DNA from: Gemmatimonadota bacterium
Lineage (GTDB): Bacteria > Gemmatimonadota > Gemmatimonadetes > Gemmatimonadales > GWC2-71-9
Length of the DNA stretch: 64,000 bases
Assembly (NCBI GenBank): GCA_003221005.1
Contig: QHTZ01000081.1
Location: 48,866-112,865 of the forward strand
Reading direction: 5' to 3'
Position 1 is the first letter of the stretch. Every line of letters starts with the position of its first letter. Of this stretch, positions 1 to 64,000 are shown piece by piece. Made by a program: the position numbers and the translations under genes. Under the pieces are notes generated by a model. The model did not search any database. It saw only the letters and a program-made list of their open reading frames with translations, and had not been told where the DNA came from.

Positions 1-244
1 AGCCGCCCTGGTGACTGGTGTGGCCGTACACGAGATCGGCACGGACCGAGAGCGGCGAGTGGGGCAGGCCCAGGTCGAGCGCGCCCATCAGGTGCCAACC
101 GGCGTTGTCCAGAGTGGAGTAATCCCCCGACGGAACTACGCCGCCGAGGCCCAAGCTGAGGCGAGGCTTCTGCGCAGCCGCTGGCGAGGCGACGAGCGCC
201 CCCATCCAGCCGAGGACCACCAAGCTCAACAGTACCCGTTTCAT
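1..244 (-). CDS. Outer-membrane beta-barrel-like secreted protein, 5' part (runs off window)
   Basis: Not in ORF track. ATG at 244 with GGAGG RBS (252-256). Reads MKRVLLSLVVLGWMGALVASPAAAQKPRLSLGLGGVVPSGDY...VRADLVYGH: signal peptide followed by alternating beta-strand pattern. Confidence 0.7.
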   Translation of the reverse strand, partial: MKRVLLSLVVLGWMGALVASPAAAQKPRLSLGLGGVVPSGDYSTLDNAGWHLMGALDLGLPHSPLSVRADLVYGHTSHQGG

Positions 245-297
245 TGGACTGCCTCCGCATCGCAAGAACTGCAGGTGGGCCAGCGGGCGCGGGGCAG

Positions 298-340
298 ATG
301 ATAGAGATGGGGGGGCGGCCAGGACGTGATGCAGATCACC
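298..340 (-). promoter_or_regulatory. Class II CRP/FNR-type promoter for the beta-barrel gene
   Basis: cGTGA-tgcaga-TCACc at 325-340 (8/10 match to TGTGA-N6-TCACA). Minus-strand -10 TATCAT at 303-298 places the site centre at about -41.5. Confidence 0.55.
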
Positions 341-396
341 AATTTCGCTCAACTGATTGTGGCAATGCGGGTTAGCGCGAGGCCCGACGGCTCCGG

Positions 397-1623
397 TCAG
401 CGTGTCAGCACCAGCGCGACCACGCCCCACGCGAGCGTGAGCGCGGTGACGGGCATGCCCACGCGGGCGTACTCCCAGAAGCCGATCGGCGCGCCGCGCT
501 TCTCGGCGCGCTCGGCTACGATGAGGTTCGCCATCGACCCGATGAGCAGCAGGTTCCCGGCGAACGTCGAGCTCATCGCGACCACGCGCCACACGAGGTC
601 CGAGTCGGGGAGGTTGGGCACCGTGTTGCGCCACAGGATGACCGCCGGCACGTTAGAGATCAAGTTCGAGAGCCCCGTGAGCGCGGCGCTCACGACGACG
701 GCGGCGCGCCACACCGTGCCGTGGCTCAGGAGCGACACCGCGTGGCGATCGATCCAGGCTACGGCGCCCGTCTGCTCGAAGCCGCGCATCACCACGAACA
801 GAGAAGCGAAGAACAGCAGCAGCGACCACTCGACGCGGTCGATCGCGTAGGCCGGGTCGCGCTGCCCGAGCGCCACCATCGCGGCGCCCGCCGCGATCGC
901 TACGAGGGGGAGCGGCCCGCCGGCGAGCCACGCCACGACGGCGCACCCGAACATCGCGAGCCCCTTCGCGACCAGCGGACGGTCGAGGGCGACGGGCACG
1001 GACTCGAGCCGCTCGCGGAACGGCTCGCGTAGCTCCGCGCCATAGACCCAGCGCAGGTAACCGTAGGTGATCGCAAGCCCGCCGGCCGCCACCGGAAGCA
1101 TGTGCGCGAGGAACCCGCCGAACGTCGCTCCGCTCCAGATCCCCACCAGCATGTTCTGCGGGTTTCCCGTGATCGACAGCACCGAGCCGACGTTGGAGCC
1201 CATCGCGAGGCCGATGAGATACGGGTTCGGTCGCACGCGCAGCGGGCCGAGCGCGGCGAGCAGCACCGGCGTGACGACGAGGCAGATCGTGTCGTTCACG
1301 AACAGCGCCGACAACAGGCCGCCCCCGATGACGACGCCGAGCAACAGCCGCTCGGGCGTGACCGCGCGCTTCAAGACCCATTCCGCCGCCCACTCGAAGA
1401 ACTTCCCCACCTCGAGGTAGCCGACGATGAGCATGAGGCCCAGCAGGAAGACGAGAACGTCGAAATCGATGGCGGCGTAGGCGTCGGGGAGCGGCAGCAC
1501 GCGGAACGCGACCATCGCAACCGCGCCGAGCAGGCTTGCGGCGGGCCGATTGAGGTGCACGAAAGGCAGGCGCTGGACCGCGATGAGAAAGTAGGTCGCG
1601 GCGAAGATGATGAGGCCGGTCAG
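397..1623 (-). CDS. Anion permease, ArsB/NhaD/CitM (SLC13-like) family
   Basis: Multi-TM protein with LSALFVNDT, GSVLSITGNPQN, SNLISNVPA and AGNLLLIGSMANLIV motifs. True start is near 1623 (CTG overlapping the GNAT stop); the upstream part of the 677-aa track ORF is shadow. Confidence 0.85.
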   Translation of the reverse strand: MTGLIIFAATYFLIAVQRLPFVHLNRPAASLLGAVAMVAFRVLPLPDAYAAIDFDVLVFLLGLMLIVGYLEVGKFFEWAAEWVLKRAVTPERLLLGVVIGGGLLSALFVNDTICLVVTPVLLAALGPLRVRPNPYLIGLAMGSNVGSVLSITGNPQNMLVGIWSGATFGGFLAHMLPVAAGGLAITYGYLRWVYGAELREPFRERLESVPVALDRPLVAKGLAMFGCAVVAWLAGGPLPLVAIAAGAAMVALGQRDPAYAIDRVEWSLLLFFASLFVVMRGFEQTGAVAWIDRHAVSLLSHGTVWRAAVVVSAALTGLSNLISNVPAVILWRNTVPNLPDSDLVWRVVAMSSTFAGNLLLIGSMANLIVAERAEKRGAPIGFWEYARVGMPVTALTLAWGVVALVLTR

Positions 1624-2588
1624 ATCTCCCAGTTGGAGAACAGCACGCCCGTGCCCGCGTGGGGCTCGGGGTACCCCTCGCAGGTCATGCGCAGGTCGGT
1701 CCAGCGCACGCGGTAACCGCGCTCGATCAGGTGCCGGAACGCCCCCTCGTAGCGCGTCTGACAGCGGATCGCGACGCGGCGGATGCCGGCACGCGCCGCG
1801 GCTGCCTCCGTGGCGACGAGCGCGGCCGCGAAGGCGCGCTCGTCCCGCGCGGCGAGCTTCAGGATGCGGAGCTCTTCCTTGGGCCGGCCCTCGGCGAGCG
1901 GCGCCGAGTGCCACAGCACGAAGGCGTCGAGCCCGTCGCTGCCGTCCACCAGCGTCGTGTCGCCGAGACCGAGCTGCGCCGTGAGCAGAATCTCCCGCGT
2001 GAAGTCCGGGCCAGGGGCGAGCGCCCCGACGAGCCGGGCGGCCGCCGCGGTCGCGGCCTGCTGCGCGGCCGCGGGGCGCTGCGACAGGAGCGCCGGGGCG
2101 GCGTGACCACGCGTCGCGAGATCGCGCGTCATCGTCACCGTGAGGTAGCCAGGAGCGAACCCGAGGCGCCCGTAGAAGCCGATGTTCTCGACCGTGCGCG
2201 GCATCGTCTCGAGGCCCACGGTGGCGACGTGCTGGTCCACCAGCCAGTCCACCGCGGCCCGCACGGTCGCCTTGCCGATCCCCACGCCCTGCCGGTCGGG
2301 GCGGACCGCGAGCGGGCCCATCCACCCCTCGGCGCCCGAGCGGTGCGCCACGTTGAAGGCGACGACCTGTCCCGCCTCGTCGCGCCACACCATCGCGCCG
2401 TCGCCCGCGTCGAGCAGCGCGTAGCGCCACACCTGGGGATTGAGATGCGGCACCCGCACGCCGACCAGGCCGTCGCGGCGGTAGCGGTCGGTGAACGCGT
2501 CGGCGAACACCCGGTTCAGGCTCTCGATGTCGCGCTCGACCGCGCGCTCGGGGCCCGAGACCTGGCGCTCAGGCAGCCACGCCCGCAT
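1620..2588 (-). CDS. GNAT family N-acetyltransferase (probably tandem GNAT)
   Basis: Acetyl-CoA motif A LAVRPDRQGVGIGK and NIGFYGRLGF. Start ATG 2588 overlaps the rad50 end. Confidence 0.85.
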   Translation of the reverse strand: MRAWLPERQVSGPERAVERDIESLNRVFADAFTDRYRRDGLVGVRVPHLNPQVWRYALLDAGDGAMVWRDEAGQVVAFNVAHRSGAEGWMGPLAVRPDRQGVGIGKATVRAAVDWLVDQHVATVGLETMPRTVENIGFYGRLGFAPGYLTVTMTRDLATRGHAAPALLSQRPAAAQQAATAAAARLVGALAPGPDFTREILLTAQLGLGDTTLVDGSDGLDAFVLWHSAPLAEGRPKEELRILKLAARDERAFAAALVATEAAAARAGIRRVAIRCQTRYEGAFRHLIERGYRVRWTDLRMTCEGYPEPHAGTGVLFSNWEI

Positions 2589-4974
2589 CGGCAGCTCCCG
2601 GCGTCGCGGTGTCGTCCCGGACCACACTCGTGCCCCCGTCCCGGGTAGCGTCATAGTCCACGCGGATCACTCGATCCACCCCTTCCCGCACCTGCTCGAT
2701 GTGCGTGATGAGAATAACCTGTGGGAAGCGATCAGCCAGCCGGCGCAGCAGGGCGACGACGTGCTGGCGGCGCGCGTCGTCGAGCGAGCCGAAGATCTCG
2801 TCGAGCACCAGGAGCGAGAGCGGCTGGCCGGCGCGCTCCGCGATCATCTGCGAGATCGCGAGCCGCAGCACCAAGTTCGCCACGTCTTCCTCGCCCCCCG
2901 AGATCACGGGCTTGGGGACGCCGCCATCGAGAATGACGACCTCGTAGTCCTCGGTGAGATCGATCTGCTGATAGCGCCCGTCGGTGAGGTCCGCCAAGAA
3001 GTCCGACGCGAGATCGGCGATCTCGGGGCGCATCGCGGCATTCAGGTCGGCCCGCAGATCGGAGAATGCGCGATCCAGCTCGTTGTGGAGGCGGTGGCGC
3101 GTCTTGCGCTCGCTGATGTCCCGGTCCCGCGCCGCGCGCTCCTCCTCCCGGCGCGCGGCCTCTTGCACGTCCCCCTCGGCGCGCGACAGGTCGCCGCGGG
3201 CCTCGACCAGCGCCAGCTCCGCCTCACGCAGGGTCCCGAGCGCCCGGTCGTAGCGATCCTTGGCGAGGCGGAACTGCTCCTCGGAGAAGCCCTCCGCCCG
3301 GACGGCGTCCGCCAGCTCGCGCACCCGGCGCTCGGCCTGGGAGAGCAACTGCTCCGCCTGCTCCGCCTCGGGCACCAGGCCCTCCGCCCGCTGCGCCCGC
3401 TCCTCGAGCGCCGCGGCTTCCAGCGCCACCGGCTCGAGCTTCACCAGCTCGGCCCGGACGGCGTCGTGGCGCGCCGCGTCGTATCCCGTGCGGCGCGTCG
3501 CGAGCCGGCGCTCCAGGCCCGTGGCGCGCTCCCGGGCGGCATCCAGCTCCGCCTTGGCCCGCGCGCGCTCCTCGGCCTGCGCCCGCAGCTCGCCTGCCCG
3601 CTCGCTCGCCCGCCGGCTCTCCTCTCGCAGCTCGTCGCGCTGCGCCTCGAGCAGCCCCACACCGGCGGGCGGCTCCGCGAGCTGCTCCAGCCGTTGGCGG
3701 AAGAACTTGCCGTCCTCCACGATCGCCTGGAGCTGACGGTCGAGGATTCCGAGCACCGCGGCGTGCTCGCCCCCGAGCGGCCGCCGGCACGTCGGGCACT
3801 CTCCCTCGGGGCCGAGCTGGGCGATCTTGTCGCGCTGCTCCTTCACCTCGTCGTACTGCTTGAGGAGCTCCGCCCGCCGCGTCGCGGCGTATTCCTTCTC
3901 CCGCACCCAGGCTGCCTGCTGCTCCTCGACTGCCGCCTCGGCCGCCTGCACGCGCTCGGCGAGGCGCCGTGCCTCCGCCTCCGCTCGCTCGAGCGCCGCC
4001 CCCACGTCCGCGAGCTCCGCGATCCGCTGCTCCAGCCCGCGCGTGGTGCGCGCCAACTCGTCGAGCTGCGCCTGCTCCGCGCGCCGGGCCGCCTCCTCCC
4101 GCTGGAGCAGCTCGAGGTCGGCGAGCTCGCCCTTGAGCCGGGCCACGGGCGCGAGCTCCGCCTCCAGCTGCTTCAGCTGCTCGCGCGCTTTGAGCGCGTC
4201 GGCCAGCTCCTTGTCGAGCCGCTGGAACTCCTGGCGCCGCCCCTCGACGGCCTGGTGCGCCATGCGGCGCTCCCCGTCGAGCGACAACGTGCGCTCGCGC
4301 CGCGCGGTCCACTCGTTCCAGCGCGGCTCCTCGCGCGCGAGCCGCTGCTGGGCCTGCGCCCGGGCCGTGTCCGCCGCCTGCGCCGCGCGCTGCGCCGCCG
4401 TCAGGCGGGCTTCCGCAGCGCGGCGCTGCTCGGCGAGCGCCTGGGGATCGGGGAGCGCGGCCTCGAGCCCCTTCACTTCGGCGGCGAGCGTATTCCGCAC
4501 CTCGCGCACGCGCTCCTGCGCGAGGCGCAGCCGCTCGTACCCGAGCACCTGCGAGAGGAACGCGGCCCGGTCGGTCTTCCCGAGCGCTGCCATCACCTTG
4601 AGCTCTTTCTGGCCCGTGAAGTAGGTGTTGAAGAACTCCTGGTGCGTCATCCCCAGGGCCCGCTCGAGCTTGTCCGTCACCGCCTTGAGGGAGTTGGCGA
4701 CGAGCTGGCCGTCCTGATGCAGCGCCGCCGTGGACAGCGTACGGGCGACCCGGTACTCGTGCGCGCCGAGCCGGAACTCGAGCTCCACCTCGACGTTGGC
4801 GCGCCCCTTCACCCCGATGCGCCGGATGGAGTCCTTGTCCCCGCGCACGGCCTGGACGCCGTACAGCGCCCAGGCGATCGCCTCCAGGATCGTCGTCTTC
4901 CCGGAGCCGTTGGGGCCGATGATCCCCGTGATGCCGGGACCGAACTCGAGCTCGGTGTGCGCGTGCTGCCGGAA
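2569..4974 (-). CDS. sbcC: SbcC/Rad50 SMC-family ATPase (first ~10 codons missing)
   Basis: Walker A GPNGSGKTT, long coiled coil, Zn-hook CPTC, signature ISGGE, Walker B/D-loop LVLDEIFGSLD, H-loop ILITH. Homology begins abruptly at FRQHAHTE with no start codon. Confidence 0.9.
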   Translation of the reverse strand, partial: FRQHAHTELEFGPGITGIIGPNGSGKTTILEAIAWALYGVQAVRGDKDSIRRIGVKGRANVEVELEFRLGAHEYRVARTLSTAALHQDGQLVANSLKAVTDKLERALGMTHQEFFNTYFTGQKELKVMAALGKTDRAAFLSQVLGYERLRLAQERVREVRNTLAAEVKGLEAALPDPQALAEQRRAAEARLTAAQRAAQAADTARAQAQQRLAREEPRWNEWTARRERTLSLDGERRMAHQAVEGRRQEFQRLDKELADALKAREQLKQLEAELAPVARLKGELADLELLQREEAARRAEQAQLDELARTTRGLEQRIAELADVGAALERAEAEARRLAERVQAAEAAVEEQQAAWVREKEYAATRRAELLKQYDEVKEQRDKIAQLGPEGECPTCRRPLGGEHAAVLGILDRQLQAIVEDGKFFRQRLEQLAEPPAGVGLLEAQRDELREESRRASERAGELRAQAEERARAKAELDAARERATGLERRLATRRTGYDAARHDAVRAELVKLEPVALEAAALEERAQRAEGLVPEAEQAEQLLSQAERRVRELADAVRAEGFSEEQFRLAKDRYDRALGTLREAELALVEARGDLSRAEGDVQEAARREEERAARDRDISERKTRHRLHNELDRAFSDLRADLNAAMRPEIADLASDFLADLTDGRYQQIDLTEDYEVVILDGGVPKPVISGGEEDVANLVLRLAISQMIAERAGQPLSLLVLDEIFGSLDDARRQHVVALLRRLADRFPQVILITHIEQVREGVDRVIRVDYDATRDGGTSVVRDDTATPGAADAGVAA

Positions 4975-6091
4975 GCTCCGTGCGGTCCAGATCGGCGTCG
5001 AGGGGGCGCCGCTCCAGGAACTCACGCACCGTCTCGGGGATGGTCTGTCGCCGTCCGGCCACGCCCACGGTCTGGAGGCGAGGCAGCTCGGGGCGGCGGA
5101 CATCGAGCTGGAAGTGGAGCGCGCGCGCCTTGTACGCTCGGATGGCGGCGTGATCGAGGTCGCGCGCCGTGGCGCGGGAGACGTCGAACACGAGGAGGCG
5201 CACCACCTGGTCGTCGATCGGCGGCTTGGCGACGGCCACTGCGGCGGCGATCCGCTCGTCCAGCTCCTTCGGGGTGAGGCCTTTCCCTTCGATCACGGGC
5301 AGCTCGACGTGGCGCCGCGCCAGCGCCAGCGGTCGAAACGTCACCCGGGCGCCCGGCAGCTCCACCAGGAGGTAGCCCTTCCCGCGCCGCCCGTGCTCCG
5401 CTTCGTCTTGGAGCTGGCCCCACGGATTGGGGGCGACGTACTCGAGGCTCCCCGCGTACCACGCGTTGGGCGCCAGCTGCTGCGCCACGTGGTAGTGGCC
5501 GAGCGCGACGTAGTCCCACTGGGCGGGGGCGAGGTCGGTGCGATCGACCGGCGCGCCGCCGTACTCCATGGTGCCGCGCGCTTCGCCCACTCCCGGCCAT
5601 TGCCCGTGGAGCAGCAGCACGTTGAAGGTGCGCCCACCCTGCGGCCGCAGGGCCGGCCGCTCAGGTTGGGCCAGCGCCTGATGCGGCACCGCGAGGACCG
5701 AGCAATCGAGCGCCGGGAAGACGAGCCGCCGTGCCTGGTCCACCACCACCTCCACGCCGAGCGCTTCGTACAGCCGCAGGATCGTCCCGGTCTCGGCGCT
5801 GCGGGGCGTGTCGTGCTCTCCCGCGATCATCACTACGGCGGAGTCGGGTAGCTCTGCCCGCAGGCGCTGCAGCTGGCGAAACAGGAACAGGATCGCGGGG
5901 TTGGCCGGCCGGATGGAGTGGAAGATGTCTCCCGCGAGGAGAATCAAGTCGGGGCGCTGGTCGATGAGGTCGTCCACCGCGCGCCGGAACGCTTCGGCGA
6001 CGTCGGCCTCGCGCTGGTTCCCGCCCCGAGGCGTCTGCCGCTCGCACTGGCGGAACCCGAGGTGCAGGTCGGCGAGGTGCGCGAGCTTCAC
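4973..6091 (-). CDS. sbcD: SbcD/Mre11 metallophosphoesterase nuclease (3' end lost, reads through into shadow sequence)
   Basis: Motifs HLADLHLG, LAGDIFH, AGEHD, LLHG, YVALGHYH, YAGSLE. Plausible protein ends at ...DLDRTEL (~4973). Confidence 0.9.
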
Positions 6092-6095
6092 CCGC

Positions 6096-6953
6096 TCACT
6101 TCGCCTCGTTCAGCTGGAGCGACGTGAGATGTTGCAGCGACATCTGCACCGCTCCCTGCGGACCGCCGCTCACGTTGACCCGCATGTTCCCTCCCATCGA
6201 CGAGCGGACCGCCGCCCCCCGCGTGACCGAGAACAGCTGCTCCCCGGCGAGCCCCCCCGTCAGCTTCAGCGTTTGCCGCGCCCCGCCGTCCCCGGTGACG
6301 GTGATCGGGTCCCCCGGAAAAGTGGTCTCCACGCCGACCAGGATGGTGGTGTCGGGGCCGCCCGCATTCAGCTCCTTGAGCGTCAACTTCGTATGCGCCC
6401 TGGCCGTGCCGCTCCCGATCTCGCCGACGGGCAGCGCGGTTTCCGTGGTCCAGGAGTCGCCCACCCCCACGGGCTGCTCGGGGAGGGGGAAGACCATCCC
6501 CTCGATGTGACCCCCCAACTGCTCCATGATCTGCGGCGGTAGCCCGCGGACCGGGGCGAGCTCGGCGTGCAGCACGTTCATGCGGTCGTCGTAGACGACC
6601 TGGCCCTTGAGTCCGCGCATCCCAACGAGCACGGGATCGAGCGAGCCGGGCGCCAGCATGGTGGACTCGATGGCGGTCGAGTCGAGCCTGATCGTCACGG
6701 CGACGCCACCCCGCGCGGGCCCGCCCACGGACTGGGTGAAGTACATCCGCGTGGTGAACTTCTGCTCCCCCAAGTGCCCCATGGGACCGCCCTCGAGCTT
6801 CATGGAGTTGTGCTGCTCCAGGGCGTAGTGGTACGAGGCGCCGACCGGTGGATGGTAGCGCAGCGTCAGCTTCGTGGCGCTCCGTTCTTTGCCGCACCCG
6901 AGGGCCGCGAGCCCCAGAGCGAGCCCTGCGAAGCGACGGGCGTGGTGTGACAT
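6096..6953 (-). CDS. Hypothetical beta-rich lipoprotein
   Basis: Lipobox LAALGC; FPLPEQPVGVGDSWT motif; lies between herA and sbcD. Confidence 0.75.
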   Translation of the reverse strand: MSHHARRFAGLALGLAALGCGKERSATKLTLRYHPPVGASYHYALEQHNSMKLEGGPMGHLGEQKFTTRMYFTQSVGGPARGGVAVTIRLDSTAIESTMLAPGSLDPVLVGMRGLKGQVVYDDRMNVLHAELAPVRGLPPQIMEQLGGHIEGMVFPLPEQPVGVGDSWTTETALPVGEIGSGTARAHTKLTLKELNAGGPDTTILVGVETTFPGDPITVTGDGGARQTLKLTGGLAGEQLFSVTRGAAVRSSMGGNMRVNVSGGPQGAVQMSLQHLTSLQLNEAK

Positions 6954-6967
6954 CCAGCGGCCTCCAG

Positions 6968-8926
6968 TCAGTATGGTTCGTCCGACAGCGGGTTGAGGGG
7001 CGGCACCGCCTCGCGCGCGCGTCCGGCGGGCTCGGCCGCCGCGACCCGCGCCCCTAGCGCCCGCCGGAAGAACGCGAGCGGGTCTTCGGGCCGGGCGCGC
7101 CGTGTCGCGGCGAGCGCGCGGCGCACGTCATCCGGCGCGCGGTCGACGATGAGGTCGTGCACCGCGTTCGGCCGGATCCTGCGGTCGAGCCTGAGGAGCT
7201 GGCGCACGACCGCGTCGGCGAACGGCAGATCGGCAGCGGGTGGGAACCGCTCGACGCCGTCCCGCCCGCGCAGCACCGCGGGCCGCGGGAACCGCACGAA
7301 GATCGGTTGCGTGAAATGCGGGTGGCGCACCATCAGCTCGCCGATGGGCAGGGTGGCGAGCTTGATCTTGGTGGCGGGCGAGAGCACCTGGTAGCCGGGC
7401 GTGGCCAGCTCGTCGTAGTCCATACGCCCGTAGACGATCGTGCCGGCGTTCCCCACCACTCGCCGATGTACCTGCGAGCGGAACTGCTCGGCGCCGAAGA
7501 GCACGAGCCCAAGGTAACGCCCGCGCTCCGAGATATCGAGCAGCATCTTGCGGACGTACGTGTCCGGCCCGTCGGCCGGCGCGTACTTGTTGAGCTCGTC
7601 CACGAACACCACGACGGCCTCGACGCCGAGATCGCGCCGCTCGAGGTGCTCGCGCAGCTGCGACACGACGCGCGCAAACACGAGGTCCTGGCCAAGCGGA
7701 TCCACGTTCGCCAGATCGACCACGTACACGGCCCGGTCCTCGAACGCGCCCCACGGCAGGTCGTTCGAGGGGCCGTCGTCGGTGACGAGCCCCTTGCAAC
7801 GGGTCGAGATGTTGGAGAGCCGGTTCCGGACCTTGCGCATCGTCGCGATGTGATGAGTGCGCCACATGTCGCTGCGGCCTGCCAGCTCGAGCCCGTCGAA
7901 GATGGCGCGGAACAGCGCATCCAGGTCTGCGAACGTCTGGACCCGATGGGTGCCGCCGAAGCCATCGTCGAACTCCCGGTTGAGCACCCGGTCGGCGAGG
8001 AAGTCGATGAATGCGTCGGCCTTGGCGTCGATGTCGTCGCGGTTCAGGAGCACTTCGGCGAAGTCGAGCACCTCCTGGAGGCCCCACACGAGGGGCTCGA
8101 CGGCGCCCACGAGGTCGGGATGGGTGCGCAGCGTATTGAGGTTCACGCCGTCCGCCTTGAAGGGCGCGTAGTAGCGCACCCGGCGGAACGGCTGCGGCGC
8201 GACCCCGAGCCGCTCGTAGCGGCGGCGGTCCGCGTCGTCGAGGCTCCCCGGCTGGTCGAGGAAGCAGAGGTCGGGACCCTTCACGTTGAAGCACACGGCG
8301 GCAATCCGTCCCTTGTGCGCCGGGAAGTGCTGGAAGATGGACGACAACAGGAACTCGACGGCGCTCGTCTTGGTCGCGAGTCCAGAGACGCCCGAGATGT
8401 TGAGGTGAGCCGCTTCAGGACCGTGCAGGAAGTCCGCGTCCAGGTAGACCGGCGCCTCGAGCCCTCCCGAGGTGTACAGCCCCACCGGGATGGCGGTGGG
8501 GGTGGCGCCCTGGAGGTAGGTCTCCATGCGGAGGGCGCGGGCCACGTCAGGGTCGGTCGCCACGAACACGCGGCCGAGCGGGACCGGCTGCAGCGGCTCC
8601 TCGGGCTCCTGGCGCAGCACGGCCGCGGTCCACAGCCGAATCTCCTGGCGCACCGTGGGGCTGTCAGCTGCGCGAGCGGGATCTCCGTCGGCGCCGACCA
8701 CGTCGTGCAGTGGGGTGGCAAGGTCGGAGTAGGCGAACCCATCCGTCACAACCCCGAAGACCACCCTTCCCTCTTCCCCCGTCCCACTTCCCTCGACCCT
8801 GACAATCGCCCCGATCCCGATCGCCGTCTCGGTAGCGGTCCAGAAGTGGAATTGGTGCGGCGTCGCCGGCTTGAGCTCGGTGGCGACCACCCGGCCGACC
8901 GGCTCCGGCGCCCGTTTCTGGATCAC
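6968..8926 (-). CDS. herA: HerA-family ATPase/helicase (HAS barrel + FtsK-HerA ATPase)
   Basis: N-terminal HAS-barrel-like strands, bacterial-HerA Walker A ISGVSGLATKTS, FNVKG, Walker B VVFVDELNKYAP, arginine finger ERGRYLG, GAEQ. Confidence 0.85.
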   Translation of the reverse strand: MIQKRAPEPVGRVVATELKPATPHQFHFWTATETAIGIGAIVRVEGSGTGEEGRVVFGVVTDGFAYSDLATPLHDVVGADGDPARAADSPTVRQEIRLWTAAVLRQEPEEPLQPVPLGRVFVATDPDVARALRMETYLQGATPTAIPVGLYTSGGLEAPVYLDADFLHGPEAAHLNISGVSGLATKTSAVEFLLSSIFQHFPAHKGRIAAVCFNVKGPDLCFLDQPGSLDDADRRRYERLGVAPQPFRRVRYYAPFKADGVNLNTLRTHPDLVGAVEPLVWGLQEVLDFAEVLLNRDDIDAKADAFIDFLADRVLNREFDDGFGGTHRVQTFADLDALFRAIFDGLELAGRSDMWRTHHIATMRKVRNRLSNISTRCKGLVTDDGPSNDLPWGAFEDRAVYVVDLANVDPLGQDLVFARVVSQLREHLERRDLGVEAVVVFVDELNKYAPADGPDTYVRKMLLDISERGRYLGLVLFGAEQFRSQVHRRVVGNAGTIVYGRMDYDELATPGYQVLSPATKIKLATLPIGELMVRHPHFTQPIFVRFPRPAVLRGRDGVERFPPAADLPFADAVVRQLLRLDRRIRPNAVHDLIVDRAPDDVRRALAATRRARPEDPLAFFRRALGARVAAAEPAGRAREAVPPLNPLSDEPY

Positions 8927-9909
8927 GAAGCCGCTTTGGGGAGGCGGGAGGCGGGGGACGGGAGCAGGTCCCGCGGGGCGCGCGCTCTCAGATACGTCTC
9001 CACGTCATGAATGGGATAAAGTAATCGATCCCACCGCGCATCGGGGGTCGAGACCGGCGCGCGCTCGCGCGCGAGCCAGCCGCTCACGCCCGACGCCGCC
9101 GTGACCGTTGCGGGATGGGCGCGCGCCTCGACCCGCAGCAGGCCGAACAACAGGTCGTTCCCCTCCCACGGCCACAGCCGCAGGTACCACGAGTAAACCT
9201 CGTGGTGCGCCCGACCCCGCGGGCGGAACACCGAGGTGCGATGCAGCGCCGGAAGCGTGAGGGCGCGCGTGAGGGCGTCGCCCTCGAAGTACTGCGCGCC
9301 GTGGCTCTTGATCACGCCGAGCGCGCGCGGATGCCCGGCGAGGCGGGCGGACTCGGAGAGCACACCGTCCACGACGAACCACTCTTCGGCGCCGAGCGAC
9401 GCGAGGTGCCGCTCCGCCAGGTCCTTCTCGAGCGCGACGCGGGCGTTCTCGACGGCGCGCCGTGCTGCCTCGAGCGCCGGCCCAGGCTGGCCCAGGGCCT
9501 CCTGAGGCACGTCCACCAGGTCCACGCCGCTCGCCTCGAGCGCCGCGCGCACGCCGGGACGCAGCGCGGCCACGGCTGCCGCGTGAAACTCCCGCGTCGT
9601 CTCCCCGACGACGCGCAGCCGGCGGTCTCCAGTCCGGCGTCGCACGGCGGACGCCACGTACGCCCGCACGATGGGCACGGCGCCGTCGTAGTAGGTGACC
9701 TTCCAGCGCTGGATACCGTCGAGGAAAGAGGCTGTCGCGGGGGGGGCAATGACGCCGCCGGGATCGAGTGGGTGGATCCGGACCTCCGTGTCCTCGACCA
9801 GCTCGGCCCCGGCGACCTCGCTGAGCTCGGTACGCCCCAGGCTCTCCTCCGGGACGTGCGACGCCCGCACGGCCCCTGCCGCCACGATCGCGTCCGCCCA
9901 GCTGCGCAT
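8923..9909 (-). CDS. nurA: NurA-family 5'-3' nuclease
   Basis: SFLDG, FVVDG, GVIKSH and LYPIHDVE motifs of the RNase H-fold NurA family. GTGA overlap with herA. Confidence 0.75.
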   Translation of the reverse strand: MRSWADAIVAAGAVRASHVPEESLGRTELSEVAGAELVEDTEVRIHPLDPGGVIAPPATASFLDGIQRWKVTYYDGAVPIVRAYVASAVRRRTGDRRLRVVGETTREFHAAAVAALRPGVRAALEASGVDLVDVPQEALGQPGPALEAARRAVENARVALEKDLAERHLASLGAEEWFVVDGVLSESARLAGHPRALGVIKSHGAQYFEGDALTRALTLPALHRTSVFRPRGRAHHEVYSWYLRLWPWEGNDLLFGLLRVEARAHPATVTAASGVSGWLARERAPVSTPDARWDRLLYPIHDVETYLRARAPRDLLPSPASRLPKAAS

Positions 9910-9911
9910 GG

Positions 9912-10640
9912 CTAGCGGGTCCGCAGTGCCCAGCCGATGTAGGTGATGCTCGTGTCGTCCACCAGGGAGCGGGTCCCGTCGGGCGCCCGGCCCACGCCCT
10001 TCACCTCCTGCACCACCATGCCGTGGCGCGCCAGCCCGTCGCCAAGCTCGGCGGGCGTGATGAAGCGGGCGAAGTCGTGGAAGCCTTCGGGCATCGTATG
10101 GCGCACGTATTCCTCTTCCCAGATCAGCTCGAGGAACGCGGCCAGAGTGCGGTTGTGCGTAAGGAAGCCGAGCCCGCCACCGGGGGCGAGCACCGTGGCG
10201 ATCGCGTCGACGGTGGCGTCGAGGTCCTCCACGTGCTCGAGCACGTCCACGGCGAAGACGAGGTCGAAGCCCACCCCGAGCCCGCCCGACGCGAGCGCCT
10301 CGGCCGTGCCAAGCCGGTAGTCGATCGAGAGGCCGGAGCGCGCCGCGTGCTCACGCGCGGCCGTGAGGGACTTTTCCGACGGATCGACCCCGGTGACGAT
10401 CGCCCCCTCGCGGACGAGCGTTTCCGCCAGGATCCCCCCGCCGCACCCCACGTCCAGGGCGCGCTTCCTGCCGAAGCCGCCGAACACCGTGCGGAAGTAC
10501 TCGACCCGCAGCACGTTGAGCTGATGCAACCCGACGAAGGGACCCGCGTCGCTCCACCACACGCCCGGGACGCGCTCGACGAGGCGTTCGTACTTGTCCG
10601 GCTCGGAAAGCCCGCCGACGCGGGGGAGGGAGTCGGTCAG
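9912..10640 (-). CDS. UbiG-like SAM-dependent O-methyltransferase
   Basis: WW...LHQLN..R, LDVGCGGGILAE, DVLEHV, NRT, HDFARFITPAEL. Start uncertain (CTG 10640 or GTG 10691). Confidence 0.8.
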   Translation of the reverse strand: MTDSLPRVGGLSEPDKYERLVERVPGVWWSDAGPFVGLHQLNVLRVEYFRTVFGGFGRKRALDVGCGGGILAETLVREGAIVTGVDPSEKSLTAAREHAARSGLSIDYRLGTAEALASGGLGVGFDLVFAVDVLEHVEDLDATVDAIATVLAPGGGLGFLTHNRTLAAFLELIWEEEYVRHTMPEGFHDFARFITPAELGDGLARHGMVVQEVKGVGRAPDGTRSLVDDTSITYIGWALRTR

Positions 10641-11158
10641 GCCGTGGCCTCGACGTCGACGTTGGGGAAGGGTGGCACCTCGAGGAACCACAGGCCCGCG
10701 ATCCGCGCGTGCTTGTCTATCTCCACCAGCAGCAGATCCGCCACGCGCACGACTGTGACCGAGCGCGAGCGGCCCACACGCAGGTGGAACACCGACTCCG
10801 TCTGGTTCTTCTCGACCGTGAGCGCGGTATCCACTTCGACGCCGGCGACTCCGGGCTGCGACAGCCGGCTGGGGAACACCACGCGCCCCTCCTTCGCGGC
10901 CGCCGGCGTCGCGAGCTGCTCGATGGTGCGGACGTCATCGGGCCACGACACGACGTCAACGCCCCGCAGGCACCCGTCCGCGACCTCGATGACGACGAAC
11001 GAGCCGTCGGTGCCTTCCAGGTCCACGGTGCCGTTCAACCCGTTCGATTTGGCGACGCCCTTGCACGCCACCGACAGGATGTCCGTCTCCGGATCCCAGT
11101 GGTAGCTCACCTTGGGAAGTTTGCCGCCGAGTGGCTCGATGCGCGCTTCGAAGTTCAT
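10637..11158 (-). CDS. Hypothetical protein (173 aa)
   Basis: Globular-looking ORF heading the minus-strand operon; YHWDPETDILSV start is reminiscent of DUF2283-type repeats. Confidence 0.75.
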   Translation of the reverse strand: MNFEARIEPLGGKLPKVSYHWDPETDILSVACKGVAKSNGLNGTVDLEGTDGSFVVIEVADGCLRGVDVVSWPDDVRTIEQLATPAAAKEGRVVFPSRLSQPGVAGVEVDTALTVEKNQTESVFHLRVGRSRSVTVVRVADLLLVEIDKHARIAGLWFLEVPPFPNVDVEATA

Positions 11159-11226
11159 GGGGAACGACGCCTTCCACCTGCTCGCGAGGGCGGATAATAT
11201 AGCGCCTGACTCGGAGGGAGCCAGCG

Positions 11227-12401
11227 ATGCAACGGCGGGAGTTCGTCTCGGTGGCTGGGGCCCTGGTCCTGGCGGCGACGGAAGGACGGAAGGACGGAAG
11301 GGGGTGGCGGGGACGTTCCGTCCTTCCGTCGTTCCGTCCTTCCGTCGCCTCTCAGGAACCAGCCCTCTCGCCCGAAGTCTTCTCCCGCCGCCTCGCGCGC
11401 GCGCAGGCGGAGCTCAAGACCCGCAAGTGGGACTTCCTCATCGCCACGCCAGGCACGACCTACCTCTATTTCACCGGCTACAACCCGGGCCGGAGCGAGC
11501 GGCTCATCGCGCTCGTCATCCCCGCGAGCGGCGAGCCCGCGATCGTGTGCCCGTCGTTCGAGGTGGACCGCATCAAGCGCCATGCGACGGCGCTCGACAT
11601 CACGGGGTGGGAGGAGCCGGCGAATCCCTATAAGCTGGTCGAGCGCGTGGTCCGCGCGCGCAAGCCCCGGGCTCCCGGGACGATCGCGCTCGAGTCCTCG
11701 ACCGCGTTCGGATCGTATCTGGGCATCAAGGACGCGCTTGGGGGCTGGAAGTTTGAAGATGCCGCCGCCATCACCGACCGGCTGCGGATCATCAAGTTTC
11801 CCGAGGAGATCGCGCTGATCCGCCGCGCGATCGCGATCACCGAGGACGCGATGGCGGCCACCTTCGCGCAGCTCGCCGTGGGCGTAAGCGAGCACGACGT
11901 GGCGGGGGTGCTCGAGCGGGAGATGGAGCGGCGCGGCGGAGAGGGGGGCGGCGGGCTGGTGCAGTTCGGGCCGTCGAGCGCCCTGCCGCACGGCGGCCCC
12001 GCGAGCGTCACGCTCGAGCGCGAGATGGTGGTGCTGATCGATTGCGGCTGTCGCGTCTCGGGCTATACGTCCGACATCACGCGCACGATCTGGTTCGGCG
12101 ACCATTGGGCCGGCCCCTCGTCACCCCATGTGAGGAAATGGATCGCGCCGCGCGCAAGGTGATCAGCGACGCCGGCTTCGGCCGTAACTTCACCCACCGC
12201 CTCGGCCACGGAATCGGCCTCGACGGCCACGAGCCGCCGTATCTCGTCGAAGGAAACGAGGTCCACCTCGAGCCAGGGATGGTGTTCACGCTCGAGCCAG
12301 GGGTGTACCAAACTGGGAAATTCGGAGTGCGGATCGAGGATGACTGTCTGATGACGGAGAACGGAGTTGAGGTCCTGAGTCACCGACCGTCCAAACTCTG
12401 A
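11227..12401 (+). pseudogene. Tat-exported M24 Xaa-Pro peptidase, split by an out-of-frame deletion at ~12105
   Basis: MQRREF Tat motif, creatinase N-domain, LIDCGC...YTSDITRT in one frame; HRLGHGIGLDGHE, EPG, GVRIED in another frame (ORF 12042-12401). Confidence 0.85.
11274..11349. repeat. Octamer-array palindrome (GACGGAAG)x3 / (C/G)TTCCGTC x4 within the peptidase gene
   Basis: Read directly; lies in frame just after the Tat signal. Confidence 0.9.
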
Positions 12402-12766
12402 CGGGGACGAGGGACGCGGGACGGGGGACGCGTGGTGCCGAGGCGGCGGCGTAGGCTATAGATGAGGCCGATCAACAGCCCCACGACCTGATTGCTGAGT
12501 ACCAGCGCCTCGTCCACCGATTTCGCGGGCGCAAGTTCTAGGTCTCGCACCAATTCGAGATGCGTGCAAAGCTCCGTACCGGAACCGAGGGCAATCCCGA
12601 GCGCGTAGCCTTCAGCGATGTTCGCAGGAATCGCCGCCGCCGCTCGCCGGATCTGATCCGCGAGTCCATAATGGCGACTGAGAGGTGGCTCGAGCGTGAG
12701 GCGATAGGCGACGCGCGCGACGGCGCGACCGCGCGTCCACGCCTGCAAAGAATCGAGCTTTCGCAC
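12380..12766 (-). CDS. Four-helix-bundle protein (23S rRNA IVP / Avd-like family), ~10-aa internal deletion
   Basis: L.AW, YGLADQIRRAA..IPANIAEG and IALGS..EL.THL motifs. Only 4 residues between AEG and IALGS, versus about 14 typical. Confidence 0.9.
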   Translation of the reverse strand: MRKLDSLQAWTRGRAVARVAYRLTLEPPLSRHYGLADQIRRAAAAIPANIAEGYALGIALGSGTELCTHLELVRDLELAPAKSVDEALVLSNQVVGLLIGLIYSLRRRLGTTRPPSRVPRPRQSLDGR

Positions 12767-12868
12767 GAATAGAAGTTGGAATGCCGCCTGCCATGGTAGG
12801 AGTCATTCCGCCGCATCCATGGTCCTTTCGCCGCAACACTCGTCCCCCGTCCCTCGTCCCCCGCCCCT
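12402..12868. mobile_element. Candidate element: inverted heptamer arms enclosing the four-helix-bundle gene
   Basis: Left arm GGGGACG AGGGACG CGGGACG GGGGACG (12403-12430); right arm CGTCCCC CGTCCCT CGTCCCC CGCCCCT (12841-12868). Arms abut the flanking stop codons. Mobility is inferred. Confidence 0.55.
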
Positions 12869-14054
12869 AGTCTCCTAGCTTCTTCGCAAACCCCACGATC
12901 TTCTCCAGCGCCCGCTCGATGTCCCCCGTCGCCGCCGCGTAAGACAATCGCACGTAGCGATCGTCGCCGAACGCCGAGCCGGGGACCAGCGCCACCCCCG
13001 ACTCGGTAATGAGACGGGTGCAGAACTCCGTGCCGCTCGAGCCCCCGAGCGAGTCTACGCGGAAGAAAAAGTAGAACGCGCCCAGCGGATCCACGAACTC
13101 CACGCCTGGCAAATCGCGGCGGAAGCGGCCGACCACGAGGTCGCGCCGCTTGCGGAACTCCGCTACCATCCGCATCACGTCCTGCTCCACCCGCTCATCG
13201 CCCAGGGCGGCGGCCGCGGCGAACTGCGCCGGGTGATTCGCCCCGGTGGTGGTATGTGACTGCAGCGCAGCCATGGCCTTGGCGATCTTGCCCGGCGCGA
13301 GCGCGATGCCGATGCGCCACCCCGTCATCGCATACGCCTTACTGACCCCGTAGATCACGACGACGCGCTCGAGCAGCTCGTCCGGAAGATCGAGGAACGA
13401 CGGGGCCGGTCCCGGACCGTAATGGATGCGCCGGTAAATCTCGTCGGTGATCACCCACACCTTGCGCTCCACCGCCCACTGCGCGATCGCCTTGATCTCG
13501 GCGTGCGTGTAGACGCCGCCGGTCGGATTGCAGGGCGAGCACAGGATCAACCCCTGGGCCCCGGGCACCACGCGCTCGAGATCGCGCACCCCCACCTTGA
13601 GACTCCACTCCGGATCGCCGGGCACGAGCACGGGCCGCGCGCGCGTGAGGTGCACGATCTGGGGATACGACACCCAGGCAGGAGCAGGGATCGCCACCAC
13701 GTCCCCCGGGCCGAACAGACTGAAGCAGACGTTGAACAGCGACTGCTTCGAGCCGTTGGAGATGACGACGTGATCGGCGTTCACGGGCCGCCCGCCTGAG
13801 AGCAGCGAGAGATGCTTCGCCGCCGCGGCACGGAGCTCGAGGATCCCCTCGTTCGCCGGGTAGTGGGTCTTCCCCTCCCGAATCGCCCGCACGCCGGCGT
13901 CGGCGGGAATCGACGGGGTGGGGAAATCCGGCTCGCCCGCCCCGAGGTCGATCACATCCTCTCCCGCGGCGCGACGCCGCTTCGCCTCCTGGGAGATGGC
14001 GATCGTGGCGGATGTCTCGAGATGCTGAAGGTTGGGCGACAGCCCCTGCGACAT
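12867..14054 (-). CDS. Aspartate aminotransferase-like PLP aminotransferase class I/II
   Basis: GAGEPDF, SPCNPTG, DEIY, SKAYAMTGWRIG, GAFY, VPGSAFG, RLSYA. Start MSQGLSP. Confidence 0.95.
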   Translation of the reverse strand: MSQGLSPNLQHLETSATIAISQEAKRRRAAGEDVIDLGAGEPDFPTPSIPADAGVRAIREGKTHYPANEGILELRAAAAKHLSLLSGGRPVNADHVVISNGSKQSLFNVCFSLFGPGDVVAIPAPAWVSYPQIVHLTRARPVLVPGDPEWSLKVGVRDLERVVPGAQGLILCSPCNPTGGVYTHAEIKAIAQWAVERKVWVITDEIYRRIHYGPGPAPSFLDLPDELLERVVVIYGVSKAYAMTGWRIGIALAPGKIAKAMAALQSHTTTGANHPAQFAAAAALGDERVEQDVMRMVAEFRKRRDLVVGRFRRDLPGVEFVDPLGAFYFFFRVDSLGGSSGTEFCTRLITESGVALVPGSAFGDDRYVRLSYAAATGDIERALEKIVGFAKKLGD

Positions 14055-14125
14055 GAGCGACGTGCTCCGTGGCGGACGATGGCAATATCCGCTCGCGCGG
14101 TCGCGACGCGCAACTAGTCGCGAGG

Positions 14126-14154
14126 TTGCCTTTCGCGCGCCCGCGCGGTAGCAT
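14126..14154 (+). promoter_or_regulatory. Sigma70-like promoter
   Basis: TTGCCT-17 nt-TAGCAT upstream of the 14199 ORF. Confidence 0.5.
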
Positions 14155-14198
14155 CCCGCCACGAGCGGTACGTCGCCCTTTGACAACTCGAGGATCGT

Positions 14199-15458
14199 GT
14201 GGTGGCGCTGGACGAGGGCCGGGCCGCGCTGGAGCGCGGCCGGCCAGTGGTGCTGGTGACTCCCCCTGCTCCGGAGCAGGCGGGGGCAGTGTGGGAGTTG
14301 GTGGGGACCACCCCCGGGGTGGGGGTGGGGCCCGCCGTGCTCATAGCATGCTGCGACGCAGTGAGCGCAGCTGAATGGGCGGCTGTCGCGCCCGCCGGGC
14401 TCCGGGTCCATGCGGTCAGCGGCCTCGCCCGCAGCGCCCGCATCCTCAAGGAGCACCCGCCCGAAGTGCTGGTCGGCGCCGTCGCCGACCTCGCCGCGCT
14501 GGTCGCGCGGTCCGCGCTGAACTGCGACGCCGTCGCCACGCTCGCCGTCGCCTGGCCCGAGCTGCTCGTCGCAGGCGAGCAGGCCGCGACGCTCGACACG
14601 CTACTCGGCGCGGCGCGCGACGCCCGCCGCATCGTGCTCAGCTGGAATCCCTCCACACTCACGGACTTCCTCGAGCGACACGCGCGCCGTGCCGAGGTGA
14701 TCGGCACCCCGGCACCTGCGGCCGGGCCGGCGGGCGCCGCACGCTACGCGGTCGTCGCACCGTCACGCCGCGCCGCCGCCTTGCGCGAGGCGCTCGACCT
14801 CCTCGACCCGAAGCATCCTCTGGTCTGGGACGGAGACCCGGCCGAGCCCGCCGCGACGCCGGACGCGGTGTTCTGCATGCGGCTCCCCACGCGGGAGCAA
14901 TTCGCCACGCTGTCACGGCTCAGCCCGCCCGTCGTCTTCGTGACGGGAGCGCAGCTCCCTTACCTCCGTTCAATCGCGGCGCCGCTGACTCCCCTGCACC
15001 TCCCCTCGGGCGCCGATCTCGCGCACGACCGCGCGGAGGCGCTGCGCGCCCGCATCGCGGAGCGGCTCGAAGCGCGCGACCACGACGCCGAGCTGGCGCT
15101 ACTCGACCCGTTGTTCGAGCGGTACGATCCGGCGGAGGTGGCGGGCGCGATTCTGGGACTGCTGCGGGAAACGGCAAGCGGGAAACGTGAAACGGCCTCT
15201 CCTCCCCCAACCCCCGCTGGGTGGGTCAAGGTGTTCGTAAACGTCGGGAAGAAAGATCGGGCGAGCGCGAAGGATTTGGTCGGGGCGCTGATCCGCGAGT
15301 TGAGCCTCGCCAAGGCCGACATCGGGCGCATTGATGTGCGCGACACGTTCAGCGTCGTCGAGGTGACACCCGCCGTTTCGGAGCGAGTGGTCCGCGAGCT
15401 TACGGGAGTTACCATCCGGGGTCGCCGCGCGCTCGCGCGGCTCGACCGCTACGCCTGA
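14199..15458 (+). CDS. Degenerate DEAD-box-like protein with C-terminal DbpA RNA-binding domain
   Basis: C-terminus KVFVNVGKKD...DLVGAL...DIGRIDVRDTFSVVEV...IRGRR is DbpA-RBD. N-part has helicase-like remnants but no Walker A or DEAD. Confidence 0.8.
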   Translation: MVALDEGRAALERGRPVVLVTPPAPEQAGAVWELVGTTPGVGVGPAVLIACCDAVSAAEWAAVAPAGLRVHAVSGLARSARILKEHPPEVLVGAVADLAALVARSALNCDAVATLAVAWPELLVAGEQAATLDTLLGAARDARRIVLSWNPSTLTDFLERHARRAEVIGTPAPAAGPAGAARYAVVAPSRRAAALREALDLLDPKHPLVWDGDPAEPAATPDAVFCMRLPTREQFATLSRLSPPVVFVTGAQLPYLRSIAAPLTPLHLPSGADLAHDRAEALRARIAERLEARDHDAELALLDPLFERYDPAEVAGAILGLLRETASGKRETASPPPTPAGWVKVFVNVGKKDRASAKDLVGALIRELSLAKADIGRIDVRDTFSVVEVTPAVSERVVRELTGVTIRGRRALARLDRYA

Positions 15459-15477
15459 GCCACACCCCGAAACGCCG

Positions 15478-15503
15478 ACGGGCCACCCAGCGGGGCGGCC
15501 CGT
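15478..15503. terminator. Hairpin between convergent genes
   Basis: ACGGGCC-ACCC...GGGG-CGGCCCGT stem. Confidence 0.5.
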
Positions 15504-15516
15504 AACCAGCATCCTT

Positions 15517-15554
15517 CAGGTGTGACGTCTGACAGGTGTGACGTCTGACGTCTA
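15517..15554. repeat. 16-bp direct repeat CAGGTGTGACGTCTGA x2 (TGACGTC heptamers) at the HU stop
   Basis: Read directly. Confidence 0.85.
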
Positions 15555-15845
15555 CTTGCCTCTGTTATTCACCGCCATTTTCAGCTGCTTGCCGGCGCGG
15601 AACGCAGGTGCGATCGACGCTTTGATCTGGATCACGCCGCCCGTCTTGGGGTTGCGGCCGGCGCGCGCGGCGCGCTTGCGCGCCTCGAAGTTCCCGAAGC
15701 CCGTGATCTGCACCTTCGCTCCCTTCTTCAATTCCGCGGCGATGATGCCCTTGTCGTCGAACAGAGCCTCGATCGTCCGGCCCGCATCGGCCTTCGACAT
15801 CTTCGTCCGCATCGCCAGCGCCGTGGTCAGCTCGGCTTTGTTCAC
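15552..15845 (-). CDS. hup: HU histone-like DNA-binding protein
   Basis: MNKAEL, VQITGFGNF, RAARAGRNPKTG, PAFRAGKQLK. RBS AAGGAG. Confidence 0.97.
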   Translation of the reverse strand: MNKAELTTALAMRTKMSKADAGRTIEALFDDKGIIAAELKKGAKVQITGFGNFEARKRAARAGRNPKTGGVIQIKASIAPAFRAGKQLKMAVNNRGK

Positions 15846-16087
15846 GGAGGTCTCCTTGTGAGGACGGGGTCCAAAATGCCTTGATCTCTCGGCACTTTCT
15901 CGGGGGTCCCCCCGAAAACCCGCATAACTTGGGCACTATATTGGGATATCTCCTGAAAAACCGCAAGATATGGGCACTTTCGAGAGCCCGTTACCCGTCG
16001 CCAGGTCGCTACGTTGTACGACGCCTCATGTAGTTTCGTAGCGACGTACCGACGTAGCGAGGTAGAACGCCTCAACTAGGGACGCGA

Positions 16088-16693
16088 ATGCTCAACGGCG
16101 CCCGCCCCGGCTGGATCGAGGTCATTACCGGCGTGATGTTCAGCGGCAAGAGCGAAGAGCTGATCCGCCGGGTGCGCCGCGCCGTGATCGCCCGCAAGCA
16201 GATCCAGGTCTTCAAGTCCCACCTCGACGCCCGGTATGCCGGGCTCTACAACGTGGCGACGCATGACGGCCTCACGGTCGAAGCCGCGCCGGTGGACTCT
16301 GCCGAGGAAATCATGCGACAGGTCCGGCCCGCGACCGAGGTGGTCGCGGTGGACGAGGCGCAGTTCCTGGATCACGGGATCGTCGGCGTGGCGAACGCCC
16401 TCGCGGACCGCGGCGTTCGGGTGATCCTCGCCGGCACCGACACGGACTTCCGGGGCGAGCCGTTCGGCGCGATGCCGACCCTGATGGCGATCGCCGAGAT
16501 CGTCGACAAGTTTCAGGCGATCTGCGTCGTGTGCGGCGGGCCCGCCACGCGCAACCAGCGGCTGGTGGACGGCCAGCCCGCACAGTGGAACAGCCCGGTC
16601 ATTCTGGTGGGCGGGCGCGAATCGTACGAGGCCCGCTGCCGCCACTGTCATCGCGTGCCGAGGATGGATGAGGATCAAACTGCGCTACTCTGA
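16088..16693 (+). CDS. tdk: Thymidine kinase
   Basis: [29 protein letters not shown]...CRHCH. Confidence 0.97.
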
Positions 16694-16771
16694 ACGCGGA
16701 ACGCGGAACGCGGAACGGGGAATCGACGCTGGCTGGTTTGTTCCGCGTTCAACCTTCCGCGTTCCGCGTTC
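16692..16771. repeat. Heptamer-array palindrome (GAACGCG)x4 / (TTCCGCG)x3-4 filling the tdk-coaE spacer
   Basis: Starts inside the tdk TGA and ends at the coaE ATG. Confidence 0.9.
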
Positions 16772-17764
16772 ATGTTAAACGTCGCCCTCACCGGCAACAT
16801 CGCCGCGGGGAAGTCGACCGTCGTAGGGTTTTTCCGGCGGTGGGGCGCCACGATCGTGGACGCCGATGAGCTGGCGCGGGAGGCCGAGGCGCCGGGGAGC
16901 GAGGTCCTCGCCGCGATCGCGCGGCGCTTCGGCGCCGACGTGCTGGCCGCCGACGGCTCGCTCGACCGCGCGGCGCTGCGCTCCAAGGTGATGGCCGACG
17001 ATGCGGCGCTCGCCGACTTGAATACGCTGGTTCACCCCACCGTGCAGCGCCGCCGCGCCGACCTGGTGCGGGAAGCGGAGCAGCGCGGCGACGTGCTGGT
17101 GGTGAACGACATTCCGCTGCTGTTCGAGGTGCTCGACCCCGCCCGGTTCGACGTCGTGGTGCTCGTGGACGCGCCGCCCCCGCTGCGGCTCACGCGCCTG
17201 CGGGCGATGCGCGGCCTCTCGAACGAGGACGCCGACCGGATGATCGCGGCGCAGATGCCGGCGGAGCGCAAGCGCGCGCGCAGCCAGTACGTGATCGAGA
17301 ACGCCGGATCGCTGCCCGAGCTCGAAGCCCAGGCGCGCACCGTGTTCCGGGAGCTGCGCCGCCGCGCCGCCACGCACGCCCTCGGCCGGCCCGCCGAAAT
17401 CCTGGTGCTGGCTGCGGCCGACGCCAAGGACGACTCTCCCGCGCTTACCGCCACCGCCGCCCGCTACACCGAGGCCGGCGTGCGCGTGCAGCGCGCGGCC
17501 GGGAAGGCGGCCCTCGCGGCGGCCGCGAAACTCAAGCCCCAGGCGACGCTGGCGACGGCGCGGGCGGCCGCCCCGGCGCGCGAGGCGTGGGAAGGCGCGG
17601 GCCGCCCGGGGGCGCTCCTCTATTTCAGCGACGACCCCGACCCCGTCGCCGTGCGCCTCGACCTGCGTCCCTGGGGCGGCGACCGGCTGGCGCTCGTCGA
17701 GGAGGGAGCGGCCGGGTTGCCGCCCCGCGCCGATCTGTTCCCGTCGGGCAAACCGTTGGCTTGA
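16772..17764 (+). CDS. coaE: Dephospho-CoA kinase with ~130-aa C-terminal extension
   Basis: LTGNIAAGKSTV, DAD, LDRAAL, VHP, DIPLLFE, AQMP, VIEN. Confidence 0.95.
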   Translation: MLNVALTGNIAAGKSTVVGFFRRWGATIVDADELAREAEAPGSEVLAAIARRFGADVLAADGSLDRAALRSKVMADDAALADLNTLVHPTVQRRRADLVREAEQRGDVLVVNDIPLLFEVLDPARFDVVVLVDAPPPLRLTRLRAMRGLSNEDADRMIAAQMPAERKRARSQYVIENAGSLPELEAQARTVFRELRRRAATHALGRPAEILVLAAADAKDDSPALTATAARYTEAGVRVQRAAGKAALAAAAKLKPQATLATARAAAPAREAWEGAGRPGALLYFSDDPDPVAVRLDLRPWGGDRLALVEEGAAGLPPRADLFPSGKPLA

Positions 17765-17789
17765 CACGCGTTTCCAGCGCCGGTAACCT
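17761..17789 (+). promoter_or_regulatory. Sigma70 promoter for gcvH-gcvP
   Basis: TTGACA-17 nt-TAACCT. Confidence 0.65.
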
Positions 17790-17826
17790 TCGCCCCGCAC
17801 CGCCAACCGAGCGCCCGCGATTCCCC

Positions 17827-18216
17827 ATGTCGAAGATTCCCGACGACCTGCGCTACACCAAGGAGCACGAATACGTGAAGCAGACGAACGACTCCGCTGT
17901 CGTGCAGGTCGGCATCACCGACTACGCGCAGGGTGAGCTGGGCGACGTGGTGTTCGTGGAGCTTCCCAAGGCCGGCAGCTCGTTCGGCCGGGGGGACGTG
18001 TTCGGAACAATCGAGGCCGTGAAGGCCGTTTCGGAGCTCTATAGCCCCGTCACCGGCACCGTGACCGAGGTGAACACCGGGCTCGAAGGTGATCCCGCAC
18101 TCGTGAACCGCGACCCGTACGGCGGCGGCTGGATGATCAAGCTGCGCGTCAAGAATCCGGCGGACTTCGACGGCCTGCTGGGGAGCGCGGCGTACAAGAA
18201 GCACGTCGGGGAGTGA
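17827..18216 (+). CDS. gcvH: Glycine cleavage system H protein
   Basis: [15 protein letters not shown], lipoyl site [17 protein letters not shown]. Confidence 0.97.
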
Positions 18217-18239
18217 AGCCTCCAGCCAAGACTACCCGC

Positions 18240-21131
18240 ATGCCGAAAGCACCTGTGCCCCTGCCCCCCGTTGACCGGTTCGCCGCGCGGCACATCGGCC
18301 CGCGCCCGGACGACATCAACGAGATGGCGGAGGCGCTGGGCTACGACTCGCTCGACGAGCTGATCGACGCGGTCGTGCCGGAGGACATCCGGCTGCGGCG
18401 CCCTCTGGCCCTCCCCCCCGGCCGTAGCGAGCGCGAGGTGCTGGAAGAGCTGCGCGCGATCGCCGGAGCCAACCAGGTGTTCCGATCCTTCATCGGCATG
18501 GGTTACTCGCGCTGCTTCACACCGCCCGTGATCCAGCGCAACGTGCTCGAGGACCCTGGCTGGTATACGGCGTACACGCCCTACCAGGCCGAGATCGCGC
18601 AGGGGCGGCTGGAAGCGCTGCTCAACTTCCAGACCGTGATCTCCAATCTGACAGGCCTCGAGATCGCCAACGCGTCGCTGCTCGACGAAGCCACTGCCGC
18701 GGCCGAAGCGATGCACCTCACCGAAGCGGTGAGCAAGCAAACGGGGGCGCGCACGTACCTCGTGTCCGAAGGGTGCCACCCCCAGACGATCGCCGTCGTG
18801 CGCACTCGGGCCGCAGCGCGCGGCATCACGGTTGTGTTGGGCGACCCCGCGACATTCCAGTTTGGGCCGGGCGTCATCGGCGCGCTGGTGCAGTATCCTG
18901 CGACCGACGGCAAGATCGAGGACTACCGCGGCCTGTGCGAGGCGGCGCACTCCGCGGACGCACTCGTGACAGTCGCGACCGACCTGCTGGCGCTCACGCT
19001 GCTCGCGCCACCCGGGGAATGGGGCGCCGACGTTGCCGTGGGCTCGAGCCAGCGGCTCGGGGTGCCGATGGGGTACGGTGGGCCGCACGCGGCATTCTTC
19101 GCCACGCGCGACGCCTACAAGCGCCACCTCCCCGGCCGGATCATCGGCGTCTCGCGCGACCCCGCCGGGCGCCTAGCGCTCCGTATGGCGCTGCAGACGC
19201 GCGAGCAGCACATCCGGCGCGAGAAGGCGACGAGCAACGTCTGCACGGCGCAGGTGCTGCTCGCCGTGATCGCAAGCATGTACGCGGTCTATCATGGCCC
19301 CGAGGGCCTGCGGCGCATCGCGGAGCGGGTGCATACACTCACCGGGCTGCTCGCCGCGGCACTGCGCCGGTTGGGCTACCGCATCGTCCACGGTGCTTTC
19401 TTCGATACGCTGTGCGTCGAGGTAGAGCCGTGGGCGCTGCAGCGGCTGCTCGACGCGGCGCGGGCGCGCGGCATCAACCTGCGGACGATCTCGCCCACCC
19501 GCATCGGGATCGCGCTCGACGAGCCCACCACGCTCGGCGACATCGCCGACCTCGTGACCGTCTTCGCTGTGAACGAGGTGCTCCCCTTCATGGTGGAGGA
19601 CCTAGGCGCGAAGGCCGACAGCGCGATCCCCGCGCCGCTGCGCCGCACGTCGCCCTACCTCACGCACCCGGTGTTCCACAAATACCGCTCCGAGACGGAG
19701 ATGCTGCGGTACATCAAGCAGCTCGAGTCCCGCGACCTGTCGCTCACCGCGGCGATGATCCCACTCGGCTCATGCACGCTGAAGCTCAACGCCAGCTTCG
19801 AGATGCTGCCGCTGTCCTGGCTCGAGTTGAGCCGCCTGCACCCGTTCGCGCCGCTCGAGCAGTCGCGCGGCTATCAGACGCTATTCCGGCAGCTCGAGGA
19901 ACAGCTTGCCGAGATCACAGGGCTGCCCCACGTCTCGCTGCAACCCAACTCCGGCGCCCAGGGGGAGTTCGCCGGGCTGCTCGTGATCCGCGCGTACCAC
20001 GAGGCGCGGGCCGAGGGACATCGCACCACCTGTCTGATCCCCACCTCGGCGCACGGGACCAACCCCGCGAGCGCCGTCATGGCGGGGCTGCAGGTTGTCC
20101 CGGTGCAGACCGACGCGCGCGGCAACATCGACGTCGCCGACCTGCGCACCAAGGCCGCCGCGCACCGCGACTCCCTCGCCGCCGTGATGGTCACGTATCC
20201 GTCCACCCACGGCGTGTTCGAGTCCTCGATCCGCGACATCTGCGCGATCGTGCACGAGCACGGCGGGCAGGTGTACCTGGACGGCGCCAACATGAACGCC
20301 CAGGTGGGGCTGTGCCGCCCCGGCGACTTCGGCGCTGACGTCTGCCACCTCAACCTGCACAAGACGTTTTGCATCCCGCACGGCGGCGGCGGCCCCGGTA
20401 TGGGCCCGATCTGCGTCGCCCCGCATCTCGCGCCGTTTCTGCCCGACCACCCCGTCGTGCCGCTGGGCCGGGCGCAGTCGTGCGGCACGGTGTCGGCGGC
20501 GCCGTGGGGCAGCCCCTGGATCCTGCCGATCTCCTGGGCCTACTGCGCTGCGATGGGCCGCGACGGGCTGACGGAGGCGACCAAGGTCGCCATCCTCAAC
20601 GCCAACTACGTCGCGAAACGCCTCGCGGGGCATTACGAGCTGCTCTACTCCGGCCGCAACGGCCTCGTCGCCCACGAGTGCATTATCGACACGCGGCCGT
20701 TCAAGCAGTCGGCGGGCGTGGACGTCGAGGACATCGCTAAGCGCATCATCGATTACGGCTTCCACCCGCCCACCGTCTCGTTCCCGGTGGCGGGCACGCT
20801 GATGATCGAGCCGAGCGAGAGCGAATCGAAGGAGGAGCTAGACCGGTTTTGCGACGCGCTGATCGCGATCCGCGAGGAGATCCGTGAGATCGAAGAGGGA
20901 CGGAGCTCGCGCGACAACAATCTCCTCAGCAACGCACCCCACACGCTGGAGGACGTGATCAGCGACCGCTGGGACCGGCCCTACTCGCGGGAGCGCGCGG
21001 CGTTCCCGTCACCGTCGACGCGGCGCCACAAGGTATGGCCGTCCGTCGGCCGGGTAGATGGAGCGTACGGGGACCGTAACCTGGTGTGCGTGTGTCCGCC
21101 GGTCGAGGCGTACGCGGAGGCTGTGAAATGA
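18240..21131 (+). CDS. gcvP: Glycine dehydrogenase (decarboxylating), single chain
   Basis: [58 protein letters not shown]. Start ATG 18240 or GTG 18213. Confidence 0.97.
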
Positions 21132-21892
21132 AGCACCTCCTGGTGGACCCCGTGGGCCGCCGCGGGTGGGTCAACATGTCCTTCGACCAGGCCCTGCTCG
21201 ACGACGCCGACCGGTTGGGAACCGCCACACTCCGGCTCTACCGCTGGGATCCCCCCTGCCTCTCCCTCGGCCGCAACGAATCCACGCGCCACTACGATCG
21301 CGCCCGGATCGCACAACTCGGAATAGACGTCGTGCGGCGGCCCACCGGCGGGCGCGCGGTGTGGCACGAGCACGAAGTCACCTACGCCGTCGCCGCGCCC
21401 GTGGATAGGTTCGGCTCCCTGCGTGCCGCCTACTGCACCATCCATCAGAGGCTCGCGGCGGCGCTGCGATCCCTCGGCGCCGATGCCACCCTCGCACCCA
21501 CCCGCCCAACCGCCAAACCGCCTAACCGGCTCTCCGCCTGCTTCTCACACCCAGTCGGCGGCGAGGTGCTGATCGCCGGGTGCAAAGTCGTCGGCTCCGC
21601 CCAGCTGCGGCAGGGCGATGCCTTTCTGCAACACGGCTCGATTCTGCTGGGAGGGGCGCAGGAGACGATTGAAGCTGTCATCCGTCAGCCGTCAGCTATC
21701 AGACATCAGACTTCAGACGTCAGAACCGCGACGACGCTCTCGGCTGCGCTCGGTCGATCGGTAACGTTTGAGGAGGTTGCCAACGCCATCATGAGCACGT
21801 GGGGCGACGGCTTCAGCTCTACCGCCCCCTACCGCCCCTTACCGTCCCTTACCGCCCTTTTCTCAGACCCTTCCTGGACCTGGCGTCGCTAG
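21128..21892 (+). CDS. Lipoate-protein ligase / octanoyltransferase (LipM/LplA-like)
   Basis: [40 protein letters not shown]. Confidence 0.9.
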
Positions 21893-21906
21893 ACCTGGCG
21901 CCGCTA
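21502..21906. repeat. Three micro-arrays plus a 15-bp duplication in the lipoate ligase gene
   Basis: Octamers CCGCCNAA 21502-21541; heptamers TCAGNNN x7 21678-21726; decamers ACCGCCCCTT-like x4 21821-21860; GACCTGGCG(T/C)CGCTA x2 21877-21906. Confidence 0.85.
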
Positions 21907-21919
21907 GCAGGGGCGCACA

Positions 21920-23602
21920 ATGTTAGGCGCCATGCCGATCGCCCCCTTTAGCCCCCGTACGACCGCGCTCACCAGCCTGCTCTGCCTCGCGCTCCTCGGC
22001 TGTGAGCGCCGCGGCGGCTGCACCGGCGAGTACTGCGGCACGCTCGTGTTCGCCTCCGTGGGCGAGCCGGACGGCTTGCTGCCCCCCGTGCTTCAGTCCA
22101 CCGTGGGCCGCGACGTGAGCGACCAGATCTTCCTGAAGCTCGCCGACATCGGGCTCTCCACCAACACGATGGGGGACGAGGACTTCACGCCGCTCCTGGC
22201 AGAGCGCTGGGAGTGGGACGGCCCGCTGACGCTCGTGTTCCACCTGGATCCGAGGGCGCGCTGGCAGGACGGGCGGCGCGTCACCGCTGCCGACGTGGTG
22301 TTCACCTACGACGCGTACAACGACGAGCGGGTCAACTCTCCCTACCGCACGGGTCTGCACTGGATCAGCGCGGTGACGTCGCGCGACTCGCTCACCGCCG
22401 TCGTGCGGTTCCGACGGCGCTATCCCGAGATGTTCTACGACGCCGTGTTTCACATGCGGATCCTGCCGGGGCACCTGCTGCGCAACATCCCGCGCGACCA
22501 ATGGCGCAGCACGGCGTTCGCGCGGGCGCCGGTAGGCGACGGCCCCTATCGCTTCGTGGCTTGGAAGGCGGGCGAGAATCTGGAGCTCGCGGCGGACTCG
22601 ACGTTCTTTCTGGGTCGGCCGCACATTCGGCGGCTGATCTGGCGCTTCACCCCCGACCTCCAGGTGGCGGTGACGCAGCTCGTCGCCGGCGAGGCCGATG
22701 CCCTCGAGGTGCTGCTCTCACCTGACAACATCGAGCGCGTGCAGGCGACGCCGCACCTCGCGACTTACCCCTACCGCGGCAACGCCTACGGCTATCTCGG
22801 GTTCAATCTCGTGGCCCCGGGCGATTCCACCCACCCGCATCCGCTGTTCGGGGACCGGGAGCTGCGCCGCGCCCTGGCGATGGCGATCGACCGCGAGCGG
22901 CTCGCCAAGAGCGTCTTCGGCGGGCACGCCAAGGTGCCCCCGGGGCCGATGTCGCAGCTGTGGTGGATCTGGGATCCGGAGACGCGGGAGCTGCCCTACG
23001 ACACGACACACGCGGCACGGCTGCTCACCCAGCGTGGGTGGATCGACTCGGACGGCGACGGCGTGCGCGACCGCAACGGCGTGAAGCTCTCGTTTCGCCT
23101 CGTCGTGCCCACGACCAGTGCCGTGCGCCGCCAGTACGCGCGCCTGCTCCAGGAGCAGCTGCGCCGCGTCGGCGTCGAGGTGCTGATCGACGAAGTGGAT
23201 TTCAGCGTCCTGCTGCAGCGCGTGCAGACGGGGCAGTTCGACGCGATGATCCAGACCTGGAACACCGACCCGACGCCGTCGTCCGGGATCGGGCAGACGT
23301 GGACCCAGGGCGGAGTCGGCCGGTCCAACTACCTGCGCTACATCAATCCCGCGTTCGACCAGCTGGTGGAGCAGGCCACCGCGAGCTTCGACCGCGCCCA
23401 GGCGCGCCGGACGTGGCGCCGGGCGATGGAGCTCCTCAACCAAGACGCGCCCGCCGTGTTCCTGTTCGCCCCCGAGAACGTCGCCGCGATTCACCGCCGC
23501 ATCGCCGACGTCGCGATCCGCCCCGACTCGTGGTGGGCGCTGGTGCGCACCTGGCGCATCCCGCCGGACCGGATGATCGATCGAGACCGCGTGGAGCGCT
23601 AG
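21920..23602 (+). CDS. Peptide ABC transporter substrate-binding lipoprotein (family 5)
   Basis: Lipobox ALLGC; PLLAERW, WQDG..VTAADVVFTY, PVGDGPYRF. Confidence 0.92.
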   Translation: MLGAMPIAPFSPRTTALTSLLCLALLGCERRGGCTGEYCGTLVFASVGEPDGLLPPVLQSTVGRDVSDQIFLKLADIGLSTNTMGDEDFTPLLAERWEWDGPLTLVFHLDPRARWQDGRRVTAADVVFTYDAYNDERVNSPYRTGLHWISAVTSRDSLTAVVRFRRRYPEMFYDAVFHMRILPGHLLRNIPRDQWRSTAFARAPVGDGPYRFVAWKAGENLELAADSTFFLGRPHIRRLIWRFTPDLQVAVTQLVAGEADALEVLLSPDNIERVQATPHLATYPYRGNAYGYLGFNLVAPGDSTHPHPLFGDRELRRALAMAIDRERLAKSVFGGHAKVPPGPMSQLWWIWDPETRELPYDTTHAARLLTQRGWIDSDGDGVRDRNGVKLSFRLVVPTTSAVRRQYARLLQEQLRRVGVEVLIDEVDFSVLLQRVQTGQFDAMIQTWNTDPTPSSGIGQTWTQGGVGRSNYLRYINPAFDQLVEQATASFDRAQARRTWRRAMELLNQDAPAVFLFAPENVAAIHRRIADVAIRPDSWWALVRTWRIPPDRMIDRDRVER

Positions 23603-24577
23603 ATGGCCACGTGGCTGGTGCGGCGCGTCGCCGCCTCGCTCGCCATCGTCTTCGCCGTCGTCACCTTCACGTTCCTGCTGCTGCACCTCGCGCCGGGCGA
23701 GCCGTTCCTCCCGAGCGGCGACACGCCGATCGACCCCGCGGTCGTGGCCCGCCTGCGACACCAGTTCGGGCTCGACCAGTCGCTGCCGCTGCAGTACGCG
23801 AAATACCTCGGCGCGCTCGCCCACGGCCAGCTGGGCGAGTCCTTCGCCCTGCACCGCCCCGTGGCCGACGCGCTCGGGGACGCGATCCCCAACACCCTCG
23901 TGCTCGTCGGCACCGCGCTGGTCCTCGAGTTGCTGCTGGGCCTCGCGTTCGGCGTATACCAGGCAGCGCGCGCGCGCCGCCTCCCGGACGTCGCCCTCGG
24001 GTACGCGACGCTGTTTCTCAACTCGGTGCCGACTTTCTGGCTGGGATTGCTGCTGCTGCTCGTGTTCGGAGAGGCGCTGCGCTGGTTCCCCGTGGGGGGC
24101 GTGGTCGATCCGGTGGTCCACGCCTCGCTCCCCTGGGCCGGCCGAACAGCCGACCGGCTGTGGCACCTCGCCCTGCCGGCGCTGACCCTCGGCTGCGTGG
24201 GCGCCGCGGGCACGGCGCGCTACGAGCGCGCCGCCATGCTCGAGGTCATCAACCAGGATTACGTGCGCACCGCCCGTGCCAAGGGCCTCCCCGAGCGCCG
24301 CGTGGTGCTGGTCCACGCACTGCGCAACGCGTTGCTCCCGCTCGTCACGCTGTTCGGGCTCTCATTCCCGTTTCTCCTGACGGGTGCAGTGCTGGTCGAG
24401 TGGGTGTTCGCCTGGCCGGGGATGGGCAAGCTCACGGCCGAGGCCATCTTCCGGCGCGACTATCCAGTGGTGCTCGCCGCCGCAACCAGCGCGAGCACGA
24501 TGGTCGTGCTCGGCAGTCTGCTGGCCGACGTGCTGTACGCCATCGCCGATCCGCGCATCCGGGTGCACGGCGAGTGA
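23603..24577 (+). CDS. Peptide ABC transporter permease (OppB/DppB)
   Basis: HLAPG, GLDQSL..QY, DYVRTARAKGL, HALRNA, FAWPGMG. Confidence 0.95.
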   Translation: MATWLVRRVAASLAIVFAVVTFTFLLLHLAPGEPFLPSGDTPIDPAVVARLRHQFGLDQSLPLQYAKYLGALAHGQLGESFALHRPVADALGDAIPNTLVLVGTALVLELLLGLAFGVYQAARARRLPDVALGYATLFLNSVPTFWLGLLLLLVFGEALRWFPVGGVVDPVVHASLPWAGRTADRLWHLALPALTLGCVGAAGTARYERAAMLEVINQDYVRTARAKGLPERRVVLVHALRNALLPLVTLFGLSFPFLLTGAVLVEWVFAWPGMGKLTAEAIFRRDYPVVLAAATSASTMVVLGSLLADVLYAIADPRIRVHGE

Positions 24578-25524
24578 ACCTGCGCGCGACGCTCGCGCTG
24601 CTGGGCGCGCTGGCGCTCGCCCTCTTCGTGGTAGGCGAAGCGCGCCGCCACGCCGCCGCAACGCCCGCGCGGCGGCGCTTCTTCCGGCACCGGCCCGCCG
24701 CGTGGGGCCTCTTCGTGCTCAGCTTCTTCGTCACCCTGGCCATCGCCGCGCCCTGGGTCGCGCCGTACGGCCCGTCGGTCACGCTCGAGATCGTGACGCT
24801 CAAGAACCAGCCCCCCTCGCTGCTCCATCCCCTCGGCACCGACCTCTATAGCCGCGACGTGTGGAGCCGTCTGGTGTACGGCTCGCGCGTGTCGCTCTCG
24901 ATCGGTGCCCTCGCGATGCTGGTCGCCGTCACCGTCGGCGCGGTCGTCGGCGCAGTGGCGGGGTACGTGCGCCGCTGGGTGGACACGGCGCTGATGCGTC
25001 TCGTGGACGTAGGACTCGCCGTCCCCCGCATCTTTCTCATGCTCATGGCGATCGCCCTGTGGCAGCGCCTACCGCTCGCGCTGTTCGTGCTCTTGATCGG
25101 GCTCACCGGCTGGTTCGGGACGAGCCGCCTGGTGCGCGCCGAAGTCCTCACGCTGCGCGAGCGCGACTTCGTGGCCGCCGCCCGCGGGCTGGGCGCCGGA
25201 CCCGCCCGCATCATCCTGCGCCACGTGCTGCCCAACGTCGCCGCCCCGATCATCGTCTCCGCGGCGCTCGGCATCGGCAACGTGATGCTGCTCGAGGCCG
25301 GGTTGTCGTTCCTCGGCATCGGCGTGCCGCCGCCCTTGCCCTCCTGGGGCAACATGATCGCCGACGGCGCCGCGCAGCTCGCGACCGCGCCGTGGACCAC
25401 GCTCTTCCCCGGCCTCGCCATCGCGCTGGTCGTGATGGCGCTCAACGCCGTGGGCGACGCGCTGCGTGACGCCCTCGACCCGCGGCGGGAAGCGGAGTGG
25501 GATACCGACGGGGCGACGCTGTGA
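24574..25524 (+). CDS. Peptide ABC transporter permease (OppC/DppC)
   Basis: HPLGTDLYSRD, RVSL, FVAAARGLGA, HVLPN, LSFLGIG. GTG overlaps the oppB stop. Confidence 0.95.
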   Translation: MNLRATLALLGALALALFVVGEARRHAAATPARRRFFRHRPAAWGLFVLSFFVTLAIAAPWVAPYGPSVTLEIVTLKNQPPSLLHPLGTDLYSRDVWSRLVYGSRVSLSIGALAMLVAVTVGAVVGAVAGYVRRWVDTALMRLVDVGLAVPRIFLMLMAIALWQRLPLALFVLLIGLTGWFGTSRLVRAEVLTLRERDFVAAARGLGAGPARIILRHVLPNVAAPIIVSAALGIGNVMLLEAGLSFLGIGVPPPLPSWGNMIADGAAQLATAPWTTLFPGLAIALVVMALNAVGDALRDALDPRREAEWDTDGATL

Positions 25525-26543
25525 CGGAGCTGCTGCTGCGGGTGCGCGACCTCCGGACCTACTTCGTCACCGAGCAGGGGCGCGGGACGGCGCGCGCCGT
25601 GGACGGGGTGTCGTTCGATCTGCATGCGGGCGAGACGCTGGGCATCGTGGGGGAGTCGGGGTGCGGCAAGACGGTCACGTCGCTGTCCCTGCTCCGCCTC
25701 ATCCCCGAGCCGCCGGGTCACATCCTGCCCGGGAGCTTCATCGAGCTCGAGGGCCGCAACCTGCTCACGCTCGCGCCCAAGGCGCTGCGCGCGATCCGCG
25801 GCAACGAGATGGCGATGATCTTCCAGGAGCCGATGACATCGCTCAACCCGGTGTTCACGGTCGGCGACCAGATTGCCGAGGCGGCGATTGTGCACCAGGG
25901 ACTGTCGCGCCGCGCGGCGCGCGCCCGCGCGATTGAGATGCTCAAGCTCGTCGGCCTCCCCGACCCCGAGACCCGCGTGGACCACTACCCGCACCAGCTC
26001 TCAGGCGGGATGCGCCAGCGGGTGATGATCGCCATGGCCCTCGTGTGCGGGCCCAAGGTGCTCATCGCGGACGAGCCCACGACGGCGCTCGACGTGACGA
26101 TCCAGGCGCAGATCCTCGAGCTCCTGAACCGGCTCCAGGACGAGCTCGGCATGGCAGTCATCCTCATCACGCACGACCTGGGGATCGTGGCGGGGACGGT
26201 GGACCGGGTGCTCGTGATGTACGCGGGTCAGGTGGTGGAATCGGCGCCGACTCCGGAGCTGTTCGCGCGGCCGCTGCATCCCTACACCGAGGGGCTGCTC
26301 GCCTCGGTGCCGCGGCTCGACACCCCGCACCCGCGACGGCGACTGCACAGCATCCCCGGTCAGGTCCCCGCGGCGACGGCGTGGCCTGCGGGGTGCCGGT
26401 TCCATCCGCGCTGTCCCTACGCGTGGGACCGCTGCACCGTGGAGGAGCCGCCGCTGCTGGACGCGGGCAAAGGGGAGCCCGCGAGCCACGTAGTGCGCTG
26501 CTGGCTGCTCGCCGAGCCCGCGCGCAGGACGCGCCAGCCGTGA
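25521..26543 (+). CDS. Peptide ABC transporter ATP-binding protein (OppD/DppD)
   Basis: [40 protein letters not shown]. Confidence 0.95.
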
Positions 26544-27538
26544 TAGCGCTCGCTCCGCTCGTCTCGGTCCAAGATCTCGTTAAGCACTTCCCCGCGGGCC
26601 GCGCATTGTGGGGGCTGGGCCGGCCGCGCCCCGCGGTGCGGGCCGTGAGCCACGTTTCGTTCGACATCGCGCCCGGGCAGACGCTCGGCCTCGTGGGTGA
26701 ATCGGGGTGCGGCAAGACCACGCTCGGCCGTACGATCCTGCGGCTGATCGAGCCCGACGCCGGCCGGGTTATCGTGGACGGCGCGGACGTGTTCGCGCTC
26801 AAGCCGCCCGAGCTGCGCGCGTTGCGCCGGCGCATGCAGGTCGTGTTCCAGGATCCCTATGGCTCGCTCAACCCGCGCATGAGCGTGCGCCAGACGCTCG
26901 CCGAGCCGCTCGTGATCCACCGGTTGGCGAACGGGACCGAGCGCGAGCAGCGCATCTTCGCGCTGCTTGACGAGGTCGGGCTCGACCGGCGGCTCGCGGG
27001 GAGCTATCCGCACGAGCTCTCCGGCGGGCAGCGCCAGCGGGTCGGCATCGCGCGCGCGCTGTCGGTGGAGCCCAAGTTCCTCGTGCTCGACGAGGCCGTG
27101 AGCGCGCTCGACGTGTCGGTCCAGGCGCAGGTGTTGAACCTGCTCGCGGACCTGCAGCAACGGCGCCGGCTCACCTATCTCTTCATCGCCCACGACCTCG
27201 CCGTGGTGCGCCAGATCGCCGACCACGTCACCGTGATGTACCTCGGGAAGATCGTCGAGCTCGCGCCCGCGGCCGAGCTGTACCGCGGCCCGCGCCATCC
27301 CTACACGACTTCCCTCCTGTCAGCCGTGCCCGTCCCCGACCCGAATGCCCAGCGCCAGCGCCTCGTGCTCGCGGGCGACGTGCCGTCGCCCGCGCATCCG
27401 CCGAGCGGGTGCGCGTTCCATCCCCGCTGCCCGCATCCCAAGAAGAACGAGCGGTGCCGCACCGAGGAGCCGGCGTTGCGCGAGATCGCCCCCGGGCAGC
27501 TCGCGGCCTGCCACTTCGCCGAGGAGCCGATGCAATGA
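26540..27538 (+). CDS. Peptide ABC transporter ATP-binding protein (OppF/DppF)
   Basis: [39 protein letters not shown]. Confidence 0.95.
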
Positions 27539-27630
27539 ACAGGCTCAGTGCCCTGCTCCGCGATCTCCAGTTCTGGGTCCCCGTCGCCGTGCTCGTGGGC
27601 GGCCTCTTGGTGCTGCGATGGATCCGGTAG
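27535..27630 (+). CDS. Small single-TM protein (31 aa)
   Basis: [35 protein letters not shown] overlap with oppF; overlaps the start of the next gene. Confidence 0.6.
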
Positions 27631-28889
27631 ACCAATCCCGGCTGCGCCGGCTGCAGCTAGTGGGCGTGGCGAGCGGCTTCACAGCGGGCGCCTGGCTCGG
27701 CGCGGCCGAGGCGCCGACCAAGATGGTCACGCTCGGCATTCCCCCGGTCGTCATCTCGCTCGCGATGGTGCTGGGCGTGTTTCTGGCGCGGTGGAGCTTG
27801 CCGGCGCTGCTCCGCGGGTCGGCGGCGATCGGGGCGGATGTGCGCCAGGCGCCGCACCTCGTGGTGTGGGCGGTGCTCGCGGGGTGTCTCTGGGCAGTCG
27901 CCAACACGCTCACGATCTTCGCGATCCGGGACATCGGACTCTCGATCGCGTTTCCCCTGTGGAACTCGAACAGCCTGCTCGGCATCGTGTGGGGGTTCGT
28001 GTTTTTCAACGAGCTGCGGCAGGCGGGATGGGCGCGGTGGGCGGGGGTGCTGGGCGGCGCGGTGCTGATGTTCGGCGGTGCGATGCTCCTCGCGGTGGCG
28101 TCGTCCGGCACGCCGGGGACGAGTGGTCACGCGGCGCGTGGGGTCGCCGCAGCGCTCGCGGCGGGGGTGCTGTGGGGGACGATGTACATCCCCTATCGCA
28201 AGGCGTATCTGACGGGGATGAATCCGCTGTCGTTCATCACGTTTTTCACGATCGGCGAGCTCGTAATGATGACGGCGCTCGCGGTGAGCGACCGGGGCGG
28301 GGTCGCCGCGCTCATGGCGGAGCTGTCGCGCGCCCGCGATGTGCTGTTCTGGCTGTTATGCGGCGGGTTCGTGTGGGTGGTGGGCGATCTGTTCCAGCAG
28401 TATGCCGCGAAGTACGTGGGGATCAGCCGCGGGATCCCGCTCTCGAACACGAACCAGCTGTGGGGACTCGCCTGGGGGATTCTGGTGTTTGGCGAGCTCA
28501 AGGGCGCGGCGGGGGCAAGCTATGCCCAGGTGATCGGCGGCTCGCTATTGATGGCGGCCGGTGCGGCCGCGATCGCGCTAGCTACGGCTAGGCCCGAGGA
28601 GCATTTGCGCTGGCAGGAAGCGGCGGGCCGAGAGGGCGCGCGGTACGGCGTGGATCCGGCGTATGTGCGCTCGGGGCTCGCGGGGGAGGGGACGACGGTG
28701 AGAACCCGCACGTGGCTCGACTGGGGCATCGTGATCGCGGCTACTGCAGTGTTCGTGGGATTTGGGCTGGTGGCTCGCGTCCCGGAGCTGGCGGTGGGCG
28801 GGGGTGCGATGGTGGCGCTGGTGGTCGCGTCGCTCGGCCTGCTCGGGGGGACCGGGTGGTTGTTGTGGCGGACGACGGGGTTTAATTGA
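27618..28889 (+). CDS. GRP/GlcU-like DMT-superfamily sugar transporter
   Basis: Two DMT-like halves (IGLSIAFPLWNSN..WG..FFNE; VGISRGIPLSNTN..WG..VFGE) plus two extra C-terminal TMs. Confidence 0.8.
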   Translation: MDPVDQSRLRRLQLVGVASGFTAGAWLGAAEAPTKMVTLGIPPVVISLAMVLGVFLARWSLPALLRGSAAIGADVRQAPHLVVWAVLAGCLWAVANTLTIFAIRDIGLSIAFPLWNSNSLLGIVWGFVFFNELRQAGWARWAGVLGGAVLMFGGAMLLAVASSGTPGTSGHAARGVAAALAAGVLWGTMYIPYRKAYLTGMNPLSFITFFTIGELVMMTALAVSDRGGVAALMAELSRARDVLFWLLCGGFVWVVGDLFQQYAAKYVGISRGIPLSNTNQLWGLAWGILVFGELKGAAGASYAQVIGGSLLMAAGAAAIALATARPEEHLRWQEAAGREGARYGVDPAYVRSGLAGEGTTVRTRTWLDWGIVIAATAVFVGFGLVARVPELAVGGGAMVALVVASLGLLGGTGWLLWRTTGFN

Positions 28890-28900
28890 GGGGAGGATCC

Positions 28901-29296
28901 ATGTTCTCCCGCCTCGGCTCCATCGCGATTGTCGCCCTAGCATGCAGCACATCTCCCGGCGTTCAACCGCCTCTGAATCAGCCCTTCTCACTGCGCATCG
29001 GCGAAAGCGCTCGATTCCCCGATGCCAATCTCACCGTCACCTTCCGCGCCGTTTCCGAGGACTCCCGGTGCCCCCGAGATGTAGTCTGCGTCTGGGCAGG
29101 GAACGGCCAAGTTGTGCTCGAGGTGCGGCTCAGCACTTCTGTCCGCACCGTCGTGCTCAATACCACTACCCAGCCGCATGAGGTCTCTGTCGGCTCCTAC
29201 CGACTCGCGCTCGAAGAGCTAACGCCCGTCCCGGAGTCTCAGAGCCGCATCCCACCGAGCGAGTACACGGCCACGCTCAAGCTACAGGCTGGCTAG
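28901..29296 (+). CDS. Hypothetical lipoprotein
   Basis: Lipobox ALAC; EDSRCP..VVCVWAG motif; GGAGG RBS. Confidence 0.75.
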   Translation: MFSRLGSIAIVALACSTSPGVQPPLNQPFSLRIGESARFPDANLTVTFRAVSEDSRCPRDVVCVWAGNGQVVLEVRLSTSVRTVVLNTTTQPHEVSVGSYRLALEELTPVPESQSRIPPSEYTATLKLQAG

Positions 29297-29414
29297 CGTC
29301 GTCTGGCTAGCCGCTCTCGGAGCACCGTGACCTCCTGATCGTTGTCGAGGGCACGGTTGCGCCGGGCTGCCACCGGTAGCAGCTTGACGGGAAACGTGCC
29401 GCAGGAGCAGGAGA

Positions 29415-31322
29415 ATGACGGCGGTGCAGAGCACCCAGGACCCGGTATACGCACGCTGGCGCAACGCGCCGGAGCGGTTCTGGGAGGACGCCGCCGAAGC
29501 GGTCCACTGGTACCGGCGCTGGGACCGTGTGCTCGACGCGTCCCGGCCGCCCTTTTACCGGTGGTTCGCGGGCGGCGTGGTCAATACGTGCTACAACGCC
29601 CTCGACCGGCACGTGTCGGCCGGGCACGCCGACCAGCCGGCGCTCATCTACGACAGCCCGGTCACCCAGACGATCAGCTCTTTCACCTATCGCGAGCTGC
29701 TGGATCAGGTGTCCCGTTTCGCCGGCGTCTTGATCGGGCAAGGCGTCGGCCGGGGCGACCGGGTCATCATCTATATGCCGATGGTCCCCGAGGCCGCCGT
29801 CGCGATGCTGGCGTGCGCGCGGATCGGGGCCATCCACTCGGTGGTCTTCGGAGGCTTCGCGTCACACGAGCTGGCAGCCCGCATCAGCCACGCGGGGCCG
29901 AAGCTGATCGTCTCCGCCTCGTGCGGCATTGAGGCGAATCGTGTCGTACCCTACAAGCCGCTCCTCGACAAGGCCATCGAGCTCGCCACGGCCAAGCCGA
30001 GCCGCTGCGTCGTGCTCCAGCGACGGCAGGAGCGGGCGCCGATGATCTCAGGCCGCGACCTCGACTGGTCGGAGCTCATGGCGGGAGCGCGGCCGGCGGA
30101 GTGCGTGCCGGTGGAGGCGACCGATCCCCTGTACATCCTCTACACGTCGGGGACGACGGGCACGCCGAAGGGTGTGGTGCGCGACAACGGCGGGCATCTG
30201 GTCGCGCTCACGTGGAGCATGAAGCACATCTACGGGGTGGAGCCTGGCGAGGTCTACTGGGCCGCGTCCGACCTCGGTTGGGTGGTGGGCCACTCCTATA
30301 TCCTCTACGGCCCCTTGTTCAACGGGAACACGACGATCCTGTACGAAGGGAAACCCGTCGGCACGCCCGATCCCGGCGCCTTCTGGCGCGTGATCTCGCA
30401 GCACGGGGTACGCGTCCAGTTCACTGCTCCCACGGCGATCCGCGCGATCAAGCGCGACGACCCCGGCGGCGAGTGCGTCCGGCGCTACGACCTCAGCCGC
30501 TTTCGGACGCTGTTCCTGGCGGGCGAGCGCTGCGATCCCGATACCCTGCACTGGGCGGAGCAGCGGCTCGGCGTCCCCGTGGTCGACCACTGGTGGCAGA
30601 CCGAGACCGGGTGGCCGATCGGCGCGAACTGCGTCGGCCTGGGGATGATTCCGGTGAAGCCGGGCTCGTGTGCCCGCGCGGTCCCGGGGTACGACGTGCG
30701 CGTGCTGGGAGGGGACGGTCGCGAAGTCCCCGACGGCCGAACGGGGAGTCTCGTCATCAAGCTGCCCCTGCCGCCCGGTTGCCTGCCCACCCTGTGGAAC
30801 AACGATTCCGGCTTCGTCCAGTCGTATCTGAGCACGTATCCCGGCTACTACCTCACCGCCGACGCTGGCTACAAGGATGCCGACGGCTATCTGTGGGTCA
30901 TGAGCCGCACCGACGACATCATCAACGTGGCCGGCCACCGGCTCTCCACAGGTGCGATGGAGGAGGTGCTAGCGTCCCACCCCGACGTGGCCGAGTGCGC
31001 CGTGGTGGGGGTGGCGGATGAGCTCAAGGGTGAGGTCCCGCTGGGATTCATCGTGCTGAAGGCGGGGGTGCGGCGCGCTCCAGAGACCGTCGTCCAAGAG
31101 TTGGTCGAGATGGTCCGCGAGCGGATCGGGCCGGTCGCCTGCTTCAAGACGGCCACCGTCGTTCAGCGGCTGCCCAAGACGCGTTCCGGCAAGATCCTGC
31201 GCGGCACTGTGAAGAAGATCGCGGACGGGATCGAGTATCGCGTGCCACCCACGATCGACGACCCGGCGATTCTCGACGAGATCACGTCGGCGCTGGCGGC
31301 CCTCGGCTATCCCCACCGTTGA
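29415..31322 (+). CDS. prpE: Propionyl-CoA synthetase (acyl-CoA synthetase family)
   Basis: NTCYNALDRH, YTSGTTGTPKG, LAGERCD, HWWQTETGW, RTDDIINVAGHRL, LPKTRSGK. Confidence 0.9.
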   Translation: MTAVQSTQDPVYARWRNAPERFWEDAAEAVHWYRRWDRVLDASRPPFYRWFAGGVVNTCYNALDRHVSAGHADQPALIYDSPVTQTISSFTYRELLDQVSRFAGVLIGQGVGRGDRVIIYMPMVPEAAVAMLACARIGAIHSVVFGGFASHELAARISHAGPKLIVSASCGIEANRVVPYKPLLDKAIELATAKPSRCVVLQRRQERAPMISGRDLDWSELMAGARPAECVPVEATDPLYILYTSGTTGTPKGVVRDNGGHLVALTWSMKHIYGVEPGEVYWAASDLGWVVGHSYILYGPLFNGNTTILYEGKPVGTPDPGAFWRVISQHGVRVQFTAPTAIRAIKRDDPGGECVRRYDLSRFRTLFLAGERCDPDTLHWAEQRLGVPVVDHWWQTETGWPIGANCVGLGMIPVKPGSCARAVPGYDVRVLGGDGREVPDGRTGSLVIKLPLPPGCLPTLWNNDSGFVQSYLSTYPGYYLTADAGYKDADGYLWVMSRTDDIINVAGHRLSTGAMEEVLASHPDVAECAVVGVADELKGEVPLGFIVLKAGVRRAPETVVQELVEMVRERIGPVACFKTATVVQRLPKTRSGKILRGTVKKIADGIEYRVPPTIDDPAILDEITSALAALGYPHR

Positions 31323-31475
31323 TTGCGCCCTGGCGCGCCCCTCTCCGTGGACGGAACGGCATTCATTTGCACCTACGAATGCACCTTCTGCGACAAGTGC
31401 AGTACCACGATGGCTCATAAGTGTCCGAACTGCGGTGGCGAGCTAGTCCGGCGCCCGCGGCGGCGCGACTTATGA
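31323..31475 (+). pseudogene. DUF1272-type Cys-rich protein lacking its N-terminal CxxC
   Basis: Not in ORF track. Reads ...AFICTYECTFCDKC...CPNCGGELVRRPRR and begins directly after the prpE stop. Confidence 0.7.
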
Positions 31476-31557
31476 CGTTGGGGATGGCGGTGCTCCTGGC
31501 AATTGGTGAGATCGTGGTGCAGGTGCGACGTCGGGCAACGTCCGCCTAGCCAGGCTC

Positions 31558-32043
31558 ATGTCCACCACACGTCTCGTTCTGCTCCTCGCGGTAGGTCTTG
31601 CAGTCGGCTTTCTCGTCCTACTACTGCTAACGCCCGGGCCCAGCCCTGAACCGGCCCCGCCACCACCGGCCGCGGAGCCGCCCAAACCGCCGCTTCAGGC
31701 AGACGCCGAAGGGCACTACGTCCCAGGCTACAGCTTCTCGGTAGGTCGTTTCCGATTCACCGGTTTCAGCCTGCGTCCGGAGGCCTTTGTCACATTCGCC
31801 ACCTCTTCTGGTACGGAGCAGGGGGTGTCCTGCCTCGAGGCTACAATCACTGCTGCTAGTTTCCACCTTCGCTGTGAGGACCGTCAGGTGGGCAGCGTCA
31901 CGATCGACGGCAAGTTTCTCACGCGAGTGGCGACGAACAGACTCGATACTCCGGTCGTTGCAGCAGTCGTGACGATTCGCTCTGGGAGCGGAGACATCCT
32001 GTATAGCGCGCGCGACTCGTTCGCCTGGGACTCGGCCCGTTAG
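31558..32043 (+). CDS. Hypothetical membrane-anchored protein
   Basis: N-terminal TM, Pro-rich linker, beta-rich domain. Confidence 0.7.
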   Translation: MSTTRLVLLLAVGLAVGFLVLLLLTPGPSPEPAPPPPAAEPPKPPLQADAEGHYVPGYSFSVGRFRFTGFSLRPEAFVTFATSSGTEQGVSCLEATITAASFHLRCEDRQVGSVTIDGKFLTRVATNRLDTPVVAAVVTIRSGSGDILYSARDSFAWDSAR

Positions 32044-32056
32044 GGCCGGATACAAA

Positions 32057-32989
32057 ATGCACACGTCGAAGCAGGTTCTTGATGCCATTGGCAATACGCC
32101 CCTGGTCGAGCTCCGCCGCCTGGTGCCGTCGGGCTCCGCCCGCGTCGTCGCGAAGCTCGAGTCTGCCAACCCCACCGGGAGTATGAAGGATCGCGTGGCC
32201 CAGGCCATGGTCGAGCGTGCCGCGGCGGACGGGAGACTGCGACCGGGCGGGACGGTGGTCGAGTACACCGCGGGAACCACCGGGGTCTCCCTCGCCCTGA
32301 TCTGCGCCGCGCAGGGCTACAAAGCACACTTCGTGTTCTCGGATGCTTTCAGCGACGAGAAGCGGCACACGATGCGCGCTTACGGCGCCCAACTCACGGA
32401 CGTCGCGAGCGACCACAAGCGAATCACCGAGCAGCTCATCAAACAGATGATCGCGACCGCCGCGGAGATCAGTCGCCGGCCGGCCCACTGGTACTGCGAT
32501 CAACTGAACAATCGAGACGGGGAGGCGGGCTATCATCCCCTGGGCGACGAGCTGTGGGAGCAGGCTGAGGGGCGCGTCGACGCCTTTGTCCAAGCCGTCG
32601 GCACCGCGCATTCCATCCACGGCACGGCGCACACGCTGCAGCGTCACAACCCTCAGGTGCAAATCGTAGCAGTGGAGCCTGCGGAGTCCGCCGTGCTCTC
32701 CGGGAAGCCTTCGGGCTCGCACCAGATCGAGGGGATCGGCATCGGCTTTATCCCACCGCTGTGGCGGCGCAGTGAGGTGAACGAGATCATCCCGGTGGCG
32801 ACCGCCGACGCCAAGGCGATGGCTCGGCGGCTCGCGCGCGAAGAAGCTATCTTCGCCGGGACTTCGACCGGGGCCAACATCGTCGCGGCGCTGCAGGTGG
32901 CCAAGCGGCTGGGTGGGGGCGCCACCGTGGCCACGATCATCGTCGATTCGGGGCTGCGCTATGTCAGCACCGATGTGTACCGAACCTAG
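32057..32989 (+). CDS. Cysteine synthase / CBS-family PLP enzyme (divergent)
   Basis: IGNTPLV, PLP lysine in NPTGSMKDR, HQIEGIG, GTSTGAN, DSGLRY. Substrate loop EYTAGTTG. Confidence 0.88.
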   Translation: MHTSKQVLDAIGNTPLVELRRLVPSGSARVVAKLESANPTGSMKDRVAQAMVERAAADGRLRPGGTVVEYTAGTTGVSLALICAAQGYKAHFVFSDAFSDEKRHTMRAYGAQLTDVASDHKRITEQLIKQMIATAAEISRRPAHWYCDQLNNRDGEAGYHPLGDELWEQAEGRVDAFVQAVGTAHSIHGTAHTLQRHNPQVQIVAVEPAESAVLSGKPSGSHQIEGIGIGFIPPLWRRSEVNEIIPVATADAKAMARRLAREEAIFAGTSTGANIVAALQVAKRLGGGATVATIIVDSGLRYVSTDVYRT

Positions 32990-33022
32990 GCGCGGTCCAT
33001 TGACCGCAATGAATGAGGACCC

Positions 33023-33124
33023 ATGAGCTCGCAACTTGGAATCATCGTCGCGCTCGTCGTCGTCCTGGTGGTGCTGCTTCTCTTCCGCGGCAGATCCAAA
33101 CCCGGCACGGGGGGCGGCACCTGA
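33023..33124 (+). CDS. Small single-TM protein (33 aa)
   Basis: MSSQLGIIVALVVVLVVLLLFRGRSKPGTGGGT with GAGGA RBS; below the ORF-track cutoff. Confidence 0.55.
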   Translation: MSSQLGIIVALVVVLVVLLLFRGRSKPGTGGGT

Positions 33125-33166
33125 CGCTTCGTCCCAGGCAGAGCCTCTGACCAGGGTGGGGTTGCC

Positions 33167-33228
33167 GCATAATTAGCGCTTGAAGCTGGCGCGCGAAGCG
33201 TCCGCAGCTTATGCGCTATTCGCTAGGC
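33167..33228 (+). mobile_element. Degenerate integron attC-like site (62 bp)
   Basis: GCATAAT (R'') TAGCGCTTGAAGCTG ... CAGCTTATGCGCTA ... GCTAGGC (R'), with an unpaired G. Confidence 0.6.
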
Positions 33229-33292
33229 TACCCCGACGGTGCTCCCCATGACCGCTTGGCCCAAGCCAGATCACCACACGCGGAGATCTCCC

Positions 33293-34654
33293 ATGCCGCT
33301 CACCCGCCGACAAATGCTGCTCTCCCTGGCCGCCGGCGCGGCCGCGGGACCGGTACGCTCCCTCTATCGCGAAGCTGTCGCGGCCGAACCGAGACGCTGG
33401 CAAGATCGGCCCCTCCGCGGCCCCGGCGGCCACGTGGATTGGGCAGCCGTACGCGCGCTGTTTCCGCTGGCGCCCGACTGGGTCCACCTGGCGAGCTTCC
33501 TGTTCGTGTCCCATCCGAAGCCCGTGGCGCAGGCGATCGAGCGGTTCCGGCGGAAGCTCGACGCCGACCCCGTCTGGATCGAGCTCGCGCTGCTGACCGA
33601 CTCCGAGGGCCGGCCGTTCGTCGCGGTCAAGCGCGCGCTCGCCGAGTACATCGGGGGGCAGCCGCTCGAGATCTGCCTGTCGTCCAATACGACCGGCGCG
33701 CTGGCGCTCGCGTACCAGGGGCTCCGCATCCGCGGCGATCAGGAGATCCTCACCACCGAGCACGATCACTATTCGCACCACGAATCGATCCGCTACGCCG
33801 CCGCCCGGTCGGGGTGCGGGGTGCGATACGTGTCACTGTACGACGCGCCAGCGGCCGCGAACGCGGATCAGATGGTCGAGCGCCTCGCTCGCGCCATCCG
33901 GCCGAGCACGCGAGCGGTGGGCGTCACCTGGGTGCATTCCTCGACCGGCGTAAAGATCCCGATCGAGGGCATCGCGGCGGCGGTGGCGCGCGCCAACACA
34001 GGGCGCGCCGCGGCCGACCGGTGCCTGCTCATCGTCGACGGCGTGCACGGCTTCGCCAACCAGGACGTCGACGTGGCGCGACTCGGCTGCGACTTCTTCG
34101 CCGCGGGGACGCACAAATGGCTGTTCGCGCCGCGCGGCACGGGATTCCTGTGGGGGCGAAGCGATGCTTGGACCGAGCTGCGCCCCACGATCCCCACCTT
34201 CGACCCGGACGGCCTCGCGGCCTGGGGGGCCTGGATGGATCGCGCAGAGCTGCCCCCCACCACGGCAGCGTTCGTCTCTCCCGGTGGGTTTATCGCCTAC
34301 GAGCACCTGCTCGCGGTACCGGCGGCCGTAGAGCTGCATCGCACCATCGGGCGCGACCGCATCGCAGCCCGGATCGCCGAGCTGAACGCTGCGTTCCGAG
34401 AGGGCGCGGCGAAGCTCCGGGGTGTGACGGTTCACACGCCGCGCGATCCCAGCATCTCCGGCGGCATCACCTGCTTCGAGGTAGCTGGGCTCGCGGCCGA
34501 AGAGGTCACCCAGCGCCTGGCCACGCGGAAGATCCGTACGACCAACTCGCCCTACAAGACCTCCTATCCACGCGTGTCCGCGGGAATCATGAACTTTCCG
34601 GAAGAGATCGAGACGGTGCTGCGCGCTATCCGCAGCTTGAGCGCGGTGCGTTAG
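33293..34654 (+). CDS. Tat-exported class V PLP enzyme, PvdN / isopenicillin N epimerase-like
   Basis: TRRQML Tat signal; DWAAVRALF, EHDHYS, VDGVHGF, AGTHKWLFAPRGTG, PGGF. Confidence 0.85.
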   Translation: MPLTRRQMLLSLAAGAAAGPVRSLYREAVAAEPRRWQDRPLRGPGGHVDWAAVRALFPLAPDWVHLASFLFVSHPKPVAQAIERFRRKLDADPVWIELALLTDSEGRPFVAVKRALAEYIGGQPLEICLSSNTTGALALAYQGLRIRGDQEILTTEHDHYSHHESIRYAAARSGCGVRYVSLYDAPAAANADQMVERLARAIRPSTRAVGVTWVHSSTGVKIPIEGIAAAVARANTGRAAADRCLLIVDGVHGFANQDVDVARLGCDFFAAGTHKWLFAPRGTGFLWGRSDAWTELRPTIPTFDPDGLAAWGAWMDRAELPPTTAAFVSPGGFIAYEHLLAVPAAVELHRTIGRDRIAARIAELNAAFREGAAKLRGVTVHTPRDPSISGGITCFEVAGLAAEEVTQRLATRKIRTTNSPYKTSYPRVSAGIMNFPEEIETVLRAIRSLSAVR

Positions 34655-34738
34655 GCGGCAACACGCGGTCCCCTCAACTCCTCTGCCTCCTTGCGCCGGT
34701 GGAGGTTGCGCCCGCAGCTTGAGCAAGATCCGTTAAGC
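34631..34738 (+). mobile_element. Two attC right-half remnants
   Basis: CGCAGCTTGAGCGC-GGTGC-GTTAGGC (34631-34656) and CGCAGCTTGAGCAA-GATCC-GTTAAGC (34713-34738); both end in GTTRRRY. Confidence 0.55.
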
Positions 34739-34783
34739 GGACGCCACCCTAGTTTCTTGCGTCCAGCAACAAGGAGAGGACAT

Positions 34784-34984
34784 ATGCGATCCTACCTCCG
34801 CGTCTCCGGTGCTCTCTTCGGCGTGATTGCGCTCTTGCACATTCTCAGGCTCCTGGGCCACTGGCCTGCCCAGATAGCTAATTGGACCGTACCGATCTCA
34901 GTTTCGTGGATCGCCATTCCCGCAGCCGCCGCGCTTTCCATCTGGGCCTTCCGGCTGCTCCGTCAGACGGCCGTGTCATCCTGA
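34784..34984 (+). CDS. Small two-TM membrane protein (66 aa), cassette-like
   Basis: MRSYLRVSGALFGVIALLHILRL...; strong AGGAGAGGA RBS. Confidence 0.75.
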   Translation: MRSYLRVSGALFGVIALLHILRLLGHWPAQIANWTVPISVSWIAIPAAAALSIWAFRLLRQTAVSS

Positions 34985-35065
34985 CGGAGTGTTCGGGCTG
35001 CTCAAGCTGACGGCGAGATCGCGGACGAATGCTGTTCCTCGCTCGCTTGGCATCCCACGTCGCTA

Positions 35066-35530
35066 CCTAAGCACGCCGGCCACAGCGACCCTTCCGCGCA
35101 CCAGCCTTCCGCCGGACGCCTGGCGACCAGCGCCACCCTGCACTGTCTCGCAGGATGTGGCCTCGGCGAAGTCTCAGGCGACGCCCTCGGCACCGGTCTC
35201 AACCTGTCCAACGGCGCGACGATCGGCCTGGGCCTGTCGTTCGGCCTCATCGGCGGGTTCGCGCTGGGAATTGTTCCCTACCGGCGGCGCGGTGTGCCGT
35301 TCGGCGCAGCGGCTCGTGCAGTCTTGATCACCGAAGGGATCAGCATCGCCGTCATGGAAGCGGCTGAAGCGGCCGTGGAAGTGTTCGTTCCCGGTTTGAT
35401 GGCCGCTACGCTCACCCAGACGTTCTATTGGATTGGCATGGCCGGCGCCCTGATCGCCGGGTTCGTCGCTGCGTGGCCCGTGAACCTTGTGCTCGCTCGA
35501 CGCGGCGTCAGACACGTCCACGGAAGCTAG
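35066..35530 (+). CDS. DUF4396-like membrane protein, no canonical start upstream of the domain
   Basis: In frame with ORF 35294-35530: ATLHCLAGCGLGEV...SIAVME...AGFVAAWPVN. No ATG/GTG/TTG in frame between the stop at 34982 and 35294. Confidence 0.7.
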   Translation, partial: PKHAGHSDPSAHQPSAGRLATSATLHCLAGCGLGEVSGDALGTGLNLSNGATIGLGLSFGLIGGFALGIVPYRRRGVPFGAAARAVLITEGISIAVMEAAEAAVEVFVPGLMAATLTQTFYWIGMAGALIAGFVAAWPVNLVLARRGVRHVHGS

Positions 35531-35600
35531 GCCGACATAGGGGAAGACTACCCGTCGGGTGTCTTAGCATCGGTGCGGAAGGGCGAAAACTGCACACGGA

Positions 35601-35710
35601 CGCGTGCGTCGTTATTCCGTGCCCTGAAGGGCCGGCTCGGCGCGATACGCGTCTTTAAAGACGCACGCCGTTGGCCGAGCCAGCGTTTCAACGCACGGAT
35701 ACACGCCGCG
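35601..35710. repeat. ~110-nt imperfect palindrome
   Basis: Nested stems TCCGTGC/GCACGGA, GGCTCGGC/GCCGAGCC and core GCGTCTTTAAAGACGC. Confidence 0.75.
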
Positions 35711-35734
35711 AGACAACACCTACGGAGCTCCACG

Positions 35735-35936
35735 ATGTCACCGAACGACCCCAAGAAGTTGAGCAGACGCGAAGCCCTGGAGACCCTGGGAGGCGCACTT
35801 TCCGAATGGTCAAAATCCCACCACGAACGCGAGCGACAACGTCTTCTCGGACGGGACGCAGTACGAGATGGCGACGCTGACCGGAGACACGACCAACGGA
35901 TACACCGCGACCCTGACGATCAGGATCGCGGTCTGA
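35735..35936 (+). pseudogene. Remnant of a Tat-exported intradiol dioxygenase-like gene (core deleted)
   Basis: MSPNDPKKLSRREAL (Tat) joined out of frame at ~35800 to GQNPTTNASDNVFSDG...LTGDTTNGYTATLTIRIAV*. Confidence 0.65.
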
Positions 35937-35951
35937 CGACTAGCGGCGTGT

Positions 35952-36614
35952 TTACGGCGCGACGATCGTCCCGCGCTTGACGTAGTCCAGCTTGGGGAAG
36001 TCGCGCGCCAGGTACGTGTTCCCCTCGGCCTGGATGCGACCCTGGCTCGGGCCGCCCCCGCGCGGCGCCCCTTCTCCGTAGCCCGCAAACAACCGGTCTA
36101 CGACGTTCATTCCCTCCACAACCTTCCCAAAGGGCGCGAATCCCTGACCGTCGAGCCCGCTGTTGTCGCGATAGTTGATGAAGATCTGCGTCGTGCGAGT
36201 GCCGGGGCCGGCGGTCGCGTACGTCACCATCCCGCGCGCGTTACTCTGCCGCACCGGATCGTCGGGAATGGTCCGCTCACGCCACACCGTGGACACCTTG
36301 GGGTCGCCGTGAATGCCGAACTGGGCCATGAACCCCGAGATCACCCGGAAGAACCGCACGCCGTCGTAGTAGCCGCTCTTCACGAGCGTGTAGAAGCGGT
36401 CGGCGCCGCGCGGCGCCCAGTCGCGCCGCACCTCGATCACGAAGGTGCCCGCCGTGGTCTCGAAGCGCGCCCGAAATGTCGCCGGAGCCGTCGCGTCCTG
36501 AATGGCACCCGAGGAGCTGGCGGCCGCCTGCGCGTCGGAACGCTGCCCCGCACAAGCGACGCTGAGAAGGGCAAGGACGATCATGACTACAGGACTCCGG
36601 ACAGGCACGCTCAT
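35952..36614 (-). CDS. Cyclophilin-type peptidyl-prolyl isomerase (lipoprotein)
   Basis: WAPRGADRF, FFRVISGFMAQFG, TRTTQIFIN, FAPFGKV; lipobox SVAC. Confidence 0.92.
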   Translation of the reverse strand: MSVPVRSPVVMIVLALLSVACAGQRSDAQAAASSSGAIQDATAPATFRARFETTAGTFVIEVRRDWAPRGADRFYTLVKSGYYDGVRFFRVISGFMAQFGIHGDPKVSTVWRERTIPDDPVRQSNARGMVTYATAGPGTRTTQIFINYRDNSGLDGQGFAPFGKVVEGMNVVDRLFAGYGEGAPRGGGPSQGRIQAEGNTYLARDFPKLDYVKRGTIVAP

Positions 36615-36666
36615 CGCTCGTTCCTGAAATAGGGGACAGAGAACATAATCAAGGCCCGCATGGCGG

Positions 36667-39660
36667 TCAGTTAGTAGTTCCCACGCGCGCGAGGCCAGCG
36701 CGCGCGCTGTCCACGAGGGACCGGAACTCCGGATCGCAGTCCTGGAACAGCTGTACGAACCGCGCGTAGTGCACCGCTGCCGCGGGGCGGTCCCCAAGAC
36801 GCTCGTACAGCGCGCCGCGGCGCAGGTGGGCGGGTCCCGCGTAGATCAAGTCGTAGGCAGAGAATCCCTCGAAGCCGCTGAAGAGCGCGATCGCCCGCCG
36901 GGCGTCCCCCTCCGCGGCCTCCAGCTCGGCCCGCACGTAGCGCGCCCGGGATTGCGAAAACATCGGGGAGTTGAAGTGGTACTCATACCACGTCTCCCCG
37001 GTCGTCTGACGGAGCAGCGCGAGCGCTCGCGCGCGAGCGCCCTCCCGCCGCGCAACCTCGGCCCGGATCTCGAGGCCCAGATCGCGCGGCAGGGCGGCCG
37101 CCGTGGGAGGACCGGTCTCCTGTGCGAGCGTGGCAGCGTACCGCCCCGCCGTGGCCGCGTCGCCGAGGCGCGCACTGATGAGACCCAGCAAGTACGCGCG
37201 GAGCAGACCGTGAAAGCCGTCATGCGCACTGAAGAACACCGTCAGCTGAGTGGTGGCCGGGATGGCAGAGACGTGGAGCCGCTCGAGCGCGCGCTGGGCT
37301 GCTTCGAGCGTGGCGCGCGGCGCCGCAACGATCGGTGCCAGCTCGAGCAGGGTGCCATACTCGAGGGCGCGCACCGAATCCACTTCCGCCGCGTGCGCCA
37401 GCTCGACCCGCGCCTCCGCCAATCTCCCCCGAGCCAGCGCCAGATACGCCAGGTCCAGATACCCCAGCGCCTGCGCCTCCGTGGACCGCGTCCGCTCGGT
37501 GAGCAAGCGCGCCAGCGCGTCCGCGCCGGCCAGGTCGCCGACGAAGACGGCGACGTCCCACAGGGGCAGCGTGAGGGCCGCATCGCCCGCACGCCCGAGG
37601 TCGGCCAGGACGCGCTGCTGCGCCGCCACGTCTCCGGTCGCGTAGGCACGCAGGGCGCGCATCTCCAGGTCTCGGTCACTGGCCGGGCTGAGTGCGTGGA
37701 TCGCGCCCACGAGGGAGTCCACGTCCTGCCGGCGGCCTTCCATCGCCGCGACCCGGGCGAGGTGCACCATGGGCGTGACGACGCCTGGGTCGAAGTACAG
37801 GACGCGCTCCCAGGCGGGACGGGATTCCGCGATCGCGCGACCCAGCAGCGGGCCGTAATGAAACTGGACCTCGCCGAGCTGGATCCACGCCTCGATGTCG
37901 TCGGGATACGTCCCGAGGATGCCGCGGTACAGTCCTTCGGCTTCGAGGCTCGCGCCGCGACGCGTCGCCAACAAGGCCCGCAGCAGCAGGCGGTCGTGAT
38001 CGGCAAGCCGCCCGCTATGCCGGACCGCCTGTTCCGCCGCCTCGGACGCGAGCGGCGCCCGCGTGGCCCACTCCGCCGCGACGCTGAGGCGGTAGTACGC
38101 GAGCGCGAACGCGGTGTCGAGCGCGATCGCCCGCTGAAACGCGGTCACGGCGGAATCCGCCCGACCGGCACGGAACGCGGCCTCCCCATCGAGGTAGGCC
38201 TTGTACGCGGCAAGCGATGACGTGGTCACGGACGCCACGCGTGTCACCCGCGCCGACGGACCCCTCGGCACCTCGGCGAGGAGCTGCGTCGCCAGGCCGT
38301 CCACGAGCGAGAACAGCTCTCCCCCGCCGCCCTCGACCGTGCCGCTCGCGAGCGCAGCGCCGCCGCGCTCGCGGTCGTACACCGACGCCCCGATCCGCAC
38401 GCGGCCGCCTGCTTCGACGACGTCGCCCAAGACGTACAGCCCGGCCCCGAGCCGCGCCGCCACAGTCGCGGCACCGACCGGGTCGAGCGCCCCGCCCCCC
38501 GCCCCCGTCCCGCCGCCGCGGCGCTGGGCAGCGCTCAACACCGCGTGCGGGTCCACCGCCCGCAGGTCTCCCGCCCCGTCGAGGCTCGTGCTCAGCAGGT
38601 TGACCATGCCGTCGCCCAGGTAAGCGAAGTCGGGACCACCGCGCACCGAGAACGGCAACACGGCGACGAGAGTCGGCGAGCCCGGCCCGGCAGACCGCAG
38701 CCGCAATGCAGCCCAGCCGCCGATCAGCACAACCGCTACGGCAGCGATGATCATGGCGGCGGTCCTGCCGCCGAGCCATCGCGCCGGCTGGCCACGCCAT
38801 GTCGACCCCGCCTGGCCCGTGGTGCGCATGCCCTCGAGCGCGCGACGCAGCTCGTCGGCGGATTGCCAGCGGTCCGCGGGGTCTTTCTCGAGGCAGCGCA
38901 TCACCGCCGCGGCAAGCGCGGGAGGAACCTCGGGACGCAGCCGCGCGAGCGAATCGGGGCGGCTCGTCACATGCGCGGCGAGCACGCGCTGCGGCGACTC
39001 GCCGGCGAACGGGGGCCGCCCGGCGAGCATCTCGTAACCCAGCACGCCCGCGGCGTAGATGTCGGAGCGATGGTCGATCTGCGGATCCGCAGCCACCTGC
39101 TCCGGGGCCATGTATGCCGGCGTGCCGAGCGCGATTCCGGCTGAAGTCAGGCTGGCCCCGCCCGTCGCCTGCGTCAGCGCCTTGGCGACCCCGAAGTCGG
39201 TCACGAGGGCGTGCTCGCCCGTGAGCAGCACGTTCTCGGGCTTGATGTCACGGTGCACGATCTGGTGACGATGGGCATATGCCAGCGCGTCGAGCACGTC
39301 GCCCAGGATGCGGACGGCGTCGGGGATGGGCAGCGGACCCCCCCGGGCGAGCCGCGCGCGCAGGGTCTCGCCCTCGATCAGCGGCATGGTGTAGTACAGC
39401 AGCCCACCGCCTTCGCCAGCCGTGAGGACCGGCACCACGTGAGGGTGTTGCAGCGACGCCGCAAGCCGGATCTCCTGCCGGAACCGGTCGACGCTCACCG
39501 CCGCGCCCAGCTCCGGGGGGAGCACCTTCACAACGACCTGGCGACCGAGCCCGCGCTCGTCGGCGACGAACACGCGGCTCATCCCGCCGCCGCCGAACTC
39601 ACGTTCCACTCGGTAGCGGTCACCGAGAGCACCCTGAAGGCGGGCCAGAAGGTCGGTCAT
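36667..39660 (-). CDS. Membrane Ser/Thr protein kinase with TolB-N-like and TPR extracytoplasmic region
   Basis: GGGGMSRV, VVVK, HRDIKPEN, DFG, GTPAYMAPE; TM; VAVLPF; AYKAYLDG and TPR-like helices. Confidence 0.93.
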   Translation of the reverse strand: MTDLLARLQGALGDRYRVEREFGGGGMSRVFVADERGLGRQVVVKVLPPELGAAVSVDRFRQEIRLAASLQHPHVVPVLTAGEGGGLLYYTMPLIEGETLRARLARGGPLPIPDAVRILGDVLDALAYAHRHQIVHRDIKPENVLLTGEHALVTDFGVAKALTQATGGASLTSAGIALGTPAYMAPEQVAADPQIDHRSDIYAAGVLGYEMLAGRPPFAGESPQRVLAAHVTSRPDSLARLRPEVPPALAAAVMRCLEKDPADRWQSADELRRALEGMRTTGQAGSTWRGQPARWLGGRTAAMIIAAVAVVLIGGWAALRLRSAGPGSPTLVAVLPFSVRGGPDFAYLGDGMVNLLSTSLDGAGDLRAVDPHAVLSAAQRRGGGTGAGGGALDPVGAATVAARLGAGLYVLGDVVEAGGRVRIGASVYDRERGGAALASGTVEGGGGELFSLVDGLATQLLAEVPRGPSARVTRVASVTTSSLAAYKAYLDGEAAFRAGRADSAVTAFQRAIALDTAFALAYYRLSVAAEWATRAPLASEAAEQAVRHSGRLADHDRLLLRALLATRRGASLEAEGLYRGILGTYPDDIEAWIQLGEVQFHYGPLLGRAIAESRPAWERVLYFDPGVVTPMVHLARVAAMEGRRQDVDSLVGAIHALSPASDRDLEMRALRAYATGDVAAQQRVLADLGRAGDAALTLPLWDVAVFVGDLAGADALARLLTERTRSTEAQALGYLDLAYLALARGRLAEARVELAHAAEVDSVRALEYGTLLELAPIVAAPRATLEAAQRALERLHVSAIPATTQLTVFFSAHDGFHGLLRAYLLGLISARLGDAATAGRYAATLAQETGPPTAAALPRDLGLEIRAEVARREGARARALALLRQTTGETWYEYHFNSPMFSQSRARYVRAELEAAEGDARRAIALFSGFEGFSAYDLIYAGPAHLRRGALYERLGDRPAAAVHYARFVQLFQDCDPEFRSLVDSARAGLARVGTTN

Positions 39661-39716
39661 GAAGTGCTTAAGATAGGTAGCGCGGCAAGGGGCTGCGCCG
39701 CACCTTAGGGCGACCG

Positions 39717-40259
39717 ATGAATTTCGACCTCGACCTCTCCATCGACGTACTGCGACGCTCGCCCGCCACGCTGCAGACGCTGCTCGACGGCGTGGACGAG
39801 TCCTGGGCCCGGGGCACTGAAGGTCCCGACACGTTCAGTCCGTTCGACGTGGTGGGGCATCTGATCGACGGCGAGGAGACCGATTGGATCCCGCGCGCAC
39901 GCATCATCCTCGCACAGGGACCGGACGTCCGCTTCGAGCCGTACGATCGCTTCCGCCACCGGGCGCGTAACAAAGGCCGCTCCCTGGAGTCTCTGCTCGC
40001 CGAGTTCGCCCGGTTGCGCGCCGCGAACCTGGAGCTGCTCCGCTCCTGGAAGCTCACCGCGCGGGAGCTCGACCTCCCGGGGGACCACCCGAGCCAGGGG
40101 CGCGTGACACTGCGGCAATTGCTCGCGGCCTGGGTGGTACACGACCTGGAGCACCTGGCTCAGGTCGCGCGCGTGATGGCGAAGCAATACCGGGACGAGG
40201 TCGGTTCCTGGGTACCGTTCCTGCCCGTGCTCACCGACCACGCCGTGCCTCGCTCGTAA
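39717..40259 (+). CDS. DinB/YfiT-family protein
   Basis: VVGHL, WVVHDLEHL metal-His pattern. Confidence 0.88.
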   Translation: MNFDLDLSIDVLRRSPATLQTLLDGVDESWARGTEGPDTFSPFDVVGHLIDGEETDWIPRARIILAQGPDVRFEPYDRFRHRARNKGRSLESLLAEFARLRAANLELLRSWKLTARELDLPGDHPSQGRVTLRQLLAAWVVHDLEHLAQVARVMAKQYRDEVGSWVPFLPVLTDHAVPRS

Positions 40260-40287
40260 GCCTCTGGGGACAATCGGCTCAGCGCCC

Positions 40288-40857
40288 GTGGCCCTCGCTG
40301 GCGCGATCCTCGGCTACCACGTCGCGAGCCGCCTGGCATACGTGATCGGCGTCGGCGTGGCGTTGCGCCGGCAGGAGCGCCATCATGTGTTCACGCGAAA
40401 CGCCGGCGTCGAGGCTGGGTTCCGCCGCTTCCGCCGCATCGCCGCAACCCTCATGAACAACGATGCCGTGAGCTTCATCCTGCTGTGCGTCGTGACGCGG
40501 CGCACCGGACTCACCGCGCCGCCGCCGGCCCTGCTCGCCGTCGGCGTGGCGCTCATCCTCGTTGGCGTGGCGATCAAGCTCTGGGCGGCGTGGCGGCTCG
40601 GGTCCGCGGCCTACTATTGGCACAACTTCTTCGCGCCCGACGACCCAGTCGCACCCGATCCCCCGGGCCCCTATCGCTTCCTCAGGAACCCGATGTACAC
40701 GCTCGGCTACCTGCAGACGTATGGCCTGGCCCTCGTGTGCGGCTCCCTGCCCGGGCTCGTCGTCGCGACGTTCGACCAGGCCGCCATCCTGACGTTCTAT
40801 CACTCGGTGGAGAAACCGCACTTCGAATCGCTCATCAAGGGGAGACGCGCGTCATGA
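40288..40857 (+). CDS. PEMT/ICMT-like membrane methyltransferase
   Basis: GPYRFLRNPMY and EKPH motifs; several TMs. Confidence 0.8.
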   Translation: MALAGAILGYHVASRLAYVIGVGVALRRQERHHVFTRNAGVEAGFRRFRRIAATLMNNDAVSFILLCVVTRRTGLTAPPPALLAVGVALILVGVAIKLWAAWRLGSAAYYWHNFFAPDDPVAPDPPGPYRFLRNPMYTLGYLQTYGLALVCGSLPGLVVATFDQAAILTFYHSVEKPHFESLIKGRRAS

Positions 40858-41777
40858 CCCGGGCAACGGTTGCGCTCCTCGCTCTGGCAACGTTCTCAGG
40901 GAAGTCCGTGACCGGACAGGTGGCGACGGCGCCCGCGCCCGCCGCGCTGCGCGAAGCGCTGTTGAACCGCGACCGCGCCACTTCCGAGGCCGTGCGGCGC
41001 GATGGCCTCGCGCGCGGGCTGGCGTCGGCCTTCGACTCGGCGGCGCTGTTGCTGCTCGAGGGCGCGCCGCTCGTCGCCGAGCGGGCCGGAGCCATCCGGC
41101 TGCTCGAGCAGCGCGCCGAGCTTGCGGCGCTGCGGGTGCAGTGGCTGCCGCTCGCCGTGCTCGTCTCGCTCGACGGGACGCTGGGTGTGACGTACGGGAT
41201 GACGACGATCGCCGACGCACCCGCCAGCGACACCACCAGGCTGCGGTTCGGCAAGTACATCAGCGTGTGGCGCAGGCGGGACGGAGCCTGGTACCTCGCC
41301 GCGCACCTGCAGACCGGGCTGCTCCCGCGCGACGCCCCTGTGACCGGCGCCGCGCCCTCATCTGCACCGGCCACGGCACAGCTGACGATCGGTCCCGGGG
41401 CTCGGTTCGCGGCAGCGGACCGCGCCTTCGCGCGCATGGCCGTCGACAGCGGCGCGCCGCCTGCCTTCGCGGCGTTCGCCGCGCCGACCGCCGTCACCTT
41501 TGCGGCCACGGGCGACCTGTTGATCGGGCCCGGCGCGATTCGCGCCCGCATGACGGAGAACCACGCTCACACCAGCTGGTCGTGGGCGCCACTGTTCGCG
41601 GGCTCCTCGGCAAACGGCGAGCTCGGCTACACTGTAGGAGAGGCGACGATCGCCAACACGGAGGGCGAACCCTGGACGTTTTTCGGGAAGTATCTCACCG
41701 TCTGGCGCCGCATGGCGGACGGCTCGGTGCGCTTCGTTGTGGACGGCGGGAACGCGCGCCCGCCAACGTCACATTGA
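40854..41777 (+). CDS. Secreted tandem SnoaL/NTF2-like (DUF4440/YybH) protein
   Basis: Signal peptide; repeated GKY.SVWRR..GAW / GKYLTVWRR..DGS..FVVD. Confidence 0.8.
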   Translation: MTRATVALLALATFSGKSVTGQVATAPAPAALREALLNRDRATSEAVRRDGLARGLASAFDSAALLLLEGAPLVAERAGAIRLLEQRAELAALRVQWLPLAVLVSLDGTLGVTYGMTTIADAPASDTTRLRFGKYISVWRRRDGAWYLAAHLQTGLLPRDAPVTGAAPSSAPATAQLTIGPGARFAAADRAFARMAVDSGAPPAFAAFAAPTAVTFAATGDLLIGPGAIRARMTENHAHTSWSWAPLFAGSSANGELGYTVGEATIANTEGEPWTFFGKYLTVWRRMADGSVRFVVDGGNARPPTSH

Positions 41778-41783
41778 GCACTC

Positions 41784-42287
41784 CTAGGGGTACACCCGTC
41801 GCCAGCGCGGCAGCACGCGGCCGATGGTCCACCCGACGGCGCCGCCGATGGCCCCGCCGACCGCCACTCCCAGCACCATGTTGCCGCGGCACGTGACCGC
41901 ATACGACGAACCCGGGCAGAGCTCGCTCTTAGCCGCGGCGAGCAATCCACCGGCGAGCGCGCCCAGCGCGCCCCCGAGGACCGCCCCTTCAGTTCCGGCC
42001 CTCTCTTGGACCCACAGCCGCTTCACCGCCGCGGCAGGAACTACGTAGTCGACCGGGTAGAGGTACGGGCCCACCATTATCTCCAGACTGTCACAGCGCG
42101 TGACTGGCCCGACCTGATCGCCGCGATGGCCGGTGTTGACTCGCACCAGGATCCCCGGCTTGACCGACTGGCAGATCGGGACCTCCGAGCGCACCACGGC
42201 TGAATCCAAGACCTGCGCCGTTCCCGCCGTCGCGCCGAGCACGAGGGCGAGCAGGGACAGCGGCGCGTGACGCGTCACTCGAGCCAT
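41784..42287 (-). CDS. Hypothetical exported protein with glycine-zipper TMs
   Basis: Signal peptide; GAVLGGALGALAG...GGAIGGAVG...WRRV. Confidence 0.7.
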   Translation of the reverse strand: MARVTRHAPLSLLALVLGATAGTAQVLDSAVVRSEVPICQSVKPGILVRVNTGHRGDQVGPVTRCDSLEIMVGPYLYPVDYVVPAAAVKRLWVQERAGTEGAVLGGALGALAGGLLAAAKSELCPGSSYAVTCRGNMVLGVAVGGAIGGAVGWTIGRVLPRWRRVYP

Positions 42288-42841
42288 TTCCCAACCTGTG
42301 GCAGAGTGAGCCCGAGCGTGAGCGCGAGTCGCGCCCCGGGGAGTGGGGACACGCCCACGGCAAGTCGCGTCAGCGGCGCCGCCTCCCACGTGTCACGATG
42401 GCTCAACGATCCGATGACGAACCCAGCGCCCGCTCCGATGCCGCCGAACATGACCATGTTGTGCCCGACCGACACTTCCGCGACCTGAAAGCAGTAACCG
42501 CTGGGCTTGCAAGAATGCGTCGAGCCTGCGAGGCCGATGAAGGCTCCGCCGATGGCTCCTGCCAGGAGGCCGATCCCCGTGCCGCGGAGCGTGTCGCGGT
42601 GGCGCCCACGGCTGACCTCGAGCGCGCTGACGGCGGCCCGAGGAAGCGTCTGCGTATAGTGGGACCGATCGAGCTCCAACATGAGCTGGCTGCTGTCGAG
42701 GGCGAGGACCGTGCCCACGTAGCGCCGCTCGGCCTGCACGCGCACCCGCGTGCCGATGGCGACCGCCGTCTGAGCGCCGAGCGCGACACCGTTGCAGAGC
42801 ACAAGGAGAGCTACAGCGAGCGGGATGCGCCTCTCGGCCAT
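42275..42841 (-). CDS. Hypothetical exported glycine-zipper protein, paralog-like to the neighbour
   Basis: GTRVRV...LEVSRG...GIGLLAGAIGG...GAGAGFVIG...W. Confidence 0.7.
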   Translation of the reverse strand: MAERRIPLAVALLVLCNGVALGAQTAVAIGTRVRVQAERRYVGTVLALDSSQLMLELDRSHYTQTLPRAAVSALEVSRGRHRDTLRGTGIGLLAGAIGGAFIGLAGSTHSCKPSGYCFQVAEVSVGHNMVMFGGIGAGAGFVIGSLSHRDTWEAAPLTRLAVGVSPLPGARLALTLGLTLPQVGKWLE

Positions 42842-42923
42842 ACTGCGGGCCCCGAGTCCCGGTTTCTGAACATGTGAAGTGTGTAGATCCGGCCGCGCGG
42901 GCGCCAGGGAGAATTCAAGCGAG

Positions 42924-42943
42924 ATGTTGCGTCGACGCAACAT
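42924..42943. promoter_or_regulatory. Perfect 20-bp palindrome, putative operator
   Basis: ATGTTGCGTCGACGCAACAT between divergent genes. Confidence 0.6.
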
Positions 42944-42979
42944 GGCGAGTAGCTTCGCACGGCGTCTCATCCCGCGGCC

Positions 42980-43519
42980 ATGCACCGCCAACTGGCCACC
43001 CTCGCCCAGGAACTCGCCGACGCCACGGACCGCGCGCGGCGGCTGGTCCACGGAGTGAACGAGGAAGACTTCCACGCGCGACTGGACCCGTCCCGCTGGT
43101 CCATCGCCGAATGCCTGGACCACCTGAGCATCACGACGACGGCGTTCTTACCGCTGATCGACGCCGCGCTCGTCGCGGCGAGCTCAGCGGGCGTTGACCC
43201 CGATCGTCGCTACCGTCGTGACATTCTCGGGTGGCTCCTCTCCTGGTCGCTCGAGCCGCCGGCTCGCGTGCGACTCAAGACGACCCCGCGCTTCGTCCCG
43301 ACCGGCGCCGGGTCGCGGGACGCGGTCATGGCCGACTTCGCGCGGCTCCAGGGCGAGCTCGCCCAACGACTCGAACGCTCCTCCGGCCTCGACCTCAACC
43401 GCGCACGTGTCATCTCACCCTTCAACGCCCGGCTCTCCTACAACCTCTACTCCTGCTTCCGGGTGCTGCTCGCCCACGAGCGACGGCATCTGTGTCAGGC
43501 CGAGGAGGGGTTGGGCTGA
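42980..43519 (+). CDS. DinB-family protein
   Basis: WSIAECLDHL and HERRHL.QA. Confidence 0.88.
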   Translation: MHRQLATLAQELADATDRARRLVHGVNEEDFHARLDPSRWSIAECLDHLSITTTAFLPLIDAALVAASSAGVDPDRRYRRDILGWLLSWSLEPPARVRLKTTPRFVPTGAGSRDAVMADFARLQGELAQRLERSSGLDLNRARVISPFNARLSYNLYSCFRVLLAHERRHLCQAEEGLG

Positions 43520-44460
43520 AATGGCCGTTCCTGAATGCGACGCTGGCGACGCCGGACGCGAAGCGTAGGATTCCACAGCTGATCAAGGCAGTTGGGTCAC
43601 ATCGTTTACTCGGGAGGCTGACATGTCGCTCGAGGGCAAACACGCCGTCATCACGGGAGGCTCCCGTGGCATTGGTCGAGGGATTGCGTTGAAACTGGCA
43701 GAGAACCGCGTCAAGGTGGGCATCCACTACTACCAGAACGAGCGTGCTGCCAACGATACGCTTGCCGAGGTCCGCAAGCGCGGCTCCCAGGGTTTCGTCG
43801 TGCAAGCGGATATCACACGTCCCGACCAGATCAAGGCGATGTTCAAGAACGTTCGGGCCGAATTCGGCAAGCTCGACATTTTCGTGAGCAACGCGCGGCC
43901 TGAGGTGCCGACCTTTTTCCAGCCACCTCTGGACATCACGCTCGAGCAGTGGGATACGGCTTTCGATTCCCAGGCGAAAGCGTTCCTCGTTGGTGTGCGC
44001 GAGGCGATTCCACTCATGAGCAACGGCGCTAGGATCTTCGCCGTCACGTACGCCGAGGGGAGCCGAACCGGTGGGCTGCAACCCTGGGTCGGGATGGGTT
44101 CAGCCAAGGCGGCGCTGGAGTCACTCGTCCGCTACTTCGCCGTGACACTGGCCAAGCGCGGCATCACCGTCAACGCGATCAGCCCCGGTTGGACGGAGGA
44201 CAGCGTGCTGAACACGCTGCCGCAACAGGCACAGGATCTCATCAGAAATTGGCACGTCCGCGGGTGGACGCCGGCTGGACGCCTGGGAACGCCGGCGGAC
44301 ATCGGGAACGTTGTGTCGCTCTTTTGCTCGGAACAGTCAGCCTGGATCACCGGGCAGGTGATCTACGCCGATGGCGGCGCCTCACTCATGAATCCCGGGG
44401 TCCCTCCCGAGATACAGCTCGGGTAGCTCGCACGAGCGACGGCATCTGCGTCAGGCCGAG
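43475..44460 (+). repeat. 30-bp direct repeat (29/30 identical) flanking the SDR gene
   Basis: CACGAGCGACGGCATCTG(T/C)GTCAGGCCGAG at 43475-43504 and 44431-44460. Confidence 0.9.
43623..44426 (+). CDS. SDR oxidoreductase, FabL-like
   Basis: TGGSRGIG, LDIFVSNA, KAALESL, VNAISPG, ITGQ. Confidence 0.9.
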   Translation: MSLEGKHAVITGGSRGIGRGIALKLAENRVKVGIHYYQNERAANDTLAEVRKRGSQGFVVQADITRPDQIKAMFKNVRAEFGKLDIFVSNARPEVPTFFQPPLDITLEQWDTAFDSQAKAFLVGVREAIPLMSNGARIFAVTYAEGSRTGGLQPWVGMGSAKAALESLVRYFAVTLAKRGITVNAISPGWTEDSVLNTLPQQAQDLIRNWHVRGWTPAGRLGTPADIGNVVSLFCSEQSAWITGQVIYADGGASLMNPGVPPEIQLG

Positions 44461-44467
44461 TCAAAGG

Positions 44468-44917
44468 TCACCGTACGACGACCGGTACCTCCACCCACGC
44501 ATCGGGAACGAGCAGGTGCCGCACCCGCAGCGTGTAGTTTCCCGGCGCCGAAGTCACCACCCGCACGTCGTTGCCGGTCACGGATTCCCCCGGGGCGAGC
44601 TCGGCGTACATGCTGTAGCCGGCACACATGAAGGCAGAACCGGCGAGGACGAGATCCCCCCCGGTGTCGAGGCCGCAGATCCGGCTCACGACATCGGTCG
44701 ACGCGGCATTCTTGTTCACCACGACCGAAACGATGCGCAGCTGCTCACCCTGAGAAGGCTCTGCGGGAAACAGCTGGACGGTTTGCTCCAACCCCTGAAT
44801 CGTAGCTTGCGGCGCGCCGGCCGCGGCGGCCGGGGCAGCCGGATCGCCGGTGCTGCAACCGAGGACCGCGGCGAGCGCTGAGGTAACGGTGATCAGGTGC
44901 GTGAGTCTCACAGGCAC
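44468..44917 (-). CDS. Hypothetical lipoprotein (Ig-like)
   Basis: Lipobox VLGC; ELAPGES and PGNYTLRV. Confidence 0.7.
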   Translation of the reverse strand: MPVRLTHLITVTSALAAVLGCSTGDPAAPAAAAGAPQATIQGLEQTVQLFPAEPSQGEQLRIVSVVVNKNAASTDVVSRICGLDTGGDLVLAGSAFMCAGYSMYAELAPGESVTGNDVRVVTSAPGNYTLRVRHLLVPDAWVEVPVVVR

Positions 44918-45006
44918 CCCCTGTTTGAGGTCAGCGAACGGGCGTTATACCAAAGAGAGTCGCGGCGCATCGGGCAGGTAACTGCGATTCAGGTTGCCGG
45001 GCGCCG

Positions 45007-46380
45007 CTAGTGCACGCCCCCCATCAGCCGCTTCACCGGCTGGATCATCAGGAACAGGATCGCCGCCGCGCCGAGGCACACGGCCGCCAGCGCGCCGAAC
45101 AGCTGCGACAGCGGCATCGAGGTGAAGAACCCCGCGGTCCACCCGGCGAGCTTGTTGCCCAAGGCGTCGGCCAGGAACCACACCCCGAGCATCATCCCGA
45201 CGATCTTTACGGGAGCGAGCTTCGTGAACACCGAGAGACCCACGGGCGAGAGGCTCAGCTCCCCCAGCTCCTGCACGAAGTAGCACCCAACCAGCCACAA
45301 CGGGCTCACCCGAACGCCGGAGCCGCTCTGGGCAACCGCCGCGGCGGGGATCAGCAGGACGAACGACAGGCCGAGGAAGAACAGCCCGAAGGCAAACTTC
45401 GCGGGGCTCGACGGCTCCCGCCGGCCCAAGCGCACCCACAGCCACGCGAACACCGGAGCCAGGAGAATGACGAAGATCGCCTGTACGGCCACGTACCAGC
45501 TGGACGGGAAGCTGAAGCCGAGTACCGAGAGCCGCGTGTACCGATCCCCGAAGAGATTGAGGGTCGAGCCTGCCTGCTCGTACCCGGTCCAGAACACCGC
45601 CGCGAACACGAAGAACACGAACATCGCGGCGATGCGCTTCCACTCGACCCGCGTAAAGCCGAGCCACGCCGGCGTGGCGGACGCGCGCGGATCCGCGCTC
45701 GCGGCCGTCGCGGCCAGGCGCGGCGGGGGACGCACCGCGAGCCGCTCGAACGCCGGCTGGAGGCGTCGCTTGCCGAGGACATACTGCACCAGCCCGAACG
45801 ACATGCCGATGCCCGCGCACGCGAACCCGACGTGCCAACTCACCTGCTGGGCGAACCACCCGGCGATGATGGGCCCGAGCGCCGCACCCAGGTTGATCCC
45901 CATGTAGAAGATCGAGAACCCGGCGTCGCGCCGCGCGTCGCTCTGGTCGTACAGGCCGCCCACCAGCGTGCTGACGTTGGGCTTGAGGAGGCCAGTGCCG
46001 ATGACGATGAACGAGAGGCCGGCGTAGAAGAACGGCAGCGACTTGAAGGCGAGCGTGAAGTGGCCCAGGGCGATGATGCTGCCGCCGAACAGCACGCTGC
46101 GGTACTGCCCCAGGAACCGGTCCGCGACGATGCCCCCGAAGATCGCCGCCGCCCACGCGCTGCTGGTGTAGGTGCCGTATACCGAGCCTGCGTGCTTCAC
46201 GTCGAACTCGAGCCCACCCGCCGCCGCGGGCGCCGTCATGTAGAGGATGAGGAACGCGCGCATCCCGTAATAGCTGAAGCGCTCCCACATCTCGGTGAAA
46301 AACAGCGTGGACAGACCACCCGGATGGCCGAACCAGCCGGCGGGGTCGCGACGCGTCGGCGCTGCGATGGGTGCGGTCAT
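45007..46380 (-). CDS. POT/PTR proton-dependent oligopeptide MFS transporter
   Basis: EMWERFSYYGMR, GTGLLKPN, FYMGINLG, EQAG, GELSLSPVG. Confidence 0.95.
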   Translation of the reverse strand: MTAPIAAPTRRDPAGWFGHPGGLSTLFFTEMWERFSYYGMRAFLILYMTAPAAAGGLEFDVKHAGSVYGTYTSSAWAAAIFGGIVADRFLGQYRSVLFGGSIIALGHFTLAFKSLPFFYAGLSFIVIGTGLLKPNVSTLVGGLYDQSDARRDAGFSIFYMGINLGAALGPIIAGWFAQQVSWHVGFACAGIGMSFGLVQYVLGKRRLQPAFERLAVRPPPRLAATAASADPRASATPAWLGFTRVEWKRIAAMFVFFVFAAVFWTGYEQAGSTLNLFGDRYTRLSVLGFSFPSSWYVAVQAIFVILLAPVFAWLWVRLGRREPSSPAKFAFGLFFLGLSFVLLIPAAAVAQSGSGVRVSPLWLVGCYFVQELGELSLSPVGLSVFTKLAPVKIVGMMLGVWFLADALGNKLAGWTAGFFTSMPLSQLFGALAAVCLGAAAILFLMIQPVKRLMGGVH

Positions 46381-46775
46381 CAGTCGAACAGCTCGTTCTG
46401 TTCCACGGTCTCCGGGACGTGCGGGGCGCGGAGGATCTCGCCCAGTCGCTGCTCCCACTTCTCCACGTCGAAATGATGCTCGTTCAGCAGGGCCCGCCGC
46501 AGCACGGGAGAGAACTCGTGGAACGCGGTGAGCAGCTCGGTCACGGCCTCGCGCAGCGCCTCCGCCTGGAAGCCGCCTTCGGTGGCGCCCATGTCCTCCA
46601 GGATGCTCTGCTCGGTGCGCGACGCGACGATCGGCTCGCCGCGTCCCTGCACGAACACGTTGGTGCGGCGCCGGGGCCCGCGCTCCTCCTCGATCGGCAT
46701 CAGCCCGACAATGCCGTCTGAGCGCCAGTACTTGCCGTAGCCGAGAAAGACCATCCGGTCGCGCTTGATCTCCAT
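46380..46775 (-). CDS. Hypothetical protein (weak RemA/DUF370-like resemblance)
   Basis: ATG 46775 with GGAGG RBS; VFLGYGKYWRSDGIVGL...RTNVFV...IVASRT. Confidence 0.75.
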   Translation of the reverse strand: MEIKRDRMVFLGYGKYWRSDGIVGLMPIEEERGPRRRTNVFVQGRGEPIVASRTEQSILEDMGATEGGFQAEALREAVTELLTAFHEFSPVLRRALLNEHHFDVEKWEQRLGEILRAPHVPETVEQNELFD

Positions 46776-46861
46776 GGTGCCTCCGGAACGTCGGGGCTCA
46801 TGCGTCGCTCGCGGCCCGTCGTAGGCGTCGCGGAACCAGGCGAGCAGCCGCCGCAGGGCGT

Positions 46862-47860
46862 TCAGGGCTTCCGCCGTTTCAGCACGTCGTCCACGACGAC
46901 CCGGTCGATCTTGCCGTCCATCCGCACGCGCACGTCGTAATTCTCCCAGTACATGAAGTTGGCGAGCGCGTTCAGGAACTTCTGGTTCGCGACGCCCTGG
47001 GGTGCGTCGAGCCACTTCTGCGCCTGGCCCGGCGGCTCGCGCAACAGGATCGGCTCCAGCTGCCGCACGATGGTCGGCGTGATCGGCACGAGGTCCTCGG
47101 GCCGGCTGGTGAAGAAGTAAAGCTGGTGCAGCCGGTACAGCCGCGCGAGCTCGCGCAGGGGATTGGTGTCGTCGTAGACGCGGATGTCGATGTAGCGGTC
47201 GTTCAGGCCGAGGTAGCCGCCGTTCTTGCGCGCCACGAGCAGCGCCGCCGACTCCATCCCCCGCCGGTCTCCGCCCCCCGCCTGCCCGGCGACGAGCGCC
47301 GCCATCAGGCGGTCCGCGAGCGAGCCCGTGGCGCGCTGGAAGCCCTCGGCCATGTTCTTCACCGTCTGGTCGGAGACCATGATGTTGGCTTGTGCCGCGA
47401 AATCGCGGCCGACAACGAGCGCGCCCTTCCCCCCCATCCGCCCGTCCGCCGGTCCGCCCGTCCGGCCTCCGGCCCAGTCGAAGCACGAGTCCCCCGTCCA
47501 GCTCGCCGCGTTGCCATGCGCGTCCACCATCCCCACCTGGCGCTGTGCCGGGCGGGGATCGCCGCGCATCACAATGCGCAGCGCCTCCGGCGCGCTCGTC
47601 CCCAAGGCCATCAGGGCGAGCCCGTTCTCGCCGTAGTCGGTGTTGCCCAGGGATTGGGTGGCGACGGCGCCGACGGCCGACTTGGCCCACGGGACGATCC
47701 CGCCCACGTTGGGAAACTTCGATTGCACGGCGACGCCCAAGTCCCCCGTCGCGGAGTCGTAGGCGACGATGCTGTAGGTGTGCGCGCGCTTGAGCAGGTC
47801 GGCGGGGGCGAGGGGCGTGGGAGACTGTTGCAACGCGAGTGCGGCGAGCAAGAGGAGCAT
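46862..47860 (-). CDS. DUF1028 Ntn-hydrolase-like exported protein
   Basis: HTYSIVAYD, GVAVQS, GAVATQS, RQVGMVD, GGDRRG, DIRV.D. Confidence 0.88.
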   Translation of the reverse strand: MLLLLAALALQQSPTPLAPADLLKRAHTYSIVAYDSATGDLGVAVQSKFPNVGGIVPWAKSAVGAVATQSLGNTDYGENGLALMALGTSAPEALRIVMRGDPRPAQRQVGMVDAHGNAASWTGDSCFDWAGGRTGGPADGRMGGKGALVVGRDFAAQANIMVSDQTVKNMAEGFQRATGSLADRLMAALVAGQAGGGDRRGMESAALLVARKNGGYLGLNDRYIDIRVYDDTNPLRELARLYRLHQLYFFTSRPEDLVPITPTIVRQLEPILLREPPGQAQKWLDAPQGVANQKFLNALANFMYWENYDVRVRMDGKIDRVVVDDVLKRRKP

Positions 47861-47862
47861 CG

Positions 47863-48432
47863 CTACTCCTTCTTCATCCGCTTCTTGATCTCCCTGAGCT
47901 GTCGCTCTGCGGCTGCCTCCCGCGTCGCGCGATCGAGGTCGTCCTTGAGCCCAGCGTCCGAGGGATCCACCCCGGGCCGGACCCCGCCCGCCTGCTGCAG
48001 GTCGCGCCAGGCGCGCTCGGCGCTGCGCTCGGCCTCGGTCACCGGCCGGTCGCGCTCGGCACGGCCGAGCTGCGCCTGCATCTCAGCGAGCTCCCGCTCC
48101 GCCAGCGCGACCTCGTCGCGCTGCGCCGCGAGCTTGCGCTCGAGCACCCGCACCCGCTCGCCGTGTTTGGTCGCGAAGCGCTGCGCCACGTCCGCCGTCT
48201 CCTGATCCTGAATCTCTGCCGCGAGCCGACCGCGCCGCTCGGCGTCGACCAGCCGCTGCCGCTCCGCCTGAAGCTCGCGCTCGGTGCGGCCGAGGGCATC
48301 GCGCAGCTCCTGCACCGCCACCTTCGCTTCGATCACCGCCTCACGCATCTGGCGGGCGAGGTCGCGCAGATCTCCCGCCGGTGTCGCCGCGTCGAGAGCG
48401 GCCCGCAGGGCGTCGCGCAGGCGCTCGAACAC
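47863..48432 (-). CDS. PspA-like coiled-coil protein
   Basis: GTG start MFERLRDAL; coiled coil; ends LREIKKRM. Confidence 0.7.
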   Translation of the reverse strand: MFERLRDALRAALDAATPAGDLRDLARQMREAVIEAKVAVQELRDALGRTERELQAERQRLVDAERRGRLAAEIQDQETADVAQRFATKHGERVRVLERKLAAQRDEVALAERELAEMQAQLGRAERDRPVTEAERSAERAWRDLQQAGGVRPGVDPSDAGLKDDLDRATREAAAERQLREIKKRMKKE

Positions 48433-48437
48433 ACGCG

Positions 48438-48602
48438 CTAACTCTTGCGGACCGTCTTCGCGAAGAACGCCGAGTACACCTGCTCGACCGCTCGCGACTT
48501 GCACTTCGGGCACGCCGGCCGGCGCCGCCCGTGCGCGGCGATCGGCTCCGCGTGGCTGAAACGCGTGCGACACTTGGTGCAGCGGTACTCGTAGATGGGC
48601 AT
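48438..48602 (-). CDS. FmdB-family zinc-ribbon protein (54 aa)
   Basis: MPIYEYRCTKC...CPKCKS; below the ORF-track cutoff. Confidence 0.88.
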   Translation of the reverse strand: MPIYEYRCTKCRTRFSHAEPIAAHGRRRPACPKCKSRAVEQVYSAFFAKTVRKS

Positions 48603-48611
48603 GGCGAGTCA

Positions 48612-48669
48612 ACGTTATTTGCGGCCGAATCAGCGGTCAAGTTGACGGCGCGCCCGCTCCGTCCAGATT
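48612..48669. promoter_or_regulatory. Back-to-back divergent sigma70-like promoters
   Basis: Minus strand: TTGACC-17-TAACGT. Plus strand: TTGACG-16-CAGATT. Both lie close to their ATGs. Confidence 0.45.
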
Positions 48670-48675
48670 GCTGGC

Positions 48676-49179
48676 ATGCGACGGCGCGCCTTCGCCGCAC
48701 TCCTCGCTCTCGTCCTTAACGTCGCCTGCAACGGCGGCTTAGAGCCGATCCCCGTCTGCGCCAAGGGATTCGTCGGGATCTGCGGCACTGTGACGTTCCA
48801 GGGCACGGAGCCCGACAGCACCCAGGCCGTCTACATCGTCGCGTACCACACGTTCCCTCACTCGCGCGACAGCCTGTTCACATTCCAGCCGTCGCTGCTC
48901 CTGCTGCAGAAGCTGCCGCTTGACAGCAGCGCCGCGTTCTACGCTGTCTCCCTCCCGGCCGGACGCTACGAATGGGTTGTGGCGGTTTGGGTGAAGCAAG
49001 GATTCACCCTCGAGAACGCGGACTCGACCCTGCGCGAAACGGGCTACTATCGTGATCCCGCCGACGCGAGCCAGCCGGGGGTCGTGAACGTCTCCGCGCA
49101 AACCGAAGGGATCGACTTCGTGATCGATTTCGGGCGGATGCACCGTCCGTGCAGCTATTACACGCCGCCGTGCCCTTGA
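48676..49179 (+). CDS. Hypothetical lipoprotein
   Basis: Lipobox NVAC; beta-sandwich-like sequence. Confidence 0.75.
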   Translation: MRRRAFAALLALVLNVACNGGLEPIPVCAKGFVGICGTVTFQGTEPDSTQAVYIVAYHTFPHSRDSLFTFQPSLLLLQKLPLDSSAAFYAVSLPAGRYEWVVAVWVKQGFTLENADSTLRETGYYRDPADASQPGVVNVSAQTEGIDFVIDFGRMHRPCSYYTPPCP

Positions 49180-51383
49180 AGCGACTCCTCATGCTCACCT
49201 CGCTCGCGGTCGCGCCCATCGGCGCGGAAGCGCAGCAGACCGCGGTCGTGCGCGGTACCGTGCGTGACGCCGCCACCGGCCAAGCCCTCGAGGACGCCCG
49301 CGTCGGCGCCCAAGGCAGCGCACACACCGTCGCCACCGACGCGGCTGGTCGCTACACGCTCACCGGCATCGCCGCGGGCCAGGTCGTGGTGCGCGTGCAG
49401 CGGTTCGGGTATCGCGCGGCGGCTGACACACTCACGCTCGCGCCCGGGGATTCCGTCGCCGCCGACTTTGCGTTGCGGCCGAGCGCGCTCCATATGGAGC
49501 CCGTCGTCGTGACGGCCGGGAAGCGCTCGCAGCTTCTCGACCAGGTCGTCACCAGCGTGGCGCTCGTGCAGGACAGCGAGCTCGCGCGCCGCGCCGTGAA
49601 CACCGTGGACGAAGCGGTGGACAAGGCGCCCGGCGTGCAGTTCCTGAACGGCCAGGTCAACATCCGCGGCTCGACCGGCTACGTGCAGGGTCTGGGTGCG
49701 CGCGTGCTCCTGCTGGTGGACGGCGTGCCCGCGAACCAGGGCGATCGCGGCGGCATCAACTGGGACATGCTCCCGGTAGATCAGGTCGAGCGCGTGGAGA
49801 TCGTGAAGGGGGCCGGCTCGGCCCTGTACGGCTCCGCCGCGCTCGGCGGTGTGGTCAACTTGATCACGCGCGACATCCCTACGGGGCTGCACGCCCGTGT
49901 CCGCACCACGGGGGGCTACTACGCCAATCCCCCGGACACGATCTGGCGGTTCCGCGACTACATCGGCGCCCAGGAGGGACTGGACGTGACCGGCTCGTAC
50001 GGCGGCGACGCCGTGCGGGCCAGCCTCACCGCCGGCGGCCGGCACTCCGACGGCTACCGCGAGCAGGACCGGAGCGACTACTGGGAGGTGGTGGGCAAGG
50101 GTGAATGGCTGCCGTCTGCCACCAGCCATCTGCATCTCATCGGCTCGTGGGCGAGCAATCAGTACCAAGCCCCGTTGCTCTGGTGCGAGCACGGCCAGTG
50201 CGACGACCGGGGGCAGTCCTACCAACCATTCATGATCGACAGGTCGCAGGCAGGAGCGCATACGCGCTCCGACAAGGGGCTGTTCGCCGCGACGCTCGAG
50301 CACACCGTATCGCCGCGAGAGTCGTGGCTGGCGCGCGGCTCCTGGCTGCGAACCGACTTCACCGACTTCCGCAGCCCGACGACGGATTTCGGCGTGGCCA
50401 ACCGCTACGGCGCCGAGATGCGCGGCCTGGTGCGCCCGACGGCGGGCCGCGTCGTCACCGTGGGCGCGGAGGGCGCGCTGTCCGACGTAACGAGCAACAT
50501 CTTTCACGATCACGGGCAGGACGAGTTCGCAGCCTACGCGGAAAGCGAGCAGCGGCTCGGGTCAGCGCGGATGACCGCGGGTGCCCGCGTCGACTACATC
50601 GCGGTGGACGGCGGCGGCCTGAGTGCCGTCGTGAGCCCGCGCGTGGGGCTGGTGCTGCCGGGGGCCGGGGGAACGCTGTTCTGGCGCGTCTCCGCCGGAC
50701 GCGGCTTCCGCGCGCCGTCGCTGGCAGAGCAGTTCGTGGAGACAGCGCTCGGCCCGTTCACCGTCGCCCCCAATCCCAGTCTCGGACCCGAGACAGCCTG
50801 GTCGTTGGAGGTCGGCAACGCCGCCCAGTTCGGGACCATGGTACGCACCGACGCGGCGCTGTTCTGGACCGAAGCGAGCGACCTGATCGAGCCGACCATC
50901 CAGCTGACCGTGGATCCCGCCACGGGTGCCACCACTCAGCAGATCCAGTTTCAGAACCTCCAGCGCGCGCGCCTCGCAGGACTCGACGTCGCCCTCTACG
51001 CCTTCCCCTTCACGCCTCACCTTTCGACGTCATTGGCCTACACGTTGCTCTACACGCGTGAATTCGCTCACGACACCGTGCCCGCCCAGCCCCTCGCCTT
51101 CCGGCCCAGGCATCTCCTCACCCTGGCCGCCGACTACGCCTGGGGCGGATTCAACCTCGGCGCGGACTTTCGCTACACGAGCCGCTTCGAGCGGGTCGAG
51201 CTCTATCCCCCGACCGACCCTCAGGTGGCGCCCAAGGTCCTCGACCTGCGCGCGGGATACCAGCGCGATGCCCTCAGCGTGCGGCTCCTCGTCGCGAACG
51301 CCCTAAACTACCTGTACAACCTCGCGCCGCAGACGCTCGCCCCGGTGCGCACCGTCACCATGACGCTCACCTGGACGTATTAA
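49176..51383 (+). CDS. TonB-dependent receptor with N-terminal carboxypeptidase-regulatory-like domain
   Basis: VVVTA TonB-box region, NIRG, LLVDGVP, ERVEIVKGAGSALYG..ALGGVVN, GFRAPS, terminal aromatic residue. Confidence 0.93.
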   Translation: MKRLLMLTSLAVAPIGAEAQQTAVVRGTVRDAATGQALEDARVGAQGSAHTVATDAAGRYTLTGIAAGQVVVRVQRFGYRAAADTLTLAPGDSVAADFALRPSALHMEPVVVTAGKRSQLLDQVVTSVALVQDSELARRAVNTVDEAVDKAPGVQFLNGQVNIRGSTGYVQGLGARVLLLVDGVPANQGDRGGINWDMLPVDQVERVEIVKGAGSALYGSAALGGVVNLITRDIPTGLHARVRTTGGYYANPPDTIWRFRDYIGAQEGLDVTGSYGGDAVRASLTAGGRHSDGYREQDRSDYWEVVGKGEWLPSATSHLHLIGSWASNQYQAPLLWCEHGQCDDRGQSYQPFMIDRSQAGAHTRSDKGLFAATLEHTVSPRESWLARGSWLRTDFTDFRSPTTDFGVANRYGAEMRGLVRPTAGRVVTVGAEGALSDVTSNIFHDHGQDEFAAYAESEQRLGSARMTAGARVDYIAVDGGGLSAVVSPRVGLVLPGAGGTLFWRVSAGRGFRAPSLAEQFVETALGPFTVAPNPSLGPETAWSLEVGNAAQFGTMVRTDAALFWTEASDLIEPTIQLTVDPATGATTQQIQFQNLQRARLAGLDVALYAFPFTPHLSTSLAYTLLYTREFAHDTVPAQPLAFRPRHLLTLAADYAWGGFNLGADFRYTSRFERVELYPPTDPQVAPKVLDLRAGYQRDALSVRLLVANALNYLYNLAPQTLAPVRTVTMTLTWTY

Positions 51384-51392
51384 ATTGGTCGC

Positions 51393-51899
51393 ATGCCGCC
51401 GCCCCGGGTGAGCGCGAGCGCCGTGGCAGTGCTGTGGGTGGTCGCCCTGGCGCGCTGCGCCGGCGACCGCTCGCGACCCACCTGCGGGATCGCGCAGCTG
51501 GTCGGGCCTGCCATGGTGCAGCAGCGGATGACCAATGTCGTCTACCTGCTCGCCGACGCGCCGCGCGGGCTGCCGGGTTCGCTCCCGGCGCGCGTCGTGG
51601 GACAGGCACAGCAGGGTGAGGTGCTGGTCGCGTACGACAAGACGCAGCTGCTGATGGGCTACCAGGGTCCCGCGTTCCCGGCCAGCCCCGGCGGCTACGG
51701 GGTGCTGGTGGTGGACGACTCGACGCAGCGCGCCGAGGGCGTGATCCTGTACGAGCCCGAGGCGCCGAAGTCGCTCCCCCAGCTCGGAGCCGTCACGGGA
51801 ACCGACCGCAGCGTTCCCCTCTTCGGGGTGCGGGTGGATTGGGGTGGCGTGAGCAACCCGCGCTGCCCGCTACTCGGGCCCGCCCCGGTGACGCGATGA
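51393..51899 (+). CDS. Hypothetical exported protein
   Basis: Signal/lipoprotein-like N-terminus; coupled to the next gene by ATGA. Confidence 0.7.
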   Translation: MPPPRVSASAVAVLWVVALARCAGDRSRPTCGIAQLVGPAMVQQRMTNVVYLLADAPRGLPGSLPARVVGQAQQGEVLVAYDKTQLLMGYQGPAFPASPGGYGVLVVDDSTQRAEGVILYEPEAPKSLPQLGAVTGTDRSVPLFGVRVDWGGVSNPRCPLLGPAPVTR

Positions 51900-52582
51900 G
51901 CAAGGTGGTAGCGGTGACTGCGGGCCGGCGGACCCACGAGGGTCGCGAGCGCGTCGTCCTGAACACCGCGTACGCCACCGCACTGGTCCGCGCCGGGCTC
52001 GTGCCGCTCGTCGTGCCGCCGCTGCTCGATCCCGCGAGCGGCACCGCAGTGCTCGACCACGTCGCCGGCCTCGTCCTCACGGGAGGGCATGACGTGGACC
52101 CCGCCCGCTACCATGCAGCGCCCCATCCCAAGCTCGAGCCGACCGACGCCGCGCGGGACGCCGTGGAGGTGGCCCTGATCGCCGCGGCGCGGGAGCGGCA
52201 GCTCCCGATCCTCGCCATCTGTCGCGGGATCCAGATTCTCAACGTGGCGCTCGGCGGCACGTTGTATCAGGACCTCCCGAGCGAGCGACCCGGTCCGATC
52301 GACCACGCCGACGAGAGCGGACGCCACAGCCTCCGGGTCGAGCCCGATTCGCTGCTGCACCGCACGCTGCGCACGCGCCAGGCGTCGGTGAACAGCCGGC
52401 ATCATCAGGCGATCCGCGAGCTCGCTCCCCCGCTGCGCGCCACTGCGTGGGCCGAGGACGGCGTGATCGAAGGAGTCGAGTGGGCGAACGGCCGCGGGTC
52501 GTGGATGCTGGCGGTGCAGTGGCACCCGGAGGACGAGGTGGAAGGCGCCCTGTTCGCGGGCCTGGCCGCCGCGCTGCGATGA
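51896..52582 (+). CDS. Gamma-glutamyl-gamma-aminobutyrate hydrolase family (peptidase C26, PuuD-like)
   Basis: LTGGHDVDP, ICRGIQ, VNSRHHQA, VQWHPE. Confidence 0.9.
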   Translation: MSKVVAVTAGRRTHEGRERVVLNTAYATALVRAGLVPLVVPPLLDPASGTAVLDHVAGLVLTGGHDVDPARYHAAPHPKLEPTDAARDAVEVALIAAARERQLPILAICRGIQILNVALGGTLYQDLPSERPGPIDHADESGRHSLRVEPDSLLHRTLRTRQASVNSRHHQAIRELAPPLRATAWAEDGVIEGVEWANGRGSWMLAVQWHPEDEVEGALFAGLAAALR

Positions 52583-53001
52583 CGCTCTCGTTCCCCTCGC
52601 CGGAGTGGGCCACCGCGTGCGAGCAGGCGGTCAACGCGAGCGACGCGTACCGCCAGGCGGCCGCGACGTGGACTCACGGTGCCGTGGCCTTGGTGGTGAA
52701 TGCGCGCCCCGAGATCGGGCTCCCCAACCCCGTGGGGATCTGGCTCGATCTCGAGCGTGGTGTATGCCGCGGGGCGAAGATCGTATCGCAGCCGGAGGCG
52801 CAGCGCGCGCCATTCGTGCTCACAGCCGACTACGCCCGCTGGAAGCAGGTGATTCGCAAGGAGCTCGGGCCGATTGCGGGGATCATGCAGCGCAAGATCC
52901 TGCTCCAGGGCTCGCTGCCGATCATGGTGCGGTTCCTCAAGGCTGCCGAGCTGCTGGTGGAGGCGACGACGCAGGTGCCGACGAGGTTTCTCGATGAGTG
53001 A
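52579..53001 (+). CDS. SCP2 sterol/lipid-binding domain protein
   Basis: FPSPEW...Y..AA.TW, LDL..G.C, KILLQG. Confidence 0.8.
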   Translation: MTLSFPSPEWATACEQAVNASDAYRQAAATWTHGAVALVVNARPEIGLPNPVGIWLDLERGVCRGAKIVSQPEAQRAPFVLTADYARWKQVIRKELGPIAGIMQRKILLQGSLPIMVRFLKAAELLVEATTQVPTRFLDE

Positions 53002-53029
53002 AGCCGTCAACAGCTGAGAGCGACGGCTT
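53001..53029. terminator. Hairpin between convergent genes
   Basis: AAGCCGTC...GACGGCTT. Confidence 0.55.
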
Positions 53030-53735
53030 ACAGTGCTCTCAATATCCGGTCTGGCGTCATGACGTTTGGAAAAAACACCCGGTCGCTCAGGCGGTTGAAC
53101 GCGGCCCGCAGCGCCGGGAAGAGATCCGCAGCCGCGCGAAAGATCGCGGCCATCCCGCAATCCCGCGCCAGCCGGTGCCGCGAAGCGAGGTCGTAGCCGT
53201 GGCGGCCGAGCGCATCGTAGTACGGCAGATCGGGGCCCCCCACGCGGGTGCGGCGAGCGGCCACGTAGTCCGGAAACAGTCCCGCGAGCCACAGGCTGTA
53301 GTTGCCGAGGTGCGTTTGCAGCAGGAAGCCCCGCTCCCCCGCCCCGTCCTGCTCGGCGAGGTCCGCGACGATGTCCACGAGATAGTCGTAGGACTCGTCG
53401 TCAGTGCGGCGGACCCGGCGGTGGCGGCCGTGATCCCCGAACTCGAGCAGCAGCGCGGCGAGGTAGTCCGCGAGCGCGCGGTCGTCCACGCCGCCGGCGA
53501 GCAGCGTGTGCCGCACAGCAGCATAGGTGAAGAGCGGTGCTGAGGGCACGACGAGGGAGCGCACGGCGAGGAGCGCCGGGAGCAGCTGGGGATCGTCGAG
53601 CAGGGCGTCCGGCCCCTCCTCGACGAGCAAGCGCTCGTAGCGCGCGCGTCGCGCCGGATCACCGCGACCCAGCGCCAGCGCCGCGAGGCGGAAATCGGCG
53701 GCCCGCAGCCGGCTGCGCACGTTGGCGAGAATCAT
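53028..53735 (-). CDS. Hypothetical protein (235 aa, helical)
   Basis: ADYLA.LL, YLVD, HLGNYSLWLAGLFPD, YY..G; good coding-like composition. Confidence 0.8.
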   Translation of the reverse strand: MILANVRSRLRAADFRLAALALGRGDPARRARYERLLVEEGPDALLDDPQLLPALLAVRSLVVPSAPLFTYAAVRHTLLAGGVDDRALADYLAALLLEFGDHGRHRRVRRTDDESYDYLVDIVADLAEQDGAGERGFLLQTHLGNYSLWLAGLFPDYVAARRTRVGGPDLPYYDALGRHGYDLASRHRLARDCGMAAIFRAAADLFPALRAAFNRLSDRVFFPNVMTPDRILRAL

Positions 53736-55740
53736 GAGCCATCCTCCCGGCGGGGCGCGTCCCCCGCACCTGAGTCACGAGCTGCTGGGGCGTCTCACCA
53801 CGCTGTCCCAGGAGCTCGCCGGCACCTTCCGGCCCGCGACGGCCGTGGATCTGGTCGCGCGGACCCTCACCGAGCTGTTGGCGCCCGACCGGCTCTCCAT
53901 CGTCCTGCTCGACGCGGTGTCGAACCGCCTCGCCGCCGCCTACGACTCCGGCCCCGAGCCCGCGAACACCGACGATCCCCTGCTGCAGCTCGCGCTGCGG
54001 CGCGGACCGCTGCTGTTCGCGCGCGATGTCGCGACCGCGGCACGCGCCCAGGGCGTCGAGCTCGGCTTGAGCGCTCCCGGGGCCTGGATCGGCGCGCCGC
54101 TCGTGGCCGGCGCACGGCCAGTCGGTGCCGTCTCGCTCACCGCAGAGCGGCCCGATGCGTTCCGCCCCGACGACCTGATGATCGTGCGCGCCGTCGTCGC
54201 GCAGGTCTCGATCGCGCTCGAGAACGCCCGTCTCGTCGAGCTGCTCTCCTCCGCCAAGCGCGAGTGGGAGCAGACAGTCGACGCGATCACGCAGGCCATG
54301 TGCATCATCGACCCGGAGGGCGTGGTACGCCGCGCCAATCGGGTCTTCGCCGACCTGGTGCAGACGCCGGTCACCGCGATTCCGGGCCGTCCCTGGATCG
54401 GCCTGCTCCCTCCAGCCTGGGCTGAAGCGGTCGGCCGCGCCGTGACGGAGCGCACCCCCACCACGGCGGAGCTGCGCTCCGCGGACCGCTCTGTGCTCCT
54501 CACCGCCATCCCGCTGGCCGAGCCAGGAGCGGCGGTTTTGGTGTTCGAGGACCAGACCGCCAAGCGCCGGCTCCAGGAGCAGCTCATACAGTCTGAGAAA
54601 ATGTCCGCGATCGGTCAACTAATCGCCGGCGTGGCGCACGATCTCAACAACCCGCTCGCTTCCGTCGTGGGCTTGTCGGACTTCCTCGCGGAGACGGGCG
54701 AGATCCCGGCGCCCCTCACCGAGCCGCTGCAGGTGATCCGCCAGGAAGCGGAGCGCGCCGCGACGATCGTCAAGAACCTCCTCTCGTTCGCGCGCAGCCA
54801 GGAGGGCGAGCGCCAGGTGCAGCCGATCGGGCCGATTCTCGCGTCCACGCTGGCGCTGCTCCGCAACCAGCTGATGGCTCACAAGGTGGAGGCGACGCTG
54901 CGGGTGGAGGAGGACCTCCCCGACCTCGAGGTCAACGCGAACCAGATCAAACAGGTGTTCGTAAACCTCATCAACAACGCCGCGCAAGCGATCGCGAGCG
55001 TCCAGCGGAGCGGCCGCATCTGGGTCACGGCCCGGCGCTGGCTCGACGGGGTAGCCGTGAGCGTGGCCGACAACGGCCCCGGCATCCCCGATGAGATCGC
55101 CCAGCGCGTGTTCGAGCCGTTCTTCACGACCAAGCGGGAGGGTGAAGGCACAGGCCTGGGGCTCTCGATCTCGCAGGGGATCGTGAAGGAACACGGCGGG
55201 CGCATCACCCTCGACGCGCGGCCGGGCTCCGGGGTGACGTTCACCGTCGAGCTGCCGGGCGGCGCCCAGCCGCGGCCCCCCGCGGCTCCGGCGGACCCCG
55301 TCACCCAGACGCGGTCGCTGCGCGTGCTCGTCGTGGATGACGAGCCCCACATCCTCTACTACATGCGATCGACGCTGGAGAGCTGGGGACACACCGTGGA
55401 GGTGGCGAGCGACGGCGCCTACGCCCTCGAGCGGGCGATCGCCGACCCCTTCGACGTCATCATCTGCGACCTGCGGATGCCCCACCTCGGCGGCCGGGAG
55501 ATGTACCACCGCCTCGCCCAGCAGCACCCCCAGGCTGCCCAACGGATCATCTTCGCGACGGGGGACACGGTGCGCGGTGACACCCTGCACTTCCTCGAGA
55601 GCCTCGGCCGGCCGTACCTCCACAAGCCGTTCACGCTCGCCGAGCTGCGCGGCGTGCTCGACCGCCTGGCCGCCCAAGCCCCACCGGCCCCCCCGCCCCT
55701 CCCACCCCCCGTGCCCCCCTTGCTCTCACACCCCGGCTGA
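53734..55740 (+). CDS. Hybrid sensor kinase GAF-PAS-HisKA-HATPase-REC
   Basis: QSEKM..IG..AGVAHDLNNPL, QVFVNLINNA, DNGPG, PFFTTK..GTGLGL, VVDDE, DLRMP, KPF. Confidence 0.93.
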   Translation: MSHPPGGARPPHLSHELLGRLTTLSQELAGTFRPATAVDLVARTLTELLAPDRLSIVLLDAVSNRLAAAYDSGPEPANTDDPLLQLALRRGPLLFARDVATAARAQGVELGLSAPGAWIGAPLVAGARPVGAVSLTAERPDAFRPDDLMIVRAVVAQVSIALENARLVELLSSAKREWEQTVDAITQAMCIIDPEGVVRRANRVFADLVQTPVTAIPGRPWIGLLPPAWAEAVGRAVTERTPTTAELRSADRSVLLTAIPLAEPGAAVLVFEDQTAKRRLQEQLIQSEKMSAIGQLIAGVAHDLNNPLASVVGLSDFLAETGEIPAPLTEPLQVIRQEAERAATIVKNLLSFARSQEGERQVQPIGPILASTLALLRNQLMAHKVEATLRVEEDLPDLEVNANQIKQVFVNLINNAAQAIASVQRSGRIWVTARRWLDGVAVSVADNGPGIPDEIAQRVFEPFFTTKREGEGTGLGLSISQGIVKEHGGRITLDARPGSGVTFTVELPGGAQPRPPAAPADPVTQTRSLRVLVVDDEPHILYYMRSTLESWGHTVEVASDGAYALERAIADPFDVIICDLRMPHLGGREMYHRLAQQHPQAAQRIIFATGDTVRGDTLHFLESLGRPYLHKPFTLAELRGVLDRLAAQAPPAPPPLPPPVPPLLSHPG

Positions 55741-55744
55741 CCCG

Positions 55745-56806
55745 CTGCGCATCCTTCAGGTCGACGCGGGCCGGGAATGGCGCGGCGGGCAGAACCAAGC
55801 CCGGCTGCTCGCCCGCGAGCTCGCCCGCGAGGGGGAGGGGGGAGGTCTAGAGCAGCTCCTCGTCACCAAGCGCGGCGGCGAGCTCGCGCGCCGGGCGCGG
55901 GCGGACGGCGTCCGCCTGCGCGAGGTTCCCTGGGGACCGGGGCTCGATCCGCGCGCCCTGTGGCATTTGTATCACGCGATACGCGAGTACCGTCCGAACA
56001 TCGTCCACGCGCACGACAGTCACGCCCTGCAATTGAGCGCCTGGGCGCGGCGGCTCGCCCGCAGCGGACGCGCGCGCCCGGCGCTCGTGGCCACGCGGCG
56101 CGTGGATTTCCACGTGCGGCGGGGCAGCGTGTGGTTCCAGGTCGATCGCATCATCGCGATTTCCGATGCCGTGCGGAACATCCTCGTGACCGACGGCATC
56201 GCGCCCGATGCGATAGCGGTCGTGCCGTCGGGAATCGATGCCGCAGAAGTGCGCCGCGCAGCCGTGCTGCCGGTGGACATCCGCGGCTCGATGGGGCTCG
56301 CTCCCGGCACGCCGCTGGCGTTGAACGTCGCCGCCCTGGTAGGCCACAAGGACCAGCGCACGCTGATCCGCGCCGCCTATGCCGCGCGGGCGCTCCGCCC
56401 CGACCTCCGCTGGATCATCGCCGGCGAAGGAAGCTTGCGTCCCGCGCTGGAAGCCGAGATCGCGAAGCTCGGTCTCAAAGATCGCGTGTATCTCTCCGGC
56501 CACATCCCCGCAGTGGACCCCGTCATCCGGGAGGCCGACGTGCTCGTGATGTCCTCGAAGGAGGAAGGCCTGGGGAGCGTGGTGCTGCACGCGTTGGTGC
56601 TCGGGAAGCCGGTCGTCGCGACCCGGGGCGGCGGGCTACCGGAGATCGTCCCGGAGGAGTGGCTCGTGCCGGTGGGCGACGCCGACGCCCTCGCGCGCAA
56701 GGTGCTCGCCGCGCTCGACCACCCTGCTCCTTTCCCGCTCCCCCCGCGGTTCACCGCGTCCTCCATGGCGCGCGGCGTCTTGGCCCTCTATCGGGCGCTC
56801 GTCTAG
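55745..56806 (+). CDS. Glycosyltransferase family 4
   Basis: RILQVDAGREWRGGQ, VHAHD, SKEEGLG, PVVATRGGGLPE. No canonical start near the domain; CTG 55745 proposed. Confidence 0.88.
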   Translation: MRILQVDAGREWRGGQNQARLLARELAREGEGGGLEQLLVTKRGGELARRARADGVRLREVPWGPGLDPRALWHLYHAIREYRPNIVHAHDSHALQLSAWARRLARSGRARPALVATRRVDFHVRRGSVWFQVDRIIAISDAVRNILVTDGIAPDAIAVVPSGIDAAEVRRAAVLPVDIRGSMGLAPGTPLALNVAALVGHKDQRTLIRAAYAARALRPDLRWIIAGEGSLRPALEAEIAKLGLKDRVYLSGHIPAVDPVIREADVLVMSSKEEGLGSVVLHALVLGKPVVATRGGGLPEIVPEEWLVPVGDADALARKVLAALDHPAPFPLPPRFTASSMARGVLALYRALV

Positions 56807-56817
56807 ATTGCAGGGCC

Positions 56818-58338
56818 ATGATCTACGTGTGTGTTCCGGTGCACAACGAGGCCCCCACAGTGGGCCTCGTGCTCTGGAAGGTGCGGCAGGTCTTCACCAC
56901 GTTCCCGCGCGAGTATCAGCTGCTGGTCTGCGACGACGGCTCGCGCGACGGCACGGCGGAGCTGCTGGCGTCATACGCCAAGGTGCTGCCGATGAGCGTC
57001 GTCACGCACCGGGAGCGCCGCGGCTACGCCAGGAGCCTCGAGGAGCTGCTCACCCTCGCGCTGCAGCGCACCGACCGCCCCCGGCGCGACTGCGCCATCG
57101 TGCTGCACGCCGACTTCAGCCAGTCGCCGGATGTCATGGTGGAGATGGTGCGGCGCCTTGAGTCGGGGAGCGACGTCGTCGTGGCGGAGCTGCTCCAGGC
57201 GCGGGGCCGCGCGCCCCGCGCAGTGCTCTGGGCCCGCCGCTGGGCCCCGCGGCTGCTGCGCGTGCCGGGCCTGCGCGATGCCCTCTCCGGCTTCGTCGCG
57301 CTGCGGCTGATCGTATGGCGCCACGCGCAGCGGCGCGACGCAGCGCCGCTGCTCACCACCGACGGGTGGTGCGCGAACGCGGAGCTGCTGGCGCGGATGC
57401 TGCCGCACGCCCGCCGCATCGAAGCGGTGCCGGCCGAGACGCGCTACGACCTCGTGCAGCGCCCGTCGCGCACCAAGCCGCTGAGGCAGCTGGTGGACGC
57501 CTGGCGGGCCCGCGCGGCGATTCGCGCCGCGCTGGTGACGCTGGCGATCGCAATGCTCTGCGCAGCGCCGCGGGACGCCAGTCCCCAGGACTCGAGTCAC
57601 CACGCCAGCCCCGCGGGGACGCCGGCCACTGATTCGTCCCCGGCCCGTGTCGTCCCTGCCGCTCCTACCGCCGTCCCCTTCCCAGTAGGCGAACGGCTGG
57701 TGTACGCGGCGCGCTTCGGCGTCTTCAGCGTGGGCGAGGCCACGATGGAGGTCGCGGGCCTCGACACGGTGCGTGGGGCACCCGCGGTGCACTTCCGGTT
57801 CCACATCGAGGGCGGCGCGCTCTGGTACCACCTCAACCAGACGCTCGAGTCGTGGGTGGGGCGCTCCGACTTCCGCTCGCGGCGCTTCTGGAACGCCACC
57901 GAAGAGAAGGGCAAGTCCTGGGAGCACAAGTTCGAGATCCTCCCTGACTCGGGAGTGTATCGCGAGGCGGGGCGCGACAGTGCATTCCCCACCGTGCCCG
58001 ATCCCCTGGACGACGCCGCCTTCCTGTACTGGATCCGGACCGTGCCGCTCGTGATCGGCCAGCGCTACGAGTACCGACGTTACTTTCGTCCCGAGCGCAA
58101 CCCCGTCATCGTCACCGTGCTGGGGCGCGACCGCGTCAACGTCGCGGGCCGCAAGTGGAACGCGATCGTGCTCTCTCCCAAGATCCCGAACGGCGGCGGG
58201 ATCTTCGCCGAGAAATCGGACGCCCGGATGTGGCTCTCCGACGACCGCGAACGCGTCATGCTCGGGCTGCAATCGAGGTTCTCGTTCGGCGTGGTGACGT
58301 TGAAGCTCAAGGAGTACTCCGTCCCGGGGCACCCATGA
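56818..58338 (+). CDS. Glycosyltransferase family 2 fused to a DUF3108-like domain
   Basis: MIYVCVPVHNE, DDGSRDGT, HAD; hydrophobic linker; GERLVY, DPLD, WLSDD. Confidence 0.8.
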   Translation: MIYVCVPVHNEAPTVGLVLWKVRQVFTTFPREYQLLVCDDGSRDGTAELLASYAKVLPMSVVTHRERRGYARSLEELLTLALQRTDRPRRDCAIVLHADFSQSPDVMVEMVRRLESGSDVVVAELLQARGRAPRAVLWARRWAPRLLRVPGLRDALSGFVALRLIVWRHAQRRDAAPLLTTDGWCANAELLARMLPHARRIEAVPAETRYDLVQRPSRTKPLRQLVDAWRARAAIRAALVTLAIAMLCAAPRDASPQDSSHHASPAGTPATDSSPARVVPAAPTAVPFPVGERLVYAARFGVFSVGEATMEVAGLDTVRGAPAVHFRFHIEGGALWYHLNQTLESWVGRSDFRSRRFWNATEEKGKSWEHKFEILPDSGVYREAGRDSAFPTVPDPLDDAAFLYWIRTVPLVIGQRYEYRRYFRPERNPVIVTVLGRDRVNVAGRKWNAIVLSPKIPNGGGIFAEKSDARMWLSDDRERVMLGLQSRFSFGVVTLKLKEYSVPGHP

Positions 58339-59291
58339 CCGAGTATCACGAGGCGGATTTCTCGCGCCTCAAGACCGTCTCCATCACGCGCCGCACCAAC
58401 AAGGTCGCTCCCACTGTCTTTGCGCACCCTCCCGGCACGGACTCGAGCTTCGGCGCCTTCTGGGAATCGCTCCCCGACGTGCTAGCGGCGCAGGACCTGC
58501 GCTATCTGGTGGGCCAGCTGGCGCGAGCCGCGGGGCGGCACGCAGTGGTCGCCATGCTCGGGGGGCACGTCATCAAGGTCGGGCTCGGTCCGCTCCTGAT
58601 CGAGCTGATGCGACGCCACGTGATTACCCACGTGGCGCTGAACGGCAGCGCGGCGATCCATGACTTCGAGCTCGCCGCCTACGGCGGCACGAGTGAGGAC
58701 GTCGCCGCCGGCCTCAAGGACGGGTCGTTCGGGATGGCGGAGGAGACGGGGCGCGACATGAACGCCGGGATCGCCGAGGGTGCCCACGACGGGCGCGGCA
58801 TGGGCGAGGCCCTGGCTGAGTACCTGCGCCGGCGGCGGACGCTCGCCGCACCCGATGTCTCAGTGCTGGTCGCGTGCGCGACGCTGGGCGTGCCTGTCAC
58901 GGTACACGCGGCCGTGGGCGCCGACATCATCCATCAGCATCCCACGGCCGATGGAGCGGCGTTGGGCGCCACCAGCCACCGCGACTTCAAGCGGCTCGCG
59001 GAAGCGCTGCCTGCCCTGGAAGGCGGCGGCGTCGTGCTGAATCTGGGAAGCGCGGTGGTCATGCCCGAGGTGTTCCTCAAGGCGCTCTCCATCGCCCGTA
59101 ACCTGCACGATGGAAAGCCGACGGGTTTCACCGCGTGCGATTGCGACATGGAGCGACACTATCGCCCGCGTGTCAACGTGGTCGAGCGCCCGACCCAGGG
59201 CGGCGGCCGGGGGATCCAGCTCACCGGCCACCACGAGCTCCTCATTCCCCTGTTGTGCTGGGCCGTGCTCGAACAGCTGGATGGGCGTTAG
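58335..59291 (+). CDS. Conserved protein with deoxyhypusine-synthase-like fold
   Basis: GGHVIKVGL, LNGSAAIHDFE, FGMAEETG, GSAVVMPEVFLK, GHHELLIP. Confidence 0.7.
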   Translation: MTEYHEADFSRLKTVSITRRTNKVAPTVFAHPPGTDSSFGAFWESLPDVLAAQDLRYLVGQLARAAGRHAVVAMLGGHVIKVGLGPLLIELMRRHVITHVALNGSAAIHDFELAAYGGTSEDVAAGLKDGSFGMAEETGRDMNAGIAEGAHDGRGMGEALAEYLRRRRTLAAPDVSVLVACATLGVPVTVHAAVGADIIHQHPTADGAALGATSHRDFKRLAEALPALEGGGVVLNLGSAVVMPEVFLKALSIARNLHDGKPTGFTACDCDMERHYRPRVNVVERPTQGGGRGIQLTGHHELLIPLLCWAVLEQLDGR

Positions 59292-59739
59292 CCGGGGCCA
59301 TCGGCTCCTCTCGTGCGCGCTCGCCGCGGCGGCGTGCGTCACCCAGACGACGCGTCCGCGTCGAGCCCCCGCTCCCGCCGTCGCCGCGACGCCCGACCGC
59401 ATCGATGCGCTCGTGCGCCAGGCGTTAACGCTCGACGGGGCGGGCGACCGCGGGGCGGACTCGCTGTACGCACAGGAGGCGCTGGTGGTGGCGAACGCGC
59501 GCGTCCGCTTCGCGGCGCCGCGCTTCGCCGGCGTGGGCTACGGCGGCAGAGTCACTGTGGCAGCGGCGACGGTGACTCTGGCCGGACGTTTCGCATGGGC
59601 GATGGTGGACTACCGCTGGGTCAACCCGGCCCAGAATCAGGCGGAGGCCGGGCGAGCGACGTTCATCTGCGAGGAGAAGCCGGGCGGGTGGAGGATCATC
59701 CACGCCCATTCGAGCCAGGTGCTGCCCTGGGAGCGCTAG
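59281..59739 (+). CDS. SnoaL/NTF2-like lipoprotein
   Basis: AAAC lipobox; GRATF...GWRIIHAHSS. Confidence 0.75.
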   Translation: MGVSRGHRLLSCALAAAACVTQTTRPRRAPAPAVAATPDRIDALVRQALTLDGAGDRGADSLYAQEALVVANARVRFAAPRFAGVGYGGRVTVAAATVTLAGRFAWAMVDYRWVNPAQNQAEAGRATFICEEKPGGWRIIHAHSSQVLPWER

Positions 59740-59960
59740 GGCGACGTGTCCGTGGGGCGCCCCTTGATGAGCTCGCGCAGCTTTTCGGCGGTGCCCGGGC
59801 TGATCACGCGCAAACCGAGGTACAGCAGGAAGCCGAAGGCAGCCCACACGAGCAGCGTGGTCACCAGACCAAGGACGATGCCGAACACGCCGAACAGCAG
59901 CTTGATGGCTACGAGCGCCAGAACGGCGAAAACGGCGAATCCGAGTATGCTTCGAAACAT
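59736..59960 (-). CDS. Small two-TM membrane protein
   Basis: MFRSILGFAVFAV...; GGAGG RBS. Confidence 0.75.
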   Translation of the reverse strand: MFRSILGFAVFAVLALVAIKLLFGVFGIVLGLVTTLLVWAAFGFLLYLGLRVISPGTAEKLRELIKGRPTDTSP

Positions 59961-60034
59961 GGTTCCCTCCGTGAACCCTGAGCCCTGCGTCTTACGTTGC
60001 AATCTAGCAGGGGGTTTCAGCTTCGTGCCAGCAC

Positions 60035-61144
60035 ATGAAAACGTATGACGTCGTGGTGATCGGCGGCGGGGTCGTGGGCGCAGCGTGCGCCCGCGCCGCC
60101 GCGCTGCGCGGGCTCACCGTGGCTGTCTTCGAGCCGGGCCCGGAGCCGGGGGCCGCGTCCCCCGCGTCGGCCGGGATGCTCGCGGCGCAGATCGAGCCCG
60201 GCCCCGACGATTCCCTGAGCCTGGCGGTGCGGGCGCGCGACCTGTACCACCCCCTCGCACCGGCGCTGCGCGAGACAACCGCGATCGACATCCATCTGTG
60301 GCAGTCGGGGATCGCCTCGCTCGCGTTCGACGAAGCCGCCGAGCACGGGCTCAAGGACGCGGTGGCGGCGCAGCGCCAGGCGGGCCTGCGCTGCGATTGG
60401 CTGGGGCCCGACGAGGTGCGCGAGCGCTGGCCCGGCGCGGCGGACGACTGTCGTGGCGCGTTGTTCGCTCCCGAGGACGGAGCGCTCGATCCCCAAGCGC
60501 TGGCGCGCGCCTGTCTCGCCGACGCGCGGCGCCTCGGCGCCACGCTCCTCGCGGAGCCGGTCCAGAGCGTCGCCGTCGCAGACGGCCGGGCGACGGGAGT
60601 GGTCTCGCCCCAGGGCTCCACGGCGGCCGGGCACGTCGTCGTCGCCGCGGGGGCCTGGTCCAAGGCGATCGGAGCACTCCCCCGTCCCCCTGCCGTCGAG
60701 CCGGTGCGCGGCCAAATGGCCGCGACCGCGTGGCCCGCGGAGATGCCCGCGGCCATTCTCTACAACGAGCACTGCTACGTCCTGGCGCGCGGCGGCGAAG
60801 CTCTGCTCGGTAGCACCATGGAGCACGCGGGCTTCGACTGTCGCGTTACCAACGAGGGACTCGCGCAGATCTTCCGGGGAGCAATCCGCCTCTTTCCAGG
60901 CCTGCTGCGCGAGCCGGTGCTGCGGATGTGGGCGGGCCTGCGCCCGCTCACCGCCGACGGCCGCCCCATCGTGGGAGCCCACCCTGGGGTCGAGCGCCTG
61001 TGGTACGCGACCGGGCACGGGCGCAACGGCGTGCTGCTCGCAGCCCTGACGGGGGAGATCGTGGGCGATTTATTGAGCGCGGGGGAGACGGCCGTCGATG
61101 TCGCGGCGTGGCGGCCCGACCGTCCGGGCGCGCTCGCGGCCTGA
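60035..61144 (+). CDS. thiO: Glycine oxidase ThiO / DAO family
   Basis: VIGGGVVG, AS.ASAGML, AAGAWS, PVRGQM, WAGLRP, GHGRNGVLLA. Confidence 0.85.
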   Translation: MKTYDVVVIGGGVVGAACARAAALRGLTVAVFEPGPEPGAASPASAGMLAAQIEPGPDDSLSLAVRARDLYHPLAPALRETTAIDIHLWQSGIASLAFDEAAEHGLKDAVAAQRQAGLRCDWLGPDEVRERWPGAADDCRGALFAPEDGALDPQALARACLADARRLGATLLAEPVQSVAVADGRATGVVSPQGSTAAGHVVVAAGAWSKAIGALPRPPAVEPVRGQMAATAWPAEMPAAILYNEHCYVLARGGEALLGSTMEHAGFDCRVTNEGLAQIFRGAIRLFPGLLREPVLRMWAGLRPLTADGRPIVGAHPGVERLWYATGHGRNGVLLAALTGEIVGDLLSAGETAVDVAAWRPDRPGALAA

Positions 61145-61147
61145 CCG

Positions 61148-62152
61148 ATGTACCAGACCTGCGCCTTCTGCAACGCGCATCTCGACGGCGACGGCGGCCC
61201 GTCGGGCCTCGGCGTCGGCCGGAGGATCGCGTTCGACGAGTGGCGCGGCCGGCTGTGGGTGATCTGCCGGGCGTGCGGGCGGTGGAACCTCAGTCCGCTC
61301 GACGACCGGCTCGAGCGCATCCAGGCGGTCGCCCGGGCCGCCCAGGAGGGACGCGTCCTCGCCGCCACGGGCCAGGTCGCCCTGGTGCGCTGGCGGGACT
61401 ACGATTTCGTGCGCATCGGGCGGCCGCCACGGGTGGAGCTCGCCGGGTGGCGCTACGGGGAGCGGTTGCGGGCGCGCGAGCGCGAGCGGGCGAGCGTGGT
61501 GGTGCCGCTAACTATCGCCGCCGTCGGCCTCGGAGTCGCCGTGAACGTCGCTGCGGGTGGGTCCTTCGGCTTCTTCGTGTGGAACTTCGCCCGGATGGCT
61601 GACGGCGTATACGTGGCTCTGGTCGGCAATCGCCGCGTCACGTTGTCGGAGCCCCCCGTGTGCGCCGCGTGCGGCAGCGTCATGCAGCTCCGAGCCCGGC
61701 ACCTGAAGGACGGCCGCCTCGTCACAGAGACGCACGCCGACCTGGCCCTCGTCGTTCGCTGCCCCTCCTGCGGTGCGGAGGGTGCGCTGCTCACCGGATC
61801 CGACGCCGCGCAGGCGCTGCGCCGCGGACTCACGTACTTGAACGCGAAACGCAGCGCCCGCCGCCACGCCGAGCTGGCGGCGCGGGAAGTCGACCAGATG
61901 GGCGGCCCCGAGCGCCTGGTTCGGGAGGTGTCACGCCGCGAAGTGACGCTGCGGTCGCTGCGCCCGGAGCGGCGCGTGGCGCTGGAAATGGCGGTGGATG
62001 AGCTGGCCGAGATCACGGAGCTCGAGCGCCAGTGGCAAGAGGCCGAGGAGATCGCCGCCATCGCCGACGGGACGCTCTCGACTACCCCTGAGCTGGAAGA
62101 GCATCTACGTCGTCTCAAAGCTCAAGCGAAGGGAGATCAACCAAACGGTTGA
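61148..62152 (+). CDS. Hypothetical protein with two Zn-finger pairs and a central TM
   Basis: CAFC/CRAC and CAAC/CPSC; hydrophobic segment; acidic C-terminal helix. Confidence 0.75.
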   Translation: MYQTCAFCNAHLDGDGGPSGLGVGRRIAFDEWRGRLWVICRACGRWNLSPLDDRLERIQAVARAAQEGRVLAATGQVALVRWRDYDFVRIGRPPRVELAGWRYGERLRARERERASVVVPLTIAAVGLGVAVNVAAGGSFGFFVWNFARMADGVYVALVGNRRVTLSEPPVCAACGSVMQLRARHLKDGRLVTETHADLALVVRCPSCGAEGALLTGSDAAQALRRGLTYLNAKRSARRHAELAAREVDQMGGPERLVREVSRREVTLRSLRPERRVALEMAVDELAEITELERQWQEAEEIAAIADGTLSTTPELEEHLRRLKAQAKGDQPNG

Positions 62153-62217
62153 TTTCGCTGCTACCCGCCCCTGCCTGAAGCCGCTATCTTCCCATTGCGC
62201 CACCACCTAAAGCCCTG

Positions 62218-63126
62218 ATGCCCGCCTTCTTAGTCCAGCTGGCGCCCAGCGCCCCCTCGGTTCCCCCGCGAAAGCCCTCGTGGCTCAAAGTGCCGGCACC
62301 TGGCGGGCCCAACTACGTCGCCCTGAAGCAGCTGATGCGGGAGCTGAAGCTGCACACGGTGTGCGAGGAGGCGCACTGCCCCAACGTGGGGGAGTGCTGG
62401 GAGCACCGGGCGGCCACGTTCATGATCCTGGGTGACGTGTGCACGCGGAACTGCGCCTACTGCGCCGTGGCGCACGGCACGCCCCGGCCGCTCGATCCCG
62501 AGGAGCCAGCCCGTCTCGCCGCCGCCGTGGAGCGGATGGGGCTGCAGCACGTGGTGATCACGAGCGTGGACCGCGACGATCTGCCGCATGGCGGCGCCGA
62601 GAGCTTCGCCGCGTGCGTCAGCGAGATCCGCGCCCGGGTCCCGGGGACCTCCGTGGAGCTGCTCATCCCCGACTTTCGCGGCAACGAGGCCGCGCTGCGG
62701 ATCGTCGTCGCCGCGCAGCCGGACATCCTGAACCACAACCTGGAGACGGTCGAGCGGCTGTACCGCCTCGCGCGGCCCGGCGGCCGCTACGCGCGGGCGC
62801 TCGAGCTGCTGCGCCGCGCCAAGGAGATGGACTCGCGGCTCCTTACCAAATCGGGGATCATCTGCGGGCTCGGCGAGGAGTGGGACGAGCTGCTGGTGGC
62901 GATGCGCGACCTGCGCGCGCAGGGAGTGGACCTCCTCACCCTGGGCCAGTACCTGCGTCCATCCGATCGCCATCTTCCGATCGCCCGCTACTACACGCCC
63001 GACGAGTTCGCCGAGCTCAAGCGGCTCGGGCTCGAGATGGGATATCGTCACGTAGAGTCGGGTCCCCTGGTGCGCTCGAGCTACCACGCCTGGGAGCAGG
63101 TCGCGCGCGCGACGGCGACCGCCTGA
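62218..63126 (+). CDS. lipA: Lipoyl synthase
   Basis: CEEAHCPNVGEC, CTRNCAYC, NHNLETV, GQYLRP, VRSSYHA. Confidence 0.97.
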   Translation: MPAFLVQLAPSAPSVPPRKPSWLKVPAPGGPNYVALKQLMRELKLHTVCEEAHCPNVGECWEHRAATFMILGDVCTRNCAYCAVAHGTPRPLDPEEPARLAAAVERMGLQHVVITSVDRDDLPHGGAESFAACVSEIRARVPGTSVELLIPDFRGNEAALRIVVAAQPDILNHNLETVERLYRLARPGGRYARALELLRRAKEMDSRLLTKSGIICGLGEEWDELLVAMRDLRAQGVDLLTLGQYLRPSDRHLPIARYYTPDEFAELKRLGLEMGYRHVESGPLVRSSYHAWEQVARATATA

Positions 63127-63141
63127 GGCCACCTTCCCGCC

Positions 63142-64000
63142 ATGGCCACCGCGACGACACAGGCGACGAAAGGCGGGACCCAGGCCGAGCTGGAGCGGCG
63201 CCTGCTGCGCGAGATGCTCCTGATCCGGCGCTTCGAGGAGCGGGCAGCGGAAGCGTACGCGCTCGGCAAGATCGGCGGGTTCTGTCACCTCTACATCGGT
63301 CAGGAAGCAGTGGCGGTGGGCGCGCTCGCGACGCTGCGGCCGGACGATTACGTCATTTCCTCCTATCGCGAGCATGGACAGGCGCTGGTCCGCGGCATCC
63401 CCCCCGGCGTCGTCATGGCCGAGCTGTTCGGGAAGGCGACGGGCTGCTCCAAGGGCAAGGGCGGTTCGATGCACCTGTTCGACGCATCGCGCCGGTTCAT
63501 GGGCGGCCACGCGATCGTGGGCGGTCACATCCCGCTCGCCACCGGGATCGGCTTCGCCATCAAGTACCAAGGTGGCGAGCAGGTCTGCCTCTGCTTCTTC
63601 GGTGAGGCGGCAGTGAATATCGGGGCGTTCCACGAGGCCCTGAACATGGCCTCCGTGTGGAAGCTCCCCGTGGTATTCCTGTGCGAGAACAACCGCTACG
63701 GGATGGGGACGGCATTCGAGCGCGTTGCCGCGGTGACCGACGTCGTCGAGCACGCCTGCTCCTACGACATGGCGGCGGAGCTGGTGAACGGGATGGACGT
63801 GCTCGAGGTGTACCGTGCGACGGAGCGGGCCGTGCGCCGCGCCCGGAGCGGCGGGCATCCGACGCTGCTCGAGGTGCGCACCTACCGGTTCATGGGGCAC
63901 TCGATGTCCGATCCGCTGCACGGGGTGTACCGGACCAAGGACGAAGTCGAGGAGCAGAAGAAGCGCGATCCCATCTCGCAGCTCGCGCTCAAGCTCAAGG
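63142..64000 (+). CDS. pdhA: Pyruvate dehydrogenase E1 alpha (partial, runs off window)
   Basis: Translated by hand: IRRFEE, KIGGFCHLYIGQEA, GKGGSMH, GEAA...ENN, TYRFMGHSMSDP. Confidence 0.95.
   Translation, partial: MATATTQATKGGTQAELERRLLREMLLIRRFEERAAEAYALGKIGGFCHLYIGQEAVAVGALATLRPDDYVISSYREHGQALVRGIPPGVVMAELFGKATGCSKGKGGSMHLFDASRRFMGGHAIVGGHIPLATGIGFAIKYQGGEQVCLCFFGEAAVNIGAFHEALNMASVWKLPVVFLCENNRYGMGTAFERVAAVTDVVEHACSYDMAAELVNGMDVLEVYRATERAVRRARSGGHPTLLEVRTYRFMGHSMSDPLHGVYRTKDEVEEQKKRDPISQLALKLK

Follow-up and report, generated by a model that had tools for sequence, protein, structure and literature searches.

Why does a gene for a small four-helix-bundle protein stand at the meeting point of two convergent genes, right between their stop codons, and why is it enclosed there by two inverted arrays of tandem heptamers? 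The locus lies in a stretch of 64 000 nucleotides from a Gemmatimonadota bacterium, called the window here; the genome to which it belongs is denoted G000. The gene, IVP, is a member of PF05635/TIGR02436, a large family for which we know of no role outside DGRs. Its members are annotated as 'four helix bundle protein' or 'S23 ribosomal protein', and in the genomes sampled a PF05635 gene is present in 86 of 101 Gemmatimonadales and in 21 of 26 cyanobacteria. A PF05635 gene also turns up inside cas operons. To our knowledge, the tandem heptamers of cyanobacteria and Xanthomonas, on the one hand, and the intervening sequences (IVSs) of rRNA, on the other, have been on record for decades, each still unexplained.

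A gene between two inverted arrays

Positions 12402-12868 of the window (467 bp) are one complete copy of what is treated below as a cassette, namely a gene with a tandem heptamer array on each side, the two arrays being inverted and holding about four to five units each (Table 1). The unit abuts the peptidase stop codon (TGA, 12399-12401), with the GGGGACG array (4.0 copies according to TRF) starting one base past it. At the other end, the CGTCCCC array (also 4.0 copies) overlaps the aminotransferase stop codon (CTA, 12867-12869) by one base, its own last and the first of the codon. A sequence-only reading of the window had placed the arms, the gene and both stops at coordinates that proved to be exact to the base. 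It had also described the arms as reverse complements around an ORF, and they are indeed complementary over 28 nt (82%), or over 35 nt (86%) if extended (12404-12438/12833-12867); when the unit is folded as RNA, a terminal arm-arm stem closes (MFE -234.9 kcal/mol, z = -3.25, none of 100 shuffles doing as well). The flank inverted-repeat score at this locus is 20, whereas none of 400 pseudo-genes of 310 nt drawn at random from the same genome exceeds 15.

Table 1. Features of the unit, its neighbours and gene-less hairpins in the window
Feature	Position	Strand	Evidence
M24 peptidase gene, 3' part	12042..12401	+	ORF list; Peptidase_M24 profile positions 125-208
Left arm, GGGGACG x4 (12403-12430) and degenerate fifth unit	12402..12438		TRF; inverted repeat
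IVP gene (PF05635/TIGR02436, S23p, Avd-like), 128 codons, GTG start	12380..12766	-	Profiles
Leader, 5' arm to IVP start codon	12767..12832	-	
Right arm, CGTCCCC x4 (12841-12867) and degenerate inner unit	12833..12867		TRF; inverted repeat
Class I/II aminotransferase gene	12867..14099, ORF 12867..14456	-	Aminotran_1_2 E 1.6e-60
Gene-less hairpin, GACGGAAG x3 / TTCCGTCC x4, 15-nt loop	11277..11346		Translated in frame, peptidase N-terminus
Gene-less hairpin, GAACGCG x4.4 / GTTCCGC x4.6, 18-nt loop	16692..16771		TRF

On the IVP sense strand the left arm is the 3' arm. The ORF reads through it, the arm coding for the C-terminal tail of the protein, and the family core maps to 12470-12751. The aminotransferase gene lies upstream of IVP on the same strand. 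A scan found no promoter-like site and, within the unit, no terminator-like site; the sole terminator-like match (12257-12270, minus strand) is inside the peptidase gene and at chance level. An Rfam search gave no relevant match. According to the ORF list, the unit holds one ORF only, and neither a transposase nor an RT.

The IVP protein

The IVP ORF matches PF05635 (E = 3.2e-17, 63.1 bits, cut-off 33.8) and TIGR02436 (61.4 bits, cut-off 24). Its AF2 model (pLDDT 92.1) consists of four helices and, in Foldseek comparisons, resembles XCC0516 (2GSC; TMt 0.81, rmsd 1.8) and BT_0352 (2RLD; TMt 0.79), so that the predicted fold is the four-helix bundle of these two structures. The model is also close to Avd (4DWL; TMt 0.76) and to the DGR RNP (8UB7; TMt 0.78). 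2GSC is a homopentamer according to the literature cited in PMC4990558. The motif published for PF05635 is GxxRxxxSxxxNxxE (PMC3936711); in the form Q..R...S...N..E, window IVP keeps Q38, R41, N49 and E52 and has Ala in place of S45. No nuclease, recombinase or polymerase domain is recognisable in the protein.

After AEGYALG, the window protein has an in-frame deletion of ten residues that is absent from 20 of 20 aligned relatives, a feature that the sequence-only reading had not noted. The deleted residues read TTPQFI[RK]FLR in the orthologues, and the window copy is the only one without them among the 21 aligned sequences; it may be impaired by this deletion. The protein is under purifying selection, with dN values of 0.11-0.23 and saturated dS.

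Gene and arms come and go together

Alignment of orthologous peptidase-aminotransferase junctions, which the sequence-only reading had singled out as the place to look for empty sites, revealed both states. The window site is filled, with arms and gene, in G000, G003 and L007. It is empty in G001, L008 and L014, where the two stops overlap or stand 12 nt apart (in L008 and L014 the stop of the peptidase orthologue overlaps that of the aminotransferase). Conservation of the gene at this locus thus does not extend to all relatives. Three more sites behave likewise, part of the assignments resting on BLAST coordinates alone: at C66 a unit is present in G000, G002 and G005 and missing from G001, G003 and G004, at C132 one is present in G000, G001 and G002 and missing from G003, G004 and G005, and at C52 one is present in G000 and G001 and missing from G002, G003 and G004. 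The patterns at the four sites do not fit one tree, and the empty sites carry no arrays whatever. This shows that gene and arms have been gained and lost as one unit, at the window site and at three others in the genus. Relatives carry arms and gene or neither, which agrees with the earlier description of a self-contained unit of ~467 bp without a transposase or RT. Finally, TAG stands at both ends in G003, and TGA and TAG in the window, which is an ambiguous reading as regards a target-site duplication.

Matched arrays around other members of the family

Flanking inverted repeats score 17-23 at five of the six PF05635 genes of the window's own genome, compared with 15 or less in random controls (n = 400); the sixth copy (C132) is degenerate and scores 10. 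For the loci of relatives, a threshold of at least 16 was used, displaced controls from the same loci all scoring 15 or less: 21 of 28 PF05635 loci reach this threshold and seven are below it. In cyanobacteria it is reached by 19 of 29 PF05635 loci (ten are below) versus one of 53 controls, and a period of 7 is seen in both arms at 18 of the 29 loci, again versus one of 53 controls. Four distant genomes have seven loci out of 19 at the threshold and 12 below. Among genomes reached by way of other loci, no PF05635 gene was found in G025, G027, G028 or G030, and weak matches in G026 and G029 (L204-L207) were left out. Among five loci from named strains, three are clear (Gemmatirosa kalamazoonensis, Nostoc punctiforme and Anabaena sp. 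90), and the copy on pGamma of Nostoc PCC 7120 has an array on one side only. The sequence-only reading had suggested that the flanks of all family genes in the genome be examined for inverted arrays, and such arrays are far more frequent around family members than around controls (5/6 versus 0/400 and 19/29 versus 1/53). Neither of the two grounds on which that reading was to be given up, vertical conservation at the site and a lack of arrays around other family members, is borne out. These counts show that PF05635 genes of the Gemmatimonadota and Cyanobacteria repeatedly have this design around them; in Rhodothermales, Planctomycetota and Verrucomicrobiota the recurrence is weaker.

The design consists of a period of 7, less often 8 or 10, with about four units per arm and a free unit sequence. 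The number of units is steadier than the length of the arm (periods 7, 8 and 10 have 4.2, 3.7 and 4.1 copies and arms of 29, 30 and 41 nt, respectively). The two arms of each copy match one another and differ from the arms of other copies. Moreover, divergence of the arm units tracks divergence of the protein (Mantel r = 0.34, 0 of 2000 permutations as high, 55 loci), and related copies are found in unrelated contexts, their flanks having no shared tblastx match in 15 of 15 related pairs. Shared descent alone could bring about this co-divergence, with no recognition of the arms by the protein.

Gene-less array hairpins

Hairpins with the same kinds of arms, but no gene, also occur. About 90 are found in G000, with units such as GGGACGN and GGAACGC; the hairpin at 16692..16771 of the window is built from the same unit as the IVP copy on contig C66 has in its arms. 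The GGGACGN family gives 108, 50 and 58 pattern matches in G000, G001 and G003, respectively, and is absent from G004. In the 94%-complete assembly of G000, at least six arm families have no matching gene copy (AATGCGG, CGGGATG, CGGGAAA, AGACGTC, GACGGAAG and GTCGGACG). Hairpins of one family have no common sequence in their loops or interiors, unlike the deletion derivatives of transposons.

Among related Gemmatimonadales, no gene-less hairpin is present in 558 kb of six gene-lacking genomes versus 25 in 795 kb of eight gene-bearing genomes (Fisher p = 0.009; Poisson P(0) = 2.4e-8), these samples being small and the genomes related to each other; the gene-bearing G020 and G095 have none in 80 and 100 kb, respectively. 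Gene-less inverted pairs were found in neither of the two classes of cyanobacteria compared (280 and 400 kb), and the link between hairpins and gene is therefore one drawn from the Gemmatimonadales only. Single period-7 arrays amount in cyanobacteria to 11.3 per 100 kb with the gene versus 2.1 without. The idea that the unit is the gene-carrying form of the empty hairpins of the window is borne out by the arm kinds that they share and by the lack of hairpins in all six gene-lacking genomes. A second cargo family was not found, the other array pairs with loops of more than 110 nt spanning ordinary genes or gene parts between separate hairpins.

Arrays are abundant in general, and also occur singly and within coding linkers. 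At fixed sites, the units of an array undergo concerted change.

RNA-level and passive alternatives

The unit could instead be an element of the RNA level only. The arms would pair in the transcript to give a long duplex that serves as RNase III site, insulator or stabiliser, and by which the IVP mRNA would be released or controlled; IVP would neither make nor move the arms, and the arrays would come from local replication slippage. This would fit the terminal stem of the folded unit, the co-orientation of IVP with the upstream aminotransferase gene in the absence of a promoter-like site of its own, and the RNase III cut in the heptamer stem of Coxiella (PMC4990558). Yet the arm mismatches, counted on the IVP sense strand at 55 loci, have no wobble bias (G-U 52, A-C 53, other 93); as G-U is not in excess over A-C, pairing of the transcript is possible but not established as a selected trait. 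Copy C39, in addition, is antisense to the rRNA operon that precedes it. Slippage alone would also leave unexplained the joint gain and loss of arms and gene, the tracking of protein by units across unrelated sites and the missing gene-less hairpins of gene-lacking genomes. We consider this alternative to be unlikely. The locus had previously been proposed as a candidate 'mobile/RNA-processing system', of which the RNA-processing part is not supported, the arm mismatches bearing no signature of an RNA strand.

The stretch is contained in 20 sequencing runs, two of which are small soil metatranscriptomes; over 11900-13400, the contigs of these two cover 12896-13318 only, within the aminotransferase gene, and no part of the unit. 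Candidate excision joints (12425/12430 to 12839-12844, in contigs from two DNA runs) were discarded, their short side of 22-27 letters being indistinguishable from other GGGACG hairpins.

Less probable again, to the point of being very unlikely, is a passive co-location in which heptamer arrays gather in the intergenic DNA of these genomes for reasons of their own and a small gene, selfish or horizontally mobile, lands among them. Such gathering would be in line with the abundance of the arrays, single ones and those in coding linkers included, and with the one-sided array of the pGamma copy. It does not account for empty sites that are free of arrays, for arms that match within a copy and not between copies, or for displaced controls that are rarely matched (all at 15 or less in relatives, 1/53 in cyanobacteria), and no other gene is consistently enclosed. 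We give hardly any credence to a remnant or satellite of a DGR, in which the Avd-like gene would work with an RT and the arrays would be template/target repeats: the fold is near that of Avd and the concerted change of units at fixed sites loosely recalls rewriting, but the 94%-complete genome has no RVT_1 match, there is no TR/VR pair and the unit measures only 467 bp.

A probable IVS-type cassette outside rRNA

The explanation that we favour, and that we regard as probable when taken as a whole, is that of an IVS-type mobile cassette located outside rRNA, with recognition of the arms by IVP as part of it. IVP would recognise its own arm arrays, either as DNA or as the RNA of either strand, with about one unit per protomer of an IVP ring. 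Such binding, with the help of host enzymes or of some activity not yet recognised in the conserved Q..R...S...N..E face, would spread and homogenise the arms. The gene-less hairpins would be non-autonomous relatives of the cassette, by analogy with REPINs and RAYT. At the window site, transcription would occur by read-through from the aminotransferase gene, and the transcript would carry the whole unit; the transcribed arms would form a 28-35-bp duplex of the kind cut by RNase III in rRNA IVSs. We treat this duplex as a consequence of transcription and not as an established function.

Among the closest known systems are the ORF-bearing IVSs of 23S rRNA. Like the window unit, the IVSs of Coxiella burnetii and Leptospira have a PF05635 gene in a hairpin loop above a stem of ~28-bp terminal repeats, but they sit in helix 25 or 45 of 23S rRNA, whereas the window unit lies between M24 peptidase and aminotransferase genes. 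The Coxiella 23S rRNA IVS is described as having an S23p ORF and a 28-bp stem in which RNase III cuts, with two to three tandem GACAGAT heptamers in its 5' arm, the number of which varies among strains; it is sporadic, and its authors discuss a selfish or mobile nature (PMC4990558). The heptamers are mentioned there in passing and not as a trait of the family.

REPIN-RAYT systems share with the cassette one gene between its own inverted repeats and many dispersed, intergenic, gene-less doublets in lineage-specific families. However, RAYT is an HUH Y1 transposase and IVP has no Y1_Tnp domain, and REPINs are built on one palindrome whereas the arms of the cassette are tandem arrays. A RAYT was also considered as mobiliser and rejected, the two Y1_Tnp genes of the genome being flanked by REP-type palindromes of their own and not by arrays. 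As regards MITEs and TIR transposons, the unit has inverted ends, an ambiguous target-site reading and no transposase, and the hairpins of one family have no common interior sequence. On plasmid pSM19035, contiguous 7-bp units, direct or inverted, are bound cooperatively by the omega (ParB) protein; its fold is unrelated to that of IVP, its heptads all have one fixed sequence, and they enclose no gene.

The STRR heptamers of cyanobacteria are tandem and mostly intergenic. So are the GGGAATC repeats of Xanthomonas and the GGGGA(C/T)T repeats of Nostoc (Rehm et al., 2015; PMC4692102), and each Xanthomonas genome is reported there to have 70-75 convergent plus/minus heptamer pairs, potential stem-loops that resemble the gene-less hairpins described here. 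In that work the heptamers are read as G-quadruplex motifs, and its main text makes no mention of S23 or four-helix proteins; here, many unit families stand side by side in one genome, with a gene in some of the loops. The Avd of DGRs shares its fold with window IVP, for which a pentameric ring is predicted by homology. Avd, as a pentamer, binds one particular RNA stem-loop (bioRxiv 10.1101/2023.10.23.563531), and PF05635 is reported as the commonest Pfam adjoining DGR RTs (PMC10053308). A DGR nevertheless has an RT and template/variable repeats, and the window unit has neither (there is no RVT_1 match genome-wide).

A much wider proposal is tentative, and we would rather doubt it than accept it as it stands: PF05635 proteins would be the dedicated partners of tandem-heptamer arrays throughout bacteria, an Avd-like ring with about one 7-nt unit per protomer driving the copying, relocation and concerted rewriting of arrays with no canonical transposase or RT. 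The rRNA IVSs, the STRR heptamers, the GGGAATC repeats of Xanthomonas, the ~90 hairpins of each Gemmatimonadales genome (those translated in frame included) and the Avd of DGRs would then be one system.

Significance

The unit had been put forward as the best candidate for an undescribed system. This holds in part: the Coxiella IVS (PMC4990558) and the inverted arrays of Xanthomonas (PMC4692102) are published, while the link between the two was not found in print. A search of the literature yielded no paper that links the PF05635 family with heptamer arrays in general and no report of an IVS-type build outside rRNA.

Several repeat families are tied here to one protein family by joint packages of gene and hairpin in many bacterial groups. 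Cultured and partly tractable carriers are available in Nostoc punctiforme PCC 73102, Anabaena sp. 90 and Gemmatirosa kalamazoonensis KBS708. If the gene and the arrays form one system, three puzzles, the heptamers of cyanobacteria, those of Xanthomonas and the IVSs of rRNA, become one. This would also explain the PF05635 genes within cas operons, would enlarge the range of mobile elements by one in which no transposase can be recognised, and might expose a modular reading of nucleic acids, with one unit per protomer.

Organization of the unit and its protein

The IVP gene lies with its heptamer arms between convergent M24 peptidase and aminotransferase genes, and the coordinates confirm the sequence-only reading that repeat units and two stop codons bracket it. 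The arms are 82% complementary over 28 nt (86% over 35 nt with a degenerate fifth unit). As that reading had also expected of a transcript with the ORF in its loop, an arm–arm stem closes the predicted fold of the unit as one 487-nt RNA (z −3.25).

Features of the window unit and of other arrays in the window
Feature	Position	Strand	Remark
M24 peptidase stop TGA	12399-12401	+	ORF end
Left arm, GGGGACG x4	12403-12430	.	Tandem repeat call, 1 base past peptidase TGA
IVP ORF	12380..12766	-	PF05635 63.1 bits (cut-off 33.8); TIGR02436 61.4 bits (cut-off 24)
Right arm, CGTCCCC x4	12841-12867	.	Final base is first base of aminotransferase stop
Aminotransferase stop CTA	12867-12869	-	ORF end
Peptidase in-frame hairpin	11277-11346		Translated directly past Tat signal (MQRREFV...)
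Array CTTCCCT x4	8766-8794		Within N-terminal part of ORF 6968-8926 (-); absent in G004
Array GGGAGGC x3.7	8939-8964		Within C-terminus of ORF 8923-9909 (-)
Array CCCAACCG x4	21497-21528		Inverted partner not detected
Array CGTCAGA x6-7	21673-21724		Inverted partner not detected
Array CTACCGCCCC x3.9	21819-21857		Inverted partner not detected

AlphaFold, with 21 aligned relatives, gives a confident four-helix bundle (pLDDT 92.1), closest to XCC0516 (PDB entry 2GSC, TMt 0.81) and BT_0352 (2RLD, 0.79) and also similar to Avd (4DWL, 0.76) and to its chains in the DGR ribonucleoprotein 8UB7 (0.78). The invariant residues W10, Q38, R41, N49, A51, E52, G53, G61, S62 and E65 are retained. This copy alone among 21 aligned sequences has an in-frame 10-residue gap, where the orthologues of genome G003 and locus L007 read TTPQFI[RK]FLR, and it may be impaired. 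Since dN between orthologues at the window site is 0.11–0.23 with saturated dS (adjoining aminotransferase: dN 0.12, dS 1.23), the family is under purifying selection. The M24 peptidase itself is in two frames at 12042-12162, with profile positions 102–124 absent; contigs from two independent metagenome runs end loosely at 12101-12106, where the G003 alignment also breaks, and the split is probably an assembly fault and not a pseudogene.

Gain and loss at fixed sites

The sequence-only reading took the unit to be self-contained and possibly mobile, and the peptidase–aminotransferase junctions of relatives agree with this. Arms and gene are present in L007 (aminotransferase 84% identical) and G003; they are missing from L008 and L014, which have no intergenic DNA and stop codons overlapping in CTAG, and from G001, with stops 12 nt apart, so the gene is not kept here in all relatives. 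Three further sites, named after contigs of the window's own genome (G000), vary among congeners (distance between flanks in brackets): C66 is filled in G000, G002 and G005 and empty in G001 (63 nt), G003 (34) and G004 (52); by BLAST coordinates only, C132 is filled in G000, G001 and G002 and empty in G003 (28 nt), G005 (15) and G004 (101), and C52 is filled in G000 and G001 and empty in G002 (13 nt), G004 (13) and G003 (154). No single tree accommodates the four patterns, so there must have been recurrent gains or precise losses.

At the C66 site of G001 (L318, G001:C23, around 31471-31535), where the gene is absent, two unlike half-arrays adjoin, GGGGACG x3 and then GACCGCC x4, as if the arms of two families had met. 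At C39:306-833 of G000 and at 527-1088 of L309 (Gemmatirosa plasmid 1), a short full hairpin (left arm, loop, right arm) is followed by the gene and an extra right arm; recombination between the direct right-arm copies would leave an empty hairpin.

Arrays in the genome and across taxa

G000 is a 2.79-Mb Gemmatimonadales MAG (69% G+C, 94% complete) with six PF05635 genes. The suggestion that family members carry flanking inverted arrays held for five of them (scores 17–23); at the sixth (C132) the two-unit pair is degenerate (score 10), and 400 random pseudo-genes score at most 15. The unit differs with each copy: GGGGACG, GGAACGC, GCGGTAAGRG (a 10-mer), GGCGGTC-type, CCAATGT and TAGACGC. The AT-rich CCAATGT copy (C39), in this 69% G+C genome, lies just 3′ of, and directly after, a 5S rRNA gene, on the opposite strand.

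A TRF-based census of G000 found 90 paired inverted arrays (104 pair rows before pruning), in about a dozen unit families, with loops mostly of 16–44 nt (median 24). Unit number is steadier than arm length, since mean copies are 4.2, 3.7 and 4.1 for periods 7, 8 and 10 (102, 41 and 20 arms), against mean arms of 29.4, 29.9 and 40.7 nt. In G000 we found no shared sequence among loops or flanks within one hairpin family, no second gene family regularly enclosed by array pairs and, at 94% completeness, no reverse transcriptase. Arrays also lie in E2 acyltransferase linkers (C52:862-1162, C120:37323-38195). Two Y1_Tnp (RAYT-like) genes (C27:17688-18400 and C66:6324-6804) each have their own REP-type palindromes, distinct from the IVP arrays, and therefore represent a second, unrelated gene-plus-repeat system.

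Among relatives, 16 of 21 genomes have PF05635, and 21 of 28 loci have matched arms (score ≥16), every displaced control within these loci scoring ≤15; arrays are thus commoner at family members than at controls. The gene occurs in 86/101 Gemmatimonadales genomes, a tally that takes in one flagged unpublished (G114). In four distant genomes (Rhodothermales, Planctopirus, Richelia and a verrucomicrobium), 7/19 loci reach the threshold and, by printed periodicities, 11/19 have period 7 in both arms. In cyanobacteria of Richelia's order the gene is present in 21/26 genomes, the threshold is reached at 19/29 loci versus 1/53 controls, and both arms have period 7 at 18/29 versus 1/53. Among five IVP loci of named strains, arms are clear on Gemmatirosa kalamazoonensis plasmid 1 (unit GGGCAGGA), Nostoc punctiforme pNPUN01 (TCAGGAG) and Anabaena sp. 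90 pANA02 (GGTGACA, between cas6 and cas4) and weaker in Picosynechococcus PCC 7003 (between cmr2 and cmr3); Nostoc PCC 7120 pGamma has an array on one side only, with an adjoining ISL3 transposase gene.

The family is listed inside cas loci (Zhang et al., 2013, PMC3936711; Altae-Tran et al., 2023, PMC10910872), and neither the passage of the former nor the figure legend of the latter mentions repeats beside it. Plasmid units with heptamer arms sit in cas operon spacers in Picosynechococcus PCC 7003 and Anabaena sp. 90 (L311, L312), and the published 'CRISPR association' probably reflects insertion into operon spacers.

Arms, protein and gene-less hairpins

Arm 6-mer similarity rises with protein identity across 55 loci that have arms (Mantel r 0.34; 0/2000 permutations as high). 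Where proteins are 70–82% identical, units are one or two substitutions apart (CAGTTAC/CAGTTAA/CAATTAA; AATGGGG/CATGGGG/TAATGGG; TGGGGAC/TGGGGAT). None of 15/15 related pairs has a tblastx match between 1.1-kb flanks, so related copies stand in unrelated contexts.

At the C66 site the arms read GGAACGC in G000 and G005 versus GGAATGC in G002; at one intergenic site, hairpins of equal length are built from GGGGTTA (G003) versus GTCAGGT (G001). The peptidase in-frame hairpin has GACGGAAG in G000, GGCGGGAA in G001 and GGGAACGC in G003, with near-equal total length and an ORF open throughout; in this it is reminiscent of the Rickettsia palindromic elements, which also lie in frame. Since every unit of both arms changes together at the compared sites, a homogenizing or replacement process must act.

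Gene-less hairpins tend to accompany the gene. Six gene-lacking genomes (G004, G016, G090, G117, G141, G083) have 0 paired arrays in 558 kb sampled, and eight gene-bearing ones have 25 in 795 kb (G003 2, G014 5, G001 2, G020 0, G104 5, G119 5, G095 0, G129 6); Fisher's p by genome is 0.009 and the equal-rate Poisson P(0) for the gene-lacking genomes 2.4e-8, both overstating independence because the genomes are related. G004, of the window's genus and 100% complete, has no hairpins in its 14-kb syntenic region and no GGGACGN arrays; three of its four IVP loci are empty, and the window's own site is rearranged and allows no call. Against the link, G020 and G095 bear the gene and have no hairpins in their samples, several G000 arm families flank no copy of the gene, and cyanobacteria show no gene-less inverted pairs with or without the gene, single period-7 arrays alone being enriched with it (2.1 versus 11.3 per 100 kb). 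At the single-array sites of window 21497-21857, related arrays occur in G001 at two and in G004 at none.

An IVS-type cassette outside rRNA

That the window unit is an IVS-type cassette outside rRNA, gene and arms forming one mobile unit, is well supported. The passages on the Coxiella IVS in Warrier et al. (2016; PMC4990558) describe an S23p ORF, a 28-bp terminal stem within which RNase III cleaves and a GACAGAT heptamer in two or three tandem copies, depending on the strain, and cite proposals of mobility. Rehm et al. (2015; PMC4692102) report, in the part concerned, 70–75 convergent pairs of GGGAATC repeats per Xanthomonas genome; the words 'S23' and 'four-helix', searched for in its main text, are absent. 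In main texts, few of them from subscription journals, we found no published work that connects this family with heptamer arrays lying outside rRNA; such a link may already be in print in subscription journals or supplements.

The chief alternative limits the unit to a role in RNA, its arms being products of slippage. It accounts for the stem, predicted to form in the transcript; the IVP gene runs in the same direction as the aminotransferase gene upstream of it, and we found no promoter-like site of its own. It leaves unexplained the joint gain and loss of arms and gene, the tracking of protein by arms and the absence of wobble bias. If selection maintained the stem in a single RNA strand, G-U mismatches should be in excess; those of the sense strand at the 55 loci are 52 G-U, 53 A-C and 93 other (1847 Watson–Crick pairs). 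This symmetry fits better with DNA-level complementarity, two inverted protein-binding arrays or use of both strands.

In the part of a DGR preprint that treats it (10.1101/2023.10.23.563531), Avd is shown to bind, as a pentamer, a defined stem-loop in RNA. From this known RNA binding, the co-divergence, the co-occurrence and the steady unit count, we infer that IVP recognizes its own arms. The protein would bind its arm arrays, and this recognition would underlie the spread and homogenization of the arms, gene-less hairpins included.
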